Assembly: GCA_934255455.1 (NCBI GenBank)
Contig: CAKQNS010000002.1
Location: forward strand, 11,007-75,006
DNA: 64,000 nt
Direction of reading: 5' to 3'
From: an uncultured Alphaproteobacteria bacterium
GTDB taxonomy: Bacteria > Pseudomonadota > Alphaproteobacteria > Rs-D84
Part shown: positions 1 through 64,000 of the stretch, piece by piece
How the letters are laid out: every line of letters starts with the position of its first letter
Position numbering within the stretch: the stretch's first letter is position 1
Translations under genes and position numbers: made by a program
Notes under the pieces: model-generated
What the model was told of the DNA's origin: nothing
Seen by the model: the letters and a program-made list of their open reading frames with translations, nothing else
The model's database searches: none

Positions 1-334
1 CCTGGACACCCTGGGTTGCATCAACCAGAACCAACGCGCCCTCGCACGCGGCCAAACTGCGCGACACCTCGTAAGAAAAATCGACATGTCCCGGCGTATC
101 CATCAAATTCAATTGGTATGTTTGCCCATCGCGCGCATGATAATTCAGACGCACCGTTTGGGCCTTTATAGTAATGCCACGTTCGCGTTCAATATCCATA
201 GAATCCAGAACCTGGGCCTTCATCTCGCGCGATTGCAGACCGCCGGTATATTCAATCAACCGGTCCGACAGGGTCGATTTACCGTGATCGATATGTGCAA
301 CAATGGCAAAATTTCTGATATTTTTTTGGCGCAT
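1..334 (-). CDS. lepA: Elongation factor 4 (LepA), N-terminal part, truncated by window edge
   Basis: Reverse translation from 334 gives [28 protein letters not shown]...[35 protein letters not shown], which is the LepA GTPase G1-G3 motif region. ATG at 334-332. Runs off the window start. Confidence 0.9.
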
Positions 335-422
335 GCGGCAATGATACACCAGTATATTTGAACTTTCAACCGTATTTTTCACTATTTCACTGTAAAAAAA
401 TGTCGCCCCATGGCGACATTTT

Positions 423-776
423 TTACAGATTTTCCAACAATGCATCAATTCGTGCGGCGCGTTCCAATGTGTCGTCGTATTCAAATTTAATTTCTGGCAC
501 ATATTTTTGGTCCATACGCGCGGCCAATTCATACCGCACCGTGCGCGTAATTTCATCCAACCGTTTTTGTACCGCGGCAACATCGGCATTGCGCGAATAA
601 TAGAACAGACGCACAAACTGTAACCCACCATGCGCAACCGCGCCAACCAACGACACGCCACCCAACAATTTATCGTCGCTGTAATTATCGCGCAAAATTT
701 CCGCAACCAGTGTTTGCACCTTGGCCGCGACGCGTCCCGCACGATTAGAATTATTGGTATTTTGTTTTCTTGGCAT
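423..776 (-). CDS. rbfA: Ribosome-binding factor A
   Basis: 117 aa. RbfA-like pattern (…VAEILRD…[19 protein letters not shown]…[13 protein letters not shown]…IDALLENL). Sits upstream of lepA on the same strand. Confidence 0.7.
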
Positions 777-867
777 AATTAAACCCCGACTTTATACATA
801 TAATGTGATTGTAAAATATTAAATATTCAATTACAATCAAGAAAAATTTTTACCCCAGGGGAATAAA

Positions 868-1443
868 ATGAAATTTGCCGAATATATATTGAAAAAATCT
901 GAAAGCCCCGCGTACGCGTGGATGGTGTTTTTTCTGACAATATGTGAATCTATATTCCTGTTTGTCCCACCCGAGGTTTTTATGACCCCACCCATCATTG
1001 CGAACAAGAAACGCGCCCTGCCCATCACGGTGGCGGCGGCATTGGGTTCGATTGTCGGCGGCGCATTGGCATATTTAATTGGCGCATGGTTATACGATTC
1101 GGTCGGCGTTTGGCTGATAAATACTTTTTCAAACCCCGAATTGATTGAAACCGCCATAAAACCTATGTTTTCCAAATATGGCATATTGATTATAGTTTTG
1201 ACCGCGGTCACACCAATACCGTATAAATTGCTGGCGATATGGTTGGGATTTATCGGGTTCCCAATGTGGCTGTTCTTGGCGGTTTCGGCAATATTCCGCA
1301 CGGGCCGTTTTGCCATTGTCGGATATTTATTGTGGCGGTTCCAGGAACGCGCGAACGCAATTGTGAAAAAATATTTCTGGCCATTGACACTGGGCGCAAT
1401 TATCGCCGCCGGCCTGGGAATATGCATGATATCGCTGTTTTAA
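868..1443 (+). CDS. YqaA/DedA-like (VTT/SNARE-associated domain) inner-membrane protein
   Basis: 191 aa polytopic membrane protein with a COG1238-like layout. RBS AGGGGA upstream of ATG 868. Confidence 0.5.
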   Translation: MKFAEYILKKSESPAYAWMVFFLTICESIFLFVPPEVFMTPPIIANKKRALPITVAAALGSIVGGALAYLIGAWLYDSVGVWLINTFSNPELIETAIKPMFSKYGILIIVLTAVTPIPYKLLAIWLGFIGFPMWLFLAVSAIFRTGRFAIVGYLLWRFQERANAIVKKYFWPLTLGAIIAAGLGICMISLF

Positions 1444-1476
1444 GCCATCCGGCTCTGCTGGCGCGCCGCCGCTGTA

Positions 1477-1545
1477 AAAAGTTCAGAGTTCAAAGTGCAA
1501 AGTTCAAAGGATGTGTCCACCATCGGTGGACAGCATTAATAACCT
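1477..1545. repeat. Partial copy of the AAAGTTCAAA-rich palindromic repeat element (left arm plus divergent central hairpin tgtccaccatcggtggaca)
   Basis: aaaagttcagagttcaaagtgcaaagttcaaag matches the left arm of the ~98-bp elements at 8343 and 11341. The right arm is absent. Confidence 0.6.
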
Positions 1546-1741
1546 GGATCCCGGGGACACCCCGCCATGGCGGGCACCCCGGCTTCCCAGAGGGGAATTT
1601 AACTGTGTGGCTGGTACAGAGTGAATTCCCCTTCGCTGGCGAAGGGGTGGACGCGCAGCGGACGGGGCAGTGGTAAATATGTCCCCGCAACGGAAATGAA
1701 AAAGCGCGCCGTCGGCGCACTATCTATTATCTATGCTCTAA

Positions 1742-1768
1742 AAATGCGCCGATGGCGCATTTTTTATT
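1742..1768 (-). terminator. Intrinsic terminator (hairpin gcgccgatggcgc plus T-run) at the 3' end of family gene g1; part of the CTCTAAAAA-hairpin module
   Basis: GC hairpin flanked by an A-run and T-run immediately after stop codon 1764-1766 on the minus strand. Confidence 0.6.
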
Positions 1769-2195
1769 CTATCCAAATCGCGGCGTATGTGGTGGCATTT
1801 TGCCCACCAACCGGAATTTTTACATTACCCTTGGTCACGGTGACTTTACCATCGGTCTGGGATACATCGGTCACCACCGCACCCGTACCCGACGATGTGG
1901 AATCCAGCCCACTGATTGCTTCGGTCACGGCCTTTTGCGTCATTGCACCATCAGTGTTTGTACCTGTGGATGTATACAATTTGGTCACACCGGCCGTGGT
2001 ACCCGTACCCGTTGAATATGTCGTATCGGTTGCAGAAATAACAATTTTACCGGCATTCGCACCATTGGTTGGGGTTGAAACCGTGACATTATCCCCCGAA
2101 ACAATATTGGTTTTCGCCACAATATCCGCAAACGCCCCCGACCCCATAAACACGGCAACAAACAAACCGATAAAAATACCCCTAATAATTATCAT
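1764..2195 (-). CDS. Secreted Thr/Gly-rich protein, short member (g1) of the five-gene tandem family
   Basis: Signal peptide MIIIRGIFIGLFVAVFMGSGAFA. C-terminus …NATTYAAIWIE shares the Trp-containing C-terminal motif of the downstream paralogs. The ORF track starts at TTG 2210; an internal ATG at 2195 is the likely start. Confidence 0.5.
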   Translation of the reverse strand: MIIIRGIFIGLFVAVFMGSGAFADIVAKTNIVSGDNVTVSTPTNGANAGKIVISATDTTYSTGTGTTAGVTKLYTSTGTNTDGAMTQKAVTEAISGLDSTSSGTGAVVTDVSQTDGKVTVTKGNVKIPVGGQNATTYAAIWIE

Positions 2196-2282
2196 AGCCC
2201 TTGCATTCAAATATACACAATATTACCAAGACACATTCATAGTATGGCACCGCTGTCACGGCACCATACTATGCACGTTATA

Positions 2283-3341
2283 TTAACGACCGATATATTC
2301 CCAAACCAATGTTTGGGCACCACCCTCGGCAACTTTCAAGGTCAACGCATAATTACCAACCTTGGATAAATCATCGGTATTTTGTGCCAACTGTGTTGCC
2401 GAGATTTTACCCGCCGTGATAGCACTGTCGGCAATCTTTGCTGATGTGACATTTGCATCCGTAATCTTTGCGGTCGTCACGGCACTATCTGCCAATTTTT
2501 CAGTCGTGACATTTTTATCTGCAATCTTTGCGGTTGTGACATTTGCATCTGTAATCTTTGCTGTTGTCACGGCATTATCTGCCAGTTTTTCTGTTGTGAC
2601 ATTTTTATCTGCAATCTTTGCGGTCGTCACAGCATCGGCAGCCAATTTTGCAGCTGTCACATTTGCGTCTTTGATTTTTACTGTCGTCACAGCATCGGCA
2701 GCCAATTTTGCAGCTGTCACATTTGCGTCTTTGATTTTTACTGTTGTCACGGCATTATCTTCGATCATATCTGTTTTGATTTGACCAGTTATGATTTGAC
2801 CAGTGGCATTTGTGATAACGGCCAGGTTTTTATTTGCCTCCGTTTGGTTCTTATCAACCTTGCCATCAATCGAGTCTGCCAAATCTTTATTAACCGCATC
2901 AGCCGCATTTTTCGCAATTTCTTCGGCGACGGCAACGGTCGGGAACTTTACAGCCTTGTCGGTTGCATCTTTATTGTATGTTGTTTCTTTATTCGCAGAA
3001 TCTTCTTTGTCTTTTTTCAAACCATCAATTGCAGTTTTGTTTTCACCAATTGATGTTGTATGACCAGCAATTGCGTTTTTATTTGCTTCGATATCCTCTT
3101 TGATTGTTTTATCATCGTACGCAGTGCCCGTACCATCGATTGTGATTTTGCCATCAACAATTGTCACATCGATACCATTTGAACCGGCAAGATTTGCATC
3201 CGCCCCCCCAACTTTCAATGTGTCTTGTTTTGCCTTCAAACTCTCATCAACATACGTTGTTGCGGCGATATCTGCGCGGGCGGCACCGGCCGTCATAATT
3301 GCAATCATTGAAACTGCAAATATTCCCGATAATTTTTTCAT
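2283..3341 (-). CDS. Secreted repeat protein g2 of the tandem family (about 12 decapeptide repeats D-x-N/A-V-T-T-x-K-I/L-A)
   Basis: Start MKKLSGIF… at ATG 3341 with RBS AAGGAAAG. The first ~110 residues after the signal (…YVDESLKAKQDTLKVGGADANLAGSNGIDV…VKFPTVAVAEEIAKNAADAV) are nearly identical to g3. A 30-bp tandem repeat array encodes NAVTTVKIKDANVTAAKLAAD-type units. C-terminus GNYALTLKVAEGGAQTLVWEYIGR. Confidence 0.75.
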   Translation of the reverse strand: MKKLSGIFAVSMIAIMTAGAARADIAATTYVDESLKAKQDTLKVGGADANLAGSNGIDVTIVDGKITIDGTGTAYDDKTIKEDIEANKNAIAGHTTSIGENKTAIDGLKKDKEDSANKETTYNKDATDKAVKFPTVAVAEEIAKNAADAVNKDLADSIDGKVDKNQTEANKNLAVITNATGQIITGQIKTDMIEDNAVTTVKIKDANVTAAKLAADAVTTVKIKDANVTAAKLAADAVTTAKIADKNVTTEKLADNAVTTAKITDANVTTAKIADKNVTTEKLADSAVTTAKITDANVTSAKIADSAITAGKISATQLAQNTDDLSKVGNYALTLKVAEGGAQTLVWEYIGR

Positions 3342-3418
3342 TTTTCTTTCCTTTGCTTTCATTTATCAAAATTTATGCCATGGCACGCCAAACACGTACC
3401 ACGGCACTCGGTTATTTA

Positions 3419-4279
3419 TTATTCACCTGTAGCCGGGTTTTCATTCTCGGCGCGTTCAATAACTTCCCATGCGTATGCGGCGTTGTTATATGTCAAAACA
3501 CACTTGTTTGTCGGATTCTCACATTCGCCTGCTGGCTTTGGAATCGCTTCGTTAGCGGTTTTTTGTGCGGCATCCGCAGCGGACTTTGCTGTGGCGGCAT
3601 CCTCTACCCCCTTGTCTGCCTGGGTCTTGGCCTCTGTAATTTTTCCATCCAACGCAGTGTCGGCCGCAGTGTACGCATTTGTAATCGTGGTTGTTGCCGC
3701 GTCAATTTTATAATCAACCGAGCCCTCGGTGGTTTTATCGGCGTTCAATTTTGTAATTGCACTTGTATTTGTGCCAATGTTTGTTTCATTGGTGGAAACG
3801 CGCCCTTCCAATGTCGTTAAATCGGTTGAAACCGCATCAGCCGCATTTTTCGCAATTTCTTCGGCAACAGCAACGGTCGGGAACTTTACACCCTTGTCGG
3901 TTGCATCTTTATTGTATGTTGTTTCTTTATTCGCAGAATCTTCTTTGTCTTTTTTCAAACCATCAATTGCAGTTTTGTTTTCACCAATTGACGTTGTATG
4001 ACCAGCAATTGCGTTTTTATTTGCTTCGATATCCGCCTTGATTGTTTTATCATCGTACGCAGTGCCCGTACCATCGATTGTGATTTTGCCATCAACAATT
4101 TTCACATCGATACCATTTGAACCAGCAAGATTTGCATCCGCCCCCTCAACTTTCAATGTGTCTTGCTTTTTGCCGACCTCTTGGTCAACATATCCACGCG
4201 ATGCAACGGCGGCGTCGGCGCTGTTTGCGGCGACAATCCCCAACATTACGGTAAATATACCTGCGGTTAATTTTTTCAT
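3419..4279 (-). CDS. Secreted protein g3 of the tandem family
   Basis: Start MKKLTAGIF… with signal peptide. Same 5' upstream sequence (ttttttcatttttctttcctttc) as g2. Shared N-terminal domain with g2. C-terminus IPKPAGECENPTNKCVLTYNNAAYAWEVIE matches the C-terminal box of g4. Confidence 0.75.
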   Translation of the reverse strand: MKKLTAGIFTVMLGIVAANSADAAVASRGYVDQEVGKKQDTLKVEGADANLAGSNGIDVKIVDGKITIDGTGTAYDDKTIKADIEANKNAIAGHTTSIGENKTAIDGLKKDKEDSANKETTYNKDATDKGVKFPTVAVAEEIAKNAADAVSTDLTTLEGRVSTNETNIGTNTSAITKLNADKTTEGSVDYKIDAATTTITNAYTAADTALDGKITEAKTQADKGVEDAATAKSAADAAQKTANEAIPKPAGECENPTNKCVLTYNNAAYAWEVIERAENENPATGE

Positions 4280-4318
4280 TTTTCTTTCCTTTCTTTTTTT
4301 ATTGTTTTTTTAATTTGT

Positions 4319-5515
4319 TTATTCCAACGGTTCTGTCACATCCATCCAGTATGGGTTGCCATCCTTATCAACCGACAACACGCAACGTCCGGATTCGGCC
4401 GTGCAATTAACGCCTGGTTTCGGTACCGCGTATGCGGTCACGGCCTTGACGGATGTGTATTTGGTTGTGGAATCTTTGTCGGCGGTCGAAATCGCATCAA
4501 CACGGTTGGTGGTCTTTTCAACGCCATTTAATTCCGTCGTGATGTCGTTTTTGGTTGCCAAATCAGAAATTTTTGTTGTGGACATTTCATATTGCCCGGT
4601 TGCATTCACGGTTGCGATGCCGCCCGCGGTTTCGGCGGTCACACCGGTGACCTTGTCTGCCTTGGCCGCGACGGTGGTCGCCACGCCATCAATACGGGTG
4701 CCCAATGCGGTGTCGGCCTCGGTCAATGTGCTGACAGAATCGTCAACCAATGTATTCACCGCCTTGGCCGTTGGATATTGGTCGTCGGTCGAGGCCGCCG
4801 AAATTGTTGTCGTTTTGTTCGATACATCTTCCTTGCCCGCGACAGATGTTTTTAACGATGAAATATCGGTTTTATTCGTGTCAACCTGGGTCGATACGGT
4901 GCTCAACGCGGTTGCCGTGGCCAAATCGGTAATTTTGGTCGAAGAGGCTTCGTATTGGCCGCTTGCGTTCACGGTTGCGATGCCACCGGTGTTCGCCTCG
5001 GTCATACCAGAAACTTTATCAGCCTTGGCCGCCAATGCGTCGCCCATGTCGCCCGCGACAATTTGCGCAACTTTGTCTTCGGTAAATTTAACGATTGCAC
5101 CAACCGATGGATACAGTGTGCCCGACGCCTTGTTCTGGTCGGTAATTTCGGTTGCCTTGTTTGATGTATCTTCTTTGCCGGTCACGGCTTCTTGTAATGC
5201 GGCGACATTTGTTTCGGTCGTGCCAACACGCGTTGTCAAACCGTTCACCGTATTGTTGGTTGTTGTCAATGCCGCATTTGTTGCCAAATCGTCAATCTTG
5301 GTTGTTGAAACCTGGTATTGGCCATTTGCGTCAACCGTTGCGATGTTGCCGGCATTGTCGCCAACATTTGCAACCACGTTCGCCTTGGTGCCCGCCAAAT
5401 TATCAACATAGGCCTGGCTGGCAATTCGTTTTGCCGCCCCATCGGCCGCAGACGCCGCACCAACCGACATGATTGCCGCCATAAATCCAGAAAATGCGAT
5501 ATTATTTATTTTCAT
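4319..5515 (-). CDS. Secreted protein g4 of the tandem family
   Basis: Signal peptide MKINNIAFSGFMAAIMSVGAASA. ASQAYVDNLAGTK N-box. Repeated GIATVNASGQYE(A/M)S(S/T)TKI(T/S)DLAT units. C-terminus YAVPKPGVNCTAESGRCVLSVDKDGNPYWMDVTEP. RBS AAGGAAAAAA. Confidence 0.75.
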   Translation of the reverse strand: MKINNIAFSGFMAAIMSVGAASAADGAAKRIASQAYVDNLAGTKANVVANVGDNAGNIATVDANGQYQVSTTKIDDLATNAALTTTNNTVNGLTTRVGTTETNVAALQEAVTGKEDTSNKATEITDQNKASGTLYPSVGAIVKFTEDKVAQIVAGDMGDALAAKADKVSGMTEANTGGIATVNASGQYEASSTKITDLATATALSTVSTQVDTNKTDISSLKTSVAGKEDVSNKTTTISAASTDDQYPTAKAVNTLVDDSVSTLTEADTALGTRIDGVATTVAAKADKVTGVTAETAGGIATVNATGQYEMSTTKISDLATKNDITTELNGVEKTTNRVDAISTADKDSTTKYTSVKAVTAYAVPKPGVNCTAESGRCVLSVDKDGNPYWMDVTEPLE

Positions 5516-5560
5516 CTGTTTTTTCCTTGGTTATATCTTCGTTACTGTTTCCCGGTTTTA

Positions 5561-6973
5561 CTATGGTTCCACAATTACAATCTCGGACCACGCGCCACCA
5601 CCATTACCATCGGCCGCAAATATATAGTTGCCAGCCGTTTCGGGCGCCGTCATGCCACCAGTTGCCGAAATGGTATCGCCATCAATCGTGATGTTCGTGC
5701 CCGCGGTCAATTTATTTTGCTTGCCCGCCAACGCGGTGTTGATGTCGGTCTTGGTGTAATATTGGTCCGCATCAAATGTACCAGATTGGGTAATTTTCGC
5801 ATCAACCTCGGTCTTGGTATATGCGTCACCAATGCCATATCCCGCCAGGGTTGTTGCCTTGTCCGCCTTGGTCGCGATTGATGCAGTGTTTGCCTCTATC
5901 GCGGCGGTATTTGCATCTATGGCATTTTTATTTGCACTGATGTTTGTGGCATTCGCACCAATCAATGTACGCACCGCCGTGTCGTCATACGATTTCGCCG
6001 AAATGGTATCGCCATCAATCGTGATGTTCGTACCCGCGGTCAATTTATTTTGTTTGTCCGCCAATGCCGTGTTCGTTTCGGTCTTGGTATAATATTGTTC
6101 CGCATCAAATGTACCAGAATCACGGATTTTCGCATCAACTTCGGCCTTGGTATAAACATCCGTCTTGGCCGCATAGATTGCCGACAGTGCACTGATTGCA
6201 TCTGCAATCGCGGTGTTCATTTGCTCTGTTGTGGAATATGCACTTAAATCCGCCGGAGTACCGGGTTCACCCGCCGGCCCCTGGGGCCCAGTGATTTCCG
6301 CCTTGGAAATCAGAATTCGCCAATCAGCATCACCCTCGCCCGCATAGCGCCATAACAGGTCGTTGTCATTTGAACCAATTTCAACCTCGCGCCCATCCTG
6401 GCCGGCGATGCTGCCTATTTCGTCTTTTAACCCATCAACATCAACATAAATTTGATTTGTTGTATTATCAATTACAATAAAACCGTTCAGTGTCGGTTCC
6501 AGCGTATCTTGTTTGTCACCCAATTGGCTTGATAAACTATCGTCCGCTTGGTGCAGTTCCTCGGTATCGCGCTGTAATTGGTCAATTTGACGACGCAAAT
6601 CCGCCACAACCGACGGATCAGTTGTACCACCTTCGCCCGGTTCCGGACGCACAGAACTGCCCCCGCTGACGGATGTGGTGCCCCCCAAATATTTTCCAAT
6701 AGATAAACGCGGTGTTGTTGCCACACGACCCGTTGTTGTTGCGGCCACCGGCTTTGCCGTCGCCGTCGTGCCGGTTTTACCAGCCGTTGGTGTCACACGC
6801 AATGACCCCGCACGCGCCGCACCGGTCGATGTTGCATTTGATGCGGCCGACGCACTGGAGTATGTTCCAGCCCCACCCAGCGAACGCACCGACGATGCCG
6901 CGTCAGCCCCGGAAACCGTGGCGCACACCGCACACACAATCGCAAGTATCGATATTTTGGTGTTATTTTTCAT
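5561..6973 (-). CDS. Secreted protein g5 of the tandem family; collagen-like triplet and phage-tail-fibre-like repeats
   Basis: Signal peptide MKNNTKISILAIVCAVCATVSGADA. KQDTL box as in g2/g3. …WRILISKAEITGPQGPAGEPGTP… Two ~55-aa direct repeats YTK(A/T)EVDAKI…GTFDA(E/D)QYYTKT…LA(D/G)KQNKLTAGTNITIDGDTISA. C-terminus …GGGAWSEIVIVEP. Confidence 0.75.
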   Translation of the reverse strand: MKNNTKISILAIVCAVCATVSGADAASSVRSLGGAGTYSSASAASNATSTGAARAGSLRVTPTAGKTGTTATAKPVAATTTGRVATTPRLSIGKYLGGTTSVSGGSSVRPEPGEGGTTDPSVVADLRRQIDQLQRDTEELHQADDSLSSQLGDKQDTLEPTLNGFIVIDNTTNQIYVDVDGLKDEIGSIAGQDGREVEIGSNDNDLLWRYAGEGDADWRILISKAEITGPQGPAGEPGTPADLSAYSTTEQMNTAIADAISALSAIYAAKTDVYTKAEVDAKIRDSGTFDAEQYYTKTETNTALADKQNKLTAGTNITIDGDTISAKSYDDTAVRTLIGANATNISANKNAIDANTAAIEANTASIATKADKATTLAGYGIGDAYTKTEVDAKITQSGTFDADQYYTKTDINTALAGKQNKLTAGTNITIDGDTISATGGMTAPETAGNYIFAADGNGGGAWSEIVIVEP

Positions 6974-7035
6974 GACTCTCTCTGCTTACATTGATTCTAT
7001 CATATTTTGCGAATCGGGGTCAATACTTTTTCTCA

Positions 7036-7767
7036 TTAAAATTCGTATCTGACGCCAACCGAAATAGAATTATCCCAAATCATGTCGATTTTGTTTTCAA
7101 AATTGCCGTATGTCGGGGTGTTATCCTTGATACCAATGCTGTGTTTTGTGCCCGTCATACCCGCCAAACGATAACGCAAATCTAATATCAAATTGTCGTC
7201 CAATTTGGTTGAATATCCAACTGCGATGTTCGCCATTGGCGCAATTGATGTTTTGCTGCGACTGGTTCCATCGGAATATATATTTGCAAATTTAACATCC
7301 AATGTTGTCATTGGCGCGGCAATACCCAAACCACCACCAACATACACGCCGTTCAAGAAATCATAGTATCCGTTGGCCGAAATATATGGGATTTGCAGGC
7401 TGAATTCTGAACCTGCATCTTTGTCTTCGAAATGACCGATGTATCCGGCTTCGACCTCGCCCCGCCAGAAATAGCCAAAATGGCGACCGGCGGCCAAACT
7501 GCCCCCGAATACGGGTTCAAACGAATAACTGTCACTGTTGGACGACAAATCGGCACCCGCCGCCAACAAATCAGACGAGTATTTATTCTTCCAATTCAGG
7601 AAACTAATCTCGGCACGAGCGGTCATATACCAGCCTGTTTTTGCCTTGTCCGTGTAATCGTATGTCACATTATAACCGCCACGACGATCCGGTTGAATAT
7701 AGCTGGGCGCCGCGGTGGCCGCGGTTGTCATACCAACCAGCACAAACAACGAAACTAATTTTTTCAT
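7036..7767 (-). CDS. Outer-membrane beta-barrel protein (porin/OmpA-like barrel family)
   Basis: Signal peptide MKKLVSLFVLVGMTTAATAA. Alternating amphipathic beta-strand pattern. C-terminal …SVGVRYEF ends in the aromatic residue typical of OMP barrels. Strong RBS AAGGAG before ATG 7767. Confidence 0.65.
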   Translation of the reverse strand: MKKLVSLFVLVGMTTAATAAPSYIQPDRRGGYNVTYDYTDKAKTGWYMTARAEISFLNWKNKYSSDLLAAGADLSSNSDSYSFEPVFGGSLAAGRHFGYFWRGEVEAGYIGHFEDKDAGSEFSLQIPYISANGYYDFLNGVYVGGGLGIAAPMTTLDVKFANIYSDGTSRSKTSIAPMANIAVGYSTKLDDNLILDLRYRLAGMTGTKHSIGIKDNTPTYGNFENKIDMIWDNSISVGVRYEF

Positions 7768-7845
7768 GTTAAAATTCTCCTTCCAATATCTTGGGCAAAG
7801 TATATCACATTTTTGCCCTGTTTCAAAACCATAAAAAAACAAATA

Positions 7846-7874
7846 TTGACATTTTTGCAAATAATTTGTTTAAT
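7846..7874 (+). promoter_or_regulatory. Candidate sigma70-type promoter for pal (TTGACA-N17-TTTAAT)
   Basis: ttgacatttttgcaaataatttgtttaat lies 40-70 bp upstream of the pal ATG. Confidence 0.3.
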
Positions 7875-7915
7875 ATATATCAGGTGGGAATTATTCAACC
7901 GAAAAGGGAAAGATC

Positions 7916-8317
7916 ATGAAGAAAATTTTTGCTTGCATTACATTATTGGGTTTGGCGGCATGTTGTGGCGCCCCGAAAGACATTAATAATGACCAGGTTT
8001 ATTTCGCGTTTGATTCTGCAAAGATTTCGGATCAGGCACGCGACAGTCTGGATGCCCAGGCAAAATATATGAAATTACATCCCGACCAAAATGTCCGACT
8101 GGAGGGTCATTGTGACGAACGCGGTTCCACCGAATATAATTTGGCATTGGGCGCATTGCGCGCGGGCAACGCCGCACATGTTTTAATTCGTGACGGAATT
8201 GAACCAGAACGTATTAAAACTATTTCATACGGCAAAGAAAACCCGCAATACCCCGGCAGTGGCGAAGAAATATGGGCCAAAAACAGAAATGTCACAACCA
8301 AGGTTGTGGAAAAATAA
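7916..8317 (+). CDS. pal: Peptidoglycan-associated lipoprotein Pal (OmpA-family C-terminal domain)
   Basis: Lipobox LAACCG. …VYFAFDSAKISDQARDSLDAQAKYMKLHPDQNVRLEGHCDERGSTEYNLALGALRAGNAA…ISYGKENP is the canonical Pal/OmpA peptidoglycan-binding motif set. RBS AAGGGAAAG. Confidence 0.9.
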   Translation: MKKIFACITLLGLAACCGAPKDINNDQVYFAFDSAKISDQARDSLDAQAKYMKLHPDQNVRLEGHCDERGSTEYNLALGALRAGNAAHVLIRDGIEPERIKTISYGKENPQYPGSGEEIWAKNRNVTTKVVEK

Positions 8318-8319
8318 CA

Positions 8320-8343
8320 AACGGGGCATCGCCCCGTTTTTTC
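8320..8343 (+). terminator. Intrinsic terminator of pal (ggggcatcgcccc plus T-run)
   Basis: Perfect GC hairpin followed by TTTTTT, 3 bp after the pal stop. Confidence 0.7.
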
Positions 8344-8441
8344 AAAGTTCAAATACCAAAGTGCAAAGTTCAAATAATGTGTGCGCCGGATGACGCACTG
8401 CTTTATTCATTTGAACTTTGAACTCTGAACTTTGAACTTTT
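8343..8441. repeat. ~98-bp palindromic repeat element: AAAGTTCAAA-type arms around central hairpin gtgcgccggatgacgcac
   Basis: Imperfect inverted arms (aaagttcaaataccaaagtgcaaagttcaaataa … ttattcatttgaactttgaactctgaactttgaacttt). About 95% identical to the copy at 11341-11437. Confidence 0.8.
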
Positions 8442-8480
8442 CTTTTGACCCCGATTTTTTTTTTTACTAATATCCAAATC

Positions 8481-9272
8481 ATGGAAGAAAAGACAGCGAT
8501 TTCATTTGCAAATGTGGCCGCCGCGTACGACGGTGGGCGCGATGTTTTAACAGATGTTTCATTTAACATCAGTGCGGGGGCATTCTATTTCCTATCGGGC
8601 GCGTCGGGCGCGGGTAAAACCACCCTATTACGACTGATATACCAATTACACCGACCATCACGCGGGCAAATTAAATTATTCGGTCAACCAACCGACGGAA
8701 TTTCGCGCGACGATATTGCGCGCCTGCGTCACAAAATGGCGATTGTATTCCAAGAATATTCTTTGCTGTCACATTTGACGGTGTTTGACAACATTGCATT
8801 ACCGTTGCGTGTGCGCGGCCTGCCCGATGATAAAATAAAAAAATTGGTGGCCAAGGTTCTGGAATGGGTTGGCCTGGCCAAATATGCCGATGCAAACCCA
8901 ATGGCGCTGTCGGGCGGTCAACAACAACGCGTATCGGTTGCGCGTGCGATTATTAGCCAACCGGCGATATTACTGGCCGACGAACCGACCGGAAATCTGG
9001 ACGACGAAAACGCATCGCGGTTGATGGAACTGTTTATACAAATGAACAAAATGTTCGGCACAACGATAATTTTGGCCACCCATAATCAAAAATTGATGGA
9101 CACCTATAAATTCCCGGTTATTCACGTGGAAAACCATCGGGTTGGCTTTATTGGTGGCACGAAAAAGGCCCCTGCCCCGGAATCTGATGTGAAAAAGGTA
9201 TGGAAGGGCCCCAAGCCACAAAACTATTTTTCAGAATTATCAAAACAATTTGACGATATTGGGAACGCGTAA
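8481..9272 (+). CDS. ftsE: Cell-division ABC transporter ATPase FtsE
   Basis: Walker A GASGAGKTT, ABC signature LSGGQQQRV, Walker B LLADEPTGNLD. Stop overlaps the ftsX start. The ORF track begins at TTG 8445; ATG 8481 is the likely start. Confidence 0.85.
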   Translation: MEEKTAISFANVAAAYDGGRDVLTDVSFNISAGAFYFLSGASGAGKTTLLRLIYQLHRPSRGQIKLFGQPTDGISRDDIARLRHKMAIVFQEYSLLSHLTVFDNIALPLRVRGLPDDKIKKLVAKVLEWVGLAKYADANPMALSGGQQQRVSVARAIISQPAILLADEPTGNLDDENASRLMELFIQMNKMFGTTIILATHNQKLMDTYKFPVIHVENHRVGFIGGTKKAPAPESDVKKVWKGPKPQNYFSELSKQFDDIGNA

Positions 9273-10111
9273 TGAAAACACCTGTTGTATTTTCGCTGGT
9301 ACGCCAGCAATCTGTATTTATGACGGCAATTATGTCATTGCTGACATTTTTGGCGGTGCTGTCGCTGGGAATTGGATTGGCCATTGGTACCGGCGTTATG
9401 CGTTGGAATACCCAGTGGGATTTATTTGCAACGGTTCAAATAACCGATACAAAAAATGCCGCATCGGTAAAGCAAATTATTACCGATAATCACGACAAAA
9501 TGGCATCTGTTGATGAAATCACAACAACCGAAATGCAAAATTTAATGCGGCCGTGGCTGTCATCGGGTGGTGATACACTGAAAAAATACCTGCCACAAAT
9601 GTATGAAATAAAATTCAAATCTAAATCCGATTTGCAATATGTTGAACAGCAAATTTCAAATCGCGCGCGTTTTCTGACACATGCCAACGCGTTAAAGACA
9701 TCGACAAACGCGGGATGGTATTTGATTCTGATTTCAACACTGGTTTTGACAATGGTGTTGGGCACGATTGGCGTATGCATATCGTACATCGCACGCAATA
9801 CCGCAATGCTGCATAAACGCGAATTAGAAATATTAAACCAAATTGGCGCATCCGATTCGTTTGTTGCCCGCCAAATGCAAATCATTGTGGCAAAAATATC
9901 TGCAACATCGGGCCTGGTTGGGTTTATGGCGGCGGCATTGATTTTAATGATGGTGCTGGGCGCCGCACGCACCGCACGGGTTGGACTGATGGCGATGCTG
10001 GGGTTATCTGGGTGGGGATGGTTTGCATTGGCGTTGTTGCCGGTGGTAATTATGTTTTTCGCAATGGAAATTTCACGCCGTACGACATTAAAGATTCTTG
10101 AAAATAATTGA
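9272..10111 (+). CDS. ftsX: Cell-division permease FtsX
   Basis: 279 aa with four TM segments in FtsX topology (N-terminal TM, periplasmic loop, three C-terminal TM). Translationally coupled to ftsE. Confidence 0.75.
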   Translation: MKTPVVFSLVRQQSVFMTAIMSLLTFLAVLSLGIGLAIGTGVMRWNTQWDLFATVQITDTKNAASVKQIITDNHDKMASVDEITTTEMQNLMRPWLSSGGDTLKKYLPQMYEIKFKSKSDLQYVEQQISNRARFLTHANALKTSTNAGWYLILISTLVLTMVLGTIGVCISYIARNTAMLHKRELEILNQIGASDSFVARQMQIIVAKISATSGLVGFMAAALILMMVLGAARTARVGLMAMLGLSGWGWFALALLPVVIMFFAMEISRRTTLKILENN

Positions 10112-10620
10112 TGAAAATTTTAACACCATCTTTGCTGTTATTTGGATTATTCATATTGGGGGGCATAGTGTTCAAATCTATGGCCCCGACCCAATGTGGG
10201 CCAATACAATCAAACGACAGTATATTTGTTCTGACCGGGGATATGCGGCGTATACCGTTTGCAATGCGCATTGGGCGCCAATATCCCGACACGCAAATAT
10301 ACATCATTGGCGTTGGTGCCCCCACATCATACGAAATGACAAACCGCATCAATGTTGAATCGCAATCGAAATCAACATATCAAAATGCCGTGGCCATACG
10401 CGACATTGTTGCCCGCGAAAACCTGGCCCGCATTGTCGTCATAACGACCGAGGATCATATCAATCGTGCCATATATTTATTGCACGACGAATTACCCAAC
10501 ACGGACATAGTTGCATGCCCTGCTCGACTGTACGGTATGCCACCACCACAACGATTACAACGTTGGATAACCGAGTATATAAAATACATCGTCACAATGA
10601 CCGGAATCAAGGAAAGTTAA
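10108..10620 (+). CDS. DUF218 (YdcF/ElyC/SanA-family) envelope protein
   Basis: N-terminal TM, …IFVLTGDMRRI…STYQNAVAIRDI…IVVITTEDHINRA… typical of DUF218. Start overlaps the ftsX stop (ATGA). Confidence 0.6.
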   Translation: MMKILTPSLLLFGLFILGGIVFKSMAPTQCGPIQSNDSIFVLTGDMRRIPFAMRIGRQYPDTQIYIIGVGAPTSYEMTNRINVESQSKSTYQNAVAIRDIVARENLARIVVITTEDHINRAIYLLHDELPNTDIVACPARLYGMPPPQRLQRWITEYIKYIVTMTGIKES

Positions 10621-10630
10621 AGGAACAAAT

Positions 10631-11341
10631 ATGATGATAAAGACCGTGATATTTAAATTAGTATTGGCAATATATTATGTCGTGTGGTCACCAATTATTT
10701 TGATTGGATTGGTGTCCAAACCGCTGAACGATTTTCTGGTGCGGACATGTGCCGGTGGCGTTTTAGTGCTGGCCCGATTGATTGTTGGCATAAAATATGA
10801 AATACACTGTCCCCCAACCGAAGAAAACGGCATTCCATGCACGCCAAATGATAACGCGCGTCTGGACGGCAAGGCCATAATTGCCGCCAAACACATGTCT
10901 ATATTGGAAATAGCCATTTTGGCGACGCATATTCCAAATTCTTTTTTCATTGTAAAACGTGAAATTATATGGTTCCCAATTTACGGGTGGGCGTTTTGGC
11001 GTATGGGCCTGCAACCGGTGAACCGTGCGCGTGGCGCGACAAATATGCACAAATTGGCAACCAATGTGGCCGAAAAAATTATGGATGGCAAAATTCTGAT
11101 TATTTTCCCCGAGGGCACGCGTGTAAAACCAGGCCAACATATTTCATTGAAACGCGGCCTGTTGTACCTGGCCCATGAATTAAAATTACCCATTTTGCCG
11201 GTGGGAACCGATACAGGACTGTATTGGCCCAAACATGGCCGTATGCGTGGCGGCACCGCCAATGTTTGGTTTGAACCAATGCTGCCTTGCAACGCGTCAC
11301 TGGATGAAATCAGCGCAGCAATCAACCGCCACAGCGCATAA
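10631..11341 (+). CDS. plsC: 1-acyl-sn-glycerol-3-phosphate acyltransferase (LPLAT family)
   Basis: N-terminal TM; acyltransferase motifs (…AAKHMSILE… block I variant, FPEGTR block III, PILPVG block IV). Confidence 0.7.
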   Translation: MMIKTVIFKLVLAIYYVVWSPIILIGLVSKPLNDFLVRTCAGGVLVLARLIVGIKYEIHCPPTEENGIPCTPNDNARLDGKAIIAAKHMSILEIAILATHIPNSFFIVKREIIWFPIYGWAFWRMGLQPVNRARGATNMHKLATNVAEKIMDGKILIIFPEGTRVKPGQHISLKRGLLYLAHELKLPILPVGTDTGLYWPKHGRMRGGTANVWFEPMLPCNASLDEISAAINRHSA

Positions 11342-11437
11342 AAGTTCAAATACCAAAGTACAAAGTTCAAATAATGTGTGCGCCGAATGGCGCACTGCTT
11401 TATTCATTTGAACTTTGAACTCTGAACTTTGAACTTT
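11341..11437. repeat. Second full copy of the ~98-bp AAAGTTCAAA palindromic element (central hairpin gtgcgccgaatggcgcac)
   Basis: Near-identical to 8343-8441. Starts on the plsC stop codon. Confidence 0.8.
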
Positions 11438-11843
11438 ATTTGCACCATCCATCACGACGGCCACCACTGTATGGGCGCCCCAGTTTTTCGTCTATTAAAA
11501 TTTGCCCTATATCACGGTCGTCAATAAACACCAATGCATCAATCCGCCCCAAATATTTATCATCTTTTATCTGGCGCAAATCGGCCGTTTTGCCAATGGG
11601 CAACAACTGTTCCAACCGCGCGCGTGCACGATTTGCATCGCGTATCTCTGATTCACATGCACCATGAATTTCCGGCGTATCAACATTTCGTATGCGAACA
11701 CGCACGGTAATTTTTGTATCGTCGGCCAGCATAACACGCCCCGCAAAAGTATCGCCATCAATAATATAATCAACCACAACCGGCATGGCGTTTGCCACCC
11801 CAGTAACAAATAAAACCACCAAAAACGAAACTATCTTGAACAT
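11436..11843 (-). CDS. Secreted thermonuclease (SNase-like) family nuclease
   Basis: Signal peptide. …VVDYIIDGDTF…VRIRNVDTPEI… matches the staphylococcal-nuclease-like Ca-binding/active-site motifs (DGDT, DTPE). Confidence 0.6.
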   Translation of the reverse strand: MFKIVSFLVVLFVTGVANAMPVVVDYIIDGDTFAGRVMLADDTKITVRVRIRNVDTPEIHGACESEIRDANRARARLEQLLPIGKTADLRQIKDDKYLGRIDALVFIDDRDIGQILIDEKLGRPYSGGRRDGWCK

Positions 11844-11900
11844 CTATTCTCTATGCTCTATTATCTATGCTCTAAAAATGCGCCGTATGGCACATTTTTT
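11841..11900 (-). terminator. CTCTAAAAA-hairpin terminator module (copy b) at the 3' end of tolB
   Basis: catctattctctatgctctattatctatgctctaaaaatgcgccgtatggcacatttttt. Hairpin with one mismatch plus T-run. Abuts the nuclease start codon. Confidence 0.45.
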
Positions 11901-13218
11901 ATGGCAATTTGGGCGACCATGTTGGTTCAACGCCGTTTACCTCGTCGGGCAATGGAATGTCGTAAACATTTTGTCCGGTAATATCAACACTGCGAATATG
12001 GCTGATGCGTTCGATACCATCCAGGGCCTTTTCCGTTTCATAATATACCACCCGGCGCGAGCCTGGTGCCCAGGATGGGGCCTCCATATACCAGCCACCG
12101 GCCAATATTTTTTCATTGCGACCACGCGGGTCCATTACGCCTATATAGAATGTATCGTCAGCCATTTTAGTAAACGCAATAAATTGGCCATCGGGCGACC
12201 ACGCCGGTGTCGCATACCGACCCGCCCCGTATGTCAGGCGCGTTGGTTCCAATTTATCCAAATCCATAACCCATATTTGTTGGTTGCCACTGCGGTCTGA
12301 ATTAAACGCCATTTTTTTGCCATCGGGCGAATACGACGGACTGGTGTTCAATGAATTTCCAGATGTCAATTGGCGCAAAGATTTCTGTTCAATGTCGTAT
12401 TCATATATATGTGTTAAACCGTTTTTCACCAGCGACAGCGCAACACGCGACCCATCGGGCGAAAAACGCGGTGCGAAATTCATTCCGCCAAATTGCCCCA
12501 AACGACGTTGTTCACCGGTATCCAAATCCAACGTCCACACCATTGGATCATCATCGCGGAACGACAGGAAAACAACCGTTTGCATATTCGGCGAAAAATG
12601 CGGCGACATAACAAATGTATTTTTATCAGACAAATACCGCATTCCATATCCATCTTGGTCCATAATGGCCATCCGCTTTACGCGTTCACCAACCGGCCCT
12701 GTTTCGGCAATAAATACTATTTGGGTGTCGAAATATCCGATTTCCCCGGTCAGACGTTCATATATTGCATCGGCCATAATATGTGCCAAACGACGCACCG
12801 ATTTTTTGGACGATACCAGCGACTGCGCCTCAATCTGTTCTTTGCCGGCAACATCCCAAACATAAAATTCCAATTTATATCGCCCATCAGATTCCGCTTT
12901 CAATGTTGCCTGGACCAATACCTGGGCTTTAATGGCCGCCCATAACCCAAAATTAGGCATATCGCCCATCTTTACATATTCGGGCAACGCATCGTGCGAA
13001 ACAATGCGAAACAGTCCCGTTGATTTCAAATCGCGTTCAACAACATCGCGTACCATGGCGGCATCTTTGGACGATGCGCCCGCCCCTAATTCAAACTTTT
13101 GTACGGCAATTGATATAGGCTCGGTCGCACCAGCAATAATATCAACCTTTAATTCAGCATGCGCCGGCAACGCAAATGCGACACACAAAATAAACAAAGA
13201 CAATATCTTTTTTAACAT
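11899..13218 (-). CDS. tolB: Tol-Pal system periplasmic beta-propeller protein TolB
   Basis: Signal peptide MLKKILSLFILCVAFALPAHA (ATG 13218 with RBS AAAGGAAA). N-terminal TolB domain and C-terminal WD-like propeller repeats (…SPDGSRVAL…SPDGKKMAF…SPDGQFIAF…). Confidence 0.9.
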   Translation of the reverse strand: MLKKILSLFILCVAFALPAHAELKVDIIAGATEPISIAVQKFELGAGASSKDAAMVRDVVERDLKSTGLFRIVSHDALPEYVKMGDMPNFGLWAAIKAQVLVQATLKAESDGRYKLEFYVWDVAGKEQIEAQSLVSSKKSVRRLAHIMADAIYERLTGEIGYFDTQIVFIAETGPVGERVKRMAIMDQDGYGMRYLSDKNTFVMSPHFSPNMQTVVFLSFRDDDPMVWTLDLDTGEQRRLGQFGGMNFAPRFSPDGSRVALSLVKNGLTHIYEYDIEQKSLRQLTSGNSLNTSPSYSPDGKKMAFNSDRSGNQQIWVMDLDKLEPTRLTYGAGRYATPAWSPDGQFIAFTKMADDTFYIGVMDPRGRNEKILAGGWYMEAPSWAPGSRRVVYYETEKALDGIERISHIRSVDITGQNVYDIPLPDEVNGVEPTWSPKLP

Positions 13219-13374
13219 AATAAATTTCCTTTCCATACTTATACGCGTTTTATTCTATATTCATCCATTCAAAAAATCAAACATCTATTACCCGCGGCGC
13301 CATTATTCGCCCACAACGCAACCGCCCACACAGCGGTCATTACAGAGGTAATTACACCCGTATTCACATTTGTA

Positions 13375-13402
13375 TTGACAAACGCCAATACAATGTTATA
13401 GT
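13375..13402 (+). promoter_or_regulatory. Candidate sigma70-type promoter (TTGACA-N16-TATAGT) overlapping an inverted repeat tgtattg…caataca
   Basis: Near-consensus -35/-10, 45 bp upstream of the 13448 ORF. RBS TAGGAG at 13435-13440. Confidence 0.45.
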
Positions 13403-13447
13403 CATCTGTAAATACGCCAGTATTGTAGTTAGTATAGGAGTTCGTAT

Positions 13448-13672
13448 ATGCCAAATGTTATGCAGCAATTGTTCATAATGAACATAGAATCATTGCTGCG
13501 CGAATATGCCGCATACCGCGCGTTTAATAAATCAGATTGCGTTATAAATATGCGAATTCCACGCCCTATTCTGGACCGAATTAAACAGCTGGCGGACGAA
13601 CAGCATGTGCCGTATCAATCACTGATTTCGTCTGTACTGTTTTCACTGGCAAATATCGAAGATAAAAAATAA
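13448..13672 (+). CDS. CopG/RHH-type BrnA-like antitoxin-family small DNA-binding protein (orphan)
   Basis: 74 aa. …INMRIPRPILDRIKQLADEQHVPYQSLISSVLFSLAN matches the COG3514/BrnA pattern I.LRLP…L…IK.LA….VPYQSL. No BrnT-like partner ORF on either side. Confidence 0.5.
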   Translation: MPNVMQQLFIMNIESLLREYAAYRAFNKSDCVINMRIPRPILDRIKQLADEQHVPYQSLISSVLFSLANIEDKK

Positions 13673-13680
13673 ATAGTAAA

Positions 13681-13720
13681 ACAAAAAACAGGTGCCAAAT
13701 TTGGCACCTGTTTTTAATCC
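13681..13720. terminator. Bidirectional intrinsic terminator (caggtgccaaatttggcacctg flanked by A- and T-runs)
   Basis: Perfect 9-bp stem between the convergent genes at 13448-13672 (+) and 13733-14083 (-). Confidence 0.7.
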
Positions 13721-13732
13721 AACAAATGGCAA

Positions 13733-14083
13733 TTACCAATTCAAAATAACATCTGAACAACCAATTGTTCCCATACCACTTTCACTCAAGAAGAAAGACA
13801 AAACCATACCTATACCAAACAGCATCACAAAGCCAACCAACATACCGGTACCCTTGTCTTTCAAATCGTCTTTTTTAACCTCGCCTTTCGAGATATAACC
13901 CCACGCCCAACCGGCGATAACAAATGCCGCACCAACGAACGCCAACGTGCGCAATGTTTCAAACACAGCCTTCATACTGAGAATCAATTCGCACAACCCA
14001 TTGCCCCCGGGCGCCGCATGTGCCGACATCGTTACAAAAATTCCAATCAGTGCAAAATTTGCCTTGTTCAACAATTTTTTCAT
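13733..14083 (-). CDS. VirB2/TrbC-family type IV secretion pilin-like protein
   Basis: 116 aa from ATG 14083 (RBS AAGGAAAAGGGG). Cleavable signal MKKLLNKANFALIGIFVTMSAHA, then two hydrophobic helices separated by a short charged loop (…LAFVGAAFVIAGWAWGYISKG-EVKKDDLKDKGTG-MLVGFVMLFGIGMVLSFFL…), the VirB2/TrbC pilin architecture. C-terminus …VILNW. Confidence 0.5.
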   Translation of the reverse strand: MKKLLNKANFALIGIFVTMSAHAAPGGNGLCELILSMKAVFETLRTLAFVGAAFVIAGWAWGYISKGEVKKDDLKDKGTGMLVGFVMLFGIGMVLSFFLSESGMGTIGCSDVILNW

Positions 14084-14160
14084 AAAAAACCCCTTTTCCT
14101 TTTGGGGTAATTTTATCATAAATTCTGTCCCCATTCAAATACATTTTACAAACAATTACG

Positions 14161-14246
14161 CGCACCGTTTGGTGCGCGTAATATCTGTTATCTATGTTCT
14201 GTTGTCTATTCTCTAAAAAAAAATGCGCCGACGGCGCATTTTTTAT
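14161..14246 (-). terminator. CTCTAAAAA-hairpin terminator module (copy c): two hairpins (gcgcaccgtttggtgcgc; gcgccgacggcgc) plus T-run at the 3' end of the lipoprotein gene
   Basis: Same tatctgttatctatgttct…ctctaaaaa…gcgccgNNggcgc…tttttt layout as copies at 1701 and 11841. Confidence 0.5.
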
Positions 14247-14629
14247 TATTGTGCAACGATGACATAACGGCGTTTCAGCACAGGTTGACCACATGTCGCG
14301 CAACCACACGATGGGTTTGCAACCTGAACAGGTTGGGCAACCGTGACTTCGCGTGCCGCTGGGACCAAAATGCGGCGATCGTGACGCGGTTCCTGGCCCA
14401 GGTTATCGCGTTCATACAAATCTGCGCAACGGGTATTGCGATAAACGATTTTCTTGCTGTTGTCCATATCGGAAATTTCACGATTGAAACGATGACCTTC
14501 TTCGCCGATATAATATACGCAATCTTCGCCTTCTTGGGAATATTTCACGCCACCCTTGTAATAATCATAACTGCCAGCGCAGCCAACCAATGCCGTTAAA
14601 GCAAAAACAGAAACCAAAGTTTTTTTCAT
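14246..14629 (-). CDS. Hypothetical lipoprotein
   Basis: MKKTLVSVFALTALVGC lipobox. Cys-containing C-terminal region (CGCATCGQPV). No recognisable domain. Confidence 0.5.
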   Translation of the reverse strand: MKKTLVSVFALTALVGCAGSYDYYKGGVKYSQEGEDCVYYIGEEGHRFNREISDMDNSKKIVYRNTRCADLYERDNLGQEPRHDRRILVPAAREVTVAQPVQVANPSCGCATCGQPVLKRRYVIVAQ

Positions 14630-14789
14630 AATATGTGTCCCTTTGTTAAACACCGTTTTGTTTCTCTGCCATCTCCCGATTCGTGATTCTATTGTTGCAC
14701 AAAATCCGTCATTGTCAAGATTTGTTGTAAATTTTCCGCGGGCACCACCGCCACAAATATGGTATAATCACCGCAAAAGGAAATGTATT

Positions 14790-15734
14790 ATGAAATATTC
14801 TGAATTTGGTTTGGTAAACACCCGCGCAACATTTGCCGACGCAATTCGTCGCCACTATGCGGTGCCGGCATTTAATTTCTATAATATGGAAACATTGCAG
14901 GCCATTTTGTCCGCCGCACGCGACGCGCACAGCCCGGTTATTCTGGCCGTGTCTGAATCCGCGCTGAAATACATGGGCGGCGATATGCTGATGGGAATGA
15001 TACGCGGCGCGAACATTCGCGACAACGAACGCATAACATTGCACCTGGACCACGGGGCCAGTTTTGACGCATGTAAAACGGCACTGGAACTGGGATTTTC
15101 ATCCGTTATGATTGACGCCAGCAAATTGCCATTTGACGGAAACATGGAACTGTCGCGTCGCGTTGCCGAATTGGCACACAAATACGACGCATCGGTCGAA
15201 GCGGAATTGGGCACCATATCCGGCATCGAAGACGAAAATACTTTTTCCGACCATTCCAGTTATACCGACCCCAACGATGTAATAAAATTTGTGAACGCAA
15301 CCGGAATTGATTCATTGGCCATCGCCATCGGAACCAGCCACGGCGCATATAAACGCAAAAACGAAAATGAAAAACTGCGCCTGGATATATTGGATGAAAT
15401 CGCCAAACAATTACCGGAATTTCCACTGGTATTGCACGGTGCATCCAGCATTCCGCAACACTTTGTCAAAACCATAAATGAATTTGGTGGCGCACTGCCC
15501 GGTGCACTGGGCATTGACACACAACAATTACGCGCGGCGACCGAAATGAACATTTGCAAAATAAATGTCGACAGCGATTCCCGTCTGGCATTTACCGCGG
15601 GCGTCCGTGCGACGCTGGGCCAACACCCCGAAATGTTTAACCCGCGCGATTTCCTGAAATCCGCCCGCCAGAATATCTATGACAACTGCATAGATGAAAT
15701 CAAAAACATCATGGGTTCGGATAATAAGTTGTAA
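14790..15734 (+). CDS. fba: Class II fructose-bisphosphate aldolase
   Basis: …AVPAFNFYNMETLQAILSAA…PVILAVSESA…LHLDHGASF…SVMIDAS…GTSHGAYK…LVLHGASSIP… conserved class II FBA Zn-binding and active-site blocks. ATG 14790 with AAAGGAAA RBS. Confidence 0.9.
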   Translation: MKYSEFGLVNTRATFADAIRRHYAVPAFNFYNMETLQAILSAARDAHSPVILAVSESALKYMGGDMLMGMIRGANIRDNERITLHLDHGASFDACKTALELGFSSVMIDASKLPFDGNMELSRRVAELAHKYDASVEAELGTISGIEDENTFSDHSSYTDPNDVIKFVNATGIDSLAIAIGTSHGAYKRKNENEKLRLDILDEIAKQLPEFPLVLHGASSIPQHFVKTINEFGGALPGALGIDTQQLRAATEMNICKINVDSDSRLAFTAGVRATLGQHPEMFNPRDFLKSARQNIYDNCIDEIKNIMGSDNKL

Positions 15735-15743
15735 AGGCACAAA

Positions 15744-17009
15744 ATGAAATTTGCACCACGCATACATAAATTATCAAATGACCTGAATGTTATTCTGGAC
15801 AATTTTGATATCGCAACCGCATGCGTCGAAATCGCAATACACTCTGGGGCCACGGACGAATCCGACGCGTCCGAATTCGGCATAACGCACTTTGTTGAAC
15901 ACATGCTGTCCAAGGGAACGCACCAACACCCGGACACAATGGACAACACAACCAATATTCCCATATCTATTGGCGGTGTGCGCAATGCCGGAACAACATA
16001 CGACAAGATGTGTTTGTTTGGGCGCGTGCTGGCCGAAAATCTGGATAAACTGCTGGGGCTGTTTTCAGAACAATTGCGCGAATCCCTGTTTGACCCGCAC
16101 AAGATTGAAATTGAACGCGACGTAATTCTGGACGAATACAGACGCAAAATGATGGACAGCGCGGCCGTGTTTAACATATTTTCCAATGAAAAATTATTTG
16201 GCGCGCATAATATTCTGGGGACGCCAGATACTATAAAATCATTTCCACGCGAACAACTGGTATATTATTTTTATAAAATATTGTCTGCACAAAATATGAC
16301 CATCTGCATATCTGGGAAAATCATTGATTCAGAAAAAACATTACAACATTTGGAACAATTGTTCGGATGGATTCCATCATTCCCAGTGCATCACACACAA
16401 CAAAAAATTATATCAATCGTTGCACATAATCCAAAAAACAATCAGGCAAACATTCAATTGCGCTTTGCGTTTGAAAATACAATTCCCACTGATTTACAAC
16501 ATAGACCCCAAACACTGGCTGCGAACAGATTCAGTTTCTTGTTGGGAAAAAAATTGTACGAAATTATTCGCAACAAACTGGGACTGGCATACGGCATATC
16601 CACAGCACATTTTGGCAACGCATGCGTATATGCGAACAGCATAAACACATCAACCGGCCCACAAAATATTGACGCGGTAATTGCAACGATTGCGCGCGAA
16701 TGTGCCACTGCGCGCATGAAACCCGAAATTTCCGATGACGATGTTGCGCGGCTGCGCATGCTGATGAAATTACAATTTGCCGACATCATGGAATCCGCAT
16801 CAAAACGCTGTGGAAAACTGTTGGAACATTGGCATCAATATGGCGCACTTTACGATCTGATGGGGGAAATGTACATAAATGACCAAATGACAAAATCAAA
16901 CATCATTGACGCCGCAAAAAATTTCTTTGCTCCGCCGGCATCAATCCTGACCCAAGGGCCAGAGATAAGTTCTGATTTGCAAAAAATCTGGAACGATAAT
17001 TTCAAATAA
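15744..17009 (+). CDS. M16-family zinc metallopeptidase (pitrilysin/insulinase-like)
   Basis: Inverted zinc motif HFVEH (HxxEH) near the N-terminus. ~420 aa, two-domain M16 size. Confidence 0.75.
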   Translation: MKFAPRIHKLSNDLNVILDNFDIATACVEIAIHSGATDESDASEFGITHFVEHMLSKGTHQHPDTMDNTTNIPISIGGVRNAGTTYDKMCLFGRVLAENLDKLLGLFSEQLRESLFDPHKIEIERDVILDEYRRKMMDSAAVFNIFSNEKLFGAHNILGTPDTIKSFPREQLVYYFYKILSAQNMTICISGKIIDSEKTLQHLEQLFGWIPSFPVHHTQQKIISIVAHNPKNNQANIQLRFAFENTIPTDLQHRPQTLAANRFSFLLGKKLYEIIRNKLGLAYGISTAHFGNACVYANSINTSTGPQNIDAVIATIARECATARMKPEISDDDVARLRMLMKLQFADIMESASKRCGKLLEHWHQYGALYDLMGEMYINDQMTKSNIIDAAKNFFAPPASILTQGPEISSDLQKIWNDNFK

Positions 17010-17012
17010 AAA

Positions 17013-17040
17013 CACGCGCCGAATGGCGCGTGGTTTTATT
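17013..17040 (+). terminator. Intrinsic terminator (cacgcgccgaatggcgcgtg plus TTTT)
   Basis: Perfect hairpin 4 bp after the M16 peptidase stop. Confidence 0.65.
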
Positions 17041-17145
17041 ATTTCAAAAAAAAATTAGAACGGTGCAGATGGTGGGTGTGACGAAGGCGAAGTGTATTAA
17101 ACATACACGAGCCGCCGCCACGCCCGCCAGATGTGCCGTTATAAA

Positions 17146-17715
17146 TTATTTGGCGCGTTCAACATATTCCAGGGTTTCGGTGTTGACCACGATTTTTTCG
17201 CCGGCTTCGACAAACAATGGAACCTGGACGCGAATACCGTTATCCAAAACGGCCGGTTTGCCGCCACTGCTGGATGCGGTTTGGCCCTTTAACGCTGGTT
17301 CGGTTTCTTCGACAGTTGCGATAACTGTTTTTGGCAACGAGATAGATACTGGTTTACCCTCGACAAAATTCGCCTTTACATTCATTTCTGGGGCCAAGAA
17401 TTTCATTTGTTCGCCCAATGATTCAACCGGCATTGTGAATTGTTCATAATCAGACAGGTTCATAAAGAACGCATCCGTACCATCAGAATACAGATATTGG
17501 CATTCAAAATCTTCGACCATCAGTTTTTCAACCTTGTCTTCGGCACGCCAACGATCGCCGCCCTTGTTGCCAGAATCAATATCACGCAGGTCTGCCTGGA
17601 CGAACGCACCGCCCTTGCCCGGTTTTACCTTGGTAATAGATGTTACAGAATAACGACGGCCATTGTGCGAAATCACCAAACCGACGCGCATATCATTTGC
17701 AATATATGATGCCAT
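17146..17715 (-). CDS. efp: Elongation factor P
   Basis: MASYIANDMRVGLVISHNGRRYSVTSITKVKPGKGGAFVQADLRDI… has the EF-P KOW/OB layout with the conserved KPGKG loop. ATG 17715 with RBS AAGAGG. Confidence 0.9.
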   Translation of the reverse strand: MASYIANDMRVGLVISHNGRRYSVTSITKVKPGKGGAFVQADLRDIDSGNKGGDRWRAEDKVEKLMVEDFECQYLYSDGTDAFFMNLSDYEQFTMPVESLGEQMKFLAPEMNVKANFVEGKPVSISLPKTVIATVEETEPALKGQTASSSGGKPAVLDNGIRVQVPLFVEAGEKIVVNTETLEYVERAK

Positions 17716-17780
17716 TGTTTTTACCTCTTTGATTTTTAGTGTTTGGATTATAAAAACGCAACCGCCGCTATGCAAGAAAT

Positions 17781-18323
17781 TTATTGCGCCGTGCGTTTAT
17801 GTGCCCAATACCGGTCGATGCTTTCCATAATCAATTGGTCCGCCGCATCGCGATTGGCCCAACCCTTTATTTTCGACCAAGAATTAGGTTGCAAATCCTT
17901 GTAATGGCGAAAGAAATATTCGATTTTAGACCGCAATATTTCCGGTAATTGTTCCACATAGTTCGTGTTTGTATAAAACGGATCGATTTTATCCAATGGT
18001 ACGCAGATAATTTTCTCGTCCCCGCCGGCCTGGTCTTCCATAATCAATGCACCGATGGGTCGAACCTCGATCAAAACGCCGGGACGCAGTGGCGCATTAC
18101 ACACAACCACACAATCCAATGGGTCACCATCATCCCCCAATGTACCCGGGAAATATCCATAGTTCGCCGGATATGCCATCGGCGCGTGCAAAATACGATC
18201 CACCCGCAACAGACCCGATTCCTTGTTTATTTCATATTTAACAACACCATTTTCAGGAATTTCAATAATTGCATTCATTTGCTTTGGCGGCATTTTGCCA
18301 GGCGCGATTTCTTCAATATTCAT
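17781..18323 (-). CDS. ppa: Inorganic pyrophosphatase (family I)
   Basis: …NAIIEIP…KYE…DRIL…YPANYGYFPGTLGDDGDPLDCVVV… family I PPase signature DGDPLD. ATG 18323 with AAGGAAA RBS. Confidence 0.9.
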   Translation of the reverse strand: MNIEEIAPGKMPPKQMNAIIEIPENGVVKYEINKESGLLRVDRILHAPMAYPANYGYFPGTLGDDGDPLDCVVVCNAPLRPGVLIEVRPIGALIMEDQAGGDEKIICVPLDKIDPFYTNTNYVEQLPEILRSKIEYFFRHYKDLQPNSWSKIKGWANRDAADQLIMESIDRYWAHKRTAQ

Positions 18324-18422
18324 AATATGTTTCCTTTGATTACCCAAATGATACTATCAGAAAAACACCGCGTTGCAACAATGTTCATAAAAAAAATCCC
18401 GCAAATGCGGGATTTTTTTATT

Positions 18423-19541
18423 TTACATGCGCATCGGCATCAATATAAACAATGCGTCGGTGTCCTTGTCCGTCGATTTAATAATCGTTGGCGACAACGG
18501 ATCCTGCATTTCCATCTGGAATTTTTCACCTTCAACCTGGCCGGCAACATCCATCAAGAATTTCACATTAAATGTGACCGTAAACGATGCATCACCATTG
18601 TATTCAATGTCCAATTCCTGGGTTGCGGTACCGGCATCTGGGCTGGACGCATTCACAACCAATTTGTTCATTGAATATGTCAATTGCACAGATTTTGTTT
18701 TATCCATACTGGCAACAGACACCAAATCGACCGCGTTCAAGAACTGTTTTCTGTCCAGAACGGCAATTTTATCGTTGCCCTTTGGAATTACAACACGATA
18801 GTTCGGATATTGCGCATCAACCAGTTTGCTGGTCAAAATTGCCGAACCAACTGTGAAACGCGCCTTGGTATCGGACAATTCAACCGTCACATCATCAACA
18901 GTTGCATCTTCCAATAATTTGGACAATTCACCAATCACGCGACGCGGCAAAATAACCGCCGGCATTTCTGCACTGCCCGCGGGGGCCGGCATTGCACACA
19001 GCGCCATACGCTGGGCATCGGTGGCAACCGCGGTCAACATTTTTTCTTTGCCTTCGTCCGCAATGTGGAAATAAATACCACCCAAATGATAGCGAACATC
19101 GTCGGTTGGAATTGCAAATTTGGTTTGGTTTATCAAATGCGCCAAATCGCCAGTTGTCATCTGGAATTTTGTGGTCAGATTGCTGCCCGCCATGGCCGGG
19201 AAATTTTCCGCCGGCAATGTTGGCAAACGGAATACGGCGCGCCCACTGGACACAACCAATTGGTCACCCGATTGTTTGAAAGTAATTTCGGCATCATCCG
19301 GCAATTTACGAACAATATCATACAACATCTGGACCGGAACAGTTGTTTTTCCACCCAATGTAATATCGGCCGCAACATGTTCAACCAATTCCAAATCAAC
19401 ATTTGTCGCAGACAGGATTAAATCATCTGCAACCTCTAACTTTACATTCATCAATATCGGCAGTGTTGCGCGCTTTTCCACAATTGATTGCATGTGGCCC
19501 AATGCACGAATTAAAACCTGACGAAATACTGAAAATTCCAT
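18423..19541 (-). CDS. dnaN: DNA polymerase III beta sliding clamp
   Basis: 372 aa. N-terminus …ALGHMQSIVEKRATLPILMNVKLEV… aligns with DnaN along its length. RBS AGGAG. Confidence 0.9.
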   Translation of the reverse strand: MEFSVFRQVLIRALGHMQSIVEKRATLPILMNVKLEVADDLILSATNVDLELVEHVAADITLGGKTTVPVQMLYDIVRKLPDDAEITFKQSGDQLVVSSGRAVFRLPTLPAENFPAMAGSNLTTKFQMTTGDLAHLINQTKFAIPTDDVRYHLGGIYFHIADEGKEKMLTAVATDAQRMALCAMPAPAGSAEMPAVILPRRVIGELSKLLEDATVDDVTVELSDTKARFTVGSAILTSKLVDAQYPNYRVVIPKGNDKIAVLDRKQFLNAVDLVSVASMDKTKSVQLTYSMNKLVVNASSPDAGTATQELDIEYNGDASFTVTFNVKFLMDVAGQVEGEKFQMEMQDPLSPTIIKSTDKDTDALFILMPMRM

Positions 19542-19702
19542 AACACGCTCCTAGTATCTATATGTGTTCCCACATTCTTTTGTTCGATTTTACCAAAAAA
19601 TGCCGATTCGGTGCAAGGGGAAAACAAAGCCCGTACAATCGGTTTGTTATTTGCGGATAATTGCTTTTTGTCAAAAACAAAAACGCCCCAAACGGGGCGA
19701 TT

Positions 19703-20461
19703 TTACTTTGCCAGAACTTTGGACAATTTGGTTCGCAATTTTTTTATATCGTCGTACTTTGTAAATTTTCCCTTTTCGGCAATTGATATGTCACCACTTT
19801 CTTCGGATACCACCAAAACGGTCGCACTGGATAATTCCGACAACCCCAGCGCCGCACGGTGACGTGTACCATATTTCCAATTCAGATTATTTTGCGACAA
19901 TGGCAAAATTGCACCAGCATACGCAATACGATTTCGGTCTATTATTACCGCTCCATCATGCAATGGCGTTTTGTTAAAGAATATGGTCAACAACAATTCA
20001 CTGGTAATAACGGCATCTATGCGAACGCCCTTCTTTTCAATGACGCTTTCGTCCAATGTTGACGGAAACACAATCAACGCACCGGTATGTTTTGCCGACA
20101 TATATTCAACCGCACTGCAAATTGCATCCAATCCGCGGGTATCTTGGGCGCTGGCATCACCAAGATGAAATATGCGGGACCAGCCTTCGATATTTCCCAT
20201 CAACGCCATAAATTTTCGCAATTCTGGTTGGAATATAACAATCAAGCCCAATGACAAGAACAATGCCGTCCAATGCAAAAACGCCCCCAGTAAATCCAGA
20301 TGCGCCCACGACAAAATAAAACTGAGTATCCACAGCGCCGCCAGCCCAAACAACCCACGCACCAATTTTTCAGACGATGTGTTGCGAATAAAACCGCGGT
20401 AAAATAACCATACAATCGCCGCGATAATAATAACCTGAATAAAACCCAACCAATTAAACAT
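19703..20461 (-). CDS. cdaA: Diadenylate cyclase CdaA (c-di-AMP synthase), membrane-anchored
   Basis: Three N-terminal TM helices then a DAC domain with both catalytic motifs: HDGAVIIDRNRI and GTRHRAALGLSE…VLVVSEESG. Confidence 0.85.
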   Translation of the reverse strand: MFNWLGFIQVIIIAAIVWLFYRGFIRNTSSEKLVRGLFGLAALWILSFILSWAHLDLLGAFLHWTALFLSLGLIVIFQPELRKFMALMGNIEGWSRIFHLGDASAQDTRGLDAICSAVEYMSAKHTGALIVFPSTLDESVIEKKGVRIDAVITSELLLTIFFNKTPLHDGAVIIDRNRIAYAGAILPLSQNNLNWKYGTRHRAALGLSELSSATVLVVSEESGDISIAEKGKFTKYDDIKKLRTKLSKVLAK

Positions 20462-20464
20462 TTT

Positions 20465-22558
20465 TTATTTTTCCCCCTGTGTTTGTTTTGACATAATTGT
20501 TTGTTGTAATTCTGGTATCGGCAAATTCATCCATTCTGGGTCGTTGCGCATATCTGGCGCACCGCGTTCCATGGCGGTTTCGCACGGATGATCATCCGCC
20601 AGCCAATTTTCCAACAAATCCCCAGCCAGTAAACCAACGCCCGCCCCCGCGACCAAACCGATACCACCGGTAAATGGCGCCAACAACAATCCCAAACCGG
20701 TTGCTGATGCAACCTTGCCCGCGACGGCCGCACCACTGATGCGGACATCTGGCTCGGACAAATTGCCACTGATTTCTATGGAATTTACAACATTTCCGGT
20801 CAACGATAATTTCAGTCCACGCACCGGAACCGTGGTCAATGCCATTTTCATATTTTCGCCCCCCAAATTCAAATTACCTGCCAGGCGCAAATTGATAACA
20901 TTTGTTTCAACCGCAACGCCATTTTGCGTTTCGGCAACGCCATCGCGCAATTTAGTATTCAGGGCCACGCATTTAATCGTAAAACCGTTGTACTTTTTTT
21001 CGCTACGCAACGAATCTTCTATTGCGTGCCGCACCGATGTAAGAAAATCTGTTCCGTACATATATGACATCAATGCCGAATGCGCATACCCCGTGCCCGA
21101 TGATTTAATCTGGACCGGGCCGGTAATAGTCGACATCATTTCCGACAAATTGGTTCCATTGCCCTGAATATATAAATCTATGTTCGTGGGCAGCCCAGAT
21201 ATAAAATCAGATTCCCAAACCTCGTTCAATATTTGACCAATCAATATATCACGTCCAGTTGCCGCCACGGTCGCAAATATGCGTCCATCGGCATCAATGT
21301 CGCCATCGGCACCAATTTGAATATTGCCACCACCAATTGTGGCCCCCATATCAATTCGCACCACGCGGTTTTGCACTTTTGCGGTCAAATCAATTTGCCC
21401 AATTGTCAAATCACGATAAACAATCAGTTTGCCAATCTTGGCCCGAACGGTGCCATTAAATCCGCCGATTTCACGTCCAAACAGCGGGATATCATGAAAC
21501 GCGTTTAATTCACGATCGGGGTGCGTCCAATTGCCATCATATACATCGGGGAATATCTGAATCAGATTTAACGATTTTGATTCAACATTCGCATTCAATT
21601 GTGGTGTCGCCCGCGACCAATCAAATGCACCCGATATGGTCAATTCGTTCCCACGCACCACAATTGACGATTTGCGCAATGTCAGTTTTGAATGATCCAA
21701 CCCGCCCGCAATGTTCACCTGCATCTTTGGCACTTTGTGCAAGTCCAATTTCAGCAAACGCCCCACTGCACGAATGTCTGGAATGTCACCCTTGATTATA
21801 AAATCAATTGGCATACGGCTTTGGCCTTCAAGTGCGATATTTGCAATCAATGCATTTCCACCCGATGAAAAAGCAATACGCATTGGGTATACACGGCGTT
21901 CGGCGTTATATTCCGAATATGTAATTATAAATGGAAATACATCATCACCATTTTTTATCCACCCAGCGTATTCACGCGAATCTGATTTCGGAACATACCG
22001 CAATTGAAACCCAGACAATGAATATGATTCATCAAAAATATGTGCGACCAGGTTTCGAACCTCTACCCCGCCCAAGCCAGGATCTGTAAATGGGTATTTT
22101 GACTGTACAGTTTTTGTCCCATCATCTGAGGCGGTATTATCAGCCAACGCCGACACAATAGAATATGCACCATCGGCGTTTTTTTCCAGGCATACCGTCG
22201 CATCATACACCTTGATGTTTTGAATTGTTGGGCGCGATTGAAACAGTGAAAACAAATTCAATGTGACATCTATTTTTTCGGCACTGAATGCATATTTATG
22301 TTTTGCCCAATCGGCATTCGGAACGCGCACCTGGTTTAATTCAATCCGCGGACGCAGCGAAAATTTCCACGACACGGCACCATCTATTTCAACCGGCATA
22401 CCAGTCGCATTTTGTAATATCGACAAAATGTTGCCACGCAGTGTTTCCAAATTTACCTGGGATAACGCAATTACAAACGCCACAACCATACCGACGATAA
22501 ACAGCATGACTATGCGCATAATTGTCAGAAAAGATTTATTTCGTTTCCGTGTGACCAA
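20465..22558 (-). CDS. AsmA-family outer-membrane assembly protein
   Basis: 697 aa. N-terminal TM anchor then a long predicted beta-rich periplasmic domain. AsmA/DUF3971-like size and organisation. Confidence 0.5.
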   Translation of the reverse strand: MVTRKRNKSFLTIMRIVMLFIVGMVVAFVIALSQVNLETLRGNILSILQNATGMPVEIDGAVSWKFSLRPRIELNQVRVPNADWAKHKYAFSAEKIDVTLNLFSLFQSRPTIQNIKVYDATVCLEKNADGAYSIVSALADNTASDDGTKTVQSKYPFTDPGLGGVEVRNLVAHIFDESYSLSGFQLRYVPKSDSREYAGWIKNGDDVFPFIITYSEYNAERRVYPMRIAFSSGGNALIANIALEGQSRMPIDFIIKGDIPDIRAVGRLLKLDLHKVPKMQVNIAGGLDHSKLTLRKSSIVVRGNELTISGAFDWSRATPQLNANVESKSLNLIQIFPDVYDGNWTHPDRELNAFHDIPLFGREIGGFNGTVRAKIGKLIVYRDLTIGQIDLTAKVQNRVVRIDMGATIGGGNIQIGADGDIDADGRIFATVAATGRDILIGQILNEVWESDFISGLPTNIDLYIQGNGTNLSEMMSTITGPVQIKSSGTGYAHSALMSYMYGTDFLTSVRHAIEDSLRSEKKYNGFTIKCVALNTKLRDGVAETQNGVAVETNVINLRLAGNLNLGGENMKMALTTVPVRGLKLSLTGNVVNSIEISGNLSEPDVRISGAAVAGKVASATGLGLLLAPFTGGIGLVAGAGVGLLAGDLLENWLADDHPCETAMERGAPDMRNDPEWMNLPIPELQQTIMSKQTQGEK

Positions 22559-22560
22559 TT

Positions 22561-23541
22561 TTACTTTCCCTGTGGTAAATGGAATTCAAAAAATTCCATA
22601 ACCGGCGTCATAAATGCCGGTGGTGTGGCGCGAAAAGTCATTATGCGCCCCGTTGTCGGGTGCTGAAAAGTCAACTGGTACGCCAACAAGAACAAATTGT
22701 TGGTTGCAATCACACCGCCCAGCGCATTGTCAATATGCCGCCCCGCCCCATATAACGCATCACCAACGATTGGTGCATTCAAAACGCATGCGCTGTGCAC
22801 ACGCAATTGGTGTGTACGGCCGGTTTTCGGCGAAAACAAAACCCATGACAAATGATCGCCAGCATTTGCCAAAACACGATATTCCGTAATTGCACGTTGG
22901 GGGCGTTGACCGGCACCATTATTTACGCGCGCTGGACTGTCAAACACCTGGCCTTTGATCATATAGTCATCAATGATTCCATGCGACGGTTTAACATCAC
23001 CGTTTAACAATGCCAGATATTCTTTGTGCGCGGTTTTTGCCTGGAACGCGGTTGCCAAACTTTGCGCCGCACGCATATTTTTTGCAACGACCAACAAACC
23101 AGATGTTTCGCGGTCCAACCGATGCACCAATGAAATTTTGTCATACGGAAACAACGCCGCCGCCATTTTATCCACAGATTTACGAATGCCCGTGCCACCC
23201 TGGACCGCCAATCCAGCCGGTTTATTAAACACCACGATATCGTCATCATTGTGAATGATACACCTGCGCAAATCTTCCAAATCAGTTAAAGAAAATACGA
23301 CACCACTCTCAGTCTTTTTGGTGCGTTGTTCGGCATATCCGGCAATTGTGGGCGGCACACGCACCACATCACCCGCCAGTAATATCTCGGTCCCGCGCAC
23401 GCGACGTGAATTCACACGAATTTGCCCCCCACGACACAATTTGTAAAATTCGCGCTGTGGCATTGATGGAAAATGCCGCAAGAACCAGCGCAACAAACGT
23501 GTGCCCTCTTCGGTCTGTGGAACTGTGATGAATTCAGCCAT
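22561..23541 (-). CDS. RluA-family 23S rRNA pseudouridine synthase (RluC/RluD-like)
   Basis: S4-like N-terminus then catalytic motif HRLDRETSGLLVVAKN. Confidence 0.8.
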   Translation of the reverse strand: MAEFITVPQTEEGTRLLRWFLRHFPSMPQREFYKLCRGGQIRVNSRRVRGTEILLAGDVVRVPPTIAGYAEQRTKKTESGVVFSLTDLEDLRRCIIHNDDDIVVFNKPAGLAVQGGTGIRKSVDKMAAALFPYDKISLVHRLDRETSGLLVVAKNMRAAQSLATAFQAKTAHKEYLALLNGDVKPSHGIIDDYMIKGQVFDSPARVNNGAGQRPQRAITEYRVLANAGDHLSWVLFSPKTGRTHQLRVHSACVLNAPIVGDALYGAGRHIDNALGGVIATNNLFLLAYQLTFQHPTTGRIMTFRATPPAFMTPVMEFFEFHLPQGK

Positions 23542-23558
23542 TGCAATACCCGTATATA

Positions 23559-24023
23559 TTATTCGCCGTATATTATTTCAACGGTATTGTTGTTTGCGCC
23601 ATTTTTACAATTTCCCGTGGCCCCACTGTTTTTACCATTGGAATTTGTATATCCAATCGAATCAGACCAGGCCTTGGTAGCAAAATATTCACAATCAGAT
23701 TGCGCCAGCCCAGAAATAGTCACAACAAATTGGCGCGAATTAGATGGATCAACCGCCAACGCGTATGTCCCACCATACGGGTTTTGATTTGTCATACCAA
23801 TTACATTAAATATGGTGCTGTTGTTTATATGTGAATAATCGTCATATTCGCCCAGCAGTGTGCGAACCTGGGTCACCATTTGAATGACCTCGTCATTGAC
23901 AGCATTGCGCTTTTGCGTGCGCATGGCGGTTGAAATCATTCCAATCGCCCCAACAGTTATCACTCCCATGATGGCCAAAACACCCAACATTTCAATCATG
24001 GAACGCCCTGATTCTTGTCTCAT
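23559..24023 (-). CDS. Type IVb pilin (TcpA/BfpA/PilS-like major pilin)
   Basis: Class III signal MRQESG|RSMIEMLGVLAIMGVITVGAIG… with Glu at +5. N-terminal helix closely resembles TcpA (…VLGIMGVVSAGVV…AQRAIDSQN…). C-terminal Cys pair (SDCEYF…TGNCKNG) fits a D-region disulfide. Confidence 0.7.
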   Translation of the reverse strand: MRQESGRSMIEMLGVLAIMGVITVGAIGMISTAMRTQKRNAVNDEVIQMVTQVRTLLGEYDDYSHINNSTIFNVIGMTNQNPYGGTYALAVDPSNSRQFVVTISGLAQSDCEYFATKAWSDSIGYTNSNGKNSGATGNCKNGANNNTVEIIYGE

Positions 24024-24072
24024 AATATATCTCCCATTTGCTATTTGTTTTTTTTATTCTATCATATTTGAT

Positions 24073-25494
24073 ATGGATGTTCAATTTTCTGATTTAATCG
24101 CAAACAGCCCAAATGCCCCCGGGGTCTATAAAATGTACGACGCCGATGGCGCATTATTGTATGTGGGCAAGGCAAAAAACCTGTCAAACCGGCTGAAACA
24201 ATATGTGGACACATCCAAATTGGAATTGCATAAACAGGTTATGCGCAGTCTGGTCGCGCGCGTTGATTGGGAAACCGTTCCCACCGAATCGGACGCGTTA
24301 TTGCGCGAACAGGAATTGATTAAAACCCTGCGTCCCAAATATAATATTATGTTGACCGATGGGAAAATGTACCCAATGTTGGCATTGACCAATTCGGAAT
24401 ATCCGCGCCTGTTAAAATTTCGCGGTAAAATTTCCCAGCGGCGCGATGTATATGGCCCATATCCGTCGGTTGGCGCATTGAACGAAACTATTAAAACAAT
24501 TCAAAAAGTATGCCAGATTCGCACATGCAACGATACATTTATGCGCAATCGCGCGCGCCCATGCTTATTACACCAAATTGGCCGATGCAGCGCACCATGT
24601 GTATTACCCCAAACAGATTACGACGCACGCGTCGGCTTGGCGCGCCGAATCTTGACTGGGGACAGCGAACCAATCATTGCTGAATTAACACAACAAATGC
24701 AAAAATTTTCATCGGAAATGGATTTTGAATCGGCGGCGGCGGTGCGCGATAAAATCGCCGAATTAACGCATACATCAAATCGCGGTATGCGGCGTGAACG
24801 TGCACATAGCGCGAATTTTGATTGGGAAAATTCTGTCAATGATTTGGAACAATTTTCCGGTGTAAAAATACAGATAGTTGGTGTATTTGACAATTCACAT
24901 TTGTTTGGCCGCAGTCCCGTTGGTGCGATGATAACATTTGGTCACAATGGTTTCATAAAAAATGGATACCGCCATTTCAAATTACGCAATGCAGCCGCCG
25001 CCGGAAACGATATTGCAATGATGGCCGAATTTGTAACCCGCGCGACCGAAAAAAATAAACTGGATATGATTATTGTTGATGGCGGTATGGCGCAATGGCG
25101 CATTGCACACCGCGTTGCACCCAACATTCCGATTTTGGGTGTCACCAAGGGCGAGGTTCGCAACGGCGACGAACACTTTATTATGCCTGATGGCACCATC
25201 AACCGCGATGTCCCCAAGGATTCACGATTGTTTTTATTGTTGCGTGCCGTCCGGGACGAGGCACATCGTTTCGTCATAACATATCACCGCACCGTTCGCG
25301 CAAAGACAATGACATCATCGGTACTGGATGATATTGAAGATATCGGTCCAAAACGCAAACACGCCCTGCTGACACATTTCGGTGCAGTTCGTGAAATTGC
25401 CGATGCCGATATGGCCGCATTGTTGCGCGTTCCGGGGCTGGGGCGCAGTGCCGCCGAAAAAATTTATGCCTATTTCCATTCTGGGGTGGTATAA
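24073..25494 (+). CDS. uvrC: Excinuclease ABC subunit C (compact form)
   Basis: GIY-YIG motif GVYKMYDADGALLYVGKAKNLSNRLKQY. Cys cluster. UvrB-interaction region (FESAAAVRDKIAEL). C-terminal HhH (LLRVPGLGRSAAEKI). 473 aa from ATG 24073, shorter than the ~600-aa norm. Confidence 0.8.
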   Translation: MDVQFSDLIANSPNAPGVYKMYDADGALLYVGKAKNLSNRLKQYVDTSKLELHKQVMRSLVARVDWETVPTESDALLREQELIKTLRPKYNIMLTDGKMYPMLALTNSEYPRLLKFRGKISQRRDVYGPYPSVGALNETIKTIQKVCQIRTCNDTFMRNRARPCLLHQIGRCSAPCVLPQTDYDARVGLARRILTGDSEPIIAELTQQMQKFSSEMDFESAAAVRDKIAELTHTSNRGMRRERAHSANFDWENSVNDLEQFSGVKIQIVGVFDNSHLFGRSPVGAMITFGHNGFIKNGYRHFKLRNAAAAGNDIAMMAEFVTRATEKNKLDMIIVDGGMAQWRIAHRVAPNIPILGVTKGEVRNGDEHFIMPDGTINRDVPKDSRLFLLLRAVRDEAHRFVITYHRTVRAKTMTSSVLDDIEDIGPKRKHALLTHFGAVREIADADMAALLRVPGLGRSAAEKIYAYFHSGVV

Positions 25495-25521
25495 TGTGCA
25501 TACAAGCAAAGGAGAAATAAT

Positions 25522-26121
25522 ATGAAATTTTTTGTAAACTTTTTATCCGCGTTCCGTATCGCATCGGCGTTTGTTGTCGTGTTGACAATGTTGTATGGAT
25601 GGCCATGGGTCACATTTGTATTGTTTGCATTGGCGGCGGCATCTGATTGGTTTGATGGATATTTGGCGCGTAAATATAATGTATGCACAAAATTGGGCGG
25701 CGTAATGGACCACATTGGCGACAAATTGTTGGTATGCAACACATTGATTATGTTGGCCGTTATGATGCGCGTGTGGTTTGTAATCATCCCTGTAATTTTG
25801 ATGATTGCGCGCGAATTGTATATCAGCGGTCTGCGCGAATTTCTGGGCACCCAGAAAATTGAAATGCCGGTTCCCAAGGCGCGTTTTTCAATGGGTAAAA
25901 TCAAAACAACATTTCAAATGATTACCATCGTTGCGTTTCTGGGACTGTATGTTATCGGCGCATCCATCACCCCCGAAACAGACAGTCGTTTCATTATGTT
26001 CTTGTTGAATGTATTGCCGGCTATTGGTTTATATGGTTTGTGGATTTCACTGTTTGCATCCCTGTTCAGTGCCGCACAATACACCCGCACATTTATACAA
26101 AAATTAAAGCAAATTAAATAG
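25522..26121 (+). CDS. pgsA: CDP-diacylglycerol--glycerol-3-phosphate 3-phosphatidyltransferase
   Basis: CDP-alcohol phosphatidyltransferase signature DWFDGYLARKYNVCTKLGGVMDHIGDKLLV. Confidence 0.85.
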   Translation: MKFFVNFLSAFRIASAFVVVLTMLYGWPWVTFVLFALAAASDWFDGYLARKYNVCTKLGGVMDHIGDKLLVCNTLIMLAVMMRVWFVIIPVILMIARELYISGLREFLGTQKIEMPVPKARFSMGKIKTTFQMITIVAFLGLYVIGASITPETDSRFIMFLLNVLPAIGLYGLWISLFASLFSAAQYTRTFIQKLKQIK

Positions 26122-26129
26122 TAAAATAC

Positions 26130-26152
26130 CGGCAAAATTTGCCGGTATTTTT
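26130..26152 (+). terminator. Intrinsic terminator of pgsA (ccggcaaaatttgccgg plus T-run)
   Basis: Perfect hairpin followed by ttttttt. Confidence 0.7.
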
Positions 26153-26166
26153 TTACTGCAAAAAAA

Positions 26167-26200
26167 CGCACTATGTGCACTGTTTCCTGCACATAGCGCG
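26167..26200. repeat. Full palindromic copy of the GCGCTATGTGCA motif family (cgcactatgtgcactgtttcctgcacatagcgcg), also acting as the dnaJ terminator
   Basis: 13-bp arms around an 8-nt loop. Half-site copies at 43277, 52105 and 54403. Confidence 0.6.
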
Positions 26201-26204
26201 ATTT

Positions 26205-27338
26205 TTAAAACCATCCTTTTTTTGCGCTTTTTGTTTCGGCAAATTCGGTCAAAATCTTTTTCTGTTTTTCGGTCAATTTTGTTGGAATTGAAATTGCAAC
26301 ATCAATATACAAATCGCCAAAACTGCCCGTGCGACGCGTCGGCATACCGTGCCCACGAACGCGCAACTTTTCACCAACCTGGGTACCGGACGGAACCTTG
26401 ACCGACAATTTTTTATCATCAATGGTGTCTACCTCAATTTCGCCACCCAACGCCAATGTCGTAAATGGAATTTCCGTACGCGACACCAAATCATCGCCAA
26501 CGCGTTTGAAACGCGCATCGGGTGCAATATGAATATCCAAATAGAAATCGCCCGGCGTGCCACCATTCGGTGCCGCCTCGCCCTGGCCCGCCAGACGCAG
26601 ACGCGCGCCATCTTCGATGCCGGCCGGAATTTTCACATCCAGCGTCCGCGATTTATGCACCGTGCCCGTGCCATCACAAGCCGTGCACTTTTTATCAATT
26701 TTATGTCCCAGGCCACCACAATCGGGACACGGCGTTTCCATTGCGAAAAATCCCTGGCGTGTGTGGACATAACCCGACCCACCACATGTTTTGCATACGG
26801 GCGCTGGTTTTCCATCGGCGGTGCCATTGCCACCACATTTTTCACATGTAACATTACTGGAAAATTTAACAGTATGTGTTGTGCCAAAATATGCATCACG
26901 CAAGGAAATTGTCACATCATCTAACAAATCGCGACCACGATTTTGTTGTGCGCCACGCGCCGCACCGCCACCAAAATCACCAAATCCGAAACCACGCATT
27001 GCCTCGCGCAAGATGTCGTCCATACCGGCGCCGCCCCCCATATCAAAATGGAATGCGCCATTACCAAACGGATTGCCGCCACCAAACCCCGCACCCGCTG
27101 ATGCACCGTTGCCGCCGGCAAACGCCGCATCGCCAAAACGGTCATACGCCGCACGTTTTTGTGGATCTTTCAGAATATCAAACGCGTTGTTGACCTCTTT
27201 GAATTTTTCTTCGGCAGATTTATCGCCCGGATTTTTATCCGGATGATATTGCATCACCAATTTATGGTATGCCTTTTTAATATCGGTGTCCGACGCATCA
27301 CGCGCGACCCCCAAAACTTCGTACGGATTTTTGTTCAT
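26205..27338 (-). CDS. dnaJ: Chaperone DnaJ
   Basis: J-domain with HPD (MQYHPDKNPGD), G/F-rich linker, four CxxCxGxG zinc-finger repeats (CEKCGGNG, CKTCGGSG, CPDCGGLG, CTACDGTG), C-terminal domains. No dnaK adjacent. Confidence 0.9.
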   Translation of the reverse strand: MNKNPYEVLGVARDASDTDIKKAYHKLVMQYHPDKNPGDKSAEEKFKEVNNAFDILKDPQKRAAYDRFGDAAFAGGNGASAGAGFGGGNPFGNGAFHFDMGGGAGMDDILREAMRGFGFGDFGGGAARGAQQNRGRDLLDDVTISLRDAYFGTTHTVKFSSNVTCEKCGGNGTADGKPAPVCKTCGGSGYVHTRQGFFAMETPCPDCGGLGHKIDKKCTACDGTGTVHKSRTLDVKIPAGIEDGARLRLAGQGEAAPNGGTPGDFYLDIHIAPDARFKRVGDDLVSRTEIPFTTLALGGEIEVDTIDDKKLSVKVPSGTQVGEKLRVRGHGMPTRRTGSFGDLYIDVAISIPTKLTEKQKKILTEFAETKSAKKGWF

Positions 27339-27454
27339 AATTTCAGGCCTGTTATTTCTTGATGTTGAATATATAGACCGATTAGATAAAAAATCAAGCC
27401 CCGAAAACTGTTTCACTTGCGAAAAATGAAATTTTGCGCTAATAATATGATGCT

Positions 27455-29434
27455 ATGACAGAAAATAATACACACACATACGACGCATCAGATATTCAGG
27501 TACTGGAAGGTTTAGAGCCCGTTCGTCTGCGCCCCGGCATGTATATTGGCGGCACCGACGAAAAGGCATGGCATCACCTGCCGATTGAAATTATGGACAA
27601 CTCGATTGACGAGGCGGTGGCCGGTTTTGCCAAGAAAATCACCGTAAACCTGATTGATGCCAAAACAATTGAAATTACCGACGATGGTCGCGGTATTCCG
27701 GTTGATGAACACCCAAAATACCCGGGCAAATCCGCGTTAGAGGTTATTTTAACCACACTGCATTCGGGCGGTAAATTTAACAACAATGTTTATAAAACCA
27801 GTGGTGGTCTGCACGGCGTGGGCAGTGCGGTCGTAAACGCGTTGTCGCAAGAGATGATTGTGACAATTTCCCGCGATGGATATGAATGGCACCAAACTTT
27901 TTCACGCGGGAAACCTACAACCGCAATGACCCGCGGTGATGCAACACGGGCGCACGGAACAAAAATCCGCTTTACCATTGATGACGAAATATTCGGCGCA
28001 AATGCGGTGTTCAAACCGGTCAAGATTTACCGTATGGCGCGTGCGAAATCTTTCCTGTCGCGCGGGGTCAAAATTGATTGGCATTGTAATCCAGAATTAT
28101 TGACCGAGGATATGAACATCCCCGCCGATACGACATTCTATTACCCGGGTGGTGTGGCCGATTTCTTGGACGAAAAAACCCGTGACAAACCACGCATTTT
28201 GCCAAAAATTTTCAGTGGCAGTGTTGATTTCCCGGACGATTCCGGTCGCGTGGAATGGGCGTTGACGGTGTTGACCGATGAAAACGGAGCGGCGTCTGAC
28301 GATGGATTTTTTGCATCATATTGCAATACAATTGCAACAATTGATGGCGGCACACACGAAACCGGATTCAAGGCCGCAATTACCAAGGGGATAAAGGCAT
28401 ACGGCGAAAAAGTAAACAACAAATCCGCCACCACAATCATTGGTGATGATGTATTTGATTCGGTCGCCGCAATTGTATCTGTGTTCTACAAAACACCGCA
28501 ATTTTTGGGCCAGACCAAGGAAAAATTATCTAACCCTGAAATTGCACGATACACTGAAAATGCCCTGCGCGACCCATGGGAAATATTCTTGGCATCCGAC
28601 CCCAAAACGGCAAACGCGTTGTTGGATTTTGTGGTAAACCTGGCAAATGCCCGTATCAAAACCAAACAGGTCAAGGATATTGCCCGCAAAACCCCGACCA
28701 AGCGCGCCCGTATGCCGGCGAAATTGGCCGATTGTTCAAAACACGGAATCGAAGGCACCGAATTATTTATTGTCGAGGGCGAATCTGCGGGCGGCACTGC
28801 AAAACAGGCGCGCGACCGTGCGACCCAGGCAATTATGCCCCTGCGTGGCAAGGTATTAAATGTTATCTCTAATTCCGACGAACGATTCGGTGCGAACAAG
28901 GAATTAAACGAACTGATTGACATTATCGGTGCCGGCACGGCCAAGGATTGGGATGAATCCAAACTGCGCTATGAAAAAATTATCGTTATGACCGATGCCG
29001 ATGTCGATGGCAGCCATATTGCATCACTGTTGATGGCGTTTTTCTATCAGCACATGCCACAATTGATTTATGGTGGCCACCTGTACCTGTCGTGCCCACC
29101 ACTGTATAAATTCACATGCGGCACAGAATCATTTTATGTTGACAGTGACGAAGAATTGGACGCATTGCAAAACGGCAAATATAAAAATAAAAAGGTGGAA
29201 ATTTCCCGATTCAAGGGTTTGGGCGAAATGATGCCCAACCAGTTAAAGGAAACAACCATGTCGCCAAAAACGCGTCGGTTGATTCGCGTCGACCTGCCCC
29301 CGCGGACGGACGATGGCGCCGAAGACACGGAAAAAACCCGCACAATTGTTTCCGAACTGATGGGGAAAAAGCCCGAATTTCGTTTCCGCTTTATCACTGA
29401 ACACGCACAATTTGTCAAAGATTTGTTTGTCTGA
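27455..29434 (+). CDS. parE: Type IIA topoisomerase ATPase subunit, most likely topoisomerase IV ParE (659 aa); GyrB not excluded
   Basis: GHKL ATPase motifs (…EIMDNSIDEA…DDGRGIP…GLHGVGSAVVNALS…), Toprim (…ELFIVEGESAGG…DADVDGSHI…). The length fits ParE rather than GyrB (~800 aa). Confidence 0.8.
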   Translation: MTENNTHTYDASDIQVLEGLEPVRLRPGMYIGGTDEKAWHHLPIEIMDNSIDEAVAGFAKKITVNLIDAKTIEITDDGRGIPVDEHPKYPGKSALEVILTTLHSGGKFNNNVYKTSGGLHGVGSAVVNALSQEMIVTISRDGYEWHQTFSRGKPTTAMTRGDATRAHGTKIRFTIDDEIFGANAVFKPVKIYRMARAKSFLSRGVKIDWHCNPELLTEDMNIPADTTFYYPGGVADFLDEKTRDKPRILPKIFSGSVDFPDDSGRVEWALTVLTDENGAASDDGFFASYCNTIATIDGGTHETGFKAAITKGIKAYGEKVNNKSATTIIGDDVFDSVAAIVSVFYKTPQFLGQTKEKLSNPEIARYTENALRDPWEIFLASDPKTANALLDFVVNLANARIKTKQVKDIARKTPTKRARMPAKLADCSKHGIEGTELFIVEGESAGGTAKQARDRATQAIMPLRGKVLNVISNSDERFGANKELNELIDIIGAGTAKDWDESKLRYEKIIVMTDADVDGSHIASLLMAFFYQHMPQLIYGGHLYLSCPPLYKFTCGTESFYVDSDEELDALQNGKYKNKKVEISRFKGLGEMMPNQLKETTMSPKTRRLIRVDLPPRTDDGAEDTEKTRTIVSELMGKKPEFRFRFITEHAQFVKDLFV

Positions 29435-29718
29435 TGCGCCGCTGCATACCACTGAAATGGGTGCGGCGCGCATTAGGGGAAACCTGGGGCTGGCGGCGGA
29501 TGCCGATGTTGTGCGATTTTGCCGCGATGCGATTTATGGCGCCGAAATTATCCACCACGGAAAAAATTACTATGCCACACACCGCGATTTGGTGATTACA
29601 ATAAACGCAACATCATTCACGATAATAACCGCACACAAAATCAAGCAGCCACACCAGTGATTGACAATTTGATTTTTTGTATTATATTACACAAGCAATA
29701 AACAAGGAAAATATTAAA

Positions 29719-30234
29719 ATGACAAATTTAAGTAAAGTGGCACAGATACACAAAAGCCATAAAAAGAAGAATACTTATATAGTACACCTGGACGGCGAAT
29801 TTAATATGCCAGCATTCTGGGAAGAATTCAGCAAATCGCCATTGACCATTTTGGCCAAAAACGGCGAAACGGTTCAAGAAGTCGGCCGCTGTATGCGTTG
29901 CACCAAATTCCCAAACCCTGGCGCAATTCAAATGCATCGCGAATATCGCTATTTGGCCAAGGTAGATAAAAAATTGGCGTCAACCGTTGTTGAATATTTG
30001 GACAAGGACACCGGCGCACCGGTAGCATTATTGTACCCAACAGACCTGTATGTGTATGAAGAATATCGTGACAACGATTTCTTGGCACATTTGAATCATG
30101 CGTCACGTCAAGATTTTGCCCGCCAAATGGATTTGCGCACCAAAATGCTGGACAAGGCAATCACCATGGGCCAAGGATTACAAATAACGAGAAAAAAATG
30201 GCAAGCACAAAACACAAAAACACATACATTGTAA
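29719..30234 (+). CDS. Hypothetical cytoplasmic protein, paralog A of a tandem pair
   Basis: ATG 29719 with RBS AAGGAAAA. Shares K(K)NTYIV…DG…FPNPGA…EY…KLAST(V/I)VEYLDKD…PV…LYPT…HLNHA(S/T)R(Q/R)D…RQ with the next gene. No known domain recognised. Confidence 0.55.
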   Translation: MTNLSKVAQIHKSHKKKNTYIVHLDGEFNMPAFWEEFSKSPLTILAKNGETVQEVGRCMRCTKFPNPGAIQMHREYRYLAKVDKKLASTVVEYLDKDTGAPVALLYPTDLYVYEEYRDNDFLAHLNHASRQDFARQMDLRTKMLDKAITMGQGLQITRKKWQAQNTKTHTL

Positions 30235-30632
30235 AAATTGATGGCACAATGGCCGACTTGCAGGCCTTTGCCATGTGCGACCACGCTCCACTGCCAGTCG
30301 TCACATTTAATGGGGCGCCGGTTAAACAAAATGCCGGCGGGTGGATGAACTCGGTTCGTTTTCCAAACCCAGGGGCATCGTATATGTCATCGGAATATAA
30401 AAATATCGTTCCCCACTTTGGCGAAAAATTGGCATCAACAATTGTTGAATACCTGGACAAAGATAACAAAACGCCAGTTGTATATTTATACCCAACAATT
30501 ATTTTGGTTTGTGATGGATATAGTGAAACATATCAAACGCACCTTAATCATGCAACGCGTCGCGATTTGGTTCGTCAAATCAAAAAACGCATGGAAGCAT
30601 TAAATAGAATGGAACAACAAAAACAACTATAA
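30198..30632 (+). CDS. Hypothetical cytoplasmic protein, paralog B of a tandem pair
   Basis: 144 aa. Clear homolog of 29719-30234 (see motifs). Start overlaps the 3' end of paralog A in another frame. Confidence 0.55.
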   Translation: MASTKHKNTYIVKIDGTMADLQAFAMCDHAPLPVVTFNGAPVKQNAGGWMNSVRFPNPGASYMSSEYKNIVPHFGEKLASTIVEYLDKDNKTPVVYLYPTIILVCDGYSETYQTHLNHATRRDLVRQIKKRMEALNRMEQQKQL

Positions 30633-30640
30633 CAAAAACA

Positions 30641-30668
30641 CCGGCAATGCCGGTGCTTTTGTTTTCCC
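30641..30668. terminator. Bidirectional terminator (caccggcaatgccggtg flanked by A/T runs)
   Basis: Between convergent genes 30198-30632 (+) and 30679-32154 (-). Confidence 0.65.
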
Positions 30669-30678
30669 ACATCTTTGT

Positions 30679-32154
30679 TTATTGGATACCGACGCGGAAC
30701 TCGTCACCCCAACCGGCGACGGCCTGGCCGCCAACGGTACATTGCAGGGCATCAAAACCTTTTTCAACTTGATTTTTCTTGACCACATGGCTGGTAACCA
30801 AACCACCGGTCGTTCCCAGTACAACCGCAGCAATGGAATCTGATGCCAAACGTGCGGTGTTGAAATTACCCTCGGCATCTTTCCACACGGTCACCTTGAA
30901 ATCATCTTGCATGCTGTCCAATTTGCTGATGATACCACTGATTTTATTGCGCGATGTTGTTTGCTGAACCGACAACTGCGCCGCCGCGGCGTTTTGCGCC
31001 TGTTGGTTTTGCGCTGAAATAAGCGCACGCAATTGCGCCATTAAACTGTTAAATTTAATCGAATCGCGATTGCTGTCATTTGTACAGAATTCTAAAATCG
31101 CATTGATTTTGTTTTGAATTTCGGCGTTTGTTGCATATTGTTCCAACCAGGCATACAACATATTCAAATCAGATTCCGCACAGGTATATGTGGATTGGTT
31201 GTTATTATTTTGCACAACTGTGGCGCCAACACAACTGCGGCTTGATGCATTAAATGTTTTTGTCGCATCAACACATGTGCAATTCGTACCGTTCCATGTT
31301 GCAACCGACGATGGCATATAACAACATGCCTTGCCCTCGGCCGAGGAACGCGAATTCAAACATTTTTGCAACGCGCCACTTTGTACGACGCCCTTGGCCA
31401 CACATTTTTTGTTGACTGCGTCCCACACATGTTTATCGCCACAATTGCATGCCGTGCCATTCCAATTTGTAGGCTCACCCCGGGCGGCGGCCGCCACACA
31501 ATCGGACTGGGCCGCGGTCGCGCCACCATTTGATGTGTTATTACTTGCAATGCCCGCGACCGAACATTTGCCATTATTTACCACCATACCTTCAATACAC
31601 TTGGTCGCCTTGCATACAAATTTTGGTCCCTCGCGGCAAACACCTTCAAATTCAACACCATTTTGATCGGTCATTTCAATACCGCTGCATTCGATTTTGG
31701 TCAAAACACGTACGGCGCCATCCTTCATCAAATGTTGTCCAACCGGAACATCACCAAACGAATTTGTTTTGCAGACGCCGTCCTGCAATTCTTCCCACCG
31801 GTCATTTCCACCCTTGCCACCACGGAATAACAATTCCGTTTTACAGATGTACGATGCCTTGTGATTGATTATTTGTCCCTTGAATACATGTCCGACCGGC
31901 ATAGTCACAGATTGCCCCGTGGTATACCCACCAGAATTATATGCGTCACATTCGTATGCGTACCCACCACCAGAATTTTTATGTCCGGTCGTTTCATACC
32001 CATTTTTCGCCATATTATACTGTGTCGCATTTTCATACAAAAATTCGTCATCATCTGGTTTTTGTGAACCCTCGTAACTGATGATGGTTGCGCCGGCCGC
32101 AAATACCGACATTGGTGCCATTGCCAAAAACAAAACTGCTAGTATTTTTTTCAT
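30679..32154 (-). CDS. Secreted cysteine-rich repeat protein (hypothetical)
   Basis: Signal peptide MKKILAVLFLAMAPMSVFA. About 30 Cys. Internal duplicated unit (T/N)WNGT(A/N)C(N/T)C(G/V)D…(K/S)(K/R)CV(A/G)…VVQ. Cys-free Gln/Ala-rich C-terminal ~150 aa. Confidence 0.6.
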   Translation of the reverse strand: MKKILAVLFLAMAPMSVFAAGATIISYEGSQKPDDDEFLYENATQYNMAKNGYETTGHKNSGGGYAYECDAYNSGGYTTGQSVTMPVGHVFKGQIINHKASYICKTELLFRGGKGGNDRWEELQDGVCKTNSFGDVPVGQHLMKDGAVRVLTKIECSGIEMTDQNGVEFEGVCREGPKFVCKATKCIEGMVVNNGKCSVAGIASNNTSNGGATAAQSDCVAAAARGEPTNWNGTACNCGDKHVWDAVNKKCVAKGVVQSGALQKCLNSRSSAEGKACCYMPSSVATWNGTNCTCVDATKTFNASSRSCVGATVVQNNNNQSTYTCAESDLNMLYAWLEQYATNAEIQNKINAILEFCTNDSNRDSIKFNSLMAQLRALISAQNQQAQNAAAAQLSVQQTTSRNKISGIISKLDSMQDDFKVTVWKDAEGNFNTARLASDSIAAVVLGTTGGLVTSHVVKKNQVEKGFDALQCTVGGQAVAGWGDEFRVGIQ

Positions 32155-32284
32155 TCTCTTTCTCCGTAATCATGGGACGCGGTGCATTCCCATTCATATT
32201 CATCGTGTATATTTTATCATAAAACAGGCCCCAATCCAAGAGATAAACTTAAAATTAAAACCGCGCCATTTGCGCGGTTGTGCA

Positions 32285-33568
32285 TTATTTGCATTCGGCA
32301 ACCAATTGATTTATTTGCGCCGCCAAAACCAAATCTGTCTGTTTTTGTTTTTCAATTTGGGAAATAGCATATACAACCGTCGCATGGTCGCGACCGCCAA
32401 CATAACCGCCAATTTCAGACAACGACAACCCTGTTGCAGATTTCAACACCGCCATCATAACCTGGCGCGCCATAACCAATGCGCGACTGCGTCCACGGCC
32501 ACATACCGCATCATACGAAACACCCAATTTTTCGCACATTGCACGCACCATAGAAATTGGTGTTTTTGCGCGTTGTAATGTGTCGGCCAACAAACGCGAC
32601 GCAACATTCATGTCAACCGGCATTCCCATCAAATCATTATATGTTTTGATTTTCATAATAACGCCGCGAACTAAATGACCATCGGCCGCCGTGCGATGCG
32701 CCAATTCGGTTGCAACATCCGACGCAACCCCCGCACGCAACAACATTACACGACGAACATTTTCATTTGGTTGAACCATATCTGCAACCAAGCCCGACGC
32801 CATCAACGATTGTGCACGACGATCAAAACCAGTCAAATTACCCGGTGCCGCATTTGCCGTTAAAACGATGTTTTTACCGGCACTGCGCAAATCCATAATC
32901 AGTTGCATAAATTCTTCGCATGTGGCACGTTTACCAGCCAACATTTGAACATCATCCATAATAAATGTATCACAATTGCGGCAGTAATCTTTGAATGCGA
33001 AAATTGTGCGGTCATGCAACGCGCGTGCAAATTCCGAAACAAAATTACCACCAGTCATCATAATGGTGCGACCCACCGCAGCCGAATTGATGCAACGCGC
33101 CAACAACGATTTACCGCAACCCGCCGGGCCATAAATAAACAACGGCGAGAATGGTACACACCCCGCCGCCAATTTTTTGCATGCCGACACGACAAACGCA
33201 TTTTCGTCGGACGCAACAAATTCTTCGAATGTTGCGGTTGTCGCATCATCAGTCGCGCGCGCCGCCGGTGCATAGGATTGAACCGCGTTATCATTCGCAA
33301 CGGTTGCCGGCGCAACCGCCGCACCGCGCACCGCAATGCGCACCGCCAAACCAAATTCCGCCGCAACCGCGTTTAATGTTGCACCATGCACCCCCGAAAT
33401 AAAATCGGCCGAGAATTGATTTTGCGCGGTCAACACCAGTGTATTATCAGCAATTTCAAAATTCAGTGGGGAAATCCAGGACGAGAACGCAGCAGAATCC
33501 ATTTTTGCGGCAATGGCCCCCTTGATAACTTCCAAGTTAGTCATTTTTATTGTCGCCGCTGCCTGCAT
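32285..33568 (-). CDS. dnaA: Chromosomal replication initiator DnaA
   Basis: N-terminal domain (…FSSWISPLNFEIADNTLVLTAQNQF…), AAA+ (IYGPAGCGKSLL, …DDVQML…), C-terminal DNA-binding helix-turn-helix (…LSLSEIGGYVGGRDHATVVYAISQIE…). ATG 33568 chosen for its strong RBS AAGGAAGGAG; the ORF track starts at GTG 33628. Confidence 0.85.
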   Translation of the reverse strand: MQAAATIKMTNLEVIKGAIAAKMDSAAFSSWISPLNFEIADNTLVLTAQNQFSADFISGVHGATLNAVAAEFGLAVRIAVRGAAVAPATVANDNAVQSYAPAARATDDATTATFEEFVASDENAFVVSACKKLAAGCVPFSPLFIYGPAGCGKSLLARCINSAAVGRTIMMTGGNFVSEFARALHDRTIFAFKDYCRNCDTFIMDDVQMLAGKRATCEEFMQLIMDLRSAGKNIVLTANAAPGNLTGFDRRAQSLMASGLVADMVQPNENVRRVMLLRAGVASDVATELAHRTAADGHLVRGVIMKIKTYNDLMGMPVDMNVASRLLADTLQRAKTPISMVRAMCEKLGVSYDAVCGRGRSRALVMARQVMMAVLKSATGLSLSEIGGYVGGRDHATVVYAISQIEKQKQTDLVLAAQINQLVAECK

Positions 33569-33627
33569 GTCGTTTCTCCTTCCTTTCAGAGTTTCCTGCC
33601 AGCGCAAGAGTGTAAAAATCACCTGCA

Positions 33628-33671
33628 CATAAACGCTAAATTTTACTGTTCCATAAAATTTAGTGTTTATG
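33628..33671. promoter_or_regulatory. 18-bp inverted repeat (cataaacgctaaatttta-N8-taaaatttagtgtttatg) ~60 bp upstream of dnaA
   Basis: Near-perfect palindrome in the dnaA 5' region, followed by an AT-rich 200-bp intergenic stretch. Confidence 0.4.
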
Positions 33672-33873
33672 TTAGCCCTACTTTACAACCCTCTCGCTTT
33701 GGTGACTGAGATGTTTACTCTCAATCGTTTTGGATACGTCAGTTAAGTTATAAGATAAATTTTGATTTTCAACCAAATGTTAAACAATTTTTTAACATTT
33801 ATTTTTTGACAACGATTCGTTTTTTTGCCAGATTTCCGCCGTTTGTATATACAATGTATAGACAAGAAAATAT

Positions 33874-34905
33874 TCATATACGAATATATCCACTGTCAAC
33901 TTTTCGTACCAAACCCTGTAATTCCAGCACAACTAAATCGCGCTTAATTTCCGAAATATTTTTTTTGACAATTTCTGCCAATACAGATTCGGACACCGGA
34001 ATCGTCCCCAGTTTATCCAACAAGGAATTTTCACCCGTATCTTTTTTTGTTTTTTTCTGCAACGATTGGGAATTATTTTCCAGTTCTGGAAAATCGGGTA
34101 CCCCAACGCACAACTCTGCCGCCCCCGATTTTATCAGCGAATTTGGCCCCGCGCCGCGGGAATCCGCCGGATGCGACGGAATTGCATATATTTTACGGCC
34201 AAATTCCTGTGCGAATCGGGCGGTGTGCATACTGCCAGATTTCTTGTCGGCCTCGCCCAATATCAATTTTTGGCCGATTCCTGCGACCCAGCGATTGCGT
34301 TGCACAAAATTTGATGCAATTGGCGACATGCCAACTGGCATTTCACTGATCACCACCCCGCGCGAAACAATTTCCCAATACAGCGATTCGTTTTCAATCG
34401 GCCAAATGTTATCGCACCCACCCGCCAGAACGGCAATTGTTTGGGCATTGCCATCCGCGCGCAACGCACCACGATGCGCCGCCGCATCGGTACCAATTGC
34501 CATACCAGACACAACCGCAATGCCATGCGCGGCAAAATTCGTTGCCAAATTCGCCATAAATTCCATACCCGCCGCGGTTGCATGACGCGTGCCAACCATT
34601 GCGACGGCCGGGCACCGCAATGTTTCCAAATTTCCGCGTGCCGATAACACCGGTGGATGATTTTTCAGCACCCGCAACGCCGCCGGATAATACGCATCGG
34701 TGTCACATATATAATGTATGTCCAATTCTGCCGCACGGTCCATTTCACGCCGCACCGACGCAACATGCGCATCATCCGCCCCCAGGGACGCCGCCGCCGC
34801 ACGAACATCACCACCGAATCGGTCCAGCAATTTACCATAGTTCACCGGCCCAATATTCGGCATACGCAAAATCAATAATCTTTCAAACAAATCAGACATA
34901 TTCAT
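33874..34905 (-). CDS. dprA: DNA processing protein A (DprA/Smf)
   Basis: Rossmann-like DprA core (…AVAMVGTRHATAAGMEFMANLATNFAAHGIAVVSGMAIGTDAAAHRGAL…ILGEADKKSGSMHTA…) and C-terminal winged-helix-like tail. Confidence 0.85.
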   Translation of the reverse strand: MNMSDLFERLLILRMPNIGPVNYGKLLDRFGGDVRAAAASLGADDAHVASVRREMDRAAELDIHYICDTDAYYPAALRVLKNHPPVLSARGNLETLRCPAVAMVGTRHATAAGMEFMANLATNFAAHGIAVVSGMAIGTDAAAHRGALRADGNAQTIAVLAGGCDNIWPIENESLYWEIVSRGVVISEMPVGMSPIASNFVQRNRWVAGIGQKLILGEADKKSGSMHTARFAQEFGRKIYAIPSHPADSRGAGPNSLIKSGAAELCVGVPDFPELENNSQSLQKKTKKDTGENSLLDKLGTIPVSESVLAEIVKKNISEIKRDLVVLELQGLVRKVDSGYIRI

Positions 34906-34983
34906 ACTATAAGAAATATTACCCATATAATAAAAGTAAAAAAAGCGCCCCAGTCGGGGCGCCAATATAAATGCGACACTATA

Positions 34984-35820
34984 TTACGCTTCCAATGCAC
35001 GGATTAAATCGTCGTAATCCAAATTTGTGCATTCGGCGGGCTTGCCAACCGTATTCCAAATGCTGTTTTCACATTCGGCCTTTAATTCTTTCAGGCTTTG
35101 TAAAAACGCACTGTATTGTGTTGGTTTTTCTTTCTTTAACGCCAACAATTGACTGCGCAGCAATTCATCATCGGCCAATGCCTTTTGTCCCTGGACCTTG
35201 CCGCCAATCAGTTTATTTCCGAACAATTCCATTACACCAACACCAACGCCGGCGCCACCAACCGCGCCACCAACGGTCGCCCATACGCGGGCCTTTTTCT
35301 TGGCATCCAGAATGCGTTGTTGCATTTTGGCCTCGTCCACCCAGGCACCACATGTGATATTTTGTCCCCATTCATAATACTGGGTTGGAATATCCGAAAC
35401 ATCAATGCGCGAATCGGTCGATTTCATACCAACCTTAACAAAGCATGTGTTGTTTTCTGGATTCTCGGTATCCTCGGTCATGGTGGCATAATTTGATGTA
35501 TTGCTGTACCGCGACGCCCAAACGAACGTGTTGCCAACGCCAATATTATTACTTATGCATGCCTTTTTTTCAGCCTCGCGCGTGTCAACAGCCGGCTTTT
35601 CCGGTTCGGTGGGTTCCACACGAACACTGGATTTATTATCCGACGGATTTGACATAGACATAGATGCCATCGCACTCAGTTGCCCCGTTGATGCCGTGGC
35701 ACGCGGTGCACTGGCAACCATTTGCGTCTGCATTGAACGACGCGAATGTCCGGCCGCCTCTAACGCAAACGACGGCGCCACAAAAACGCTGAACACTATC
35801 AAAGAAACTATCGCTTTCAT
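34984..35820 (-). CDS. Hypothetical secreted protein
   Basis: Signal peptide MKAIVSLIVFSVFVAPSFA. Gly-rich GGAVGGAGVGVGV segment. No recognisable domain. Confidence 0.5.
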   Translation of the reverse strand: MKAIVSLIVFSVFVAPSFALEAAGHSRRSMQTQMVASAPRATASTGQLSAMASMSMSNPSDNKSSVRVEPTEPEKPAVDTREAEKKACISNNIGVGNTFVWASRYSNTSNYATMTEDTENPENNTCFVKVGMKSTDSRIDVSDIPTQYYEWGQNITCGAWVDEAKMQQRILDAKKKARVWATVGGAVGGAGVGVGVMELFGNKLIGGKVQGQKALADDELLRSQLLALKKEKPTQYSAFLQSLKELKAECENSIWNTVGKPAECTNLDYDDLIRALEA

Positions 35821-35934
35821 TATGGAATCCCCCACTACTTTGGTGGGTATTATACCACAAAATCGACCAAAAATAAAGGCCAAATGCAATACCGCAAAAA
35901 AATCGGGCCGCAAATTACGCGACCCACAATTGAT

Positions 35935-36522
35935 TTATTTTTTCCATTTCCATTCTATTTTTGATTCCTGGCCACGCAGCAATCGCGAAATATTCGCGCG
36001 ATGGCGCCACAAGCACAGCAAACCAATGGCCAGAAACGCAAATCCAACATTGGTATCAATAACAAAACCCAACACCGGCATCAAACAAAACACCACAACA
36101 GCCCCCAGTGATGAATACCCCGATGACAATGCAACAATCAACCATTCAATTGCACATATAATAAATGTCAATGGACTGACCGCCAACATAACCCCAAACA
36201 GCGACGATATGCCCTTGCCCCCATGAAATTTTAACCAAACCGGATAACAGTGCCCAACAATAGCAACAAAACCGCACCATGCGCCGAACGCGGCGCCACC
36301 AATGTAATTCCCCAAAATAACGGCGACAATCGCCTTGGCCATATCCAATAACCATGTCAGTCCCGCCAGGCGCAGCCCACCAACACGCATAACATTGGTC
36401 GCCCCGATGTTACCACTGCCCACCGTGCGTAAATCGCCCTTGCCCGCGGCCCGCGTCAACAGCAATCCCATGGGTACCGAACCCAATAAATATGAAATAA
36501 TTACAGTAAATGCGTACATCAT
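35935..36522 (-). CDS. plsY: Glycerol-3-phosphate acyltransferase PlsY
   Basis: …YLLGSVPMGLL…GSGNIGATNVMRVGG…GHCYPVWLKFHGGKG… conserved PlsY motifs. Five TM segments. Confidence 0.9.
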   Translation of the reverse strand: MMYAFTVIISYLLGSVPMGLLLTRAAGKGDLRTVGSGNIGATNVMRVGGLRLAGLTWLLDMAKAIVAVILGNYIGGAAFGAWCGFVAIVGHCYPVWLKFHGGKGISSLFGVMLAVSPLTFIICAIEWLIVALSSGYSSLGAVVVFCLMPVLGFVIDTNVGFAFLAIGLLCLWRHRANISRLLRGQESKIEWKWKK

Positions 36523-36595
36523 TTTATTTTTCCTTGATTTTATCTTTGTTTTTTATAGAATACCAAGAAACTTGAATAAATAAAAGGAAAATAAA

Positions 36596-36856
36596 GTGGC
36601 AAATCATAAGTCATCTGAAAAAAGAATCTTGGTCACGGAAAAGAAAAACGCCGTGAACACCGCCCGTCGCAGTGCTGTTAAAACAGCCACGAAAAAGGCG
36701 TTAACCGCAATTGCATCTGGGGACAAGGCCGCGGCAGCAACCGCCGCACGCAGCGCAGAAAGCAAGATTATGAAATCTGCTGGCAAAATTATGCCAAAAC
36801 AACGCGCGGCGCGTAAAATCTCGCGCTTGGCGAAAAAAGTTTCCAAAATGGCATAA
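36596..36856 (+). CDS. rpsT: 30S ribosomal protein S20
   Basis: MANHKSSEKRILVTEKKNAVNTARRSAVKTATKKA… basic alpha-helical protein of S20 size. GTG start with RBS AAAGGAAA. Confidence 0.85.
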   Translation: MANHKSSEKRILVTEKKNAVNTARRSAVKTATKKALTAIASGDKAAAATAARSAESKIMKSAGKIMPKQRAARKISRLAKKVSKMA

Positions 36857-36876
36857 TGCCATTGGCAAAACATATT

Positions 36877-36936
36877 TGGCGCACATTTGGTGCGCCTTTT
36901 GTTGTATAAAAAACGCCCAGCGGGCGTTTTTTCTTT
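36877..36936. terminator. Two consecutive intrinsic terminators (ggcgcacatttggtgcgcc; aacgcccagcgggcgtt) after rpsT
   Basis: Each hairpin is followed by a T-run. Confidence 0.65.
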
Positions 36937-36974
36937 GAGCTATGAACCCTTGCTACGGTAAATTATCGGAGGAA

Positions 36975-37026
36975 ACCGGATTGCGCACTCTCTAAAAATA
37001 AAACCGGCAATTGCCGGTTTTATTTT
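36975..37026 (-). terminator. CTCTAAAAA-hairpin terminator module (copy d) at the 3' end of the secretin gene (…gcgcactctctaaaaataaaaccggcaattgccggttttatttttt)
   Basis: Same module organisation as the copies at 1701, 11841 and 14161. Perfect hairpin aaccggcaattgccggtt. Confidence 0.55.
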
Positions 37027-38655
37027 TTAATTCAATGGTGCGCCCCAATGCTGTTGGATACTGCGTTCTGCATCCATCGGACTGACCAATACCTGGGGAG
37101 TCAAGATAACCACCAGTGTATCACGCGTGGCCGATGTTTCGCGCGACCCCGACAGTGCCATAAAGTCCGGATCACCCAAGCCATAACGCGTATCGTTATT
37201 GGTCTGTTTTTCAAATCCAGATACAACCAACATCTGGCCAGATTCCATAATAACTTCTTGCATGAAACTGCGCTCTTCAACCTCGGGCAATTGCAATGTG
37301 ACCTCGCCAATGGTTTGGGTTGACATTTTCAGCAATTCGCGAACCGACATACGGAACAGCAACAGAATCTTGCCATTTTCCAAAACATTCGGCAACAATT
37401 GCATTGAAAATCCGGTTTCCAAATCGTCCTGGTCAACGGTGCTGGATTCAACCGTTGTGAAATTACGCGATTCAAAACGTTTGATATAGCCGGTCGTTTT
37501 GGTGTTGTTTACAGGCGCAACGCGGTTGCTGCGCGTTGTCACACCAACATTTGTCACCAACGATACCTTGCCCTGTTTGGCCAAAGCCTCTATCAATGCA
37601 TTACTGCCCGCGCCACGCGCCAACGAACCGTTTTGAATTTGGTTCTGGGTATATGCACCGGCGACCGTAGAACCATTTTCTAAATGTGTTGCCCCCGTCA
37701 GTGCCGATACGGTGTTTGACAAAACAGCAATGTTCATGGAACTGGCCTCGGTCGTGGCAAGGTTATTTTTTGGATTCGCCACAATGTTCAATCCAGACGC
37801 ACTGTTGATGGCCGCCGCCAAATTCAATCCAAACGCCGAATCGTTAGACACAGATACCTGCAAAACCTTGACATCAATTGTCACCAATTGCGACAGCCGC
37901 TTGTTTTGTTTGTTGATATAATCGCCAACACGTGTCAATACCGACGGTGGCGCGGTCACGGTAATGGTTCCCAAACTGCGCGACACGGTGAACTCGGCGT
38001 TTTCAGATTTTCCGATAATACCGGAAATGGCCTTTTCAATTTCATCCCATTCTTTTAATGTAGATTCCAATGCGACCTGGTTTCCGTCATCGGTTTGAAC
38101 CGCGGTCTGGTATGAAACATCGGTTCCCAGTGCATATAATGTAAATGTTTTGGTTTCCGTTTCATAAAATACAATTGATGTTTTGTCATAATACCACAGC
38201 AAATCTAAATCGGTTGCAACCTGGGATAACAGGCCCGACAATTTGCCGGTATACGCAACATTGATGGTCTTTTTCAATTTTTCGGAATTTACCTGGCTGT
38301 CAATTTTAACCGGCAATCCGGTAATAGAATTAATGTCATTTGCCAAAACCTGTAATGTGACGGGGTCATTCAACAGAATTGTCACACCGGTATCGGTTTC
38401 GAAACGCGATGGCAAATTATTGCGATGTTCCAGCACGGTCGATTTGTTGCCCAACCATACGCCCTCGGACATGGAAACAGTGTCACCACTGGCAACCTTG
38501 GCACGAGGATTTTTAGACATTTCAAACGCATCGTACGCGTTGATAAAATCCTGGTCAACCTTGGCGGCAACCTTGGCCGATTCCTTGGTGGTGCACCCCG
38601 CCAGCGCAACCGCCAACGCACCACACGCAAATAATACTTTCATTGTTTTTATCAT
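37027..38655 (-). CDS. Lipoprotein secretin of the type IVb pilus family (PilN/TcpC/BfpB-like)
   Basis: ATG 38655 with RBS GGAGAG. Lipobox LAGC. C-terminal secretin domain (…GQMLVVSGFEKQ…RYGLGDPDFMALSGSRETSATRDTLVVILTPQVL…). ~540 aa, the size of R64 PilN and BfpB. 37 bp after the TcpQ-like gene. Confidence 0.7.
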   Translation of the reverse strand: MIKTMKVLFACGALAVALAGCTTKESAKVAAKVDQDFINAYDAFEMSKNPRAKVASGDTVSMSEGVWLGNKSTVLEHRNNLPSRFETDTGVTILLNDPVTLQVLANDINSITGLPVKIDSQVNSEKLKKTINVAYTGKLSGLLSQVATDLDLLWYYDKTSIVFYETETKTFTLYALGTDVSYQTAVQTDDGNQVALESTLKEWDEIEKAISGIIGKSENAEFTVSRSLGTITVTAPPSVLTRVGDYINKQNKRLSQLVTIDVKVLQVSVSNDSAFGLNLAAAINSASGLNIVANPKNNLATTEASSMNIAVLSNTVSALTGATHLENGSTVAGAYTQNQIQNGSLARGAGSNALIEALAKQGKVSLVTNVGVTTRSNRVAPVNNTKTTGYIKRFESRNFTTVESSTVDQDDLETGFSMQLLPNVLENGKILLLFRMSVRELLKMSTQTIGEVTLQLPEVEERSFMQEVIMESGQMLVVSGFEKQTNNDTRYGLGDPDFMALSGSRETSATRDTLVVILTPQVLVSPMDAERSIQQHWGAPLN

Positions 38656-38694
38656 ATTACTCTCCAAGATTCCCAGTTTCACACGCACCATTTA

Positions 38695-39585
38695 TTATTC
38701 TTCGGATGTTGTAATTACCAACACACGGTTTCCTTTATAAAATTTCGCATACGGAACTGGTGTCGCGCGCCCAAAATTACGAACCAATGCCGATGCTACA
38801 TCAACAAAGCGACCCTTGAACACGGCGCTGGCCTCTATCGGATATTCACGCGATGTCGCCCATACTAAATCCCAGCCCTCTTTGTCGCACCAGTTTTGCA
38901 GAACCTCGCGCAATGTTTGACCATTTGCAACAACCCACGAACGAACTTGGTCGGTCAATTTCTGGGCTGGTTCCGCATCGGCAGATGTGTCAACCGCGAT
39001 TTCTTTTTCTTCGACAATTTCACCATTTTCGTCGGTAATTGTTTTTGTCATTCCCATCTTGGCCGCGAACGCCGCATATCCATCAGATGCATTGTTGCAA
39101 TTTTTGCGACCACTGCGTGACACGGTCAGAACACTGCCCCCGTCATCTTCCAACATTTCGCGGTGCAGCAATGGCATTTCGGAACCATTATTGCATTCGT
39201 CATCAAATCCGACCGGGATCTGGTTGCCATGCAACATATTCGCCCCGCCCGACCAATCGCCATATCCGTTAGTCGCCAGATTGAAATTATTTTCCACAAC
39301 CAAATCGTTGCCAATTTTGGAAACAATTCTGATATTGTCAGATGTCGCCGATTTTTCGCACGCCGCATCACCACAGGCAACCGTAACATCGGCATCAGAC
39401 CCGGCAATCGGCCACACCGGAACCGGCATCTGCGTTTCCTGGCTGTCAACATATTGATTTTCATCAACCACATTTTCCTGGGTATAGAAAACCTCGCTCG
39501 TGACGACCTGGGGCAAAGATTCCGCCGCAAAGCAATAGCCCGCCGCGGTTGCAAACATTGCGACAATCAAAAATTTACGGAACAT
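38695..39585 (-). CDS. TcpQ/PilL-like pilus biogenesis protein (secretin partner)
   Basis: Signal peptide MFRKFLIVAMFATAAGYCFA. C-terminal …GQTLREVLQNWCDKEGWDLVWATSREYPIEASAVFKGRFVDVASALVRNF matches the TcpQ-family C-terminal domain pattern. RBS AAGGAAG before ATG 39585. Confidence 0.55.
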   Translation of the reverse strand: MFRKFLIVAMFATAAGYCFAAESLPQVVTSEVFYTQENVVDENQYVDSQETQMPVPVWPIAGSDADVTVACGDAACEKSATSDNIRIVSKIGNDLVVENNFNLATNGYGDWSGGANMLHGNQIPVGFDDECNNGSEMPLLHREMLEDDGGSVLTVSRSGRKNCNNASDGYAAFAAKMGMTKTITDENGEIVEEKEIAVDTSADAEPAQKLTDQVRSWVVANGQTLREVLQNWCDKEGWDLVWATSREYPIEASAVFKGRFVDVASALVRNFGRATPVPYAKFYKGNRVLVITTSEE

Positions 39586-39761
39586 AAAAACTTCCTTTAC
39601 TGAATAAGTTGTTTCATTTATTGCACTTATTATAACAATTTGACCGAATCTGTGCAAGACCAAATCGCACCCAACAAATTTAATATTTTCAAGATAAAAT
39701 CGCACGAATCGGTAAAAGATGTTATACTGTTCGTGTTTAATACGACATACGGGGCGAAAAA

Positions 39762-40307
39762 ATGCAAAACATATTGATTTTAACTGGAATTTCTATTGTT
39801 ATCATCATCGGCATTGCAATTATTGTCATGCTTGTGGGAATGCGTGGCCAAATGCGCGATATTACCAAGACACAAACATACCAATACAACCTGATTGTAA
39901 AAATCCAATCTGTGCTGAAAAATAAATCGGCCACAAACGCGGTTGCTGAACATGCCGAAATGATTTACCAGGATTTATTGCAAAATTTAATTCCAATTAT
40001 GGCGGCAATTGACATTATGCCACGCGCAACGCCCGAGCATCCATTGTGGCGCGCGCTGGGCGGCATTTTGGATGAATATGGCAAAAACCCATTTGTTATG
40101 GAAAAATTGCGTCGTTGCATCAAACTGGATGCCGAGGTCGCGCGCAGTGTCGACAATTACATGAGCCGCGCCGACGGATTTTTGCAACATTTAACCACAA
40201 CCGAACCAGATGGAATATTGACATCAACATTTACCGACGGCCTGTTGGGCCAATCGTTGACATTTTTTGCCCAGGCACGTGCTCTGGCCACCCAGAATAA
40301 TGAATAA
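39762..40307 (+). CDS. Hypothetical single-pass membrane protein
   Basis: N-terminal TM ILILTGISIVIIIGIAIIVMLVGM, then ~150-aa soluble domain. Divergent from the TcpQ-like/secretin operon. Confidence 0.4.
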   Translation: MQNILILTGISIVIIIGIAIIVMLVGMRGQMRDITKTQTYQYNLIVKIQSVLKNKSATNAVAEHAEMIYQDLLQNLIPIMAAIDIMPRATPEHPLWRALGGILDEYGKNPFVMEKLRRCIKLDAEVARSVDNYMSRADGFLQHLTTTEPDGILTSTFTDGLLGQSLTFFAQARALATQNNE

Positions 40308-41642
40308 ATGGCAAAACTGACCGAAAATCTTGTTCGTGATATATCAAACATTCGGCATGAACCCGAATGGTTGACCGAATGGCGCGTGGCCGCATTTAAT
40401 GCATGGCGCGCCGCGCCCGAACCACATTGGGCCGAATTTGAATATGCACCAATCAATTATGATGAATTAAATTACTATAACGAACCCCGGCCGATTGATA
40501 ATTCCGATTTGAAACAAACATACGATAAAATGGGACTGCCCGAATCGGAACAGCGCGCGTTATTGGGCATGGCAACCGACACCGTTGTTGACAGCCGTTC
40601 TGTTCATACATCATACACCGCCGAATTGGAAAAACTGGGGATTATATTCCTGCCTTTTTCCGAGGCCGTCATATCGCACCCCGAATTAGTAAAAAAATAT
40701 TTGGGTCGCGTGGTGCCCGCAACCGATAATTTCTTTGCCGCGTTAAATGCCGCGGTATTTTCGGATGGCACATTTGTTTATATTCCGCCACACACAAAAT
40801 GTCCAATTGACCTGGCCAGCTATTTCAGAATAGAAACCGCAAAAATTGGTCAATTTGAACGCACATTGATTATTGCAGACACGGGCGCTGAATTATCGTA
40901 TATGGAGGGTTGCAGTGCCCCGCGTCGTCCCAACCATCAATTGCACAGTGGCGTCGTTGAAATTATTGCTATGGATGGGGCACGCGTTAAATATGCAACC
41001 GTGCAAAATTGGTACGCCGGCGAAATGCGCGATGGAAAAAATGTTGGCGGCATTTTGAATTTCGTGACCAAACGCGGGCGGGCCGAAAAAAACGCAACAA
41101 TTGATTGGACCCAGGTTGAAATTGGCTCGGCCATGACATGGAAATACCCATCAACAATTTTGGCGGGTGATAACGCACACAGCGATTTTTATTCATTGAC
41201 CATTACGCGCGGCGCCCAATTGGCCGACACCGGGACAAAAATGATTCACATTGGCGATAATACCGTATCGAACATAGTTTCATACGGCGTGGCATTGGAC
41301 AATTCAAATCAAACATTTCGCAGTTTGGTATCTTTTACTGGGCGCGGCGGAAAGAACGCTTCGAAATGCGACACACGCATAATTGGCAATAATGCCACGG
41401 CAAACACATTGCCAACAATCATTCATACAAACGGCGAAAACACTCAAAGTCACGAGGCTACAACCGGTGCAATCGACGAGAAACAATTACTATTTTTGAT
41501 GCAATCTGGCATTCCCCAGGACCAGGCAACCGCGTTGATTATCGGCGCATCGGCGGCACCGATTATATCGCGCCTGCCAATGGAATTTTTGGTGGAATCA
41601 AAACAGCTGATTCAAATGGCACTGGCAAAGTCACAGGATTAA
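40308..41642 (+). CDS. sufB: Fe-S cluster assembly protein SufB
   Basis: 444 aa. …GTFVYIPPHTKCPIDL…ETAKIGQFERTLIIADTGAELSYMEGCSAP…VEIIAMDGARVKY…QNW… SufB/SufD beta-helix core with the SufB-type Cys region. Directly precedes sufC. Confidence 0.8.
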   Translation: MAKLTENLVRDISNIRHEPEWLTEWRVAAFNAWRAAPEPHWAEFEYAPINYDELNYYNEPRPIDNSDLKQTYDKMGLPESEQRALLGMATDTVVDSRSVHTSYTAELEKLGIIFLPFSEAVISHPELVKKYLGRVVPATDNFFAALNAAVFSDGTFVYIPPHTKCPIDLASYFRIETAKIGQFERTLIIADTGAELSYMEGCSAPRRPNHQLHSGVVEIIAMDGARVKYATVQNWYAGEMRDGKNVGGILNFVTKRGRAEKNATIDWTQVEIGSAMTWKYPSTILAGDNAHSDFYSLTITRGAQLADTGTKMIHIGDNTVSNIVSYGVALDNSNQTFRSLVSFTGRGGKNASKCDTRIIGNNATANTLPTIIHTNGENTQSHEATTGAIDEKQLLFLMQSGIPQDQATALIIGASAAPIISRLPMEFLVESKQLIQMALAKSQD

Positions 41643-41644
41643 AT

Positions 41645-42322
41645 ATGTTAGAAATAAAAAATTTATCTGTATCACTGGATGGCAAAGAATTATTGCACGA
41701 CATAAATATGACCGTTACGGCGGGCGCGCGGCATTTACTGGCGGGGCACAATGGTTCCGGCAAATCAACATTGGCCAGTGTTATCGCAGGTGCGCCGTCA
41801 TACACAATTGATGCGGGACAAATTATTTTTGATGGTCGTGATATAACACATGAAAACACAACTACACGCGCACTGTTGGGAATATTTCTGGGCGCGCAAA
41901 ATGTGCCGGAAATTCCGGGGCTGACAACATTAAGTTTTTTGAAACATTCACTGGCGTCACACGCACATTTTGAAACTGGGCGCGACCTGTCGATGGCGGA
42001 ATTCTTGGAAAAATTGGAAAGCGCGCGCGCAAAATTAAACATTCCCAAGGAATGGTTAAACCGCAGTGTAAATGTTGGTTTTTCTGGCGGGGAACGCAAA
42101 CGATTGATGTTATTGCGCCTGGTTATGACCGCACCAAAATTTGCAATTTTGGACGAACCTGATTCCGGTGCCGATGCCGAAACCCAACAGATGATTGCCG
42201 ACACCATGCACCAAATGAAAAACACAACATTTATGTTTATCAGCCATCAATCAAAATTTACCGAAATGGTATGCCCAACGCATATAACGACTTTGTCAAA
42301 TGGTCACATTATGGTAAAATAA
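41645..42322 (+). CDS. sufC: Fe-S cluster assembly ATPase SufC
   Basis: Walker A GHNGSGKST. SufC signature LNRSVNVGFSGGERKR. Walker B ILDEPDSG. Confidence 0.85.
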   Translation: MLEIKNLSVSLDGKELLHDINMTVTAGARHLLAGHNGSGKSTLASVIAGAPSYTIDAGQIIFDGRDITHENTTTRALLGIFLGAQNVPEIPGLTTLSFLKHSLASHAHFETGRDLSMAEFLEKLESARAKLNIPKEWLNRSVNVGFSGGERKRLMLLRLVMTAPKFAILDEPDSGADAETQQMIADTMHQMKNTTFMFISHQSKFTEMVCPTHITTLSNGHIMVK

Positions 42323-42354
42323 CAAAAGAATAAAAAATGAACAAAGGAACAAAA

Positions 42355-43272
42355 ATGTCACGCGAACGCACAACCGGGTTATTGTCATGGGTATTGTGGC
42401 AACCGTTGAAATTTGCATTTATATCATTTGCATTGATGTCTGTGGTATCGGCCACATATTCCATTGTTGCAAACGCGATAACCGCCGGTGCAACAACCGT
42501 GGTATGGCCAATGTGGGCATTGATTGGTGGTGCAATCGCGCTGTCGGCATGGTTGATGTTGCGGAAATTGCCCCGTGCAAATATTGACCAACGCAGTTTT
42601 ATCGCATTGAATAACGCCCAGGCAATTATATTGGCCATTGCCGTATTTATGTCGATATTTATTGCAAAATATGCCCAGGGCGCAATGATGGGGATGATGT
42701 GGCGTGGCACCACCGGCAGTGTGCAATTCATTGCAATTGCAATCGGATTAGCGTTGTATTATATGTACTTGTTCGGATTGTTCATATCGAATGTATACGC
42801 TAAATTCTGGCGTGCACGCGCGATGGGCGTATCCACATGGCGCATTATTTGCACCATGCCAATGGGGTTCGGCCTATTGTGGATTCCAGGGTATATTTTA
42901 CCAGAGCCGCCGACACGACGGCCAGCATTGCCAATTCGCACCGCATGGTATGACCATTTTACAAACTGGATTGCATCACGCGGCACAATAACGGTCATTG
43001 CATTTGCGGTGTTAACACTGTTTACCGGTTTTATGTTTGGCCCACAATCATTAATGTTGACCGGCGGCATAACATTGCTGTTTGCCGTGTGGTTGGGATT
43101 TATGGGCCCCGCCAAGTTCCGCAACAGTATGCGCGGCGCGTATTCCACATTTGCAATTATCATAAACATTTTGTTGATAATCGGTGTAATTATGTTTGCC
43201 ACAATGCGCACCGAACCAAACGTTCAAATAAACATATCAGACATACAGACAACAACAAATATAACAAAATAA
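42355..43272 (+). CDS. Hypothetical polytopic inner-membrane protein (sits where sufD is expected)
   Basis: 6-7 predicted TM helices, no soluble beta-helix domain. ATG 42355 with RBS AAAGGAA; the ORF track start is 42337. Confidence 0.5.
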   Translation: MSRERTTGLLSWVLWQPLKFAFISFALMSVVSATYSIVANAITAGATTVVWPMWALIGGAIALSAWLMLRKLPRANIDQRSFIALNNAQAIILAIAVFMSIFIAKYAQGAMMGMMWRGTTGSVQFIAIAIGLALYYMYLFGLFISNVYAKFWRARAMGVSTWRIICTMPMGFGLLWIPGYILPEPPTRRPALPIRTAWYDHFTNWIASRGTITVIAFAVLTLFTGFMFGPQSLMLTGGITLLFAVWLGFMGPAKFRNSMRGAYSTFAIIINILLIIGVIMFATMRTEPNVQINISDIQTTTNITK

Positions 43273-43317
43273 AAAACGCGCTATGTGCACGATTTACTGG
43301 GACACAAAGGATTTAAT

Positions 43318-44361
43318 ATGAATGGTTTAATACTGTTTGTTGGTGGAATGTTTTTATTGTGGATGGGTCGCACAATTTTAATTCCACTGTTGGTGGCAAC
43401 ATTTTTGTGGTATTTGATAAATGCTATATCAACATATTGTCGTATGGTTTTGCCATTTCACACCGACGATGCCCGACACGAATACCCAATTGGTGCACGC
43501 GTGTTTGATTGGGCGGCGCATTTAATTTCATTGGCGGTACTGGCGGCATTGCTGTACACATTTGCAACCCAAGTTCGGCCTATGTTTTCAGAATTATTGG
43601 CCGCCCTGCCCGCGATACAACATAAACTGATTGATTTTGGCGTGATGGCATCTGATAAATTGGGCATTGCGTTTGATACATCAATGTTGCCAAACATTAC
43701 AAAAATCGCCGGTGGCATTGGTGCATCATTGGCCGGCATCGCAACATCGGTCGGTATGATATGTGTATATCTGTTGTTTATGTTTATTGAACAAACGACA
43801 TTTGATAAAAAGTTTTCTGCACTGTTTCCAAATAAAACACAATCCAAAAAAATGCGCTATATTATCGGCAGCATAGACACCAATATGAAAAAATATTTGT
43901 TTATGAAAACACTGATTTCGGCGGCAACTGGGCTGCTGTCATATTTATGGTTGCATGCCATCGGATTGGAATTTGCCGGCGTGTGGGCGTTTATAGTATT
44001 TATCGCAAATTATATCCCAACAATTGGTGCAATTGTCGCATGCGGGCTGCCAATACTGTATGCATTGGCCGTATCGTCAACATTACATCTGCCAATACTG
44101 GTTGCGGCGGGCTTGATTGGTTTGCAAATATTACTGGGCAATATTATCGAACCAAAATTGACCGGAAAAACATTAAACCTGTCAACATTGGCAATTTTAA
44201 TAAACCTGGTATTCTGGGGAATGATTTGGGGTATTGCCGGAATGTTTTTCAGTGTTCCATTATTGGTGGCAACATTTATCATTACCGCACAATTTGATTC
44301 CACACGTTGGGTCGCGGTACTGTTGTCGGCCGACGGAAAAATCCCCGATAAAAATGATTGA
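43318..44361 (+). CDS. AI-2E family transporter (PerM/YhhT, UPF0118)
   Basis: ~350 aa, 7-8 TM, family-typical …KTLISAATGLLSYLWLHAIGLEFAGVWAFIVFIANYIPTIG… block. ATG 43318 with RBS AAAGGA. Confidence 0.65.
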   Translation: MNGLILFVGGMFLLWMGRTILIPLLVATFLWYLINAISTYCRMVLPFHTDDARHEYPIGARVFDWAAHLISLAVLAALLYTFATQVRPMFSELLAALPAIQHKLIDFGVMASDKLGIAFDTSMLPNITKIAGGIGASLAGIATSVGMICVYLLFMFIEQTTFDKKFSALFPNKTQSKKMRYIIGSIDTNMKKYLFMKTLISAATGLLSYLWLHAIGLEFAGVWAFIVFIANYIPTIGAIVACGLPILYALAVSSTLHLPILVAAGLIGLQILLGNIIEPKLTGKTLNLSTLAILINLVFWGMIWGIAGMFFSVPLLVATFIITAQFDSTRWVAVLLSADGKIPDKND

Positions 44362-44400
44362 TAAAAAACGCGCTGGATACATTAAATCCGGCGTTTTTTA

Positions 44401-44853
44401 TTATTTTATTCGTGAAATAATCGCAATGGCATTTTCCAATATTACGCGTGCCGATTCCGAATCAAGTTTTGTTTTTATATCCCCGCGGCGCACACGCCCC
44501 ATATCAGATTGTGCGGCAACGCTGGAATAACTTTCGTCGACAAAGCATATTGGTAAATCAATATACCCCGCCAATTCATTTGCGCACGCGCGCACCATTT
44601 TTGATGTCTCAGATTCCGTCCCGTCACCATGATGTGGCAAACCAATTATAATTCCAACGGCATTTTCCACGCGCGCCGCATCGGCAATTTGTTGCGCAAT
44701 TGTTGGGCCCGCACGCCGTGCCAAAATTGGCGGGCGAACAAAAGTAAATTCACGCGTTGCGTCCGACACCGCAACCCCCGTGCGCGATGCCCCCCAATCA
44801 ATTCCAACAATGCGCCCAGTGCGCGGAAAAGCCTTGAAATCTGGCAAAATCAT
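44401..44853 (-). CDS. ruvX: RuvC-like resolvase family protein YqgF/RuvX (putative pre-16S rRNA nuclease)
   Basis: …GRIVGIDWGASRTGVAVSD… N-terminal acidic motif. …VGIIIGLP… ~150 aa. Confidence 0.8.
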   Translation of the reverse strand: MILPDFKAFPRTGRIVGIDWGASRTGVAVSDATREFTFVRPPILARRAGPTIAQQIADAARVENAVGIIIGLPHHGDGTESETSKMVRACANELAGYIDLPICFVDESYSSVAAQSDMGRVRRGDIKTKLDSESARVILENAIAIISRIK

Positions 44854-44889
44854 TGTATAATTCCCTTTGATTTAATCATAGGATTTGAA

Positions 44890-45186
44890 ATGGCGTTTAG
44901 CAAGCAACAATTACAAAAATTTGCCAATCTGATTCGGATTGAAATTTCCGATGAAAAACTGGAACAAATGAATATCGATTCCGTCATTGATTGGTTGGAT
45001 AAATTACAGAAAATCGATACACGTGGTGTTGAACCAATGCTGAATCCGGCATCGCATAAATTGCCGCAACGCGCGGACAATGTGACCGATGGAAATATTC
45101 GTGATGCGGTTATGGCAAATACACCTGATAAATCGGGCGTATCACGCGGATATTTTGCAGTTCCCAAAGTTATGGATGGTGAATAA
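44890..45186 (+). CDS. gatC: Asp/Glu-tRNA(Asn/Gln) amidotransferase subunit C
   Basis: ~98 aa helical protein immediately upstream of gatA, with a 2-bp gap. ATG 44890. Confidence 0.75.
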   Translation: MAFSKQQLQKFANLIRIEISDEKLEQMNIDSVIDWLDKLQKIDTRGVEPMLNPASHKLPQRADNVTDGNIRDAVMANTPDKSGVSRGYFAVPKVMDGE

Positions 45187-45188
45187 AA

Positions 45189-46655
45189 ATGATAGATTTA
45201 ACAATTACCCAGGCATTACAGAAATTAAAATCACGCGCCATCAGCGCAACCGAATTGACCCGCGCATATTTGAACCGCATGGAAAAATTTGGTAAAAAAT
45301 TAAATTGCTATATCACGCAAACGCCCGAACGCGCATTGGCGGATGCCGCCGCGGCGGACGCACGGTATGCCGATGGTACGGCGGGCGCATTGGACGGTAT
45401 TCCAATTGGGATGAAGGATTTATTTGCAACCCGTGGCATTCGCACAACCGCGGCATCGCGTATGTTGGAAAATTTTGTTCCAGAATACGAATCAACCGTG
45501 TCACAAAAATTAATTGATGCGGGTACTGTTTTGTTGGGCAAAACAAATCTGGACGAATTTGCAATGGGCACATTCAGCAAAACCAGTTTCTTTGGCGCAC
45601 CGGTAAATCCGTGGTATCTGGACCAGAATTTAACCGCCGGCGGTTCGTCGGGTGGTTCAACCAGTGCGGTTGCAGGCGGCCTGGCCATAGCGGCAACGGG
45701 AACCGATACCGGCGGTTCGATTCGTTTCCCCGCATCGGTCACCGGCCTGGTCGGAATGAAACCAACATACGGTTTATGCAGTCGTTGGGGTTGCGTTGCA
45801 TTTGCATCCAGTTTGGACACCCCCGGCCCAATCGCACGCACCGCAGATGACGCGGCATTGATGTTGGCGGCAATGGCGGGACACGATTCAAAAGATTCGA
45901 CCAGCGAAGGAAACGGTTTCGCATTTGACGGCGAATTAAAACCTATTATTGGCGATGGCAAAAAATTGCGTGTCGGCGTTATCAAGGAATTTGCCAATGT
46001 CAAAATTTCGCCCGATATGAAGCGCATATTTGACGCCCGCATTGCCGATTTGAAATCGAACGGTGCCGAAATAGTCGAGGTATCAATTCCAAATATCTTG
46101 GACGCATTGGCGGCATATTACATCATTGCCCCAGCCGAGGCATCATCAAACCTGGCGCGATATGACGGTATGCGATATGGTTTGCGGGTCGAAGGTTCTG
46201 ATTTAATCGACACATATAAAAAGACGCGTGCCGCGGGCTTTGGAACCGAGGTTCAACGCCGTATGATTATCGGCACGGCGGTGTTGTCCAGCGAATCCTA
46301 CGAGGTTTATTTTATGCAGGCCGCGCGCGTTCGCCGTATGATTGCCGACAGTTTCACCGCCGCATTTGAACAATGCGATTTGATTGTTTGCCCGGCTGGC
46401 GCGGGCACGGCGATGCCATTGGATTCGGATTTAACACCATTGGAATATTATGCACTGGATTTGTTCACAGTGGCAATGAACCTGGCTGGAATTCCGGCGT
46501 GCAGCGTACCCGCCGGATTGGCCGAAAACGGATTACCATTGGGAATGCAGGTTGTTGGTCGTCGCTTTGACGATATGCGCGTGTTGCAATTGTCAAAACA
46601 TATCCAGGAATTCGGCGGTGTTGACAATCGTCCAACTGTAATTATGGGGGAATAA
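45189..46655 (+). CDS. gatA: Glu-tRNA(Gln) amidotransferase subunit A (amidase family)
   Basis: Amidase signature GGSSGGSTSAVAGGLAIAATGTDTGGSIRFPAS. Catalytic Lys region (…IPIGMKDLF…). Confidence 0.9.
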   Translation: MIDLTITQALQKLKSRAISATELTRAYLNRMEKFGKKLNCYITQTPERALADAAAADARYADGTAGALDGIPIGMKDLFATRGIRTTAASRMLENFVPEYESTVSQKLIDAGTVLLGKTNLDEFAMGTFSKTSFFGAPVNPWYLDQNLTAGGSSGGSTSAVAGGLAIAATGTDTGGSIRFPASVTGLVGMKPTYGLCSRWGCVAFASSLDTPGPIARTADDAALMLAAMAGHDSKDSTSEGNGFAFDGELKPIIGDGKKLRVGVIKEFANVKISPDMKRIFDARIADLKSNGAEIVEVSIPNILDALAAYYIIAPAEASSNLARYDGMRYGLRVEGSDLIDTYKKTRAAGFGTEVQRRMIIGTAVLSSESYEVYFMQAARVRRMIADSFTAAFEQCDLIVCPAGAGTAMPLDSDLTPLEYYALDLFTVAMNLAGIPACSVPAGLAENGLPLGMQVVGRRFDDMRVLQLSKHIQEFGGVDNRPTVIMGE

Positions 46656-46690
46656 AAAAACGCGCATAATGCGCGCAGACAAATAAATAG

Positions 46691-46766
46691 TGGTGGCTAG
46701 GAACGGAATCGAACCGCTGACACAGGGATTTTCAGTCCCTTGCTCTACCAACTGAGCTACCTAGCC
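46691..46766 (-). tRNA. tRNA-Phe (anticodon GAA)
   Basis: Reverse complement GGCTAGGTAGCTCAGTTGGTAGAGCAAGGGACTGAAAATCCCTGTGTCAGCGGTTCGATTCCGTTCCTAGCCACCA. Cloverleaf with anticodon loop CTGAAAA. Encoded CCA. Confidence 0.9.
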
Positions 46767-46820
46767 AACGCGAGACGAATAATAAGATACGAAAATAAAA
46801 AAAGCAAGGAAAAATAAAAA

Positions 46821-48344
46821 ATGTTTACGATAAAGGGCAAAACAACAGATTGGGAACTGGTTATCGGGCTGGAAACACACATCGAAGTGTTGTCAAATTC
46901 CAAACTTTTCAGTGGTGCGTCGGCAAATTATAACCCGACGATTGCCCCAAATACCCAGGTTTCTATGGTTGATGTGGCAATGCCCGGTATGTTGCCGGTG
47001 TTGAACGAATACTGTGTTGAACAGGCTATTAAAATGGGATTGGGCCTGAATGCCGAAATTTCACATCACAGCAAATTTGCCCGTAAACAATATTTTTACC
47101 CTGACCTGCCCCAGGGATACCAGATTTCACAACCAGCCGAAGAGCCACCGGTTGTTGGCCGCGGATGGGTTGAAATTATGGGCGATGATGGCAACCCGAA
47201 AAAGATTTTGATTGAACGCGCACATTTGGAACAAGACGCCGGTAAATTAAAACACGATGTTCACCCAACAAAATCTTTTGCCGATTATAACCGTACGGGC
47301 GTTGCATTATTGGAAATCGTGACATTTTTGGACACAAAAAATCCGGAAAACAATTCATACATTTCGTCCCCAGACGAGGCCGAGCGCTATCTGCGTGAAA
47401 TTCGTGAAATCGCACGCGCCCTGGGCGTATCCAAGGCTAATATGGAAGAAGGTTCTATGCGCGCGGATGTGAATGTTTCTGTTCGTCCAGTTGGTGATAC
47501 AAAATTCCGCACCCGCACCGAAACCAAGAATATGGTATCGTTCAAATTCATTAAATCCGCCATTGAATACGAGGCGCATCGTCAAATTGAAATATATGAA
47601 AACGGTGGCGCCGTATCCCAGGATACAATGCGTTATAACCAGGGCGACGGCACAACATCGGTTATGCGCAGCAAAGAAGACGCATTAGATTATCGCTATT
47701 TCCCAGACCCCGATTTATTGCCATTGGACATTACCGACGAACAAATTGAACGCGTTCGTAAAACTATGCCAGAATTGCCGGCGGCAACGCGTGCACGTTA
47801 TATAAACGAATATGGTTTGGCCGAATATGATGCGGCGCGTTTAACCGAAACAACCGATATTTCAAAATGGTTTGATGCCGCCGTTGGTGGCAATGCGTCG
47901 CGCGCAAAACCAATTGCAAATTGGATGATTTCGGAACTGTTTGCGCACGTCGAAAATTGGGATGTAAAAAACGCTGTGGATACAGCCGAGCCTGGCACAC
48001 CGCGGATTATTCGCCCATTTGATTTGGCCGAATTGGTTGATATGATAAGTGCATCTGAAATCAACGGTAAACAGGCCAAAGATATATTTATAAAAATGCT
48101 GGATGGCGAAACCGGCAGCCCGCGCGAAATTGCCGATAAATTTGGTATGAAACAAATTACCGACACATCTGAAATCGAGGCCGCCATAGATGCCGTTATC
48201 GCCGCATCTGCCCCCCAGGTTGCACAATACAAGGCGGGCAAAACAGGCCTGTTGGGATTCTTTGTCGGCGGCGTAATGCGTGCCACACATGGCAAGGCTA
48301 ACCCAGCCGTTGTAAATGAAATATTATTGAAAAAATTATCATAA
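46821..48344 (+). CDS. gatB: Asp/Glu-tRNA amidotransferase subunit B
   Basis: …WELVIGLETHIEVLSNSKLFSG…VAMPGMLPVLN… conserved GatB N-terminus. C-terminal YqeY-like tail. RBS AAGGAAAAA. Confidence 0.9.
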   Translation: MFTIKGKTTDWELVIGLETHIEVLSNSKLFSGASANYNPTIAPNTQVSMVDVAMPGMLPVLNEYCVEQAIKMGLGLNAEISHHSKFARKQYFYPDLPQGYQISQPAEEPPVVGRGWVEIMGDDGNPKKILIERAHLEQDAGKLKHDVHPTKSFADYNRTGVALLEIVTFLDTKNPENNSYISSPDEAERYLREIREIARALGVSKANMEEGSMRADVNVSVRPVGDTKFRTRTETKNMVSFKFIKSAIEYEAHRQIEIYENGGAVSQDTMRYNQGDGTTSVMRSKEDALDYRYFPDPDLLPLDITDEQIERVRKTMPELPAATRARYINEYGLAEYDAARLTETTDISKWFDAAVGGNASRAKPIANWMISELFAHVENWDVKNAVDTAEPGTPRIIRPFDLAELVDMISASEINGKQAKDIFIKMLDGETGSPREIADKFGMKQITDTSEIEAAIDAVIAASAPQVAQYKAGKTGLLGFFVGGVMRATHGKANPAVVNEILLKKLS

Positions 48345-48359
48345 CCCAAAGGAGCACAC

Positions 48360-48527
48360 ATGCAAATCATTGGTATTGTAAATAACAATCACATCACGGG
48401 CGTTGAATATGGTCCCATTGAAATCCATGCGCCGAAAACGGATTACAAACACGCGCAACATCGTGCACAGCAAATCAATTCAATCCAGGCACGTGCAAAA
48501 CGCAACCTGCGCACCAGACAAAAATAG
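48360..48527 (+). CDS. Small hypothetical protein (55 aa)
   Basis: Strong RBS AAAGGAG 6 nt upstream of the ATG. Sits between gatB and miaB. No similarity recognised. Confidence 0.3.
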   Translation: MQIIGIVNNNHITGVEYGPIEIHAPKTDYKHAQHRAQQINSIQARAKRNLRTRQK

Positions 48528-48532
48528 TACAA

Positions 48533-49837
48533 ATGAAAAAGTTTTTTATCCAGACATTTGGCTGTCAAATGAATGTGTATGACGGCCAACGCATTGCGGC
48601 CATGCTGGCGCACCACGGTTTAACACAAACAGACGCTGTGGCCGATGCCGATATTATTATATTAAACACTTGTTCCGTACGAGAAAAAGCAACGAACAAG
48701 GTTTATTCCGCCCTGGGGCGCATTCGCAAAGAAAAAAAGCCCACTGCCCTGTTTGGCATTGTTGGGTGTGTTGCACGCGAAAGTGGCGCCGATGCATTCA
48801 AGCGCATTCCGGATTTGAATTTTGTTTTGGGCCCACAAAGTTATCATAAATTACCAGAAATTTTGAACGACCCCGATACACGTTTATTAAATATCGATTT
48901 GGGCGGTCTGGAAAAATTTGATGAATTGCCACAAATGCAGACATCACCATCGGTCGCATATATTCCAATTCAAGAAGGATGCAATCACTGCTGTACATAC
49001 TGTATTGTGCCGTATACACGCGGTCGCGAAATTTCGCGTTCATTTAATGATGTTATGCGCGACACGGTTCACGCCGCAGAAACGGGCGCGATTGAAATAT
49101 GCTTTTTGGGTCAAAATGTAAATGGATATAAATATACCGATGAAAACGGCAAGTTATGGCGACTGTCTGATTTAATTCGGGCGACCGCGAAACTGGATAA
49201 TGTCAAACGCATTCGTTTTACATCCAGTTATCCAACCGAAATGACTGACGATTTGATTGAAATGTTTGCAATTGAACCGAAATTGTTGCCATTTCTGAAC
49301 ATGCCTATACAAAGTGGGTCGCCCAATGTATTGACACGAATGAACCGCCCATATTCATTAAATCTATATATAGATATAGTTGACAAATTACGTGCTGCAC
49401 GACCCGATATTCAAATTTCCAGCGATTTTATTGTTGGGTTCCCCGGCGAAACCGACGACGATTTCGCACAAACAATGCAAATTGCGGAAAAGGTAAAATA
49501 TATCAATTCGTATTCTTTCAAATATTCACCCCGCCCCCACACGGCGGCGGCCGTAATGCCAAATCAAATATCAGAACAGATAAAGGCCGCGCGCCTGGCA
49601 AAACTGGACGGATATTTGAACGAAATTCAACGCGCATTTAATGAAAATTGCGTTGGCAAAACATTTGAATGCCTGTGCGAGGGTCGCGACAAAACCGGTC
49701 ATCACCTGGTATACCGTACACCGTATATGCAGCAATGCATTGTTGATGCCCCGGGCGGCGCCGCACCAATAATGGCAAATATCAAAATAACCGCGGCCAA
49801 CAAGGCGTCCCTGCGCGGGGAACTGGTCAAAGAATAA
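48533..49837 (+). CDS. miaB: tRNA-i6A37 methylthiotransferase MiaB
   Basis: MTTase N-terminus FIQTFGCQMNVYDG, radical-SAM CxxxCxxC (CNHCCTYCIVPYTRG), TRAM domain. Confidence 0.85.
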   Translation: MKKFFIQTFGCQMNVYDGQRIAAMLAHHGLTQTDAVADADIIILNTCSVREKATNKVYSALGRIRKEKKPTALFGIVGCVARESGADAFKRIPDLNFVLGPQSYHKLPEILNDPDTRLLNIDLGGLEKFDELPQMQTSPSVAYIPIQEGCNHCCTYCIVPYTRGREISRSFNDVMRDTVHAAETGAIEICFLGQNVNGYKYTDENGKLWRLSDLIRATAKLDNVKRIRFTSSYPTEMTDDLIEMFAIEPKLLPFLNMPIQSGSPNVLTRMNRPYSLNLYIDIVDKLRAARPDIQISSDFIVGFPGETDDDFAQTMQIAEKVKYINSYSFKYSPRPHTAAAVMPNQISEQIKAARLAKLDGYLNEIQRAFNENCVGKTFECLCEGRDKTGHHLVYRTPYMQQCIVDAPGGAAPIMANIKITAANKASLRGELVKE

Positions 49838-49842
49838 TAAAT

Positions 49843-51381
49843 TCAGAACGCAAAACGTGCGTTAAATGACACACGATGCATTGTACCAAAATCGGTTGTG
49901 ATAATGCCGAATTCGGCACCACCGCCGGCGGCATCAAACACAGACCAGGCATCAATATGCAATGCAGCACCAACATCGCCCGATGTTTCGGCGCGCATAC
50001 GCAAACCATAATCGTATGTCAAATCATCCGTGCCACCATGCGTATCAATATCAACGCCAATGCCAGTGTTGCTTTTATTATCCGACTGGTGTGCCACCAC
50101 GGCACGGTTTATGCCGGCGCCCGCAAAGGGCGTAAAAACAAAATCACCATCCGGATTCAAATGAACCCCAACATCAAATTGACCATAAAAACTTTTACCA
50201 TTTGGCGCCGAACGCGTCTTGGCACCGTCCATAACAAAATCTGATTCAAATGTGGCAAACGATGCTCCAACAATGCCACGCGCCATAAATTCGCCGTTGT
50301 CATATTTTGCACCAATATTTGCACCGACAAACGAACCAACAAAATCATTTATATCGTCCGACACATCAACCATACCGGCATAACCCGCAACACCAACATT
50401 AAAATTATTTGTAAAGGCTACACCATACGACATACGCGCCGCGTTTATATTTGCTTCCGCATTTTTAATTACAATTGGCGCAATGTAAAAATCATTTTCA
50501 ATGTTCAAATTAAACATTTCAAACGCATCAAACACCCGCACAGGATTCATCAGATTTATCGGATTCAGCCGCACAGATTTTGCCATAACTCCACGCAATG
50601 CCTCGATATCCGGTGCGCCATCCATTGCGACCAGCAATCTGTCATGTGGAGACGCCGCACGCACCGAATGCAGGAAATTTCCAGTATTTGAATCAAGTAT
50701 CTTGCGATAGTCTGTTTCACGAACCGTTGTCACATACAGCTTGTCATTTTCTATGTATGTTTTGATTGCCATCAACGGATTATCATTTGGCGCAATAATT
50801 GTTGCAACGCCGGTACCACCAATATTATCAATTAAAATTCCATTGGCCAAATCACGCAACGAATTCACATACAATTTTACATTTCCAATCAATTGTATCA
50901 ACGACGTGTCTGCAATTGTGGAATCAATAACCAACGATGAATTTTCCAGAATTATGCGACCGCTGGTGCCACCAATTGAAACTATATCGCCCAACGATAA
51001 CATTTCGGCATTGCGAACTAATATTGAATAATCAACATCCGTTTCTAAATTTTTTATGTCATCTGACGAAGTTATCAATTGTGTCAAACGCGAATTTGTC
51101 CCCAAATAAAAATCGGCATCCATTGTGCCACTGTTTTTAATGCTCAACGCCATACCATCGGCGACATGAATATTGCCCTGGAACAAACCACGGTTTTCGA
51201 ACGCCAATGCCGCATCAATGTACAAATCTGAAATATAAACACCGCCACGCATATCAATATATACATCATCCGCCACATGATAATCAGACGCATACATACC
51301 ACCATAAAAGCGCTCACCGTATGATGTCGTCACCGACACCAGCGTCACAATGAAACCAAAGGCAATTTTTCCTATACGCAT
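49843..51381 (-). CDS. Autotransporter-like outer-membrane protein (passenger plus C-terminal beta-barrel)
   Basis: Signal peptide. Repetitive beta-rich N-terminal region. C-terminal ~250 aa with alternating aromatic/Gly beta-strand pattern ending …RVSFNARFAF (terminal Phe). Confidence 0.55.
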   Translation of the reverse strand: MRIGKIAFGFIVTLVSVTTSYGERFYGGMYASDYHVADDVYIDMRGGVYISDLYIDAALAFENRGLFQGNIHVADGMALSIKNSGTMDADFYLGTNSRLTQLITSSDDIKNLETDVDYSILVRNAEMLSLGDIVSIGGTSGRIILENSSLVIDSTIADTSLIQLIGNVKLYVNSLRDLANGILIDNIGGTGVATIIAPNDNPLMAIKTYIENDKLYVTTVRETDYRKILDSNTGNFLHSVRAASPHDRLLVAMDGAPDIEALRGVMAKSVRLNPINLMNPVRVFDAFEMFNLNIENDFYIAPIVIKNAEANINAARMSYGVAFTNNFNVGVAGYAGMVDVSDDINDFVGSFVGANIGAKYDNGEFMARGIVGASFATFESDFVMDGAKTRSAPNGKSFYGQFDVGVHLNPDGDFVFTPFAGAGINRAVVAHQSDNKSNTGIGVDIDTHGGTDDLTYDYGLRMRAETSGDVGAALHIDAWSVFDAAGGGAEFGIITTDFGTMHRVSFNARFAF

Positions 51382-51477
51382 ACAGGAAATTTAGCATATA
51401 TGAAATGTTTCTTACAATAAAAAAGCAACCCGGGATTACCCCGGGCGCCAGATTCATGAACAAATAACAATTATTTT

Positions 51478-52017
51478 TTACATTTTAGAAATGTTGCCAA
51501 TACTCCCCCATGCGGCCTTGTACCCGCCATCACGTGTCAGATACAATTTTGCATTATTCAACTGTTTTGCGGTCAACCCACGAATCATAAATGTTTCTTG
51601 CAGTTGGCCGACTCTGTCTATACGCAATGTTGGCAAAGTTATAGGCATAGCCGCATTGTCACAGCACATACCATTGGCACATGGGCCGCATTGGTGTATA
51701 CGCATTGTGTATGTCACACCTGGGCGCAGATCTTGCAAATCTGTTTCCATTTTCAAGCCCGCATCGGTTTCCATAAATTTAATATACCCCATTGCAGACT
51801 CACCACCACGGCTGCTGCGTGTGAACATTTTCGCCGCGACACGATTAACCGCGGCATCTTCGTACGTCTGATAGAACATAACAGTTTCTGCCGGTTTATT
51901 GTGTGCTGGATGATGCTTTGCTTTTTTATTGCTACACATACCCGCACATCCTGACAATATTGCTGCCATGCCAATCACAGATGACATAACAAACACTTTT
52001 TTCATCATGTCTTTCAT
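51478..52017 (-). CDS. SodC-like (Cu/Zn superoxide dismutase fold) lipoprotein, probably lacking the full set of metal-binding His
   Basis: Lipobox LSGC. …GYIKFMETDAGLKMETDLQDLRPGVTYTMRIHQCGPC… and …ITLPTLRIDRVGQ…FMIRGL…LYLTRDGG… align with the SodC Greek-key blocks (GFHVHE.G.C / …LPAL.VD.G…IHAGGD). Only one His is retained. Confidence 0.4.
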   Translation of the reverse strand: MKDMMKKVFVMSSVIGMAAILSGCAGMCSNKKAKHHPAHNKPAETVMFYQTYEDAAVNRVAAKMFTRSSRGGESAMGYIKFMETDAGLKMETDLQDLRPGVTYTMRIHQCGPCANGMCCDNAAMPITLPTLRIDRVGQLQETFMIRGLTAKQLNNAKLYLTRDGGYKAAWGSIGNISKM

Positions 52018-52104
52018 AAAGGTCTCCTTTTCCTTTGGTTTACATGCCAAATTGTATATTATTTTTATATACTTTTCGCCAGGTATGATTACCTAGGAAT
52101 CCCA

Positions 52105-52125
52105 GGAAACAATGCACATAGCGCG
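52105..52125. repeat. GGAAACAATGCACATAGCGCG motif copy
   Basis: Matches the right arm of the 26167 palindrome and the copy at 54403. Confidence 0.5.
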
Positions 52126-52129
52126 TTTT

Positions 52130-52567
52130 TTATATCACGCGTTTAATGTGCAACAGTGCGCGCACGGCAAACGGCATTGCAACCAAATTTTGTAATAACA
52201 ACGCGGCGATATAATTACGTGGAAACGCAATTATATATTGCGATAAATTTATCACATGACCTGTTTCAATAATTGGCGCAACAAATGTCATTGTTCCCGC
52301 CATACACGCCGTCATAATAAACGGCGTATATTTCATTAAACCGAATCGCATCACCGTATGATGTACCAACGGTACAACAATAAAGAAATTCAGCACAACT
52401 GCAAATGCATATATTGGCATAAACCCACGGCAAAATGTCGTTGCATTCAACACCCCATGAATCCACAGATTCAACCCCATCATACCAATGACCATAATAA
52501 AACTGTTTGCCAAACAAAATATAACCGATTCGGTTTTTGTTTCCGGTCTGATATGTACACTACTCAT
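52130..52567 (-). CDS. Hypothetical small membrane protein (four TM)
   Basis: Hydrophobic segments and internal duplication. No recognised motif. Confidence 0.4.
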   Translation of the reverse strand: MSSVHIRPETKTESVIFCLANSFIMVIGMMGLNLWIHGVLNATTFCRGFMPIYAFAVVLNFFIVVPLVHHTVMRFGLMKYTPFIMTACMAGTMTFVAPIIETGHVINLSQYIIAFPRNYIAALLLQNLVAMPFAVRALLHIKRVI

Positions 52568-52692
52568 TTTTACACCCCATAAAAAACAGTGCCACCAACT
52601 GGACTTATGTGTTGATGGCACTGCGCGTTGTTATTATTTCTTGAAATTTGCGCTGGGCATTATAAATACAAATCAGCCACGGGTCAAGTTTT

Positions 52693-54321
52693 TCAACTGT
52701 ACAATTTCAAGAAAGATTTTAACAATGTTCGTGGTGAATATTGATGTTTATTTATTGATGTTAAATCTTTATCAATTCCCATCAGATAATACACCGCCCG
52801 CTGTGCGGCACGCACAGAATATTCCATGGTGAAAACCACATCATCGGGCTGTTCGGCAAATTGGCTGACGAATGCAAAATTTTCATACCCATGCGGATTT
52901 ACATCAGGCCGGTCGCCCGGGCGCCGAGGTTGAAATTGCGAATTGATATACGGCATAATGCATGTACGGCAAATGACACCACGCATCATATCAGCTTGCT
53001 GTTTCTTGGGCACATGCAAATGTCCCATCAATTCGGTCATTATTTCGCGACCGGTGCATTTGTACATCGGCTTTTTAACATAATCGCCATCAACAAACAT
53101 ATTCAAAGAATATCCCCAGAATATATTTGTATCGGCCGGCTGATTTTTAAAATGTGGTTGACGCGCAACAACAATGGACAGGCGCCACGCCGATTCGCGG
53201 AATGTCACCAATGCCCCACCACCGGGATGATTTGTGGTGAATTTTTGAATATATCCCAATACGCCCGGGTTGCTATTTATAGTTGTCGTGAACGACATCC
53301 ACATACTTTCATCGGGACGGCCGCAAAATACATCTGGGTCGCCAAATTCCGGTCGTCCGCGCGCAATACGGCGCCACAGTTCGAACGACGGGGCCGTTTT
53401 ATCACGATTGTATTTTGCAACTGTGTCGGTTGTGGCCTCAGCCGAATTATCGGTCATACAACCATTAGCAAACAAAACTATATCCGTTGGTTTTACCTTT
53501 ATTGTGCGTTCTTTGCCGCCCTTTTCGGTGTATAGAATTTTATCAGCAACATTATTTCCCGATTTATCGGTCACAAAGTTTATATCTGTCACGGTTGTGT
53601 TCAGCGAAATTTGCACCCCATGCTGGGCCAGCCATTCCGATATTGGACGAACGACAGAATCATATTGATTAAACGCCGTACGCGCGACACCAGCCAATGT
53701 GTGTATCCGCGGGAATTCATGCATAAAGCGCAACATATACCGACGCAATTCCGCCGCACTGGACCAGGGCTGAAACGCAAATGTCGTTTGCCACATCAAC
53801 CAGAAATTAGTTGTGAAAAAATGCTTGCCAAAAACCTCGTCAATGCGTTTGGCACCCAATGACTCCTCGCTCTCCATCAGAATCAGTTTTTCCATATCCA
53901 ATCTGTCAGATGTGGAAAATCCCATACGCGTCACATCAACTTTGGTCCCATCGGCATTTACCAACCGAGCACGTGAATGCGTTTTGAATTCGTCATTAAA
54001 ATTCAAAAATTCACGTTCCATATCTATCCCGTCAAATTCAATAGACGGAACCGCACTTATCATATCTTGGAAGCATTCGTATGTCGGAATGTTTAACATT
54101 CTGCCACCGCGTATCATATATCCACGACTGGCGTCACCGGCACCATCCAAACTGCCCCCGGCAACCGGCAATGTTTCCAGTATATGAATATTTTTGCCCA
54201 GAACATGTGCATCGCGAATTAAATAAACCGATGCCGCCAATGCCCCAATACCGCCGCCGATGATATATACATTTGTATCAGACGCGCGACGTTTTATTAA
54301 ACTTTTGCCTGTTTTTGCCAT
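52693..54321 (-). CDS. ohyA: Oleate hydratase (MCRA family, FAD-dependent fatty-acid hydratase)
   Basis: N-terminal FAD fold NVYIIGGGIGALAASVYLIRDA…ILETLPVAGGSLDG. 542 aa; MCRA-family blocks along its length. Confidence 0.8.
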   Translation of the reverse strand: MAKTGKSLIKRRASDTNVYIIGGGIGALAASVYLIRDAHVLGKNIHILETLPVAGGSLDGAGDASRGYMIRGGRMLNIPTYECFQDMISAVPSIEFDGIDMEREFLNFNDEFKTHSRARLVNADGTKVDVTRMGFSTSDRLDMEKLILMESEESLGAKRIDEVFGKHFFTTNFWLMWQTTFAFQPWSSAAELRRYMLRFMHEFPRIHTLAGVARTAFNQYDSVVRPISEWLAQHGVQISLNTTVTDINFVTDKSGNNVADKILYTEKGGKERTIKVKPTDIVLFANGCMTDNSAEATTDTVAKYNRDKTAPSFELWRRIARGRPEFGDPDVFCGRPDESMWMSFTTTINSNPGVLGYIQKFTTNHPGGGALVTFRESAWRLSIVVARQPHFKNQPADTNIFWGYSLNMFVDGDYVKKPMYKCTGREIMTELMGHLHVPKKQQADMMRGVICRTCIMPYINSQFQPRRPGDRPDVNPHGYENFAFVSQFAEQPDDVVFTMEYSVRAAQRAVYYLMGIDKDLTSINKHQYSPRTLLKSFLKLYS

Positions 54322-54402
54322 AATATATCCCCCTTGGTTTTATCAAAATAATAACAATTCAACCATCACATTATCCACAGGATACAAATCACAAAAAACG
54401 CC

Positions 54403-54422
54403 GGAAACAATGCACATAGCGC
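54403..54422. repeat. GGAAACAATGCACATAGCGC motif copy, followed by terminator hairpin cacccgcaataaatgcgggtg (54428-54450)
   Basis: Identical core to the copy at 52105. Intergenic between the ohyA start and the OMP gene end. Confidence 0.5.
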
Positions 54423-54472
54423 ATAAAAACACCCGCAATAAATGCGGGTGTTTTTGGTGCAAAATGTTTATA

Positions 54473-55081
54473 TCAGAACATAAATCTGATACCAACATCG
54501 CCACCAAAATTATGCAAACCGGAATTGACATCCGCGTATGTATAACGCGCTGCGACATCCACAGCAAAGTAATCCATATCGAATGTCATACCCAATGTTC
54601 CCATTGCGGCAACGCTGCCACGGCTTTGGTGATGATCCGCAACCGCTGGGATTTTACGAGTGACTTCCGAGAACGCCGCACCAACGCCCAATCCGACGAA
54701 CGGACGAACGATTTGGTAACCGCCGAATTCCCAATATGTATTGACCAACAATGTCTGCAATTTTGCATCAATGTCGACCTGGGTGCTTGTGCCAAATGTA
54801 TCATTGTCTTTGGCTTTGCTGAATATAGACCATTCAACTTCGCTGCGGACAGTGTCACAAATTTCCAAACCCAACGCCGCGCGGCCCTGGAATTCCATAT
54901 CGGTCATAGATTCTTTGCGGTCGTTAAAGCTGTAATTCAAATTGGTGTATCCCAAACCACCACGCAATGCAATGTATGGATCCAGACCAAACAATTGCCA
55001 ATCACTGCCACCCTTTTGTGTGCCTGCAAATGCCGGGCACGCAATCAACACAGCCAGTGTCGATATAACTATTTTTTTCAT
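54473..55081 (-). CDS. Small outer-membrane beta-barrel protein (OmpA-like/opacity-type 8-strand barrel)
   Basis: Signal peptide MKKIVISTLAVLIACPAFA. Alternating beta-strand pattern. C-terminal …GGDVGIRFMF. Confidence 0.65.
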   Translation of the reverse strand: MKKIVISTLAVLIACPAFAGTQKGGSDWQLFGLDPYIALRGGLGYTNLNYSFNDRKESMTDMEFQGRAALGLEICDTVRSEVEWSIFSKAKDNDTFGTSTQVDIDAKLQTLLVNTYWEFGGYQIVRPFVGLGVGAAFSEVTRKIPAVADHHQSRGSVAAMGTLGMTFDMDYFAVDVAARYTYADVNSGLHNFGGDVGIRFMF

Positions 55082-55210
55082 GTTTTCTCCTTTTATGTTT
55101 TATTTGTTAAAAACAGTTTCATGTCATGTCAACACTGTGATTGTATCAAACAAAAAAACATCTTTGCATAGGTATGGATTCCACGGGACGTACCCAGTAA
55201 CACAACCAGA

Positions 55211-55492
55211 TTATTTTACGCGCATGCCCAGTTTTATTTCCCACACGCGCGGCAAATTCAAATCGTTTTTTGCGGTCGTTTGGGAAACATCACTGATTGC
55301 AAATTCCATGGTGCGCGCCGTGTATCCGCGATGGAACACCACATGATACCGTACGCCCGAATCAATATCACGCGCAACGCGCCCCAACCTGTCATTCCAG
55401 TATGGTTTGCATTCGCGATATTCTGACGTTTTGTCGCCCTGCGCAATCTTGTCATACCACCGCCCTGCCAAAACCAAATGCAATTTTTTCAT
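55211..55492 (-). CDS. ASCH (PUA-like) domain protein
   Basis: MKKLHLVLAGRWYDKIAQGDKTSEYRECKPYWNDRL matches the ASCH N-terminal pattern H.L.L…W…I..G.KT.E.R. Confidence 0.45.
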   Translation of the reverse strand: MKKLHLVLAGRWYDKIAQGDKTSEYRECKPYWNDRLGRVARDIDSGVRYHVVFHRGYTARTMEFAISDVSQTTAKNDLNLPRVWEIKLGMRVK

Positions 55493-55595
55493 ACAAATAT
55501 TATATCACACCCAAAAATAATCATCCACAAGACACGCCCAGAGTATTTTACGAAAACCAAATAAAAAAACGCCGACAAGCGACGCTTTTTGTTCG

Positions 55596-55671
55596 TGGTG
55601 GACGCACAGGGACTCGAACCCTGGACCCACTGATTAAGAGTCAGTTGCTCTACCAACTGAGCTATGCATCC
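55596..55671 (-). tRNA. tRNA-Lys (anticodon CUU)
   Basis: Reverse complement GGATGCATAGCTCAGTTGGTAGAGCAACTGACTCTTAATCAGTGGGTCCAGGGTTCGAGTCCCTGTGCGTCCACCA. Anticodon loop CTCTTAA. Encoded CCA. Confidence 0.85.
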
Positions 55672-55743
55672 AGAACTGTTAAACTGTGGCAATTATATAT
55701 CTTTTTGCCGCATTTGCAAGCGTTTATTGCGCGCCGCGCGACA

Positions 55744-57171
55744 TCATCGCAAATACGACGACGGGTTGTATGCCTTGGTTCCCTTGCGAATTTCAAAGTG
55801 CAATTGCGGTTTGTCGACCTTGCCCGTGGCGCCGACCGTACCAATTTTCTGGCCAACCGACACACGCGCGCCGCGACGCACCGCCATTGAATCCATGTGT
55901 GCATAAACCGTCATCCAACCACCAGAATGCTGAATTATGACCAGGTTGCCCATACCTTTGACCTCGTTCCCGGCGTATGCAACAACACCATTTTCCGCCG
56001 CTTTGACCGCCGTGCCACGCGCGGCGCTGATATTTATACCATCGTTAAACAAACCGCCCGATTTTGCGCCATAGTGAGACAAAATCTTGCCCCGGACCGG
56101 CCACGAGAATTTTGATGATGATCGCGCCGCGATTGCTGGCAATTTTTTCGTTGGGTCGGACGATATTTTTTGCTTGGCCGGTTTGGTTTGGGTGGACGTT
56201 TTGATGGTGGCCGTGGTCCCCTGTTGTGTTGTTTTTGCCGCGGGTGTCGCCGATTGCGCGGGACGCGCGGGTGATTGTGGGGCCACCGTGGTTGCACCAC
56301 GCACCGGGGCAGATGCCAGGTTTGGAACCTTTAATTTTTGACCAACCGACAATGTAAATGGTGCCGAAATATTATTCATAACCGCCAAATCATTGACCGG
56401 GACCGAATATTTACGCGACAGCGAATATAATGTATCGCCCGCACCAACGGTAATTTCCGTCAATTGTACCCGCGTTGTTGTTGGCACATTTTTTGGCGTC
56501 GCCGGCGTTGCAGATGGCACCGCCGATGCAGTCGCGGCGCGCGGCGCCGATTGGGTTATGTACAATTTCTGGCCAATCTGCAATGGCTTTGACATATCCA
56601 GGTTATTTTTATTGGCCAATGCCTCGGGCGTGGTGGCGTATTGTTGTGCCAATGAATACAGTGTATCGCCACGGGTCACGGTTATGGTCGCGTTTGCCGT
56701 CGTGGGCGCAACATCTGCGCCATTATTATATTCCGGCACCGTTAAATAATCATCGGGCACCAATGTTGTTTGCGCGGACGCGCCCCCGGTCGGCGCATCT
56801 GTTTGTGTTATAACGACCGATGTTTCGGCATCATTTGTCACCGGCACAGATTCCGGCGGTGTACCATACATAATTGTTGTTTCCGATTGGGTCGGTGGAA
56901 CGATATAATCATCGACACTGGCGTATGTGACATAGTCAGATGTATCAACCGAACCGTACAATTGTGGCGACGCGTACACACCATAGTCACTTGCCGCCGA
57001 ATTATAAATTTCGGGCTGGGCATTCGGGTCGGCCAACAATGTTGGATAACGCGCGGCGATAAAATCGCCAACCGAATCCGGCAATGATGTTATCTTTGGC
57101 TGTAAATCACACCCCGATATAATCGGCAAAACCGTCACACAAAAAAATAACCAGATTTTTTTCACACACAA
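55744..57171 (-). CDS. nlpD: LysM-domain M23 peptidase lipoprotein (NlpD-like murein hydrolase activator)
   Basis: Lipobox ISGC. Pro/Thr-rich linker. Two LysM repeats (TRGDTLYSLAQQY…; VGAGDTLYSLSRKY…). C-terminal M23 domain (…GINISAARGTAVKAAENGVVAYAG…LVIIQHSGGWMTVYAH…). Confidence 0.85.
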   Translation of the reverse strand: MCVKKIWLFFCVTVLPIISGCDLQPKITSLPDSVGDFIAARYPTLLADPNAQPEIYNSAASDYGVYASPQLYGSVDTSDYVTYASVDDYIVPPTQSETTIMYGTPPESVPVTNDAETSVVITQTDAPTGGASAQTTLVPDDYLTVPEYNNGADVAPTTANATITVTRGDTLYSLAQQYATTPEALANKNNLDMSKPLQIGQKLYITQSAPRAATASAVPSATPATPKNVPTTTRVQLTEITVGAGDTLYSLSRKYSVPVNDLAVMNNISAPFTLSVGQKLKVPNLASAPVRGATTVAPQSPARPAQSATPAAKTTQQGTTATIKTSTQTKPAKQKISSDPTKKLPAIAARSSSKFSWPVRGKILSHYGAKSGGLFNDGINISAARGTAVKAAENGVVAYAGNEVKGMGNLVIIQHSGGWMTVYAHMDSMAVRRGARVSVGQKIGTVGATGKVDKPQLHFEIRKGTKAYNPSSYLR

Positions 57172-57208
57172 ATTATATCACAAATTGTGTAATAAATGAA
57201 AAGTAATC

Positions 57209-57925
57209 TTATTCAGATGGGCCGTCCCGCATGAACAATATGCTGGATTCAAACAATATCCACATTGGCAAAGCCAATGCAATTTGCGACACAACATCTG
57301 GGGGCGTTAAAATCGCCGCCACGATAACAATCAGAACAATCGCATACCGGCGCATTTTTATCACGCGCGCACGCGACAGCACCCCAATACGATTCAACAA
57401 AACCAGCGCCAATGGCAATTGGAACGCAATGCCGAAAACCTTTAACATACCAATTGCAAAGCCCAAGTAATCGCGCGCAGCGGGAATCAATATGGCTGGC
57501 ACCGGCGCCGATGTATTTAATTCCATAAAAAATCCAAACACAAATGGGAACATTACATAAAATGCAAACGCCCCACCGATTATAAATAATATCGGCGACA
57601 AAACCAAAAACGGCCAAATAAAATTACGTTCGGTATTTTTCAGGCCCGGCGCAATATATTGCCATAACTGATACAGTCCAAACGGAATCACAAATATAAT
57701 TCCAACCAACACCGCCAATGAAAACCGTATCATTAAACCGTCGGATATATTGTTATACAGCAATGCCCCATCGGGCCACACGCGCATCAATGGCGCGGTC
57801 AATAATTCTTGAGCATGCGGGGCAATATACCACCCACAAATTACCGCCACCAAAAACATTCCGAATGTCCACAGCACACGGCGACGTAATTCGGCGAAAT
57901 GTTGCATCATAGTCATTTTTTGCAT
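57209..57925 (-). CDS. tatC: Twin-arginine translocase subunit TatC
   Basis: …HFAELRRRVL… six TM. TatC-family blocks throughout. Confidence 0.9.
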   Translation of the reverse strand: MQKMTMMQHFAELRRRVLWTFGMFLVAVICGWYIAPHAQELLTAPLMRVWPDGALLYNNISDGLMIRFSLAVLVGIIFVIPFGLYQLWQYIAPGLKNTERNFIWPFLVLSPILFIIGGAFAFYVMFPFVFGFFMELNTSAPVPAILIPAARDYLGFAIGMLKVFGIAFQLPLALVLLNRIGVLSRARVIKMRRYAIVLIVIVAAILTPPDVVSQIALALPMWILFESSILFMRDGPSE

Positions 57926-58209
57926 TTTGTGCCCCGCCCTGTCTTTCTGGTTTTCTTGGGTGCAATTGGTGTCGAAAATTCCGCCAGCACATCATCAGTC
58001 GTCGTGCGTATCAATTCATCAATTGGTTGTTCCAATTCAATGGTATTTTTTATCTGTTCAGATGCATCGGTAATTTTCCAAATTATTTGGCGTACAAATT
58101 TTACCACACGCGCAATTGCACGCGCCACATCGGGCCACATGCGCGGTGGCAAAACCAATACCGCAACCAAAATTATTACCGCAAATTCAGCCCAACTGAT
58201 TCCGAACAT
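57913..58209 (-). CDS. tatB: Twin-arginine translocase TatA/TatB-family protein (TatB-like)
   Basis: MFGISWAEFAVIILVAVLVLPPRMWPDVARAIARVVKFVRQ… N-terminal TM plus amphipathic helix. Overlaps the tatC start by 13 nt. Confidence 0.75.
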   Translation of the reverse strand: MFGISWAEFAVIILVAVLVLPPRMWPDVARAIARVVKFVRQIIWKITDASEQIKNTIELEQPIDELIRTTTDDVLAEFSTPIAPKKTRKTGRGTKCKK

Positions 58210-58220
58210 ATACCAATCCA

Positions 58221-58835
58221 TCAATCATAGAAATCGTCGCCGCCACTGGTGCTGACGGTTTTGTGTCGTGATATTTGAAAATAGTTTTTCCCGAAATCTG
58301 TTTTTGTTTTCAGCCCCGAAAACGCGACATCGGTTGTTGTGCCGGTGGCGTCAACGACACTCCACGAATTTAACTTTACGGGCTTCTTGTCAAATACAAC
58401 CGTCATGTGCCCCAAACCCTCTTGACCGCGCAAATTTAATTTTAACGAAAAAGTTCTTTTATCATCTGTGGTTTCAACAACATTTATATCGGCATTTTTC
58501 AAATCAATTTTTTTGCGAATTAAAATGCCAGCGGGGGTACTGGTCAATGGCACAGTTGTAATTTGGTCCAGTGAACTGTCAAAAAAATACAAATCGCGAC
58601 CGTCAGCAATCAATTGCACCGGCATATCGTTATAGTCCAACCGAACACGACCCGGGCGCAACATAGAAAACACACCATGCTGTTTTTTACCAGACGCAGT
58701 TTGCGTGAAATCACCGGTCAGCCCAGTTATAGAATTCAAATATTTTTCCGCCGAATTCACCAAAGCATTGTCAACCGCGGCACGGGCCGGAATTACCATC
58801 ATGCACAACAAAATTGCGGCAAATATTTTTTTCAT
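58221..58835 (-). CDS. lolA: Outer-membrane lipoprotein carrier protein LolA-like
   Basis: Signal peptide. …GDFTQTASGKKQHGVFSMLRPGRVRLDY…LYFFDSSLDQIT… LolA half-barrel pattern. Confidence 0.65.
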   Translation of the reverse strand: MKKIFAAILLCMMVIPARAAVDNALVNSAEKYLNSITGLTGDFTQTASGKKQHGVFSMLRPGRVRLDYNDMPVQLIADGRDLYFFDSSLDQITTVPLTSTPAGILIRKKIDLKNADINVVETTDDKRTFSLKLNLRGQEGLGHMTVVFDKKPVKLNSWSVVDATGTTTDVAFSGLKTKTDFGKNYFQISRHKTVSTSGGDDFYD

Positions 58836-59788
58836 AATTGCTCCTTTTTGAACAAATCCAATAATTTTGTGCGAACATTTTCCAATGTGTCGTCAATAAC
58901 AGCGCCAGCTGCGAATGTATGCCCCCCACCACCCATTGCCGTTGCAATGTGTTCAACCGGGTGACTGCGCCCGCGCAGTGACAGGCCAATCTTATTTTCT
59001 TTTTGTTCTTTTAATAACGCAATACATTCAACGCCACGTATTTGCGCCAACAAATTCAAAATCAATTCACCGCGACCATCCAAATGCTTGTAATCTTTTT
59101 TGAAAACCGTTGCCAACGCCAATTTTCCACGGAATAAAAATTCGGCATTAGAAACAACCGCGGCCTCGGTCTGGACGGCGCGACGCGGTTTGTTGTTCAT
59201 ACCATCGGCCAATTCGGCAATGTTTGCACCCGCGTCCACCAAATCGGCCATTATGCGCAAAACATCACCACGACGGGCAAATTTGAAAAAACCGGTATCG
59301 GTCAATATAGACACCGACAACAAATCGCGAACAATATCATCAGATTTCCAATTTAATTCCCGCATTATCTGATACACAATTTGACCAGCGGCCATTGCTG
59401 TATCATCGTCGATGCACAATTGTGCCACATGCGCGTCATTTATATGATGGTCGATTTCAACGGTATACCGCGCGTTTTCCAAAATAGGCATTGTGCCACC
59501 GATGTTTCGTGCCGTACCATAATCCATCACAATCGCAACATCAAACGGGCGCGCCAGATCCAAATGTTCAAAATATGTTATGCGATGCCGTTCGGGCACA
59601 TTATCCAACGCATCGGGAATATTACCATCGTATGTACAAATTGGACGACGACCATAATTTAATTCTATCAACCGCGCCAATGCCAACACGCTGCACAACG
59701 CATCACCATCGGGATTTTTATGTGCAAAAATTGCAATCGAACGCGCCGACCGAATTTTCTCGTCAAAAATTTTCAGTTTATCATCCAT
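58832..59788 (-). CDS. nrnA: DHH-DHHA1 phosphoesterase, NrnA-like (nanoRNase / pAp phosphatase)
   Basis: DHH motifs (…IFAHKNPDGDALCS…, …VEIDHHINDAH…) and DHHA1 (…GGGGHTFAAGA…). 318 aa. Confidence 0.8.
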   Translation of the reverse strand: MDDKLKIFDEKIRSARSIAIFAHKNPDGDALCSVLALARLIELNYGRRPICTYDGNIPDALDNVPERHRITYFEHLDLARPFDVAIVMDYGTARNIGGTMPILENARYTVEIDHHINDAHVAQLCIDDDTAMAAGQIVYQIMRELNWKSDDIVRDLLSVSILTDTGFFKFARRGDVLRIMADLVDAGANIAELADGMNNKPRRAVQTEAAVVSNAEFLFRGKLALATVFKKDYKHLDGRGELILNLLAQIRGVECIALLKEQKENKIGLSLRGRSHPVEHIATAMGGGGHTFAAGAVIDDTLENVRTKLLDLFKKEQL

Positions 59789-59797
59789 ATATAAATC

Positions 59798-61573
59798 CTA
59801 TATTGCAATATCTTCAACAAAGAATTGCGCACTTTTGCGGCCATTATATTCGTTTTCTTTCAACCGCCCCAGCATTGTAATTGTAGTGTTTGTGTTTGCA
59901 TCGTCCAGTAAAAAATCACCAACCGGCGTTCCAACCAGATTAAACCCGACAAACGCCAATTGACCGTTGCTGGTCATAACATTGCCGCGCAAATGCGCGC
60001 CATTACCCATAACACTGGCAAAGCGCAACGACGCCCCATGCAGAATCAACATTGGTTCGGGGTTGCCCTGGCCGAATGGTTCCAGTGCGCCCATTTGTTC
60101 AATCAATTTCATATTTGCAGCACCGGCGTCTAATTCGGCATCGGCCACAATTTCACATGTTGGGATTTCGCCATTTAATTGCGCTCGCACGGCATTTTCC
60201 AGAAATTCGCGGAACGCGGCCTCGTTTTCCGTACGCAAAGAAAATCCCGCCGCCGCCGCATGACCGCCGCCCTCGGACACAACGCCCGCCGCCAATGCAT
60301 CGTGAATAATGCGGCCTAAATCGACCCCGGCAATAGAACGGCCCGAACCATTTATCATACCATCGGCACGCGTCGCGACGCATGATGGCAAATTATATTT
60401 ATCCTTTAACCGGCCTGCAATAATTCCCATAACACCGCCATGCCAATTATCGCCACAAACAAACAAACTGCAATTGCCGGTCTGTTTGCATTTTTCGGCC
60501 TGGGCATCGGCACACAACATAATTGCATTTTGAATATCAATGCGTTCCTGGTTCATGTGGTGCAATTTATTTGCCAAATCGCCCGCAATCAATGGATTAT
60601 CGGTCAACAGCAATTCCAATGCCGGTGCGGCCGAATCCAACCGCCCCGCCGCATTCAACCGCGGCCCCAACGCAAACCCGGCCGCATATACAGATGGCCG
60701 ACGAATACCCGCAACATCCATCAATACGCGCAGCCCCAAATTTTGGTGCAACCCCAATACTTTCAGTCCCGTTGCAACAAACGCGCGGTTTAATCCAACC
60801 AACGGCATAGTGTCACAAATGGTCCCCAACGCCACCAAATCCAAATAATTCATCAAATTCAGATTATTCACGCGCGCCCGCATATCATCGGATAAATCGC
60901 GCGATTTTAATTCACGTCGCAATGCAACCATTGTCAAAAATGCAACACCAACCCCCGCCAGATATGATAACCCAGACGTGTCATCCGTGCGTTTTGGATC
61001 AATCACCGCATCGGCTGCCGGCAAAACCGCGTCGGGTGAATGGTGGTCGGTCACAACAACCCGCATTCCCAATTCGCGTGCATGTGCGACATCGGACGCG
61101 CCGGAAATTCCACAATCAACCGTTATCAGCAACTTTGCGTCCTGGGACGCAATTTCATCAATTGCATGCGCGTTCAGGCCATATCCTTCGCCCTCGCGGG
61201 TGGGCAAATGCCAAATACAATCCACCCCCAACGCCCGCAAACATTTAATGCAAATTGCGGTCGATGTAATTCCATCAACATCATAGTCACCGTATATTGC
61301 AATTTTATCACCACGCAAAACACTGTCTGCAATGATGCGCGCGGCATCGTCCATATCGTGCAGCACAGATGGATCTGGCATATATTCTTTGATACTGGGG
61401 TTCAGGAACTTTTCCTGGGCATCGGCCCCAGTCACACCACGACTGACCAAAATTTTTTGTACTAAATTATCAGCCCCGGCGGCGCCATCATCAGATGTCG
61501 CCACCATCCATGCCCGCCCCAGCATGGATTTATCTACTACTTTTCTCACGCTATACTCTTTTTTTATTATCAA
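59798..61573 (-). CDS. recJ: Single-stranded-DNA-specific exonuclease RecJ
   Basis: DHH motifs (IAIYGDYDVDGITSTA…, VVVTDHHSP), DHHA1 (…GGGHAAAAGFSL…), C-terminal OB domain. ~590 aa. Confidence 0.9.
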   Translation of the reverse strand: MIIKKEYSVRKVVDKSMLGRAWMVATSDDGAAGADNLVQKILVSRGVTGADAQEKFLNPSIKEYMPDPSVLHDMDDAARIIADSVLRGDKIAIYGDYDVDGITSTAICIKCLRALGVDCIWHLPTREGEGYGLNAHAIDEIASQDAKLLITVDCGISGASDVAHARELGMRVVVTDHHSPDAVLPAADAVIDPKRTDDTSGLSYLAGVGVAFLTMVALRRELKSRDLSDDMRARVNNLNLMNYLDLVALGTICDTMPLVGLNRAFVATGLKVLGLHQNLGLRVLMDVAGIRRPSVYAAGFALGPRLNAAGRLDSAAPALELLLTDNPLIAGDLANKLHHMNQERIDIQNAIMLCADAQAEKCKQTGNCSLFVCGDNWHGGVMGIIAGRLKDKYNLPSCVATRADGMINGSGRSIAGVDLGRIIHDALAAGVVSEGGGHAAAAGFSLRTENEAAFREFLENAVRAQLNGEIPTCEIVADAELDAGAANMKLIEQMGALEPFGQGNPEPMLILHGASLRFASVMGNGAHLRGNVMTSNGQLAFVGFNLVGTPVGDFLLDDANTNTTITMLGRLKENEYNGRKSAQFFVEDIAI

Positions 61574-61591
61574 GAGTATTATAATCGAAAA

Positions 61592-63229
61592 TTATTCAAA
61601 TAGCAACGGCAGGATACTGTCAAGAATTTTTCCCGTTGTTGGCACCGCATTCCATGCCGCCGTGCGCAATCCCCAGTTTTCTTTTATACCCTGGGGTTCG
61701 TCCAAAATCACCAATATCGTATATTGGGGTGCCGCCGCCGGGAATATTCCGGCAAATGCGGTCAAATTGCGTTTACGGTCAACACGTCCATGCGCATCAT
61801 ATTTAACCGCCGTTGCAGTTTTGCCGCCAATTTGAATTCCGGCGACACGCGCCTGTTTACCACTGGTTTCTTCGGCAATGCGCAACATTACCCCGCGCAG
61901 ACGCGCCGATATTTCATCGGACAACACGCGCACGCCACGCACCGCGCCAACATCGCGTTTTTGTAATGTTGGATAAATATATATTCCGCCATTTGTCATA
62001 GCATTTACCGCCAACAACAAATGCATTGGTGTGACCGATATACCGTGCCCGTACGACATTGTTGCGCGTTCAACAGGCCCCCATTTTGCCGGCATAATCG
62101 GATGTTCAGTTCGCCCAAATTCCAAATCCAACGGTGCATCAAAATTCAGACGATGGAAAAATTCGCGTTGGGTTCCATCAGGTAAATCCAATGCGATTTG
62201 CGCACTGCCCACATTGCACGAATGCAACATAATCTCTTCGACGGACAAATATGGACGCGGTGGTTTAAAACTGGAAACATCGGAAATTCGCGCAGCCGTG
62301 CGGCCAAATTTATCGGGAATTTTGAACGGTTCTTTGATGTAATATTCTTTGTTTATACCATTTTCCATCGCCATGGCGGTATTAAATATTTTGAATATAG
62401 ACCCCATTTCATATACGCCACGCAACGGTTTGAACAACCGATTTTGTTCAAATTCACGGTTGCGAACCTCGGGATCAAAATCGGGCAAAGACACCATTGC
62501 CAACATTTCACCTGTTCGCGAATTCATCAGCATACCCATGGCTGATTTTGCCTGGTATTTCTGCATAGCAATTGACAACTGTTCATAAAATACCGATTGA
62601 ATACGCGCATCCAGCGACAACCGCAATGGCATAGTATTTTCACGCAGGTAATCGTCGTATATGCGCTCTACCCCCTCTTGACCATGTTGACCATCACGAC
62701 TAACAAAACCAACGATGTGCGAAAACAACCGACGTTTCGGATACCTGCGCTTTTGAATCGGTTCTATTTCCACCCCCTCGATACGCGCCTTGGATATTGT
62801 TTCGCGCTGGGTGTCACTGACAAATTTTTTCAGATAAATAAATTTGCGATCTGAATTTATCAAATTCAATGCATCCGCGACCGTATAGTCAAACGGCAAC
62901 ACCTGGTGAATCAGATTGGCGGCCTTGTCCTTGTCTTTATCTTGGATGCGATTCGGATGCAATGTGATATGCCCCGACATAATATTTTTTGCCAATATAT
63001 CGCCATTGCGGTCAACAATATCGGCACGTGCCACAACCCACGCGCCATCGCCACCCGGCAACCGCGATCGGTCGGTTCCCTGGACACCCAACCACAATGT
63101 GCGCACGGCAAACAATACAAATGCAATTTTCAACAAACCATAAACAAAACGCAACCGCGAATGCGCAACGCGGTCGCCGCTGTTTGCAACAAATCCAGAT
63201 TTCAAAATGTCTTGACCGACATCAAACAT
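61592..63229 (-). CDS. ftsI: Peptidoglycan D,D-transpeptidase FtsI (PBP3; class B PBP)
   Basis: N-terminal TM, dimerisation domain, transpeptidase motifs SxxK (GSIFKIF), SxN (SCN), KTG (GGKTATA). Confidence 0.85.
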   Translation of the reverse strand: MFDVGQDILKSGFVANSGDRVAHSRLRFVYGLLKIAFVLFAVRTLWLGVQGTDRSRLPGGDGAWVVARADIVDRNGDILAKNIMSGHITLHPNRIQDKDKDKAANLIHQVLPFDYTVADALNLINSDRKFIYLKKFVSDTQRETISKARIEGVEIEPIQKRRYPKRRLFSHIVGFVSRDGQHGQEGVERIYDDYLRENTMPLRLSLDARIQSVFYEQLSIAMQKYQAKSAMGMLMNSRTGEMLAMVSLPDFDPEVRNREFEQNRLFKPLRGVYEMGSIFKIFNTAMAMENGINKEYYIKEPFKIPDKFGRTAARISDVSSFKPPRPYLSVEEIMLHSCNVGSAQIALDLPDGTQREFFHRLNFDAPLDLEFGRTEHPIMPAKWGPVERATMSYGHGISVTPMHLLLAVNAMTNGGIYIYPTLQKRDVGAVRGVRVLSDEISARLRGVMLRIAEETSGKQARVAGIQIGGKTATAVKYDAHGRVDRKRNLTAFAGIFPAAAPQYTILVILDEPQGIKENWGLRTAAWNAVPTTGKILDSILPLLFE

Positions 63230-63231
63230 AT

Positions 63232-63537
63232 CTATTTATTATCCCCCGGGACATTGCGCATTGGTAAATCATCAACAGAAACACTTTTGTGAAAACTTAT
63301 AACCTCGGGATGGGGGGGAATGTTATCAACCAAATTGCGTAATATTTCGGGGCGAACATACGATGCAAAATTAGCCTGGCGGGCGGCAATCTGTTGTTGC
63401 GTTTGGACAATTTCATCACGCACATGCCGGCGCGCCTTATTCTGTGTACGATAACATACCTGTAATGTAGTGGTCAGCAATATGACCGCCCCCAGCGACC
63501 ATACACCAATTTGAAACATTCTCTCGTCTTCATTCAT
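63232..63537 (-). CDS. ftsL: Cell-division protein FtsL
   Basis: ~100-aa bitopic protein (TM VWSLGAVILLTTTLQV, then coiled-coil-like segment) immediately upstream of ftsI. Confidence 0.6.
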   Translation of the reverse strand: MNEDERMFQIGVWSLGAVILLTTTLQVCYRTQNKARRHVRDEIVQTQQQIAARQANFASYVRPEILRNLVDNIPPHPEVISFHKSVSVDDLPMRNVPGDNK

Positions 63538-63572
63538 CCCTGTGTGCCTGTGATTTTATATGGTACAGTGTA

Positions 63573-63935
63573 TCACAAATTTTGCAAAAAACTAATCATA
63601 GAATTCACACCGTTTAACCGTCCCGCCCCCAGCGGCAACCCCAGCGCAGAAAATTCGCCCGCCAGGTCCATTTTTTTTATCTCGTCGGGACTTTTACCAT
63701 CAACCATCGCCGTTATAATTGCGACAATCCCGCGAACAATTGCAGAATCGGCACGGCCATAAAACCGATTGCCATCGCGGCAAATTTCGGCATGTGATGC
63801 GCACCCAACAATATCGCTGCACACGGCCGCATCGGGCACCGCCGGCGCATGCGCCCCAATGTCCATTACCATTTCCAGTTTTTCGGCCGGCCCGTCCACC
63901 ATGGCCAATGTCGATTTTATTTGTTCGTATGTCAT
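63573..63935 (-). CDS. sufE: SufE-like cysteine desulfuration acceptor protein
   Basis: …VCSDIVGCASHAEI… (GC.S active-site Cys) and …GRADSAIVRGIVAIITAMVDGKSPDEI…SALGLPLGAGRLNGVNSMISFLQN… align with the SufE C-terminal blocks. Confidence 0.6.
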   Translation of the reverse strand: MTYEQIKSTLAMVDGPAEKLEMVMDIGAHAPAVPDAAVCSDIVGCASHAEICRDGNRFYGRADSAIVRGIVAIITAMVDGKSPDEIKKMDLAGEFSALGLPLGAGRLNGVNSMISFLQNL

Positions 63936-64000
63936 ACAATTACCACCCATGTTCGGTTAAATCCAATTCCAATCGCGCCGCGTCCGACATACGCGACAAA

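What the first reader, a model, noticed from the sequence alone, without database searches (positions are those of the whole stretch)
1764..6973. Tandem array of five co-oriented paralogous secreted repeat proteins next to an OMP gene
Five consecutive minus-strand genes (1764-2195, 2283-3341, 3419-4279, 4319-5515, 5561-6973) all encode signal-peptide proteins. They share an N-terminal A/S-x-x-YVD…KQDTL box, internal K(E/D)D(T/S)xNKxT…(Y/F)P(T/S)V/A…AV boxes, Thr/Ala/Gly-rich low-complexity cores and a Trp-centred C-terminal box (…AWEVIE, …YWMDVTEP, …LVWEYIGR, …AWSEIVIVEP, …AAIWIE; two members add PKPxxxCxxxxxCVL). Members contain collagen-like GPQGPAGEPG, phage-tail-fibre-like YTKxEVDxKI…LTAGTNITIDG repeats and decapeptide repeat arrays. 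A multigene family with this much internal repeat and recombination signal suggests a variable surface or adhesin repertoire, or domesticated phage receptor-binding proteins. The conserved C-terminal box could be a sorting or anchoring signal for an unknown pathway. The array sits directly upstream of an outer-membrane beta-barrel gene (7036-7767).
Basis: seen in the sequence. Interest (0 to 1): 0.85.

Follow-up and report, generated by a model that had tools for sequence, protein, structure and literature searches.

The report
Secreted mosaic fibre-protein operon
Five neighbouring genes of an uncultured gut alphaproteobacterium with a tiny genome (Candidatus Enterousia / Rs-D84 lineage) encode exported, rod-like proteins built from interchangeable coiled-coil and phage-tail-fibre-like pieces; they are probably the cell's attachment fibres, the family is uncharacterised, and how the fibres reach or hold on to the cell surface is unknown.

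Summary
Five co-oriented genes at the stated coordinates encode proteins with Sec-type leaders, internal repeats and a C-terminal Trp-centred beta-hairpin. They are not five uniform paralogs. A/B/C/D share a homologous leader plus an ASxxYVD box. B/C/D, and weakly E, share the hairpin. Only B and C show recent exchange (300 nt at 96%).

The locus belongs to gut MAGs of Candidatus Enterousia (order Rs-D84), which have genomes under 1 Mb and a predicted partner-dependent lifestyle. Across 82 related loci the order OMP gene, then E, D (1-4 copies), C, B and A types is conserved. Each position keeps its own termini, while cores and C-terminal boxes are shuffled and repeat numbers differ between near-identical strains. 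A near-consensus promoter between the OMP gene and the first fibre gene is better conserved than the coding sequence. Stem-loops always follow the C- and B-type genes.

No Pfam, NCBIfam or PDB family fits: there is no YadA anchor, no MAT N-domain and no SLH domain. My foldon idea failed at the sequence level.

Best reading: a lineage-specific operon of modular, probably trimeric, surface fibres used for attachment. Trimerisation, surface location and the export route across the outer membrane are all inferred.

The parts
7036..7767 (-). Small outer-membrane beta-barrel gene (243 aa, OMP_b-brl / Omp25-Adr-like). It is always the gene immediately before the fibre array.
   Evidence: ORF. Weak NCBIfam Rick_Adr hit. 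Precomputed PF13505 hits on orthologs. It ends ...VGVRYEF, a classical beta-signal. It is present in 61 of 82 loci; most of the other loci are cut off upstream.
6994..7023 (-). Conserved sigma-70-type promoter of the fibre operon (TTGACC, 18 nt, TG-n-TAGAAT) inside the 62-nt OMP-E spacer
   Evidence: Consensus scan. An alignment of 57 orthologous spacers gives the consensus TTGACCCCGATTCGCAAAATATGATAxxA ... GTAGAGAGA ... ATG.
5561..6973 (-). E-type fibre gene (470 aa). Order of parts: leader, conserved ASSVRSLGGxGTY, Ala/Ser/Thr/Gly-rich linker, coiled coil, small beta module plus GPQGPAGEPGTP, 2 x 111-aa tail-fibre-like repeat, Trp hairpin (5564-5650).
   Evidence: 936 homologs share the same N-terminus. 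Strain variants are 470, 485, 491 and 557 aa.
4319..5515 (-). D-type fibre gene (398 aa). Order of parts: leader, IASQAYVD box, 3 x 121-aa repeat carrying KEDxSNKxT..YP(S/T)..AV modules, PKPxxxCxxxxxCVL plus Trp hairpin (4322-4429).
   Evidence: There are 1-4 D-type copies per locus in relatives.
3419..4279 (-). C-type fibre gene (286 aa). Order of parts: leader MKKLTAGIF.., VASRGYVD box, small beta module, long helices including an alanine-zipper-like stretch, disulfide box plus Trp hairpin (3452-3544).
   Evidence: AF2 model: helices 136-181 and 188-245, hairpin 260-273, pLDDT 88-94.
2283..3341 (-). B-type fibre gene (352 aa). The N-terminal 177 aa are shared with C. It then has a deca/pentapeptide beta-solenoid-type array (2431-2760) and a Trp hairpin (2286-2363).
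   Evidence: A near-identical strain has a 332-aa variant (a 60-nt deletion).
1764..2195 (-). A-type mini-fibre gene (143 aa). Order of parts: leader, tail-fibre motif GVTKLYTSTGTNTDGAMTQKAVTEAI, then a conserved C-module ALDSTSSGTGAVVTDVSQTDGKVTVTKGNVKIPVG....YAAIWIE.
   Evidence: (Phage_fiber_2, E 9.5e-4, below cut-off). The AF2 model is of low confidence.
2881..3180 (-). Segment of B that is 96% identical in DNA to 3819-4118 in C (gene conversion or recent exchange between paralogs)
   Evidence: repeat family D2. BLASTP gives 76% identity over 177 aa. Flanking parts of the two genes are unrelated.
3375..3407 (-). 14-bp stem-loop after the C gene (intergenic fold -24.9 kcal/mol)
   Evidence: A stable hairpin (<= -15 kcal/mol) is present in 51 of 51 C>B spacers of related loci and in 0 of 37 E>D spacers.
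2238..2273 (-). 16-bp stem-loop after the B gene (intergenic fold -33.1 kcal/mol)
   Evidence: Conserved in 13 of 13 B>A and 7 of 7 B>B spacers.
1703..1764 (-). Two GC-rich stem-loops followed by T-runs, downstream of A: the likely end of the operon. They are bidirectional with the convergent gene at 868-1443.

Best explanation
The locus is a dedicated, strongly promoted operon, found throughout the order Rs-D84. It makes a small set (here five) of Sec-exported, elongated, modular fibre proteins.

After leader cleavage, each chain is proposed to form a parallel homotrimeric rod:
- It starts with an ASxxYVD 'beta-layer to coiled-coil' entry in types A-D, or with a flexible Ala/Ser/Thr/Gly linker in type E.
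- It continues through interchangeable cassettes: alanine-zipper coiled coils, tail-fibre beta modules, short collagen triplets, and deca/pentapeptide solenoid repeats.
- It ends in a small beta-hairpin with an invariant Trp. In about half of all members this hairpin is stapled by a disulfide. It is proposed to act as the C-terminal registration or trimerisation cap.

The rods are proposed to coat the cell surface and attach this metabolically dependent bacterium to its partner or host. Their cores diversify by cassette exchange between the paralogs and by repeat expansion and contraction.

Shown: the genes, the leaders (by inspection), module similarities, conservation, mosaicism, the promoter, and the predicted helix-plus-hairpin.
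Inferred: trimer formation, the hairpin's role, surface exposure, and adhesion.
Unknown: how the fibres cross and hold on to the outer membrane.
For: Export:
- All five proteins have Sec-type leaders with AxA sites.
- Mature regions carry exactly 0 or 2 Cys in 347 of 348 family members, as expected for folding in an oxidising compartment.

Fibrous and modular:
- AF2 predicts helices of 45-58 residues followed by a confident hairpin in C.
- There is an alanine-zipper hit near the cut-off in C.
- B's array matches phage tail-fibre PHROGs (1.7e-37) and pentapeptide solenoids in the PDB.
- E has collagen triplets, and its L006 ortholog has a Pfam Collagen hit.
- A has the Phage_fiber_2-type motif, which is shared with leaderless Firmicutes proteins.
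- The N-box matches, by eye, the HylP1 tail-fibre beta-layer entry AATKAYVDKAI (PMC4786415).

Dedicated and important:
- There is one locus per genome, in the same order, in about 80 Rs-D84 genomes of under 1 Mb.
- The near-consensus extended -10 promoter is better conserved than the coding sequences.
- Stem-loops after the C and B genes are conserved.

Diversifying:
- Near-identical strains differ by 60-63-nt repeat indels.
- A 90%-identical species has B and A replaced.
- At the genus level the flanks align at 75-80% but the fibre genes do not align at all.
- C-terminal boxes are swapped between types.

Lifestyle: Rs-D84 lacks flagella and many biosynthetic pathways and is predicted to depend on a partner (PMC12306168).
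Against: - No experiment or multimer model shows trimers. Both monomer AF2 models are only partly (C) or poorly (A) confident.
- The hairpin has no detectable sequence similarity to the T4 foldon. The family HMM scores it -0.4 bits, and 313 of 2000 shuffles score as high. A PDB profile search returns only generic hairpins.
- No outer-membrane anchor, beta-barrel, lipobox or known surface-sorting signal is present, so surface display has no identified route.
- Conserved adjacency to the OMP gene may only reflect the high synteny of reduced genomes.
- No globular ligand-binding tip domain was found.
- Strain-level SNP density in the fibre genes is not elevated (about 99% identity, as in the flanks).
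Confidence: 0.55

Rival explanations
1. The conserved termini are targeting or anchoring signals rather than folding elements. The C-terminal Trp hairpin, or the ASxxYVD N-box, docks the fibres onto a specific envelope partner or into a dedicated translocon. Candidates are the co-located 8-stranded-type OMP and the TcpC/TcpQ-like lipoprotein secretin encoded about 30 kb away. That would make this a new barrel-less fibre display pathway.
For: - The termini are conserved per type across the whole order while the cores are replaced.
- The OMP gene precedes the array in 61 of 82 loci, with a spacer of fixed length around 63 nt.
- A secretin plus TcpQ pair, with no pilus genes beside it, lies in the same window.
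- The proteins have no other recognisable anchor.
Against: - The hairpin is often followed by variable tails, so it is not strictly C-terminal.
- C-boxes are freely swapped between types, and A's box is unrelated.
- The fibre genes have their own promoter, separate from the OMP gene's.
- An 8-stranded barrel cannot translocate a fibre.
- The link to the secretin is pure proximity at a 30-kb scale in a genome of about 0.9 Mb.
Confidence: 0.2
2. The proteins stay in the periplasm as structural coiled-coil elements of the envelope. They would be functional analogues of Lpp or CpoB: spacers or tethers associated with the neighbouring Tol-Pal and FtsEX genes.
For: - They have Sec leaders but no outer-membrane translocation feature.
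- There is alanine-zipper similarity to Lpp/OprI-type lipoproteins.
- The locus lies between pal/ftsEX/tolB and rbfA/lepA.
Against: - Lengths range from 86 to 1063 aa, and cassettes are exchanged between close relatives. That is hard to reconcile with a ruler or tether of fixed geometry.
- The modules are those of extracellular phage fibres and collagen.
- There is no lipobox and no peptidoglycan-binding domain.
- The array diverges from pal and has its own promoter.
Confidence: 0.1
3. The genes are a remnant or domesticated set of prophage, tailocin or gene-transfer-agent tail fibres (receptor-binding proteins).
For: Module-level similarity to phage tail fibres: PHROG tail-fibre families for B and weakly for E, Phage_fiber_2 in A, four weak tblastn hits in human faecal and crAss-like phages, and one distant relative with a Phage_tail_C hit just below the Pfam cut-off (22.8 vs 23.7 bits).
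Against: - Every member has a Sec leader, which virion proteins lack.
- There are no phage structural, lysis or integration genes in the array.
- The flanks are syntenic housekeeping genes in all genomes.
- No relatives were found in IMG/VR with two pattern-based scans.
- The exhaustive HMMER search gives a small family of 416 representatives.
Confidence: 0.05

Closest known systems
Trimeric autotransporter adhesins (type Vc secretion; YadA, BadA, UspA)
   Same: Sec leader; mosaic, repeat-rich fibrous architecture with coiled-coil stalks; YxD-type and beta-layer-like motifs; strong variation in length and cassette content between relatives; probable adhesive role.
   Different: No C-terminal YadA-type 4-strand membrane anchor: there is no Pfam hit, and the C-terminus is a two-strand soluble-looking hairpin. 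No Hep_Hag or HIM head repeats. Several distinct genes sit in one operon. The export route across the outer membrane is unknown.
Bdellovibrio MAT (mosaic adhesive trimer) fibre superfamily (PMC10769870)
   Same: A multigene set of Sec-exported, phage-tail-fibre-like mosaic fibres in a bacterium that lives off other cells. No barrel anchor. The mode of attachment to the producer's surface is unknown.
   Different: MATs share a conserved beta-rich N-terminal domain of about 130 aa, have beta-prism shafts, and have variable C-terminal tips or an S74 chaperone-protease. Here the conserved N-terminal element is about 10 aa (or a low-complexity linker), the shafts are largely coiled coil, and the C-terminus is the conserved part. 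No sequence relationship was detected.
Phage tail fibres and fibritin (T4 Wac foldon; prophage HylP1 hyaluronidase fibre, PDB 2C3F)
   Same: Shared short modules: the Phage_fiber_2-type motif, decapeptide arrays, collagen triplets, and a beta-layer entry like 'ATKAYVD'. The overall logic is also shared: a coiled-coil rod finished by a small C-terminal beta-hairpin, as in fibritin.
   Different: These proteins are cellular, Sec-exported and chromosomally syntenic. The hairpin shows no sequence similarity to the foldon (tested), and its strand-to-Trp spacing is longer. No enzymatic or receptor-binding head is present.
Mosaic coiled-coil surface proteins with conserved ends (e.g. streptococcal M and M-like proteins)
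   Same: Conserved leader and conserved C-terminal end flank a hypervariable, recombining coiled-coil core. Repeat-number polymorphism occurs between strains. (This comparison rests on general knowledge.)
   Different: M proteins are dimeric, LPXTG-anchored and Gram-positive. There is no LPXTG or sortase here, and the host is diderm.
Lpp/OprI alanine-zipper lipoproteins
   Same: An Ala-rich heptad segment upstream of the C-box of C-type proteins scores just below the Pfam Alanine_zipper cut-off.
   Different: No lipobox, no C-terminal Lys for peptidoglycan linkage, much longer and variable, and carries extra modules.

Membership tests
Trimeric autotransporter adhesin (type Vc) | C-terminal YadA-like beta-barrel anchor (4 strands per chain, PF03895) | tested here: not met
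   Pfam scan of all five proteins at E <= 1 gives no YadA_anchor hit. In the AF2 model of C, the sequence after the last helix is a single hairpin, residues 260-273.
Trimeric autotransporter adhesin (type Vc) | N-terminal signal peptide and a coiled-coil stalk | tested here: met
Trimeric autotransporter adhesin (type Vc) | Head or neck repeats (Hep_Hag, HIM, YadA head) | tested here: not met
   No such Pfam hit.
T4 fibritin foldon | Sequence similarity of the C-terminal hairpin to [27 protein letters not shown] | tested here: not met
   The family hairpin HMM scores the foldon -0.4 bits, and 313 of 2000 shuffles score at least as high. A profile search of the PDB, which holds many foldon-tagged chains, returns none at E <= 10.
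T4 fibritin foldon | Beta-hairpin directly capping a trimeric coiled coil, acting as the trimerisation nucleus | tested here: inconclusive
   A monomer AF2 model shows helix plus hairpin with pLDDT around 90. No multimer prediction was available. The Fibritin_C hits in two E homologs fall in an internal coiled coil, not the hairpin.
Bdellovibrio MAT superfamily | Conserved beta-rich domain of about 130 aa right after the signal peptide | tested here: not met
   Conservation after the leader is limited to about 10 residues (ASxxYVD) or, in E, to SSVRSLGGxGTY plus a low-complexity linker. The definition of the feature comes from PMC10769870.
Bdellovibrio MAT superfamily | Variable C-terminal tip domains or an S74 chaperone-protease | tested here: not met
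   The C-terminus is the conserved element. No Peptidase_S74 hit.
Phage tail fibre proteins | Tail-fibre sequence modules | tested here: met
   phrog_28766 at 1.7e-37 and other tail-fibre PHROGs for B. Phage_fiber_2 at 9.5e-4 for A, below the cut-off.
Phage tail fibre proteins | Encoded within a phage or prophage structural module; no export leader | tested here: not met
   Housekeeping synteny. Leaders are present. No relatives in viral contigs.
S-layer proteins (SLH or RsaA type) | SLH domains, or an RTX/T1SS-type C-terminal signal without a Sec leader | tested here: not met
   No SLH or RTX hits. Sec leaders are present.
Lpp/OprI alanine-zipper lipoproteins | Lipobox Cys at +1 and an alanine-zipper trimer | tested here: not met
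   No lipobox. Alanine_zipper scores 19.8 bits against a cut-off of 23.1.
Pentapeptide/decapeptide repeat solenoids (applies to B only) | Tandem A(D/N)LxX-type repeats | tested here: inconclusive
   Pfam Decapeptide 3.5e-4 and Pentapeptide_4 0.18, both below cut-off. PDB hits to DotG repeats (2.4e-6) and to designed solenoids.

The most novel reading that the evidence does not exclude
Rs-D84 bacteria display barrel-less trimeric fibres by a pathway not yet described. The chains are Sec-exported and cross or dock onto the outer membrane through their conserved termini: the disulfide-stapled Trp hairpin and/or the ASxxYVD beta-layer cap. The partner would be the always-adjacent small OMP or the orphan TcpC/TcpQ-like secretin. 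The graded five-gene operon would build the organelle that attaches these obligate symbionts to their partner cells in the human and animal gut.
Probability: 0.15. Interest if true: 0.8.

Novelty: new variant of a known kind. Interest (0 to 1): 0.6.

Why it matters
Candidatus Enterousia / Rs-D84 is a widespread, uncultured gut lineage in humans, ruminants, horses and birds. Its genomes are under 1 Mb, and its partner and way of life are unknown. A genome this small nonetheless keeps a fibre operon of about 5 kb that is strongly promoted, always in the same place, and rapidly reshuffled. That makes the operon the best current candidate for the lineage's attachment apparatus.

It gives concrete handles for finding the partner: antigens for labelling and sorting, and baits for binding assays. 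It also adds a barrel-less, coiled-coil-rich relative to the short list of mosaic bacterial fibres (TAAs and Bdellovibrio MATs), and so raises a testable question about how such fibres are exported and anchored. In addition, the conserved termini and swappable cores are a natural example of cassette-based fibre engineering.

Tried and rejected
1. Foldon homology of the C-terminal box. The idea came from visual similarity. It was rejected at the sequence level and is kept only as a topological analogy.
3. AF2 of A reached a mean pLDDT of 54, too poor for a fold search.
4. Direct PDB sequence searches with C, D, E and the OMP found nothing meaningful.
5. Pfam and NCBIfam gave no hit above a curated cut-off for any of the six proteins.
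6. The Fibritin_C annotation of two E homologs turned out to lie in an internal coiled coil.
7. Phage origin. tblastn against 50,697 phage records gave four weak module hits. Two IMG/VR scans found no relatives.
8. Enrichment of strict beta-layer motifs over shuffles was not significant.
9. Rfam search of the intergenic stem-loops gave only chance-level hits. A shared stem motif was not found elsewhere in the window.
10. N-terminal 'Ala-Asp' peptidoglycan-linkage motif, as in Brucella OMPs (from memory). It was considered and dropped because the predicted mature N-termini are inconsistent with it.
11. Phase variation by short repeats. Only in-frame repeats of 30, 60 and 90 nt were found.
12. 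A literature search for Enterousia / Rs-D84 found no description of these proteins.

Full report
OBSERVATION

The five minus-strand ORFs are present exactly as described: A 1764-2195, B 2283-3341, C 3419-4279, D 4319-5515, E 5561-6973. A 243-aa outer-membrane barrel gene lies at 7036-7767. All five begin with a basic n-region, a hydrophobic core and an AxA site (judged by inspection, as no signal-peptide predictor was available).

The internal repeats are real: a 30/60/90-nt array in B (2431-2760), three 363-nt units in D, and two 333-nt units in E. The collagen-like GPQGPAGEPGTP, the PKPxxxCxxxxxCVL box in C and D, and the single Trp near each C-terminus are all there.

HOW ALIKE ARE THE FIVE?

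BLASTP links only B with C and, weakly, B/C with D. B and C share 76% identity over the N-terminal 177 aa (E 1e-80), with 300 nt at 96% DNA identity. B/C against D gives E about 1e-6. A and E give only marginal hits.

Profile-profile comparison of type-specific alignments built from about 350 relatives refines this. The leader plus ASxxYVD region is homologous among A, B, C and D (hhalign probability 95-99%), but E's N-terminus is different. The C-terminal boxes of B, C and D are homologous (97%), E's is weakly related to B's (74%), and A's is not detectably related. Signal-peptide composition may inflate the N-terminal scores. The five are therefore a network of mosaic relatives rather than five copies of one gene.

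WHOSE GENES ARE THEY?

An identical C protein occurs on contigs of 275-800 kb from Hadza and other human gut metagenomes. A scan of one genome per GTDB species found 79 loci. Nearly all are from MAGs labelled Candidatus Enterousia, 'Alphaproteobacteria bacterium' or 'uncultured Rickettsiales', from human, ruminant, horse, rabbit and bird guts. They include a circular 958,618-bp chromosome. Two contigs labelled Bacteroides fragilis and Clostridia are probably mis-binned.

Enterousia belongs to the GTDB order Rs-D84. Its members have genomes under 1 Mb, lack flagella, respiration and most biosynthesis, and are predicted to be obligate symbionts or parasites of other cells (PMC12306168).

THE LOCUS ACROSS THE ORDER

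Three distant genomes show the same gene string: tolB, nuclease, plsC, DUF218, ftsX, ftsE, (pal) | OMP, fibres | VTT/DedA, rbfA, lepA.

I classified all ORFs of 82 loci by the N- and C-terminal 40-48 residues of each type. The order OMP, E, D (1-4 copies), C, B, A recurs throughout. Of the loci, 40 arrays are complete and hold 2-6 fibre genes, usually 4 or 5. The OMP gene precedes the array in 61 of 82 loci, and most of the rest are truncated upstream.

Each position keeps its own leader and N-terminus over the whole order, for example MKKLTAGIF...ADA|AxASKGYVD for C and MKxDLKISxLAIxCVLC...ASSVRSLGGxGTY for E. Lengths vary enormously: E 287-1063 aa, D 225-884 aa. C-terminal boxes are recombined between positions, giving combinations such as B/A, C/B, B/C and D/C.

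Divergence compared with the flanks:
- Near-identical strains (about 99% DNA identity) differ by a 63-nt insertion in E and a 60-nt deletion in B.
- A species with about 90% identical flanks has B and most of A replaced.
- At 75-80% flank identity the fibre genes no longer align at all.

The basic set, however, is ancient and positional, not a recent expansion.

REGULATION

The spacer between the OMP stop and the first fibre start is typically about 63 nt long. It is far better conserved than the proteins. It contains TTGACC, a 17-18-nt spacer with invariant CCGATTCGC, an extended -10 (TGnTAnnAT), and an AGAGAGA ribosome-binding region (window 6994-7023). The fibre genes therefore have their own strong-looking promoter, and the OMP gene has another at 7826-7799.

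The E-D and D-C spacers are short and unstructured. Stable stem-loops follow C (-24.9 kcal/mol) and B (-33.1 kcal/mol), and two terminators follow A. This pattern is universal: 51 of 51 C>B and 13 of 13 B>A spacers fold at -15 kcal/mol or below, against 0 of 37 E>D spacers. By analogy with pilus operons (general knowledge), this suggests graded expression with E, D, C > B > A. That is an inference.

WHAT THE PROTEINS ARE MADE OF

No Pfam or NCBIfam model passes its cut-off, and no PDB sequence relative exists for C, D or E. Module-level signals are consistent with fibres:
- B's array hits tail-fibre PHROGs (1.7e-37) and pentapeptide-type solenoids (DotG 2.4e-6).
- A carries the tail-fibre motif GxTKLYTxTGxNTDGAMTQKAVTEA, also found in leaderless Firmicutes proteins.
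- E has collagen triplets, and some orthologs have long collagen runs.
- C has an alanine-zipper-like segment.
- The KEDxSNKxT..YPSxKAV module of B, C and D recurs in Flavobacteriia 'beta strand repeat-containing' proteins. It also recurs in a protein with a Phage_tail_C hit just below the Pfam cut-off (22.8 vs 23.7 bits).

An exhaustive HMMER search with D finds only 416 cluster representatives among 1.84 billion, so the family is small.

The N-box resembles the documented beta-layer-to-coiled-coil entry of the prophage HylP1 fibre, 'HAATKAYVDKAI', which is listed as a TAA short-neck homolog (PMC4786415). It also resembles the YxD motif of TAA stalks (PMC2373917). This match is by eye, and a strict motif count was not enriched.

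THE C-TERMINAL BOX

It is a strand, G/N/D-rich turn, strand unit with an invariant Trp on the second strand. It is present in 267 of 353 family ORFs. In about half of the members a CxxxxxC pair precedes it. Cys counts in the mature regions are 0 or 2 in all but one of 348 proteins.

I suspected a fibritin-foldon relative, but the test failed. The resemblance is therefore topological only: a rod capped by a small hairpin.

The box is often followed by acidic or Thr-rich tails of up to about 25 aa. That argues against a strictly C-terminal sorting signal such as a BAM beta-signal.

INTERPRETATION

The best-supported reading is a dedicated operon for exported, modular, probably trimeric fibres that coat the cell and mediate attachment. 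The conserved termini would serve as folding and registration caps, and possibly as recombination anchors. The cores would be diversified by cassette exchange.

Three module types that are trimeric in known proteins support trimers indirectly: collagen triplets, alanine zipper, and tail-fibre beta modules.

The main gap is topology. There is no barrel, lipobox, LPXTG or known sorting domain, so the route across the outer membrane is unknown. The window does encode a lipoprotein secretin with a TcpQ-like partner (37027-39705), and the array is always next to a small OMP gene. Either could be involved, but nothing tested here links them to the fibres.

The rivals are dedicated sorting or anchoring signals, periplasmic tethers, and domesticated phage fibres. 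They are weighed in the Rival explanations section.

COMPARISON AND NOVELTY

The proteins work like trimeric autotransporter adhesins and like the Bdellovibrio MAT fibres, but they fail the defining features of both: there is no YadA anchor, no 130-aa MAT N-domain, and no variable tips. They share modules, not genomic context, with phage fibres. No paper in the searchable library describes them.

I rate this a new variant of a known kind (mosaic bacterial surface fibres), of moderate to good interest. The interest comes from the organism, the conserved multi-gene architecture, and the open export question.

Noticed in passing
window 6974-7035 (promoter 6994-7023, minus strand); orthologous spacers in L006-L087: The spacer of about 63 nt between the OMP gene and the first fibre gene is conserved across about 50 species far better than the flanking coding sequences. 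It has TTGACC, an invariant CCGATTCGC inside the promoter spacer, an extended -10, and an AGAGAGA Shine-Dalgarno-like element. The invariant spacer sequence may be an operator.
   Followed up: partly
window 3375-3407 and 2238-2273 (minus strand); related loci: Strong intergenic stem-loops always follow C-type and B-type fibre genes (51/51 and 13/13) and never follow E-type genes (0/37). This suggests attenuation or mRNA-stability control of subunit ratios. There is no Rfam match.
   Followed up: partly
window 37027-38691 and 38695-39705 (minus strand): A 554-aa secretin (PF00263) with an N-terminal lipobox (LAGC) is preceded by a 336-aa TcpQ-domain protein (PF10671). This is a TcpC/TcpQ-like pair, with no pilin or ATPase genes beside it in this window. 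dprA and plsY lie next to it. It could be a competence or type IVb remnant, or an export channel.
   Followed up: no
window 34984-35913 (minus strand): A 309-aa protein with a leader, a low-complexity region, a Gly-rich hydrophobic stretch and a Cys pair near the C-terminus. It has no Pfam hit and lies between dprA and plsY.
   Followed up: no
window 30679-32154 and 49843-51381 (minus strand): Two large ORFs (491 and 512 aa) with no Pfam family at E <= 1e-5, in an otherwise housekeeping stretch (dnaA, dnaN, gyrB, uvrC, dnaJ, sufB, gatAB).
   Followed up: no
L016 (CAVGNU010000018.1) and L065 (JAZSGM010000027.1): Contigs carrying the typical Rs-D84 fibre locus are filed in public assemblies as 'Bacteroides fragilis' and 'Clostridia bacterium'. 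This is probably a binning error.
   Followed up: no
L001 15758-18027 and L006 17378-21185 (downstream of lepA; outside the window's left edge): A run of three to seven small hypothetical genes (115-259 aa) followed by an integrase-like gene (Arm-DNA-bind_3) lies just beyond lepA. The number of small genes differs between species. It may be a small integrated element.
   Followed up: no
P0266-P0269: Small leaderless proteins of 82-83 aa, widespread in Lachnospiraceae contigs (96 contigs for one cluster), consist almost entirely of the tail-fibre motif EKEGxTKLYTGTGxNTDGAMTQKAVTE shared with protein A.
   Followed up: no

Follow-up and report, generated by a model that had tools for sequence, protein, structure and literature searches.

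Related systems of variable surface proteins

Fibrous coiled-coil surface proteins are encoded by tandem, co-oriented paralogues in the mga regulon of Group A Streptococcus, where homologous recombination between neighbours among the M and M-like genes mrp-emm-enn produces chimeras and an emm-enn fusion (the emm4-enn chimera) removes one gene (PMC6321872, PMC9993116). The genes g2 and g3 described here, from an uncultured alphaproteobacterium of the human gut, resemble emm and enn in that a conserved signal peptide and C-terminus enclose a variable, repeat-containing interior; gain and loss of repeat units also yield length variants, as in the 352- and 332-aa forms of g2. The streptococcal proteins are Gram-positive, carry an LPXTG sortase anchor and have no sequence relationship to the proteins g1–g5 of our cluster, whereas the latter belong to a Gram-negative host, end in a small β-hairpin and include some modules that resemble those of phage tail fibres, and we infer their surface location.

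In Helicobacter pylori, intragenomic non-reciprocal recombination among babA, babB and babC forms chimeras with junctions in conserved 5′ and 3′ segments, and locus occupancy depends on the strain (PMC4552749). As with g2 and g3, these chimeras arise from paralogous genes for outer-surface proteins. However, the bab loci are dispersed, unlike the neighbouring genes g2 and g3, and their products are autotransporter-like outer-membrane adhesins. Conversion at bab also moves a phase-variable CT repeat; for g2 there is no sign of a comparable switch, only the creation of a G7 run. In Moraxella catarrhalis, UspA1, UspA2 and UspA2H are Gram-negative fibrous surface proteins with interchangeable cassettes that give rise to hybrids; they are trimeric autotransporters with a membrane anchor of the YadA type, from which g1–g5 differ in that no such anchor was detected. 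Shuffling of protein fragments is also documented in phages (PMC10684548). Like phage tail fibres and receptor-binding proteins, g2 contains exchangeable repeat modules joined at conserved motifs; unlike them, g1–g5 are chromosomal, bear signal peptides of the Sec type and have no phage neighbours, and the g3 module is without viral relatives.

A search of the literature on the host lineage (RF32, gut Alphaproteobacteria) found nothing specific. The conversion mechanism is well known, while the protein family is undescribed; the mechanism being textbook, the locus is a new instance and not a new principle. It offers a population-resolved case of ongoing gene conversion, and possibly of unequal crossover, in an uncultured gut bacterium, obtained from public metagenome assemblies alone.

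A tandem cluster of secreted fibre-like proteins

In the window, by which we mean the whole 64-kb stretch of DNA that was analysed, g2 and g3 are members of a five-gene cluster of tandem, co-oriented genes encoding secreted fibre-like proteins:

1764–2195, minus strand: g1, a secreted paralogue of 143 aa (ORF), the N-terminal two-thirds of which lie inside the swapped cassette described below
2283–3341, minus strand: g2, 352 aa from MKKL, the type-A allele and a chimera (ORF; the gene calls of related contigs all start at MKKL)
3419–4279, minus strand: g3, 286 aa, with signal peptide, module, helical stalk and disulfide-bracketed C-terminal β-hairpin (ORF and structure model)
4319–5515, minus strand: g4, 398 aa, with three 121-aa units whose layout is homologous to that of the module (ORF and repeat comparison)
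5561–6973, minus strand: g5, 470 aa, which opens the cluster and contains two 111-aa units (ORF and repeats)
3375–3407, minus strand: hairpin with a 14-bp stem between g3 and g2, 100% conserved in the related contig L016
2238–2273, minus strand: hairpin with a 16-bp stem between g2 and g1 (hairpin scan)

The cluster adjoins pal and an outer-membrane barrel gene, and lies on the chromosome between pal/ftsEX and rbfA/lepA. Every locus examined shares this housekeeping context, none has phage genes in its vicinity, and the proteins have Sec-type signal peptides; an assignment to phage or prophage structural genes was rejected on these grounds. A promoter-like site lies ahead of g5 at 7023–6994. 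Promoter and terminator scans gave counts at or near the shuffle expectation and are drawn on only for the two long hairpins.

The g3 module can be aligned with the repeat units of g4 from K-x-D to (Y/F)P(S/T)V. Values of dN/dS range from 0.13 to 0.37 in g3, g4 and g5, compared with mostly 0.1 or less in the flanking genes, which indicates faster amino-acid evolution; no gene compared reached a dN/dS above 1, so positive selection is not demonstrated. Between type-A strains (defined below), g4 shows a uniform identity of 97.33%, which reflects 32 real substitutions, 17 of which cluster at g4 nt 45–140. Further upstream, an indel in g5 shifts the ungapped between-strain comparison of the type-A loci.

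A near-identical block with sharp borders

The first-pass annotation had pointed to ~96% identity between 2898–3235 and 3836–4173, to one N-terminal domain of ~110 aa common to g2 and g3, and to unrelated 3′ halves. All three observations hold. Identity over those coordinates is about 96%, and self-alignment, with identity not below 90%, extends the match to a maximal block of 340 bp at 97.06%, a direct repeat at offset 938 with 10 mismatches (blastn E = 8e-165). The encoded domain is ~113 aa long, read from the minus strand in g2 and g3 alike, and no BLAST similarity was found between the 3′ halves. The block is present twice in the whole 64-kb window (blastn and tblastn):

2892–3231, minus strand: g2 copy of the module (recipient), g2 codons 38–150, 97.06% identical to 3830–4169 and missing from the type-B and type-C g2 alleles of conspecific strains
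3830–4169, minus strand: g3 copy of the module (donor), g3 codons 38–150, present in g3 of every strain examined and invariant in 7/7 type-A loci

Six of the 10 differences between the copies are synonymous third-position changes and four are non-synonymous (g2/g3: G45E, T60K, E82A and A130G). The 10 diagnostic sites of the g2 copy are window positions 3228, 3208, 3186, 3163, 3099, 3097, 3054, 2953, 2931 and 2928. Beyond the block, ungapped identity between g2 and g3 is 40% in the 98 nt upstream, which comprise signal-peptide codons, and 38% in the 100 nt downstream. A near-identical tract, a sharp loss of identity at its edges and homogenised synonymous sites (only six synonymous differences) are the pattern that gene conversion leaves.

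Identical 5′ leaders had been proposed as well, and here the claim stood only in part.

3330–3354, minus strand: g2 ribosome-binding site, ATG and MKKL codons, a 25-nt exact match to g3
4268–4292, minus strand: g3 ribosome-binding site, ATG and MKKL codons, a 25-nt exact match to g2

The match (TAATTTTTTCATTTTTCTTTCCTTT on the plus strand) is real but short, spanning the Shine-Dalgarno sequence AAAGGAAAG, the ATG and the MKKL codons, and the 23-mer originally quoted is exact for g3 only, as g2 has G at the last base. Upstream of the match, identity between g2 and g3 is 25%. The start of the outer-membrane protein gene likewise reads ATGAAAAAATTA. The leader match is better explained by a common ribosome-binding site and MKKL start, and it lies outside the conversion tract.

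Alternative g2 alleles and a replaceable cassette

Comparison with related strains, which the first-pass annotation had suggested, covered 20 related contigs of the same species and confirmed the repeat. The module occurs in g3 of all 20 related loci, where its identity between strains is 82–100%, and in g2 it occurs in one allele type only, that of the window's own lineage (type A). Behind an identical signal peptide, the g2 position is occupied by one of at least three alleles that are unrelated to each other (types A, B and C); all three are common (about 22, 38 and 7 contigs, respectively). Between strains, the mature g2 proteins are unrelated, while the flanks are 94–99% identical and the signal peptide is the same. 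The tract is thus absent from the orthologues of the recipient (type-B and type-C g2) and present in those of the donor g3, as is expected of gene conversion. Three segments of the window are delimited by these comparisons and by repeat analysis:

1928–3244, minus strand: allelic cassette without DNA homology to type-B strains, comprising mature g2, the intergenic region and the first two-thirds of g1 (blastn breakpoints and g1 alignment)
2866–3245, minus strand: g2 segment that replaces ~200 nt of the closest type-C g2, made up of 18 nt, the 340-nt module and 22 nt (alignments to L016 and L010)
2422–2760, minus strand: decapeptide (30-nt) repeat array of g2, with an exact 60-nt tandem duplication at 2632–2751 (repeat analysis; PHROG tail-fibre match)

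The blastn breakpoints of the cassette fall at reverse-complement positions 8757–8766 and 10073 of the first 12 kb. Across the population, the g2–g1 stretch thus acts as a cassette that can be replaced. When the window's g2 is compared with the type-C gene of L016, identity is 99% up to the YVD codons, ~380 nt are then replaced, and homology resumes. Type-A g2 is a chimera of a g2 signal peptide, a g3 module and a g2 backbone, and its full layout is signal peptide, g3-type module, decapeptide repeats and C-terminal hairpin. Two related contigs, L006 and L007, are short of one 60-nt unit and encode 332 aa instead of 352 aa. The 18 nt just 5′ of the block, encoding ESLKAK, match no sampled g3 allele or type-C g2; the reconstruction of the original donor or junction is therefore partial.

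Patchwork haplotypes and the direction of transfer

Among the seven type-A loci, the g3 module is invariant, while the g2 copy exists as four haplotypes, H1–H4 (AGCC-AAA-CCC, AGCC-GCG-CCC, AGCC-AAA-GTT and AGCC-GCG-GTT), with no further mutations. Each block of the g2 copy is either in the old g2 state or exactly that of the resident g3, and blocks 2 and 3 appear in all four combinations:

3054–3099, minus strand: conversion block 2 of the g2 module (sites 3099, 3097 and 3054), with the g3 bases in L019 and L013 and the old g2 bases in the window, L005, L006, L007 and L020
2928–2953, minus strand: conversion block 3 of the g2 module (sites 2953, 2931 and 2928), with the g3 bases in L020 and L013 and the old g2 bases in the other loci

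The haplotypes fail the four-gamete test, and the recipient is a mosaic, as gene conversion would make it. Nine of the 10 differences between g2 and g3 are states found in g3 alleles of other strains (P ~5e-10 under new mutation); in the sequence P0005, for example, the g2-type A130 and AVNKDL occur as natural g3 variants. These results indicate repeated g3-to-g2 gene conversion. Because g3 is invariant, the later tracts most probably ran from g3 to g2; import of g3-like DNA into g2 from other strains is a less parsimonious source for them.

The proposal of gene conversion is therefore strongly supported by the chimera, by the module-less g2 alleles of conspecifics and by the patchwork haplotypes. 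The alternative of segmental duplication, which had been offered alongside it, can be dropped: the ~40% DNA identity around the block marks g2 and g3 as paralogues that diverged long ago, and conspecific g2 alleles are without the module, so the block entered an existing g2 and did not arise with a duplication of the gene.

That the repeat is a substrate for variants or deletions is also upheld, by the four g2 haplotypes and by one candidate deletion. The contig L018 carries a g3::g2 fusion with the exact 938-bp deletion expected from unequal crossover; its sequence is that of g3 as far as module nt 46 and that of g2 from nt 69 onward, with the intervening 938 bp absent.

3163–3186, minus strand: interval that holds the g3::g2 crossover point of L018 (switch between module nt 46 and 69)

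This is a single contig, too short to exclude an assembler jump, and the fusion may be an artefact of assembly.

Origin of the g2 module

We consider it very probable that gene conversion from g3 to g2 transferred one structural repeat unit between secreted fibre-like paralogues, within a g2–g1 stretch of cassette-like character. On this reading, the 340-bp block corresponds to one structural repeat unit of g3, which homologous recombination copied non-reciprocally into a g2 resembling type C; the left junction lies near the conserved YVD codons and the right one near the AAD-(I/S)-x-GKVD codons. The original donor may have been a slightly different g3 allele, similar to that of P0005 or L009. 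On at least two later occasions, resident g3 would have replaced parts of the g2 copy, in tracts that range from tens of nt to ~200 nt, and such replacement would keep the two copies at 97–99% identity. The same direct repeats could support an unequal crossover in which g3 is fused to g2 and 938 bp are lost. The enzymology is presumably that of RecA-type recombination.

A recent tandem duplication would make g2 and g3 young copies of one gene, and the block a stretch that either has still to diverge or is kept constant by purifying selection. Such an origin would agree with two adjacent, co-oriented genes whose N-terminal regions are of equal length, so that block and start codons alike are offset by exactly 938. 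Yet identity drops from 97% to ~40% within a few bases on both sides, selection on the protein cannot account for the near-complete identity of synonymous sites in the block, g3 states form a patchwork in the g2 copy, and conspecifics with 94–99% identical flanks carry a g2 without the module; we regard this origin as highly improbable. Slightly less credible still is an artefact in which a metagenomic assembler collapsed or mis-joined strain variants and created a false second copy. The source is a metagenome-assembled genome, the related scaffolds L003 and L009 have 100-N gaps inside g2, and the short contig L018 may be a repeat-induced mis-join, but SPAdes, MEGAHIT and a third pipeline, applied to different samples, all gave the two copies with unique junctions at either side, on contigs of 275–800 kb with coverage of 37x to 176x. 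The copies differ at fixed diagnostic sites, and the same 10 differences recur in the independent assemblies L005, L006 and L007, which disposes of the collapse or expansion against which the first-pass annotation had warned.

Import deserves more weight, though it too is unlikely: the whole type-A g2 may have been made elsewhere and have entered once by allelic replacement, its likeness to g3 being historical. The g2–g1 stretch is exchanged between strains as a cassette, H1 has states typical of g3 alleles in other strains, and the ESLKAK junction has no sampled source, all in keeping with such an event. It leaves H2–H4 unexplained, as their changed blocks equal the resident g3 exactly and occur in all four combinations while g3 does not vary, so repeated local transfer from g3 to g2 is needed as well. 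Import and local conversion are complementary, for the first step only. Programmed antigenic variation, with g3 as the donor cassette and g2 as the expression site in the manner of Neisseria pilE/pilS, Borrelia vlsE or Anaplasma msp2, would account for the seemingly unidirectional transfer between loci, for a recipient with constant ends and a variable interior, and for the secretion of the proteins. But there are only two copies in 64 kb, with no silent, promoterless or truncated cassettes and no associated recombinase or G4-type element seen; g2 and g3 are both complete, each with its own ribosome-binding site and signal peptide, and the occurrence of only four haplotypes in ~22 contigs from many samples suggests rare events. 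A programmed system is accordingly most improbable, and gene conversion from g3 to g2 is the reading that we retain.

The protein family and its relation to phage tail fibres

In each protein of the cluster, a signal peptide is followed by a conserved A-x-x-Y-V-D start, then by a modular stalk that varies, and lastly by a conserved C-terminal β-hairpin. The terminal motifs (A-x-x-YVD after the signal peptide, and IPxP...C...C-V-L...W-E-x-I-E-R after the stalk) are invariant or nearly so in an alignment of 47 sequences. Both are present in g3; in g2 the N-terminal motif is present, and the C-terminal hairpin is a variant that lacks Cys. As a side observation, the 3′ ends of g2 and g3 both carry a similar β-hairpin motif with a W-E-x-I core, despite the lack of BLAST similarity between their 3′ halves.

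The family has 774 detectable relatives, no Pfam or NCBIfam model and no solved structure. The shared module matched no family in Pfam, NCBIfam or PHROG scans, and no relative of the module turned up when viral contigs were scanned with g3. Sequence searches of the PDB returned nothing for g3 and weak matches for g2 (DotG and designed repeat proteins, E = 5e-6 or worse). AlphaFold2 gives the module the same secondary structure in g3 and g2, in weak models (pLDDT 70 and 54, respectively), and Foldseek of the g3 model against the PDB gave no hit with an E of 0.001 or better. A trimeric autotransporter adhesin was rejected, with no YadA-type anchor hit for g1–g5 in Pfam or NCBIfam and a C-terminus that is a β-hairpin of ~20 aa in the models. 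A pentapeptide-repeat protein was rejected too (Pentapeptide_4, 12.3 bits against a cut-off of 38; NCBIfam PipB2, 20 bits against 354).

The proteins g1–g5 may be surface-exposed variable fibres, and phages, the host immune system or competitors may exert a diversifying pressure that maintains their variation. A bolder and rather doubtful proposal is that they form an undescribed class of secreted fibres in gut Alphaproteobacteria, with invariant N- and C-terminal assembly motifs and an exchangeable stalk built partly of phage-tail-fibre modules. The g2–g1 region would then be a dedicated hypervariable cassette site, with the signal-peptide/YVD codons and the 3′ end of g1 as its arms, that takes modules from g3, other strains and phages and changes the surface identity of the cell. 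If this is true, such a change could serve, for example, in the presentation of a phage receptor or decoy, or in evasion of IgA.

The cluster g5–g1 is marked as the fast-evolving, strain-distinguishing surface locus of the species, its surface role being putative, and could help to type strains in gut datasets, those of the Hadza among them; caution is needed because assemblers break or mis-join there. The family supplies candidate new surface fibres with building blocks common to phage tail fibres. Two g2 cassette types are built from repeats that resemble those of phage tail fibres. In the window's g2, residues 241–322, which belong to the C-terminal half only and not to the shared module, match PHROG 28766 (tail fibre) at E = 5.9e-39, while the Pfam Decapeptide model (PF25296) scores 20.8 bits against a cut-off of 45. 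The decapeptide array also matches annotated tail fibres, and the motif of type-B g2 recurs in viral contigs at 85–94% identity.

Organization of the locus and its proteins

The host is an uncultured alphaproteobacterium sampled from human-gut metagenomes (Hadza and others). Five tandem genes for secreted fibre-like proteins, g1-g5, lie beside an outer-membrane beta-barrel gene (OMP). On the far side of the OMP gene are pal, ftsE and ftsX (plus strand) and tolB (minus strand). The length of g2 is counted from its MKKL start, the start in all gene calls of related contigs.

Features of the fibre-gene locus
1764-2195, minus strand: g1, 143 aa
2283-3341, minus strand: g2, 352 aa
3419-4279, minus strand: g3, 286 aa
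4319-5515, minus strand: g4, 398 aa
5561-6973, minus strand: g5, 470 aa
7036-7767, minus strand: OMP gene

All five fibre proteins begin with signal-peptide-like sequences, followed in g2, g3 and g4 by A-x-x-Y-V-D. Only g2 has a strong family match: its C-terminal half is a 10-residue repeat array with similarity to PHROG tail-fibre families (E = 5.9e-39), many metagenomic decapeptide-repeat proteins and annotated phage tail fibres. The 774 detectable relatives of g3, whose sole name is "hypothetical protein [Alphaproteobacteria bacterium]", conserve the N-terminus and C-terminus (IPxP...C...KCVL...Y-x-W-E-V-I-E-R), between which the sequence is highly variable. An AlphaFold2 model of g3 (pLDDT 70) has long helices and a small beta-hairpin at the end, and a fold search with it returned no match. 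We infer surface exposure and fibre assembly for the g1-g5 proteins, and likewise the selective agent acting on them. g4 is made up of three 363-nt units (D3), and g5 includes a pair of 333-nt units with 89% identity (D4); g5 also carries a short collagen-like stretch, GPQGPAGEPGTP, at residues about 230-241, after a Ser/Ala/Gly/Thr-rich N-terminal region. Collagen-like stretches are common in phage fibres.

A near-identical module in g2 and g3

The first-pass annotation had reported a near-identical segment in g2 and g3, and this was confirmed. A direct repeat with an offset of 938 (family D2) connects 2892-3231 in g2 with 3830-4169 in g3; over these 340 bp there are 10 mismatches, six synonymous and four non-synonymous (97.06% identity in an ungapped identity track). 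These are the only two copies that blastn and tblastn found in the 64-kb window. Identity is 40% over the 98 nt from the start codons to the block and 38% over the 100 nt following it. The annotation had also counted identical 5' leaders as part of the mosaic. A separate 25-nt match does exist (3330-3354 = 4268-4292), spanning the Shine-Dalgarno sequence, ATG and the MKKL codons, with 25% identity upstream of it; but because the OMP gene likewise starts with ATGAAAAAATTA, it is best read as a common translation start and signal-peptide n-region, outside the conversion tract.

The module had no match in Pfam, NCBIfam, PHROG, PDB or viral sequences. Since it aligns, from K-x-D to the (Y/F)P(S/T)V...AV motif, to the three repeat units of g4 (121 aa each), and since its predicted secondary structure does not differ between g3 and g2, it represents about one structural unit of this protein family. 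A g2-specific GAG-to-GGG change (E45G) creates a stretch of seven consecutive G inside the module (coding strand, 3203-3209), where g3 has five (4141-4147). The run is a possible slippage site, and no length variation was found there among seven type-A loci.

Allele types at the g2 position

The window was compared with twenty syntenic loci, whose flanks are 94-99% identical to it; the strains are therefore conspecific. The module is present in g3 of every strain compared (82-100% identity), and a second copy only in the window's own lineage. The g2 position has at least three allele types, all with the identical signal peptide MKKLSGIFAVSMIAIMTAGAARADIA.

Allele types at the g2 position
Type A (window): g3 module, decapeptide repeats and C-terminal hairpin; ~22 contigs
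Type B: one or two 97-aa tail-fibre-like units and a Cys-containing C-terminus; ~38 contigs
Type C: a different N-terminal part, decapeptide repeats and the type-A C-terminus; ~7 contigs

Between the window and type-B strains, homology ends directly after the g2 YVD codons and does not return until the final third of g1, so the replacement also takes in the first two-thirds of g1 at its N-terminal end. The closest type-C allele (L016) is 99% identical to the window up to the YVD codons, after which ~380 nt of the window, module included, take the place of ~200 nt of unrelated L016 sequence. Homology picks up again at GGCAAGGTTGAT. The alignment also shows a repeat-unit insertion of 60 nt and another replaced block, and identity is 95-99% through g1 and beyond. 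The window g2 is thus chimeric, with a g3 module set into a type-C-like g2, and the transfer ran from g3 to g2.

A type-B g2 (L002:6942-7850) carries a 34-residue motif, YDDLDNKPTIPAAQVNSDWNST.GVSQILNKPT, also found in many viral contigs at 85-94% amino-acid identity (IMG/VR L028, L032, L035-L048), which points to a very conserved tail-fibre element common to type-B g2 and phages. Scaffolds of two strains have 100-N gaps within g2 (L003:6860-7900, L009:6860-8010). Short-read assembly evidently fails at the tandem 97-aa units, and g2 will therefore often be missing or truncated in published MAGs.

Evidence for repeated conversion

At nine of the ten sites where the window g2 differs from the resident g3, the g2 base occurs in g3 alleles of other strains (probability ~5e-10 under new mutation), and one g3 allele (P0005) has the g2-type A130 and AVNKDL. 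On this evidence the original donor was a slightly different g3 allele, and the original tract reached a few codons beyond the present block. The g3 module does not vary among the seven type-A loci; the g2 module forms four haplotypes at diagnostic sites.

Haplotypes of the g2 module
H1, AGCC-AAA-CCC: window, L005, L006, L007; 10 differences from g3
H2, AGCC-GCG-CCC: L019; 7 differences from g3
H3, AGCC-AAA-GTT: L020; 7 differences from g3
H4, AGCC-GCG-GTT: L013; 4 differences from g3

All changed blocks have the resident g3 state, blocks 2 and 3 occur in all four combinations, and the g2 modules of these loci show no other substitutions; this pattern needs at least two later g3-to-g2 tracts, of at least 46 and at least 26 nt. 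Gene conversion, as proposed in the first-pass annotation, is thus supported by both the chimeric g2 and the patchwork haplotypes.

The repeat had also been proposed as a substrate for variants and deletions. The g2 haplotypes bear out the former; for deletion there is one contig, L018 (GCA_900764675.1, 2,778 nt), which starts at the g4 3' end, enters the g3 upstream region and N-terminus, changes from g3 to g2 somewhere from nt 46 to nt 69 of the module, and from there follows g2, g1 and the gene after it. The g3::g2 fusion lacks exactly the 938 bp and is what unequal crossover would be expected to yield, but in a contig this short it may instead reflect an assembler jumping across the repeat.

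In L006 and L007, g2 has just one of its two identical 60-nt units and encodes 332 aa; apart from this, L007 equals the window over the compared region. P0207, a 330-aa protein of the type-C g2 cluster, has a 95-aa internal duplication of a decapeptide-plus-DVQTSLGLADTALQAADI segment and is another length variant from unit duplication. Length also varies across strains in g5 (470/485/491/557 aa), g4 (387/398/402/426/441 aa) and g1 (139/143/149 aa), and 17 of the 32 sites at which g4 differs between the window and L005 cluster at g4 nt 45-140, which suggests further recombination tracts.

Rates of protein change

Relative to the window, g3 has dN of 0.046-0.097 and dN/dS of 0.21-0.37, and dN/dS is 0.13-0.24 for g4 and g5. 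With the flanking pal, VTT-domain, rbfA and OMP genes at dN ≤0.026 and dN/dS mostly ≤0.1, the fibre-gene protein sequence changes much faster than that of its neighbours. No positive selection was detected, dN/dS staying below 1 in all comparisons.

Relation to known systems

Specific results contradict tandem duplication as the source of the repeat, and with it the segmental duplication allowed for in the first-pass annotation; other specific results contradict a programmed cassette system and an assembly artefact. Among known systems, the nearest are the mrp-emm-enn genes of streptococci, with their emm4-enn fusion (PMC6321872, PMC9993116), and the Helicobacter bab genes (PMC4552749). Phage tail-fibre module shuffling is the analogue for the cassette content. 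None of them is related in sequence. The g2/g3 conversion is a fresh instance of a known phenomenon in an undescribed protein family.

Other repeats

A ~97-nt palindromic intergenic element with AAAGTTCAAA-type repeats occurs at 8344-8440 and 11341-11437 (97% identical), with a third, partial copy at 1464-1521 (families D6, D7, I1-I11). Its copies follow pal, the acyltransferase gene and the VTT-domain gene and resemble REP or MITE repeats. The 29-nt sequence TCTATTATCTATGCTCTAAAAATGCGCCG is repeated exactly at 1723-1751 and 11857-11885 (D18); at both sites, downstream of g1 and close to tolB, it lies beside terminator-like hairpins.

What the first reader, a model, noticed from the sequence alone, without database searches (positions are those of the whole stretch)
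2411..2760. 30-bp tandem repeat array (about 11.5 units, including a perfect 60-bp duplicate) encoding decapeptide repeats inside g2
Coding-strand units translate to D-x-(N/A)-V-T-T-x-K-(I/L)-(A/T/K) repeated about 12 times (NAVTTVKIKDANVTAAKLAADAVTTVKIKDANVTAAKLAAD…). 2631-2690 and 2691-2750 are identical except for one base. In-frame tandem repeats of this type expand and contract by slipped-strand or recombinational events, changing protein length without a frameshift. That is common in surface proteins under host or phage selection. The 10-residue periodicity suggests a regular beta-solenoid or fibrous fold.
Basis: seen in the sequence. Interest (0 to 1): 0.6.

Follow-up and report, generated by a model that had tools for sequence, protein, structure and literature searches.

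The report
Phage-fibre-type decapeptide repeats, secreted protein
The repeat is real: twelve in-frame copies of a ten-residue motif, the same motif that forms the shafts of many phage tail fibres, sit inside a secreted fibre-like protein of an uncultured human-gut alphaproteobacterium. It is an ordinary member of a very large repeat family, and its copy number differs between related species.

Summary
Window 2400-2759 (minus strand) holds 12 in-frame 30-nt units, consensus D-x-(A/N)-V-T-T-x-K-(I/L)-x, inside gene 2283-3341 (352 aa). Segments 2631-2690 and 2691-2750 differ by one synonymous base.

The protein has a Sec-type signal peptide, IxxNxxx heptads and the repeat array. It is the fourth of five tandem secreted, internally repetitive genes lying between tol-pal and rbfA-lepA in a gut alphaproteobacterial MAG lineage.

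The motif is the Decapeptide repeat type (Pfam PF25296, matched below its threshold). It matches a PHROG tail-fibre family at E=1.7e-37. It occurs in tail-fibre genes of 132 cultured phage records and in about 28,000 protein clusters.

The AF2 monomer model of the array is confident (pLDDT above 90) but extended. It matches no solved beta-solenoid.

The syntenic gene in related genomes has 4 units, 7+6 units, or none, so copy number does change over evolutionary time. A 10-unit allele that lacks exactly one 60-nt double unit appears in 8 public contigs. It tracks the assembler almost perfectly (all MEGAHIT contigs are short), on backgrounds that are otherwise identical. Within-species polymorphism is therefore unproven.

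Verdict: a real, ordinary structural repeat and a new member of a known kind.

The parts
2283..3341 (-). Gene for the 352-aa secreted repeat protein (stop codon included). An alternative upstream ATG at 3362 would give 359 aa.
   Evidence: ORF list. Public orthologous gene calls start at this ATG. An AAGGA motif lies 8-12 nt upstream.
3273..3341 (-). Sec-type signal peptide MKKLSGIFAVSMIAIMTAGAARA, with an A-x-A cleavage motif and no lipobox cysteine.
   Evidence: Read directly from the translation. The same N-terminus is conserved in the syntenic genes of L002, L014 and L015. No signal-peptide predictor was available.
2892..3236 (-). N-terminal half shared at 96-98% DNA identity with the neighbouring paralogue (3830-4174). 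It is a tract of likely gene conversion.
   Evidence: blastn and the repeat finder. Variant residues in the L001 allele match the paralogue.
3009..3092 (-). Four IxxNxxx-type heptads (IEANKNA IAGHTTS IGENKTA IDGLKKD) within a predicted long helix. Inferred to be a trimeric coiled coil.
   Evidence: Sequence read in register. AF2 helix 77-115. The link between N-at-d heptads and trimers rests on my own knowledge of trimeric autotransporter stalks.
2760..2828 (-). Conserved leader before the array (NLAVITNATGQIITGQIKTDMIE). It includes a 15-nt tandem duplicate at 2773-2804.
   Evidence: TRF row 2773-2804. The motif is conserved in P0045 and P0112 just before their arrays.
2400..2759 (-). Array of 12 decapeptide units (aa 195-314), 30 nt each.
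   Evidence: AF2 pLDDT is 83-94 over this stretch.
2691..2750 (-). First copy (in coding order) of the near-perfect 60-nt double unit.
   Evidence: 59/60 identity to 2631-2690.
2631..2690 (-). Second copy of the 60-nt double unit. One copy is absent from the 332-aa allele.
2520..2609 (-). Units 6-8, the older 90-nt triple unit, copy 1.
   Evidence: 27, 26 and 27 of 30 identical to units 9-11. TRF period 90, 90% matches.
2430..2519 (-). Units 9-11, the 90-nt triple unit, copy 2.
2286..2399 (-). C-terminal tail ending ...GNYALTLKVAEGGAQTLVWEYIGR. A short hairpin-like motif with an invariant Trp is shared by all five cluster proteins.
   Evidence: Alignment A4. AF2 predicts two short strands here at low confidence.
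2238..2273 (-). 16-bp stem-loop directly after the stop codon, terminator-like.
1764..2210 (-). Cluster gene 5: secreted 148-aa (143 aa as called on the public contigs) protein with a phage tail-fibre-repeat-like motif.
   Evidence: Pfam Phage_fiber_2 at E=0.001, below the cut-off. Synteny.
3419..4279 (-). Cluster gene 3: 286-aa secreted paralogue that shares the N-terminal half.
4319..5515 (-). Cluster gene 2: 398-aa secreted protein with 3 x 363-nt internal repeats.
5561..6973 (-). Cluster gene 1: 470-aa secreted protein with IxxNxxx heptads, a short collagen-like stretch and 2 x 333-nt repeats.

Best explanation
The array encodes the shaft of a Sec-exported fibre protein, probably trimeric, of a gut alphaproteobacterium. 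The shaft is built from the same decapeptide module, D-x-(A/N)-V-T-T-x-K-(I/L)-x, that forms the proximal rod of many phage tail fibres.

Strong purifying selection keeps V4, T5, K8 and I/L9 constant while the DNA of neighbouring units has drifted to about 59% identity. The array grew by segmental duplications of two units (60 nt, recent, 59/60 identical) and three units (90 nt, older, 89% identical).

Unequal recombination or replication slippage between such higher-order copies adds or removes whole units without a frameshift, and so changes fibre length. This has happened between related species. Whether it is happening now within this species is unresolved.

Shown here: the array, its layered DNA structure, the signal-peptide-like N-terminus, homology of the repeat to phage fibre shafts, and different unit numbers in syntenic orthologues.

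Inferred: trimeric state, surface location, that length is the selected trait, and the mutational mechanism.
For: - Array and statistics.
- Signal peptide and conserved five-gene secreted cluster between tolB-pal-OMP and DedA-rbfA-lepA, in several species.
- Repeat homology to phage fibres: PHROG tail-fibre family phrog_28766 at E=1.7e-37 plus six further families annotated tail fibre or tail protein. Homologues carry Phage_T7_tail, Gp53-like_C, Peptidase_S74, Mtd_N and BppL_N domains. 132 phage records carry the repeat, with tail-fibre genes under the best-listed matches. BFVD models of T7-like and crAss-like tail fibres are the top structural matches. In phage S-TIP37 the array directly follows the T7-type N-terminal attachment domain.
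- Trimer hint: IxxNxxx heptads and long predicted helices.
- Unit number at the same gene position: 12 in the window, 4 in L014/P0045 (flanks 90-97% identical), 7+6 in L015/P0112, and none in L002, where a duplicated module of about 92 aa replaces it. The signal peptide is conserved in all. The C-terminal tail is conserved in L014 and, more loosely, in L015; L002 instead ends in the cysteine-containing C-terminus type of the neighbouring paralogues.
- Neighbouring genes also differ by whole repeat units: 21 aa = 3 heptads, and a 39-aa module.
Against: - No experiment or predictor confirms export, surface exposure or trimerisation.
- The cluster contains no recognisable secretion or anchoring machinery.
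- AF2 was run as a monomer only, so the real quaternary fold of the repeat is unknown. No solved structure matched it.
- The only within-species length variant is confounded with the assembly software.
- Most of the array is too diverged in DNA to slip often.
Confidence: 0.6

Rival explanations
1. The array is stable at 12 units in this species. The 10-unit allele is an assembly artefact: a collapse of the near-perfect 60-nt tandem duplicate. On this view the repeat is simply a fixed structural element with no present-day length variation.
For: - All four MEGAHIT (k141_) contigs examined carry the short allele, on three different flank haplotypes. All SPAdes-style NODE/scaffold contigs carry the long allele except L005, which comes from a fragmented 28.6-kb scaffold.
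- L007 (short) and L010 (long) are identical over 13,059 bp apart from the 60-nt gap. L008 (short) and the window are identical over 6,709 bp apart from the gap.
- The short allele has no unique junction sequence, so a collapsed graph path would produce exactly this sequence.
Against: - L005 comes from the same pipeline (MERR22-1 scaffolds) that resolved the long allele in L001, L011 and L018.
- The 120-nt duplicate is shorter than the k=141 implied by the contig names.
- Three of the eight short-allele contigs were not shown, so their assembler is unknown.
- A near-perfect tandem duplicate is in principle an unstable substrate.
Confidence: 0.5
2. The repeat is a pentapeptide-repeat (Rfr-type) right-handed quadrilateral beta-helix, with two pentapeptides per decapeptide and 20 aa per coil. 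On this view the 60-nt duplicate adds exactly one coil to a monomeric solenoid.
For: - Both half-units fit the pattern small-x-(V/I/L)-x-x.
- Units alternate between AV and NV types, giving a 20-aa super-period. DNA identity at lag 2 is 74%, against 59% at lag 1.
- Weak sequence matches to pentapeptide proteins: DotG/IcmE at 2.4e-6, designed beta-solenoids at 3e-4 to 5e-3, PipB2 at 2e-4, Pfam Pentapeptide_4 at 0.19. Some homologues carry PF13599.
Against: - All these matches are far below the curated cut-offs.
- The 20-aa super-period is not kept in homologues (10-aa or 50-aa periods).
- Partner domains in homologues are those of trimeric phage fibres.
Confidence: 0.15
3. The gene is a remnant phage, tailocin or gene-transfer-agent tail-fibre gene rather than a cellular envelope protein.
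For: The repeat and several motifs in the cluster (Phage_fiber_2-like motifs, and NADW...NKP in the L002 orthologue) are typical of phage fibres.
Against: - All five genes begin with Sec-type signal peptides, which virion fibres lack.
- Within the roughly 10 kb on either side that was examined, the called genes carry only housekeeping or no Pfam domains; the one phage-associated hit is a weak Arm-DNA-bind_3 (integrase-type DNA-binding) domain on a 333-aa gene about 5 kb beyond lepA.
- The cluster sits at the same chromosomal position, between pal/OMP and DedA-rbfA-lepA, in genomes whose flanks are only about 78% identical.
Confidence: 0.05
4. The proteins are periplasmic coiled-coil or fibre spacers associated with the Tol-Pal / outer-membrane system, not surface fibres.
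For: - They have a Sec signal peptide but no outer-membrane translocation domain.
- They lie next to pal, tolB and a small OMP barrel gene.
- The paralogue p286 has a weak Alanine_zipper (Lpp-like) match at E=0.001.
Against: - Orthologues differ widely in length and module content (235 to 541 aa at one position). That is hard to reconcile with a spacer of fixed span.
- The Pfam match is below its cut-off.
Confidence: 0.1

Closest known systems
Pfam PF25296 'Decapeptide repeat region', and the decapeptide shafts of phage tail fibres (for example the T7-like cyanophage S-TIP37 tail fiber-like protein AXF42099.1, and S-CBP3, S-CBP4 and P-SSP2/3/10 tail fibres)
   Same: It has the same 10-residue motif (x-A/N-V-T-T-x-K-I/L-A-D) in long uninterrupted arrays. 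Identity to phage arrays is 45-57% over more than 120 aa. It matches PHROG tail-fibre families and shows the same extended predicted conformation as BFVD fibre models.
   Different: Here the array sits in a chromosomal gene with a signal peptide and no virion-attachment domain such as Phage_T7_tail. The Pfam model itself is matched only below threshold: 20.8-23.2 bits against a cut-off of 45.
Pentapeptide repeat proteins (Pfam PF00805/PF13599; Rfr fold, for example MfpA, HetL, PipB2, the DotG repeats)
   Same: Each decapeptide reads as two pentapeptides with a central aliphatic residue. There are weak sequence matches.
   Different: All scores are far below the cut-offs. The confident AF2 model is not a quadrilateral beta-helix and matches none of the solved ones. 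The period is 10 aa, not 5.
Trimeric autotransporter adhesin stalks (YadA_stalk, N-at-d coiled coils)
   Same: IxxNxxx heptads, a modular fibre architecture, and indels of whole repeat units. One repeat-bearing homologue has a YadA_stalk domain.
   Different: No C-terminal membrane-anchor barrel and no YadA head or stalk Pfam match in this protein.
Repeat-length-polymorphic surface fibres such as Bacillus BclA and streptococcal Scl collagen-like proteins (from my own knowledge)
   Same: In-frame repeats form a trimeric filament whose length follows the repeat number. A collagen-like stretch is present in cluster gene 1, and there is a Pfam Collagen hit in the L015 orthologue.
   Different: The repeat chemistry differs (decapeptide, not G-X-Y). 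Polymorphism within the species is not demonstrated here.
Legionella phage LME-1 orf16 (PDB 9EG4 chain H)
   Same: It is the only solved-structure entry whose sequence carries the same repeat (NIQDGAVTANKLATDSVTTVKILDDNVTSDKIA), at E=2.2e-5. 9EG4 is one of the two coordinate entries for the LME-1 capsid and portal-tail complex. In the order listed it pairs with the capsid map, whose only non-capsid component is a head decoration protein with a trimeric base (PMC12407071). If that assignment is right, this is a trimeric virion protein carrying the repeat.
   Different: It is a virion protein. The paper states that the distal parts of both the head decoration protein and the tail fibres were not modelled, and my model found no Foldseek match to any PDB chain. 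The repeat conformation is therefore probably not resolved there.

Membership tests
Pfam PF25296 Decapeptide repeat region | Whole-protein score at or above the curated gathering cut-off (45 bits) | tested here: not met
   20.8 bits for the full protein and 23.2 bits for the repeat fragment. Only 11 of 62 repeat-bearing homologues reach E<=0.001. The resemblance is real, but formal membership by Pfam's criterion fails.
Pfam PF25296 Decapeptide repeat region | Uninterrupted array with a 10-residue period | tested here: met
   12 contiguous units without indels.
Phage tail-fibre shaft repeat (PHROG phrog_28766, phrog_892 and others) | Significant profile match to tail-fibre families over the repeat | tested here: met
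   phrog_28766 at E=1.7e-37 (130 bits), phrog_892 at 3e-22, phrog_21412 at 3.8e-16. tblastn against phage records places the best-listed matches in tail-fibre genes.
Phage tail-fibre protein (a virion component) | Virion-attachment or receptor-binding domain, a phage genomic context, and no signal peptide | tested here: not met
   No Phage_T7_tail or other virion domain. The chromosomal context is conserved across species. The N-terminus is signal-peptide-like.
Pentapeptide repeat family (PF00805/PF13599; NCBIfam HetL, PipB2) | Score above the curated cut-off | tested here: not met
   Pentapeptide_4: 12.3 bits against 38. PipB2: 20.2 against 354. HetL: 14.6 against 260.
Pentapeptide repeat family | Right-handed quadrilateral beta-helix fold | tested here: not met
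Trimeric autotransporter adhesin | C-terminal YadA-type membrane-anchor barrel | tested here: not met
   No such Pfam match at E<=1. The C-terminus is a 38-aa tail.
Variable-number tandem repeat / contingency locus | Repeat number varies among isolates of one species, or within a population | tested here: inconclusive
   12-unit alleles occur on 14 contigs and 10-unit alleles on 8. The split follows the assembler, and the backgrounds are otherwise identical.
Variable-number tandem repeat / contingency locus | Highly similar DNA units that allow frequent slippage | tested here: inconclusive
   Only one 60-nt pair is near-perfect (59/60). Adjacent 30-nt units are about 59% identical.
T4 fibritin foldon-like C-terminal trimerisation hairpin | Detectable sequence or profile similarity to the foldon | tested here: not met
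   hhalign probability is 0.3%. A PDB profile search found no foldon-bearing chain.

The most novel reading that the evidence does not exclude
The five-gene cluster may encode Sec-exported trimeric surface fibres that a gut alphaproteobacterium has assembled from phage tail-fibre modules. The 60-nt double unit would then be a fast on-the-spot length switch. Both alleles occur on three flank haplotypes and, in the pairs compared, differ by 0-6 bases besides the indel, which would mean the indel arises faster than point mutations. On this reading the locus is a contingency locus that tunes fibre length against phage or host immunity, or a decoy for phages that use the same module.
Probability: 0.12. 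Interest if true: 0.55.

Novelty: new member of a known kind. Interest (0 to 1): 0.25.

Why it matters
The finding mainly clarifies an annotation. A hypothetical protein of an uncultured human-gut alphaproteobacterium can now be described as a secreted fibre whose shaft uses the widespread phage tail-fibre decapeptide module.

Two modest points go beyond that:
- The module, common in virion fibres, is here used in a conserved chromosomal cluster of signal-peptide proteins. That cluster varies by whole modules between close species, so it is a likely target of diversifying selection at the cell surface.
- The three-dimensional structure of this very common repeat (about 28,000 protein clusters) appears not to be solved. 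A short, well-behaved 12-unit example could be a convenient target.

The case also gives a practical warning: near-perfect 60-nt tandem duplicates can appear as length 'alleles' that merely track the assembler.

Tried and rejected
- Foldon idea: the shared C-terminal motif (Y/C-x-L...G...W-x-x-I) reminded me of the T4 fibritin foldon. Profile comparison and a PDB profile search gave nothing, so I dropped it as unsupported.
- Exact look-up of the 359-aa reading found nothing, because the public gene calls use the 352-aa start.
- A scan of JGI metagenome contigs for an exact 29-mer next to the array found no match, so it gave no extra alleles.
- Literature searches for 'decapeptide repeat' with 'tail fiber' or 'phage', and for 'pentapeptide repeat' + 'tail fiber' + 'beta-helix', found nothing relevant. 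The supplements of the LME-1 paper are not held.
- NCBIfam and Pfam gave no family above cut-off for any of the five cluster proteins.
- No further paralogues of the cluster exist elsewhere in the 64-kb window.
- No viral contig or phage record carries a near-identical array; the best matches are 55-77% identical over short segments. There is therefore no sign of recent phage-host transfer.
- The antisense ORF 2362-2784 (140 aa) is a by-product of the repeat, not a gene.

Full report
**1. The observation**

The region lies in a minus-strand gene, 2283-3341 (352 aa). An upstream in-frame ATG at 3362 would give 359 aa. The public gene calls and an AAGGA motif favour 3341.

Translating in 10-codon steps shows 12 contiguous decapeptides at aa 195-314 (window 2400-2759). 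The consensus is D-x-(A/N)-V-T-T-x-K-(I/L)-x. T5 and K8 are invariant, V4 is present in 11 of 12 units, and position 9 is always I or L. Segments 2631-2690 and 2691-2750 differ by one base, a synonymous Thr codon change.

TRF finds periods of 30, 60 and 90 nt. Lag-30 identity is 0.588 against 0.273 +/- 0.024 in shuffles.

At the DNA level the array is layered:
- Adjacent units are only about 59% identical.
- Units 1-2 and 3-4 form a recent 60-nt duplicate (59/60).
- Units 6-8 and 9-11 form an older 90-nt duplicate (80/90).

**2. The protein and its setting**

Reading from the N-terminus, the protein has these parts:
- A Sec-type signal peptide, MKKLSGIFAVSMIAIMTAGAARA (read from the sequence; no predictor was available).
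- A 115-aa stretch that is 96-98% identical in DNA to the neighbouring 286-aa paralogue.
- Four IxxNxxx heptads inside long predicted helices.
- A conserved leader, ...AVITNATGQIITGQIKTDMIE.
- The 12-unit array.
- A 38-aa tail ending in LVWEYIGR.

It is the fourth of five tandem minus-strand genes (5561-6973, 4319-5515, 3419-4279, 2283-3341, 1764-2210). All five have signal peptides, internal repeats and a short C-terminal motif with an invariant Trp.

The cluster lies between tolB / pal / a small OMP barrel gene and DedA / rbfA / lepA. The same arrangement is found in several related metagenome-assembled genomes from human-gut samples. One of them is titled 'uncultured Alphaproteobacteria bacterium'. 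No Pfam or NCBIfam family passes its cut-off for any of the five proteins.

**3. What the repeat is**

Pfam has a 'Decapeptide repeat region' model (PF25296). The protein matches it only below threshold, at 20.8-23.2 bits against a cut-off of 45.

The match to phage families is strong. PHROG tail-fibre family phrog_28766 scores E=1.7e-37, and six other families annotated tail fibre or tail protein also match.

The repeat is very widespread:
- More than 3,800 proteins share it in the word-indexed search.
- An exhaustive HMMER scan of 1.84 billion representatives finds 27,951 clusters at E<=0.001 and 9,591 at E<=1e-10. Some are giant proteins with more than 20 matched stretches.

Homologues combine the array with typical phage receptor-binding-protein domains: Phage_T7_tail, Gp53-like_C, Peptidase_S74, Mtd_N, BppL_N and H_lectin.

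Among cultured phages, 132 records carry the repeat. The best-listed matches lie in genes annotated tail fiber or host specificity protein J, or in unannotated genes; the records come from T7-like cyanophages, Mycobacterium, Gordonia and Lactobacillus phages, and a Paracoccus phage. In S-TIP37 the array (some 30 units) follows directly after the T7-type N-terminal attachment domain, where T7 gp17 has its trimeric rod (the T7 comparison is from my own knowledge). IMG/VR holds at least 127 further examples.

The only PDB sequence with the same repeat is orf16 of Legionella phage LME-1 (9EG4 chain H). 9EG4 appears to be the capsid entry, which would make orf16 the head decoration protein with its trimeric base. 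The paper says the distal parts of that protein and of the tail fibres were not modelled (PMC12407071).

**4. Fold**

AF2 was run as a monomer, once with an 82-row alignment and once with a 62-row alignment. Both runs give pLDDT 83-94 across the array. The array shows a three-residue turn every five residues and no strands or bridges.

The fibrous reading is therefore supported. The beta-solenoid reading is not. The weak sequence similarity to pentapeptide-repeat proteins (DotG, designed solenoids, PipB2, HetL) and the AV/NV alternation with a 20-aa super-period keep an Rfr-type helix alive as a minor rival. The true quaternary structure could not be tested.

**5. Does the copy number vary?**

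*Between species: yes.* The gene at the same position has the same signal peptide. The C-terminal tail is kept in L014 and, loosely, in L015; the L002 gene ends in a different, cysteine-containing C-terminus like those of the neighbouring paralogues. The array differs as follows:

| Genome | Flank identity to window | Array at this gene position |
|---|---|---|
| Window | - | 12 units |
| L014 / P0045 | 90-97% | 4 units |
| L015 / P0112 | about 78% | two blocks of 7 and 6 units |
| L002 | 87-93% | none; a duplicated module of about 92 aa instead |

Neighbouring genes also differ by whole units: 21 aa (three heptads), a 39-aa module and a 62-aa module.

*Within the species: unresolved.* The 90%-identity cluster of this protein holds 352-aa forms on 14 contigs and a 332-aa form (P0122) on 8 contigs. 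The 332-aa form lacks exactly one 60-nt double unit.

The split follows the assembler:
- All four MEGAHIT contigs examined (names k141_...) are short.
- All SPAdes-style contigs are long except L005.
- Both alleles occur on each of three flank haplotypes.
- L007 and L010 are identical over 13,059 bp apart from the gap. L008 and the window are identical over 6,709 bp apart from the gap.

This is what an assembler collapse of a near-perfect tandem duplicate would produce. It is also what a very fast recurrent indel would produce. I cannot separate the two without reads. I put a real polymorphism at roughly even odds or slightly below.

**6. Mechanism proposed**

The array is the shaft of a secreted, probably trimeric fibre. 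The decapeptide motif is held by structural selection while the DNA drifts. The array grows and shrinks by unequal recombination or slippage between higher-order duplicates of 60 and 90 nt, always in frame, and this changes fibre length.

The locus as a whole is recombinationally active:
- There is gene conversion between the two paralogues. The L001 allele carries paralogue-type residues.
- A possible fusion allele exists (P0124/L013).
- Whole modules are replaced between species.

Export, trimerisation, surface location and the selective agent are inferences.

**7. Comparison with known systems, and novelty**

In function it resembles phage tail-fibre shafts and repeat-length-variable bacterial surface fibres such as BclA, Scl and TAA stalks. 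In family terms it carries the decapeptide repeat of the PF25296 / phage-fibre type but fails Pfam's cut-off. It is not a virion fibre, not a pentapeptide-repeat protein by any curated criterion, and not a TAA.

The repeat family is very large and already catalogued. In-frame repeat variation in surface fibres is a well-known theme. I rate the finding a new member of a known kind, with interest about 0.25.

The more novel possibility is a fast length switch in a phage-module-derived surface fibre cluster. It is not excluded, but the evidence for it is weakened by the assembler confound.

Noticed in passing
window 2892-3236 versus 3830-4174; L001 10001-11059; L013 276-1334: The N-terminal halves of the repeat gene and the neighbouring 286-aa paralogue are 96-98% identical in DNA, while their signal peptides and C-terminal halves differ. 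The L001 allele of the repeat gene carries paralogue-type residues (KADIE, DKGVKF), which suggests gene conversion. One 2.8-kb MAG contig (P0124/L013) encodes a fusion with the paralogue's signal peptide. That fusion could be a real deletion or an assembly chimera.
   Followed up: partly
window 5561-6973 (and L001 6306-7781, L014 2986-4659): Cluster gene 1 exists as 470-aa and 491-aa haplotypes that differ by 21 aa, exactly three IxxNxxx heptads. L014 has an extra 62-aa module. The protein also has a short collagen-like stretch (GPQGPAGEPGTP), and the L015 orthologue has a Pfam Collagen hit.
   Followed up: partly
window 4319-5515 (and L002 4636-5961): Cluster gene 2 has three 363-nt internal repeats. 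The L002 orthologue has an additional 39-aa module containing the QYP(T/S)AKAV motif, which is typical of phage tail-fibre repeats.
   Followed up: partly
L002 6927-7856: In a related genome the gene at the position of the repeat gene keeps the signal peptide but ends in the cysteine-containing C-terminus type seen in the neighbouring paralogues. The whole middle is replaced by two copies of a module of about 92 aa carrying the phage-like motif NADWNSTEGVSQILNKP. This is whole-module replacement at one locus.
   Followed up: partly
window 2286-2399, and the C-termini of 1764-2210, 3419-4279, 4319-5515 and 5561-6973: All five cluster proteins end in a short motif, (Y/C)-x-(L/F)...G...W-x-x-(I/V), often preceded by P-x-P and, in two of them, a Cys pair. 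No known family matched, and the resemblance to the fibritin foldon was not supported. It may be a shared trimerisation or anchoring element.
   Followed up: partly
window 1444-1763: This GC-rich intergenic stretch has AAAGTTC heptamer repeats (1478-1509) and several palindromes or hairpins (1703-1764). It is partly shared with an extra segment in L014 (8546-9022). It could be a REP- or MITE-like element. There was no Rfam match.
   Followed up: no
window 3375-3407 and 2238-2273 (minus strand): Long stem-loops of 14 and 16 pairs lie directly after the stop codons of the 286-aa paralogue and the repeat gene. They suggest separate termination or mRNA-stabilising hairpins for each gene of the cluster.
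   Followed up: no
window 2362-2784 (plus strand): A 140-aa antisense ORF runs through the array and itself reads as a repeat (AVVTALSA...). It is almost certainly a by-product of the repeat and not a gene.
   Followed up: no
window 46694-46766 and 55599-55671 (minus strand): Two tRNA genes are the only Rfam matches in the window.
   Followed up: no
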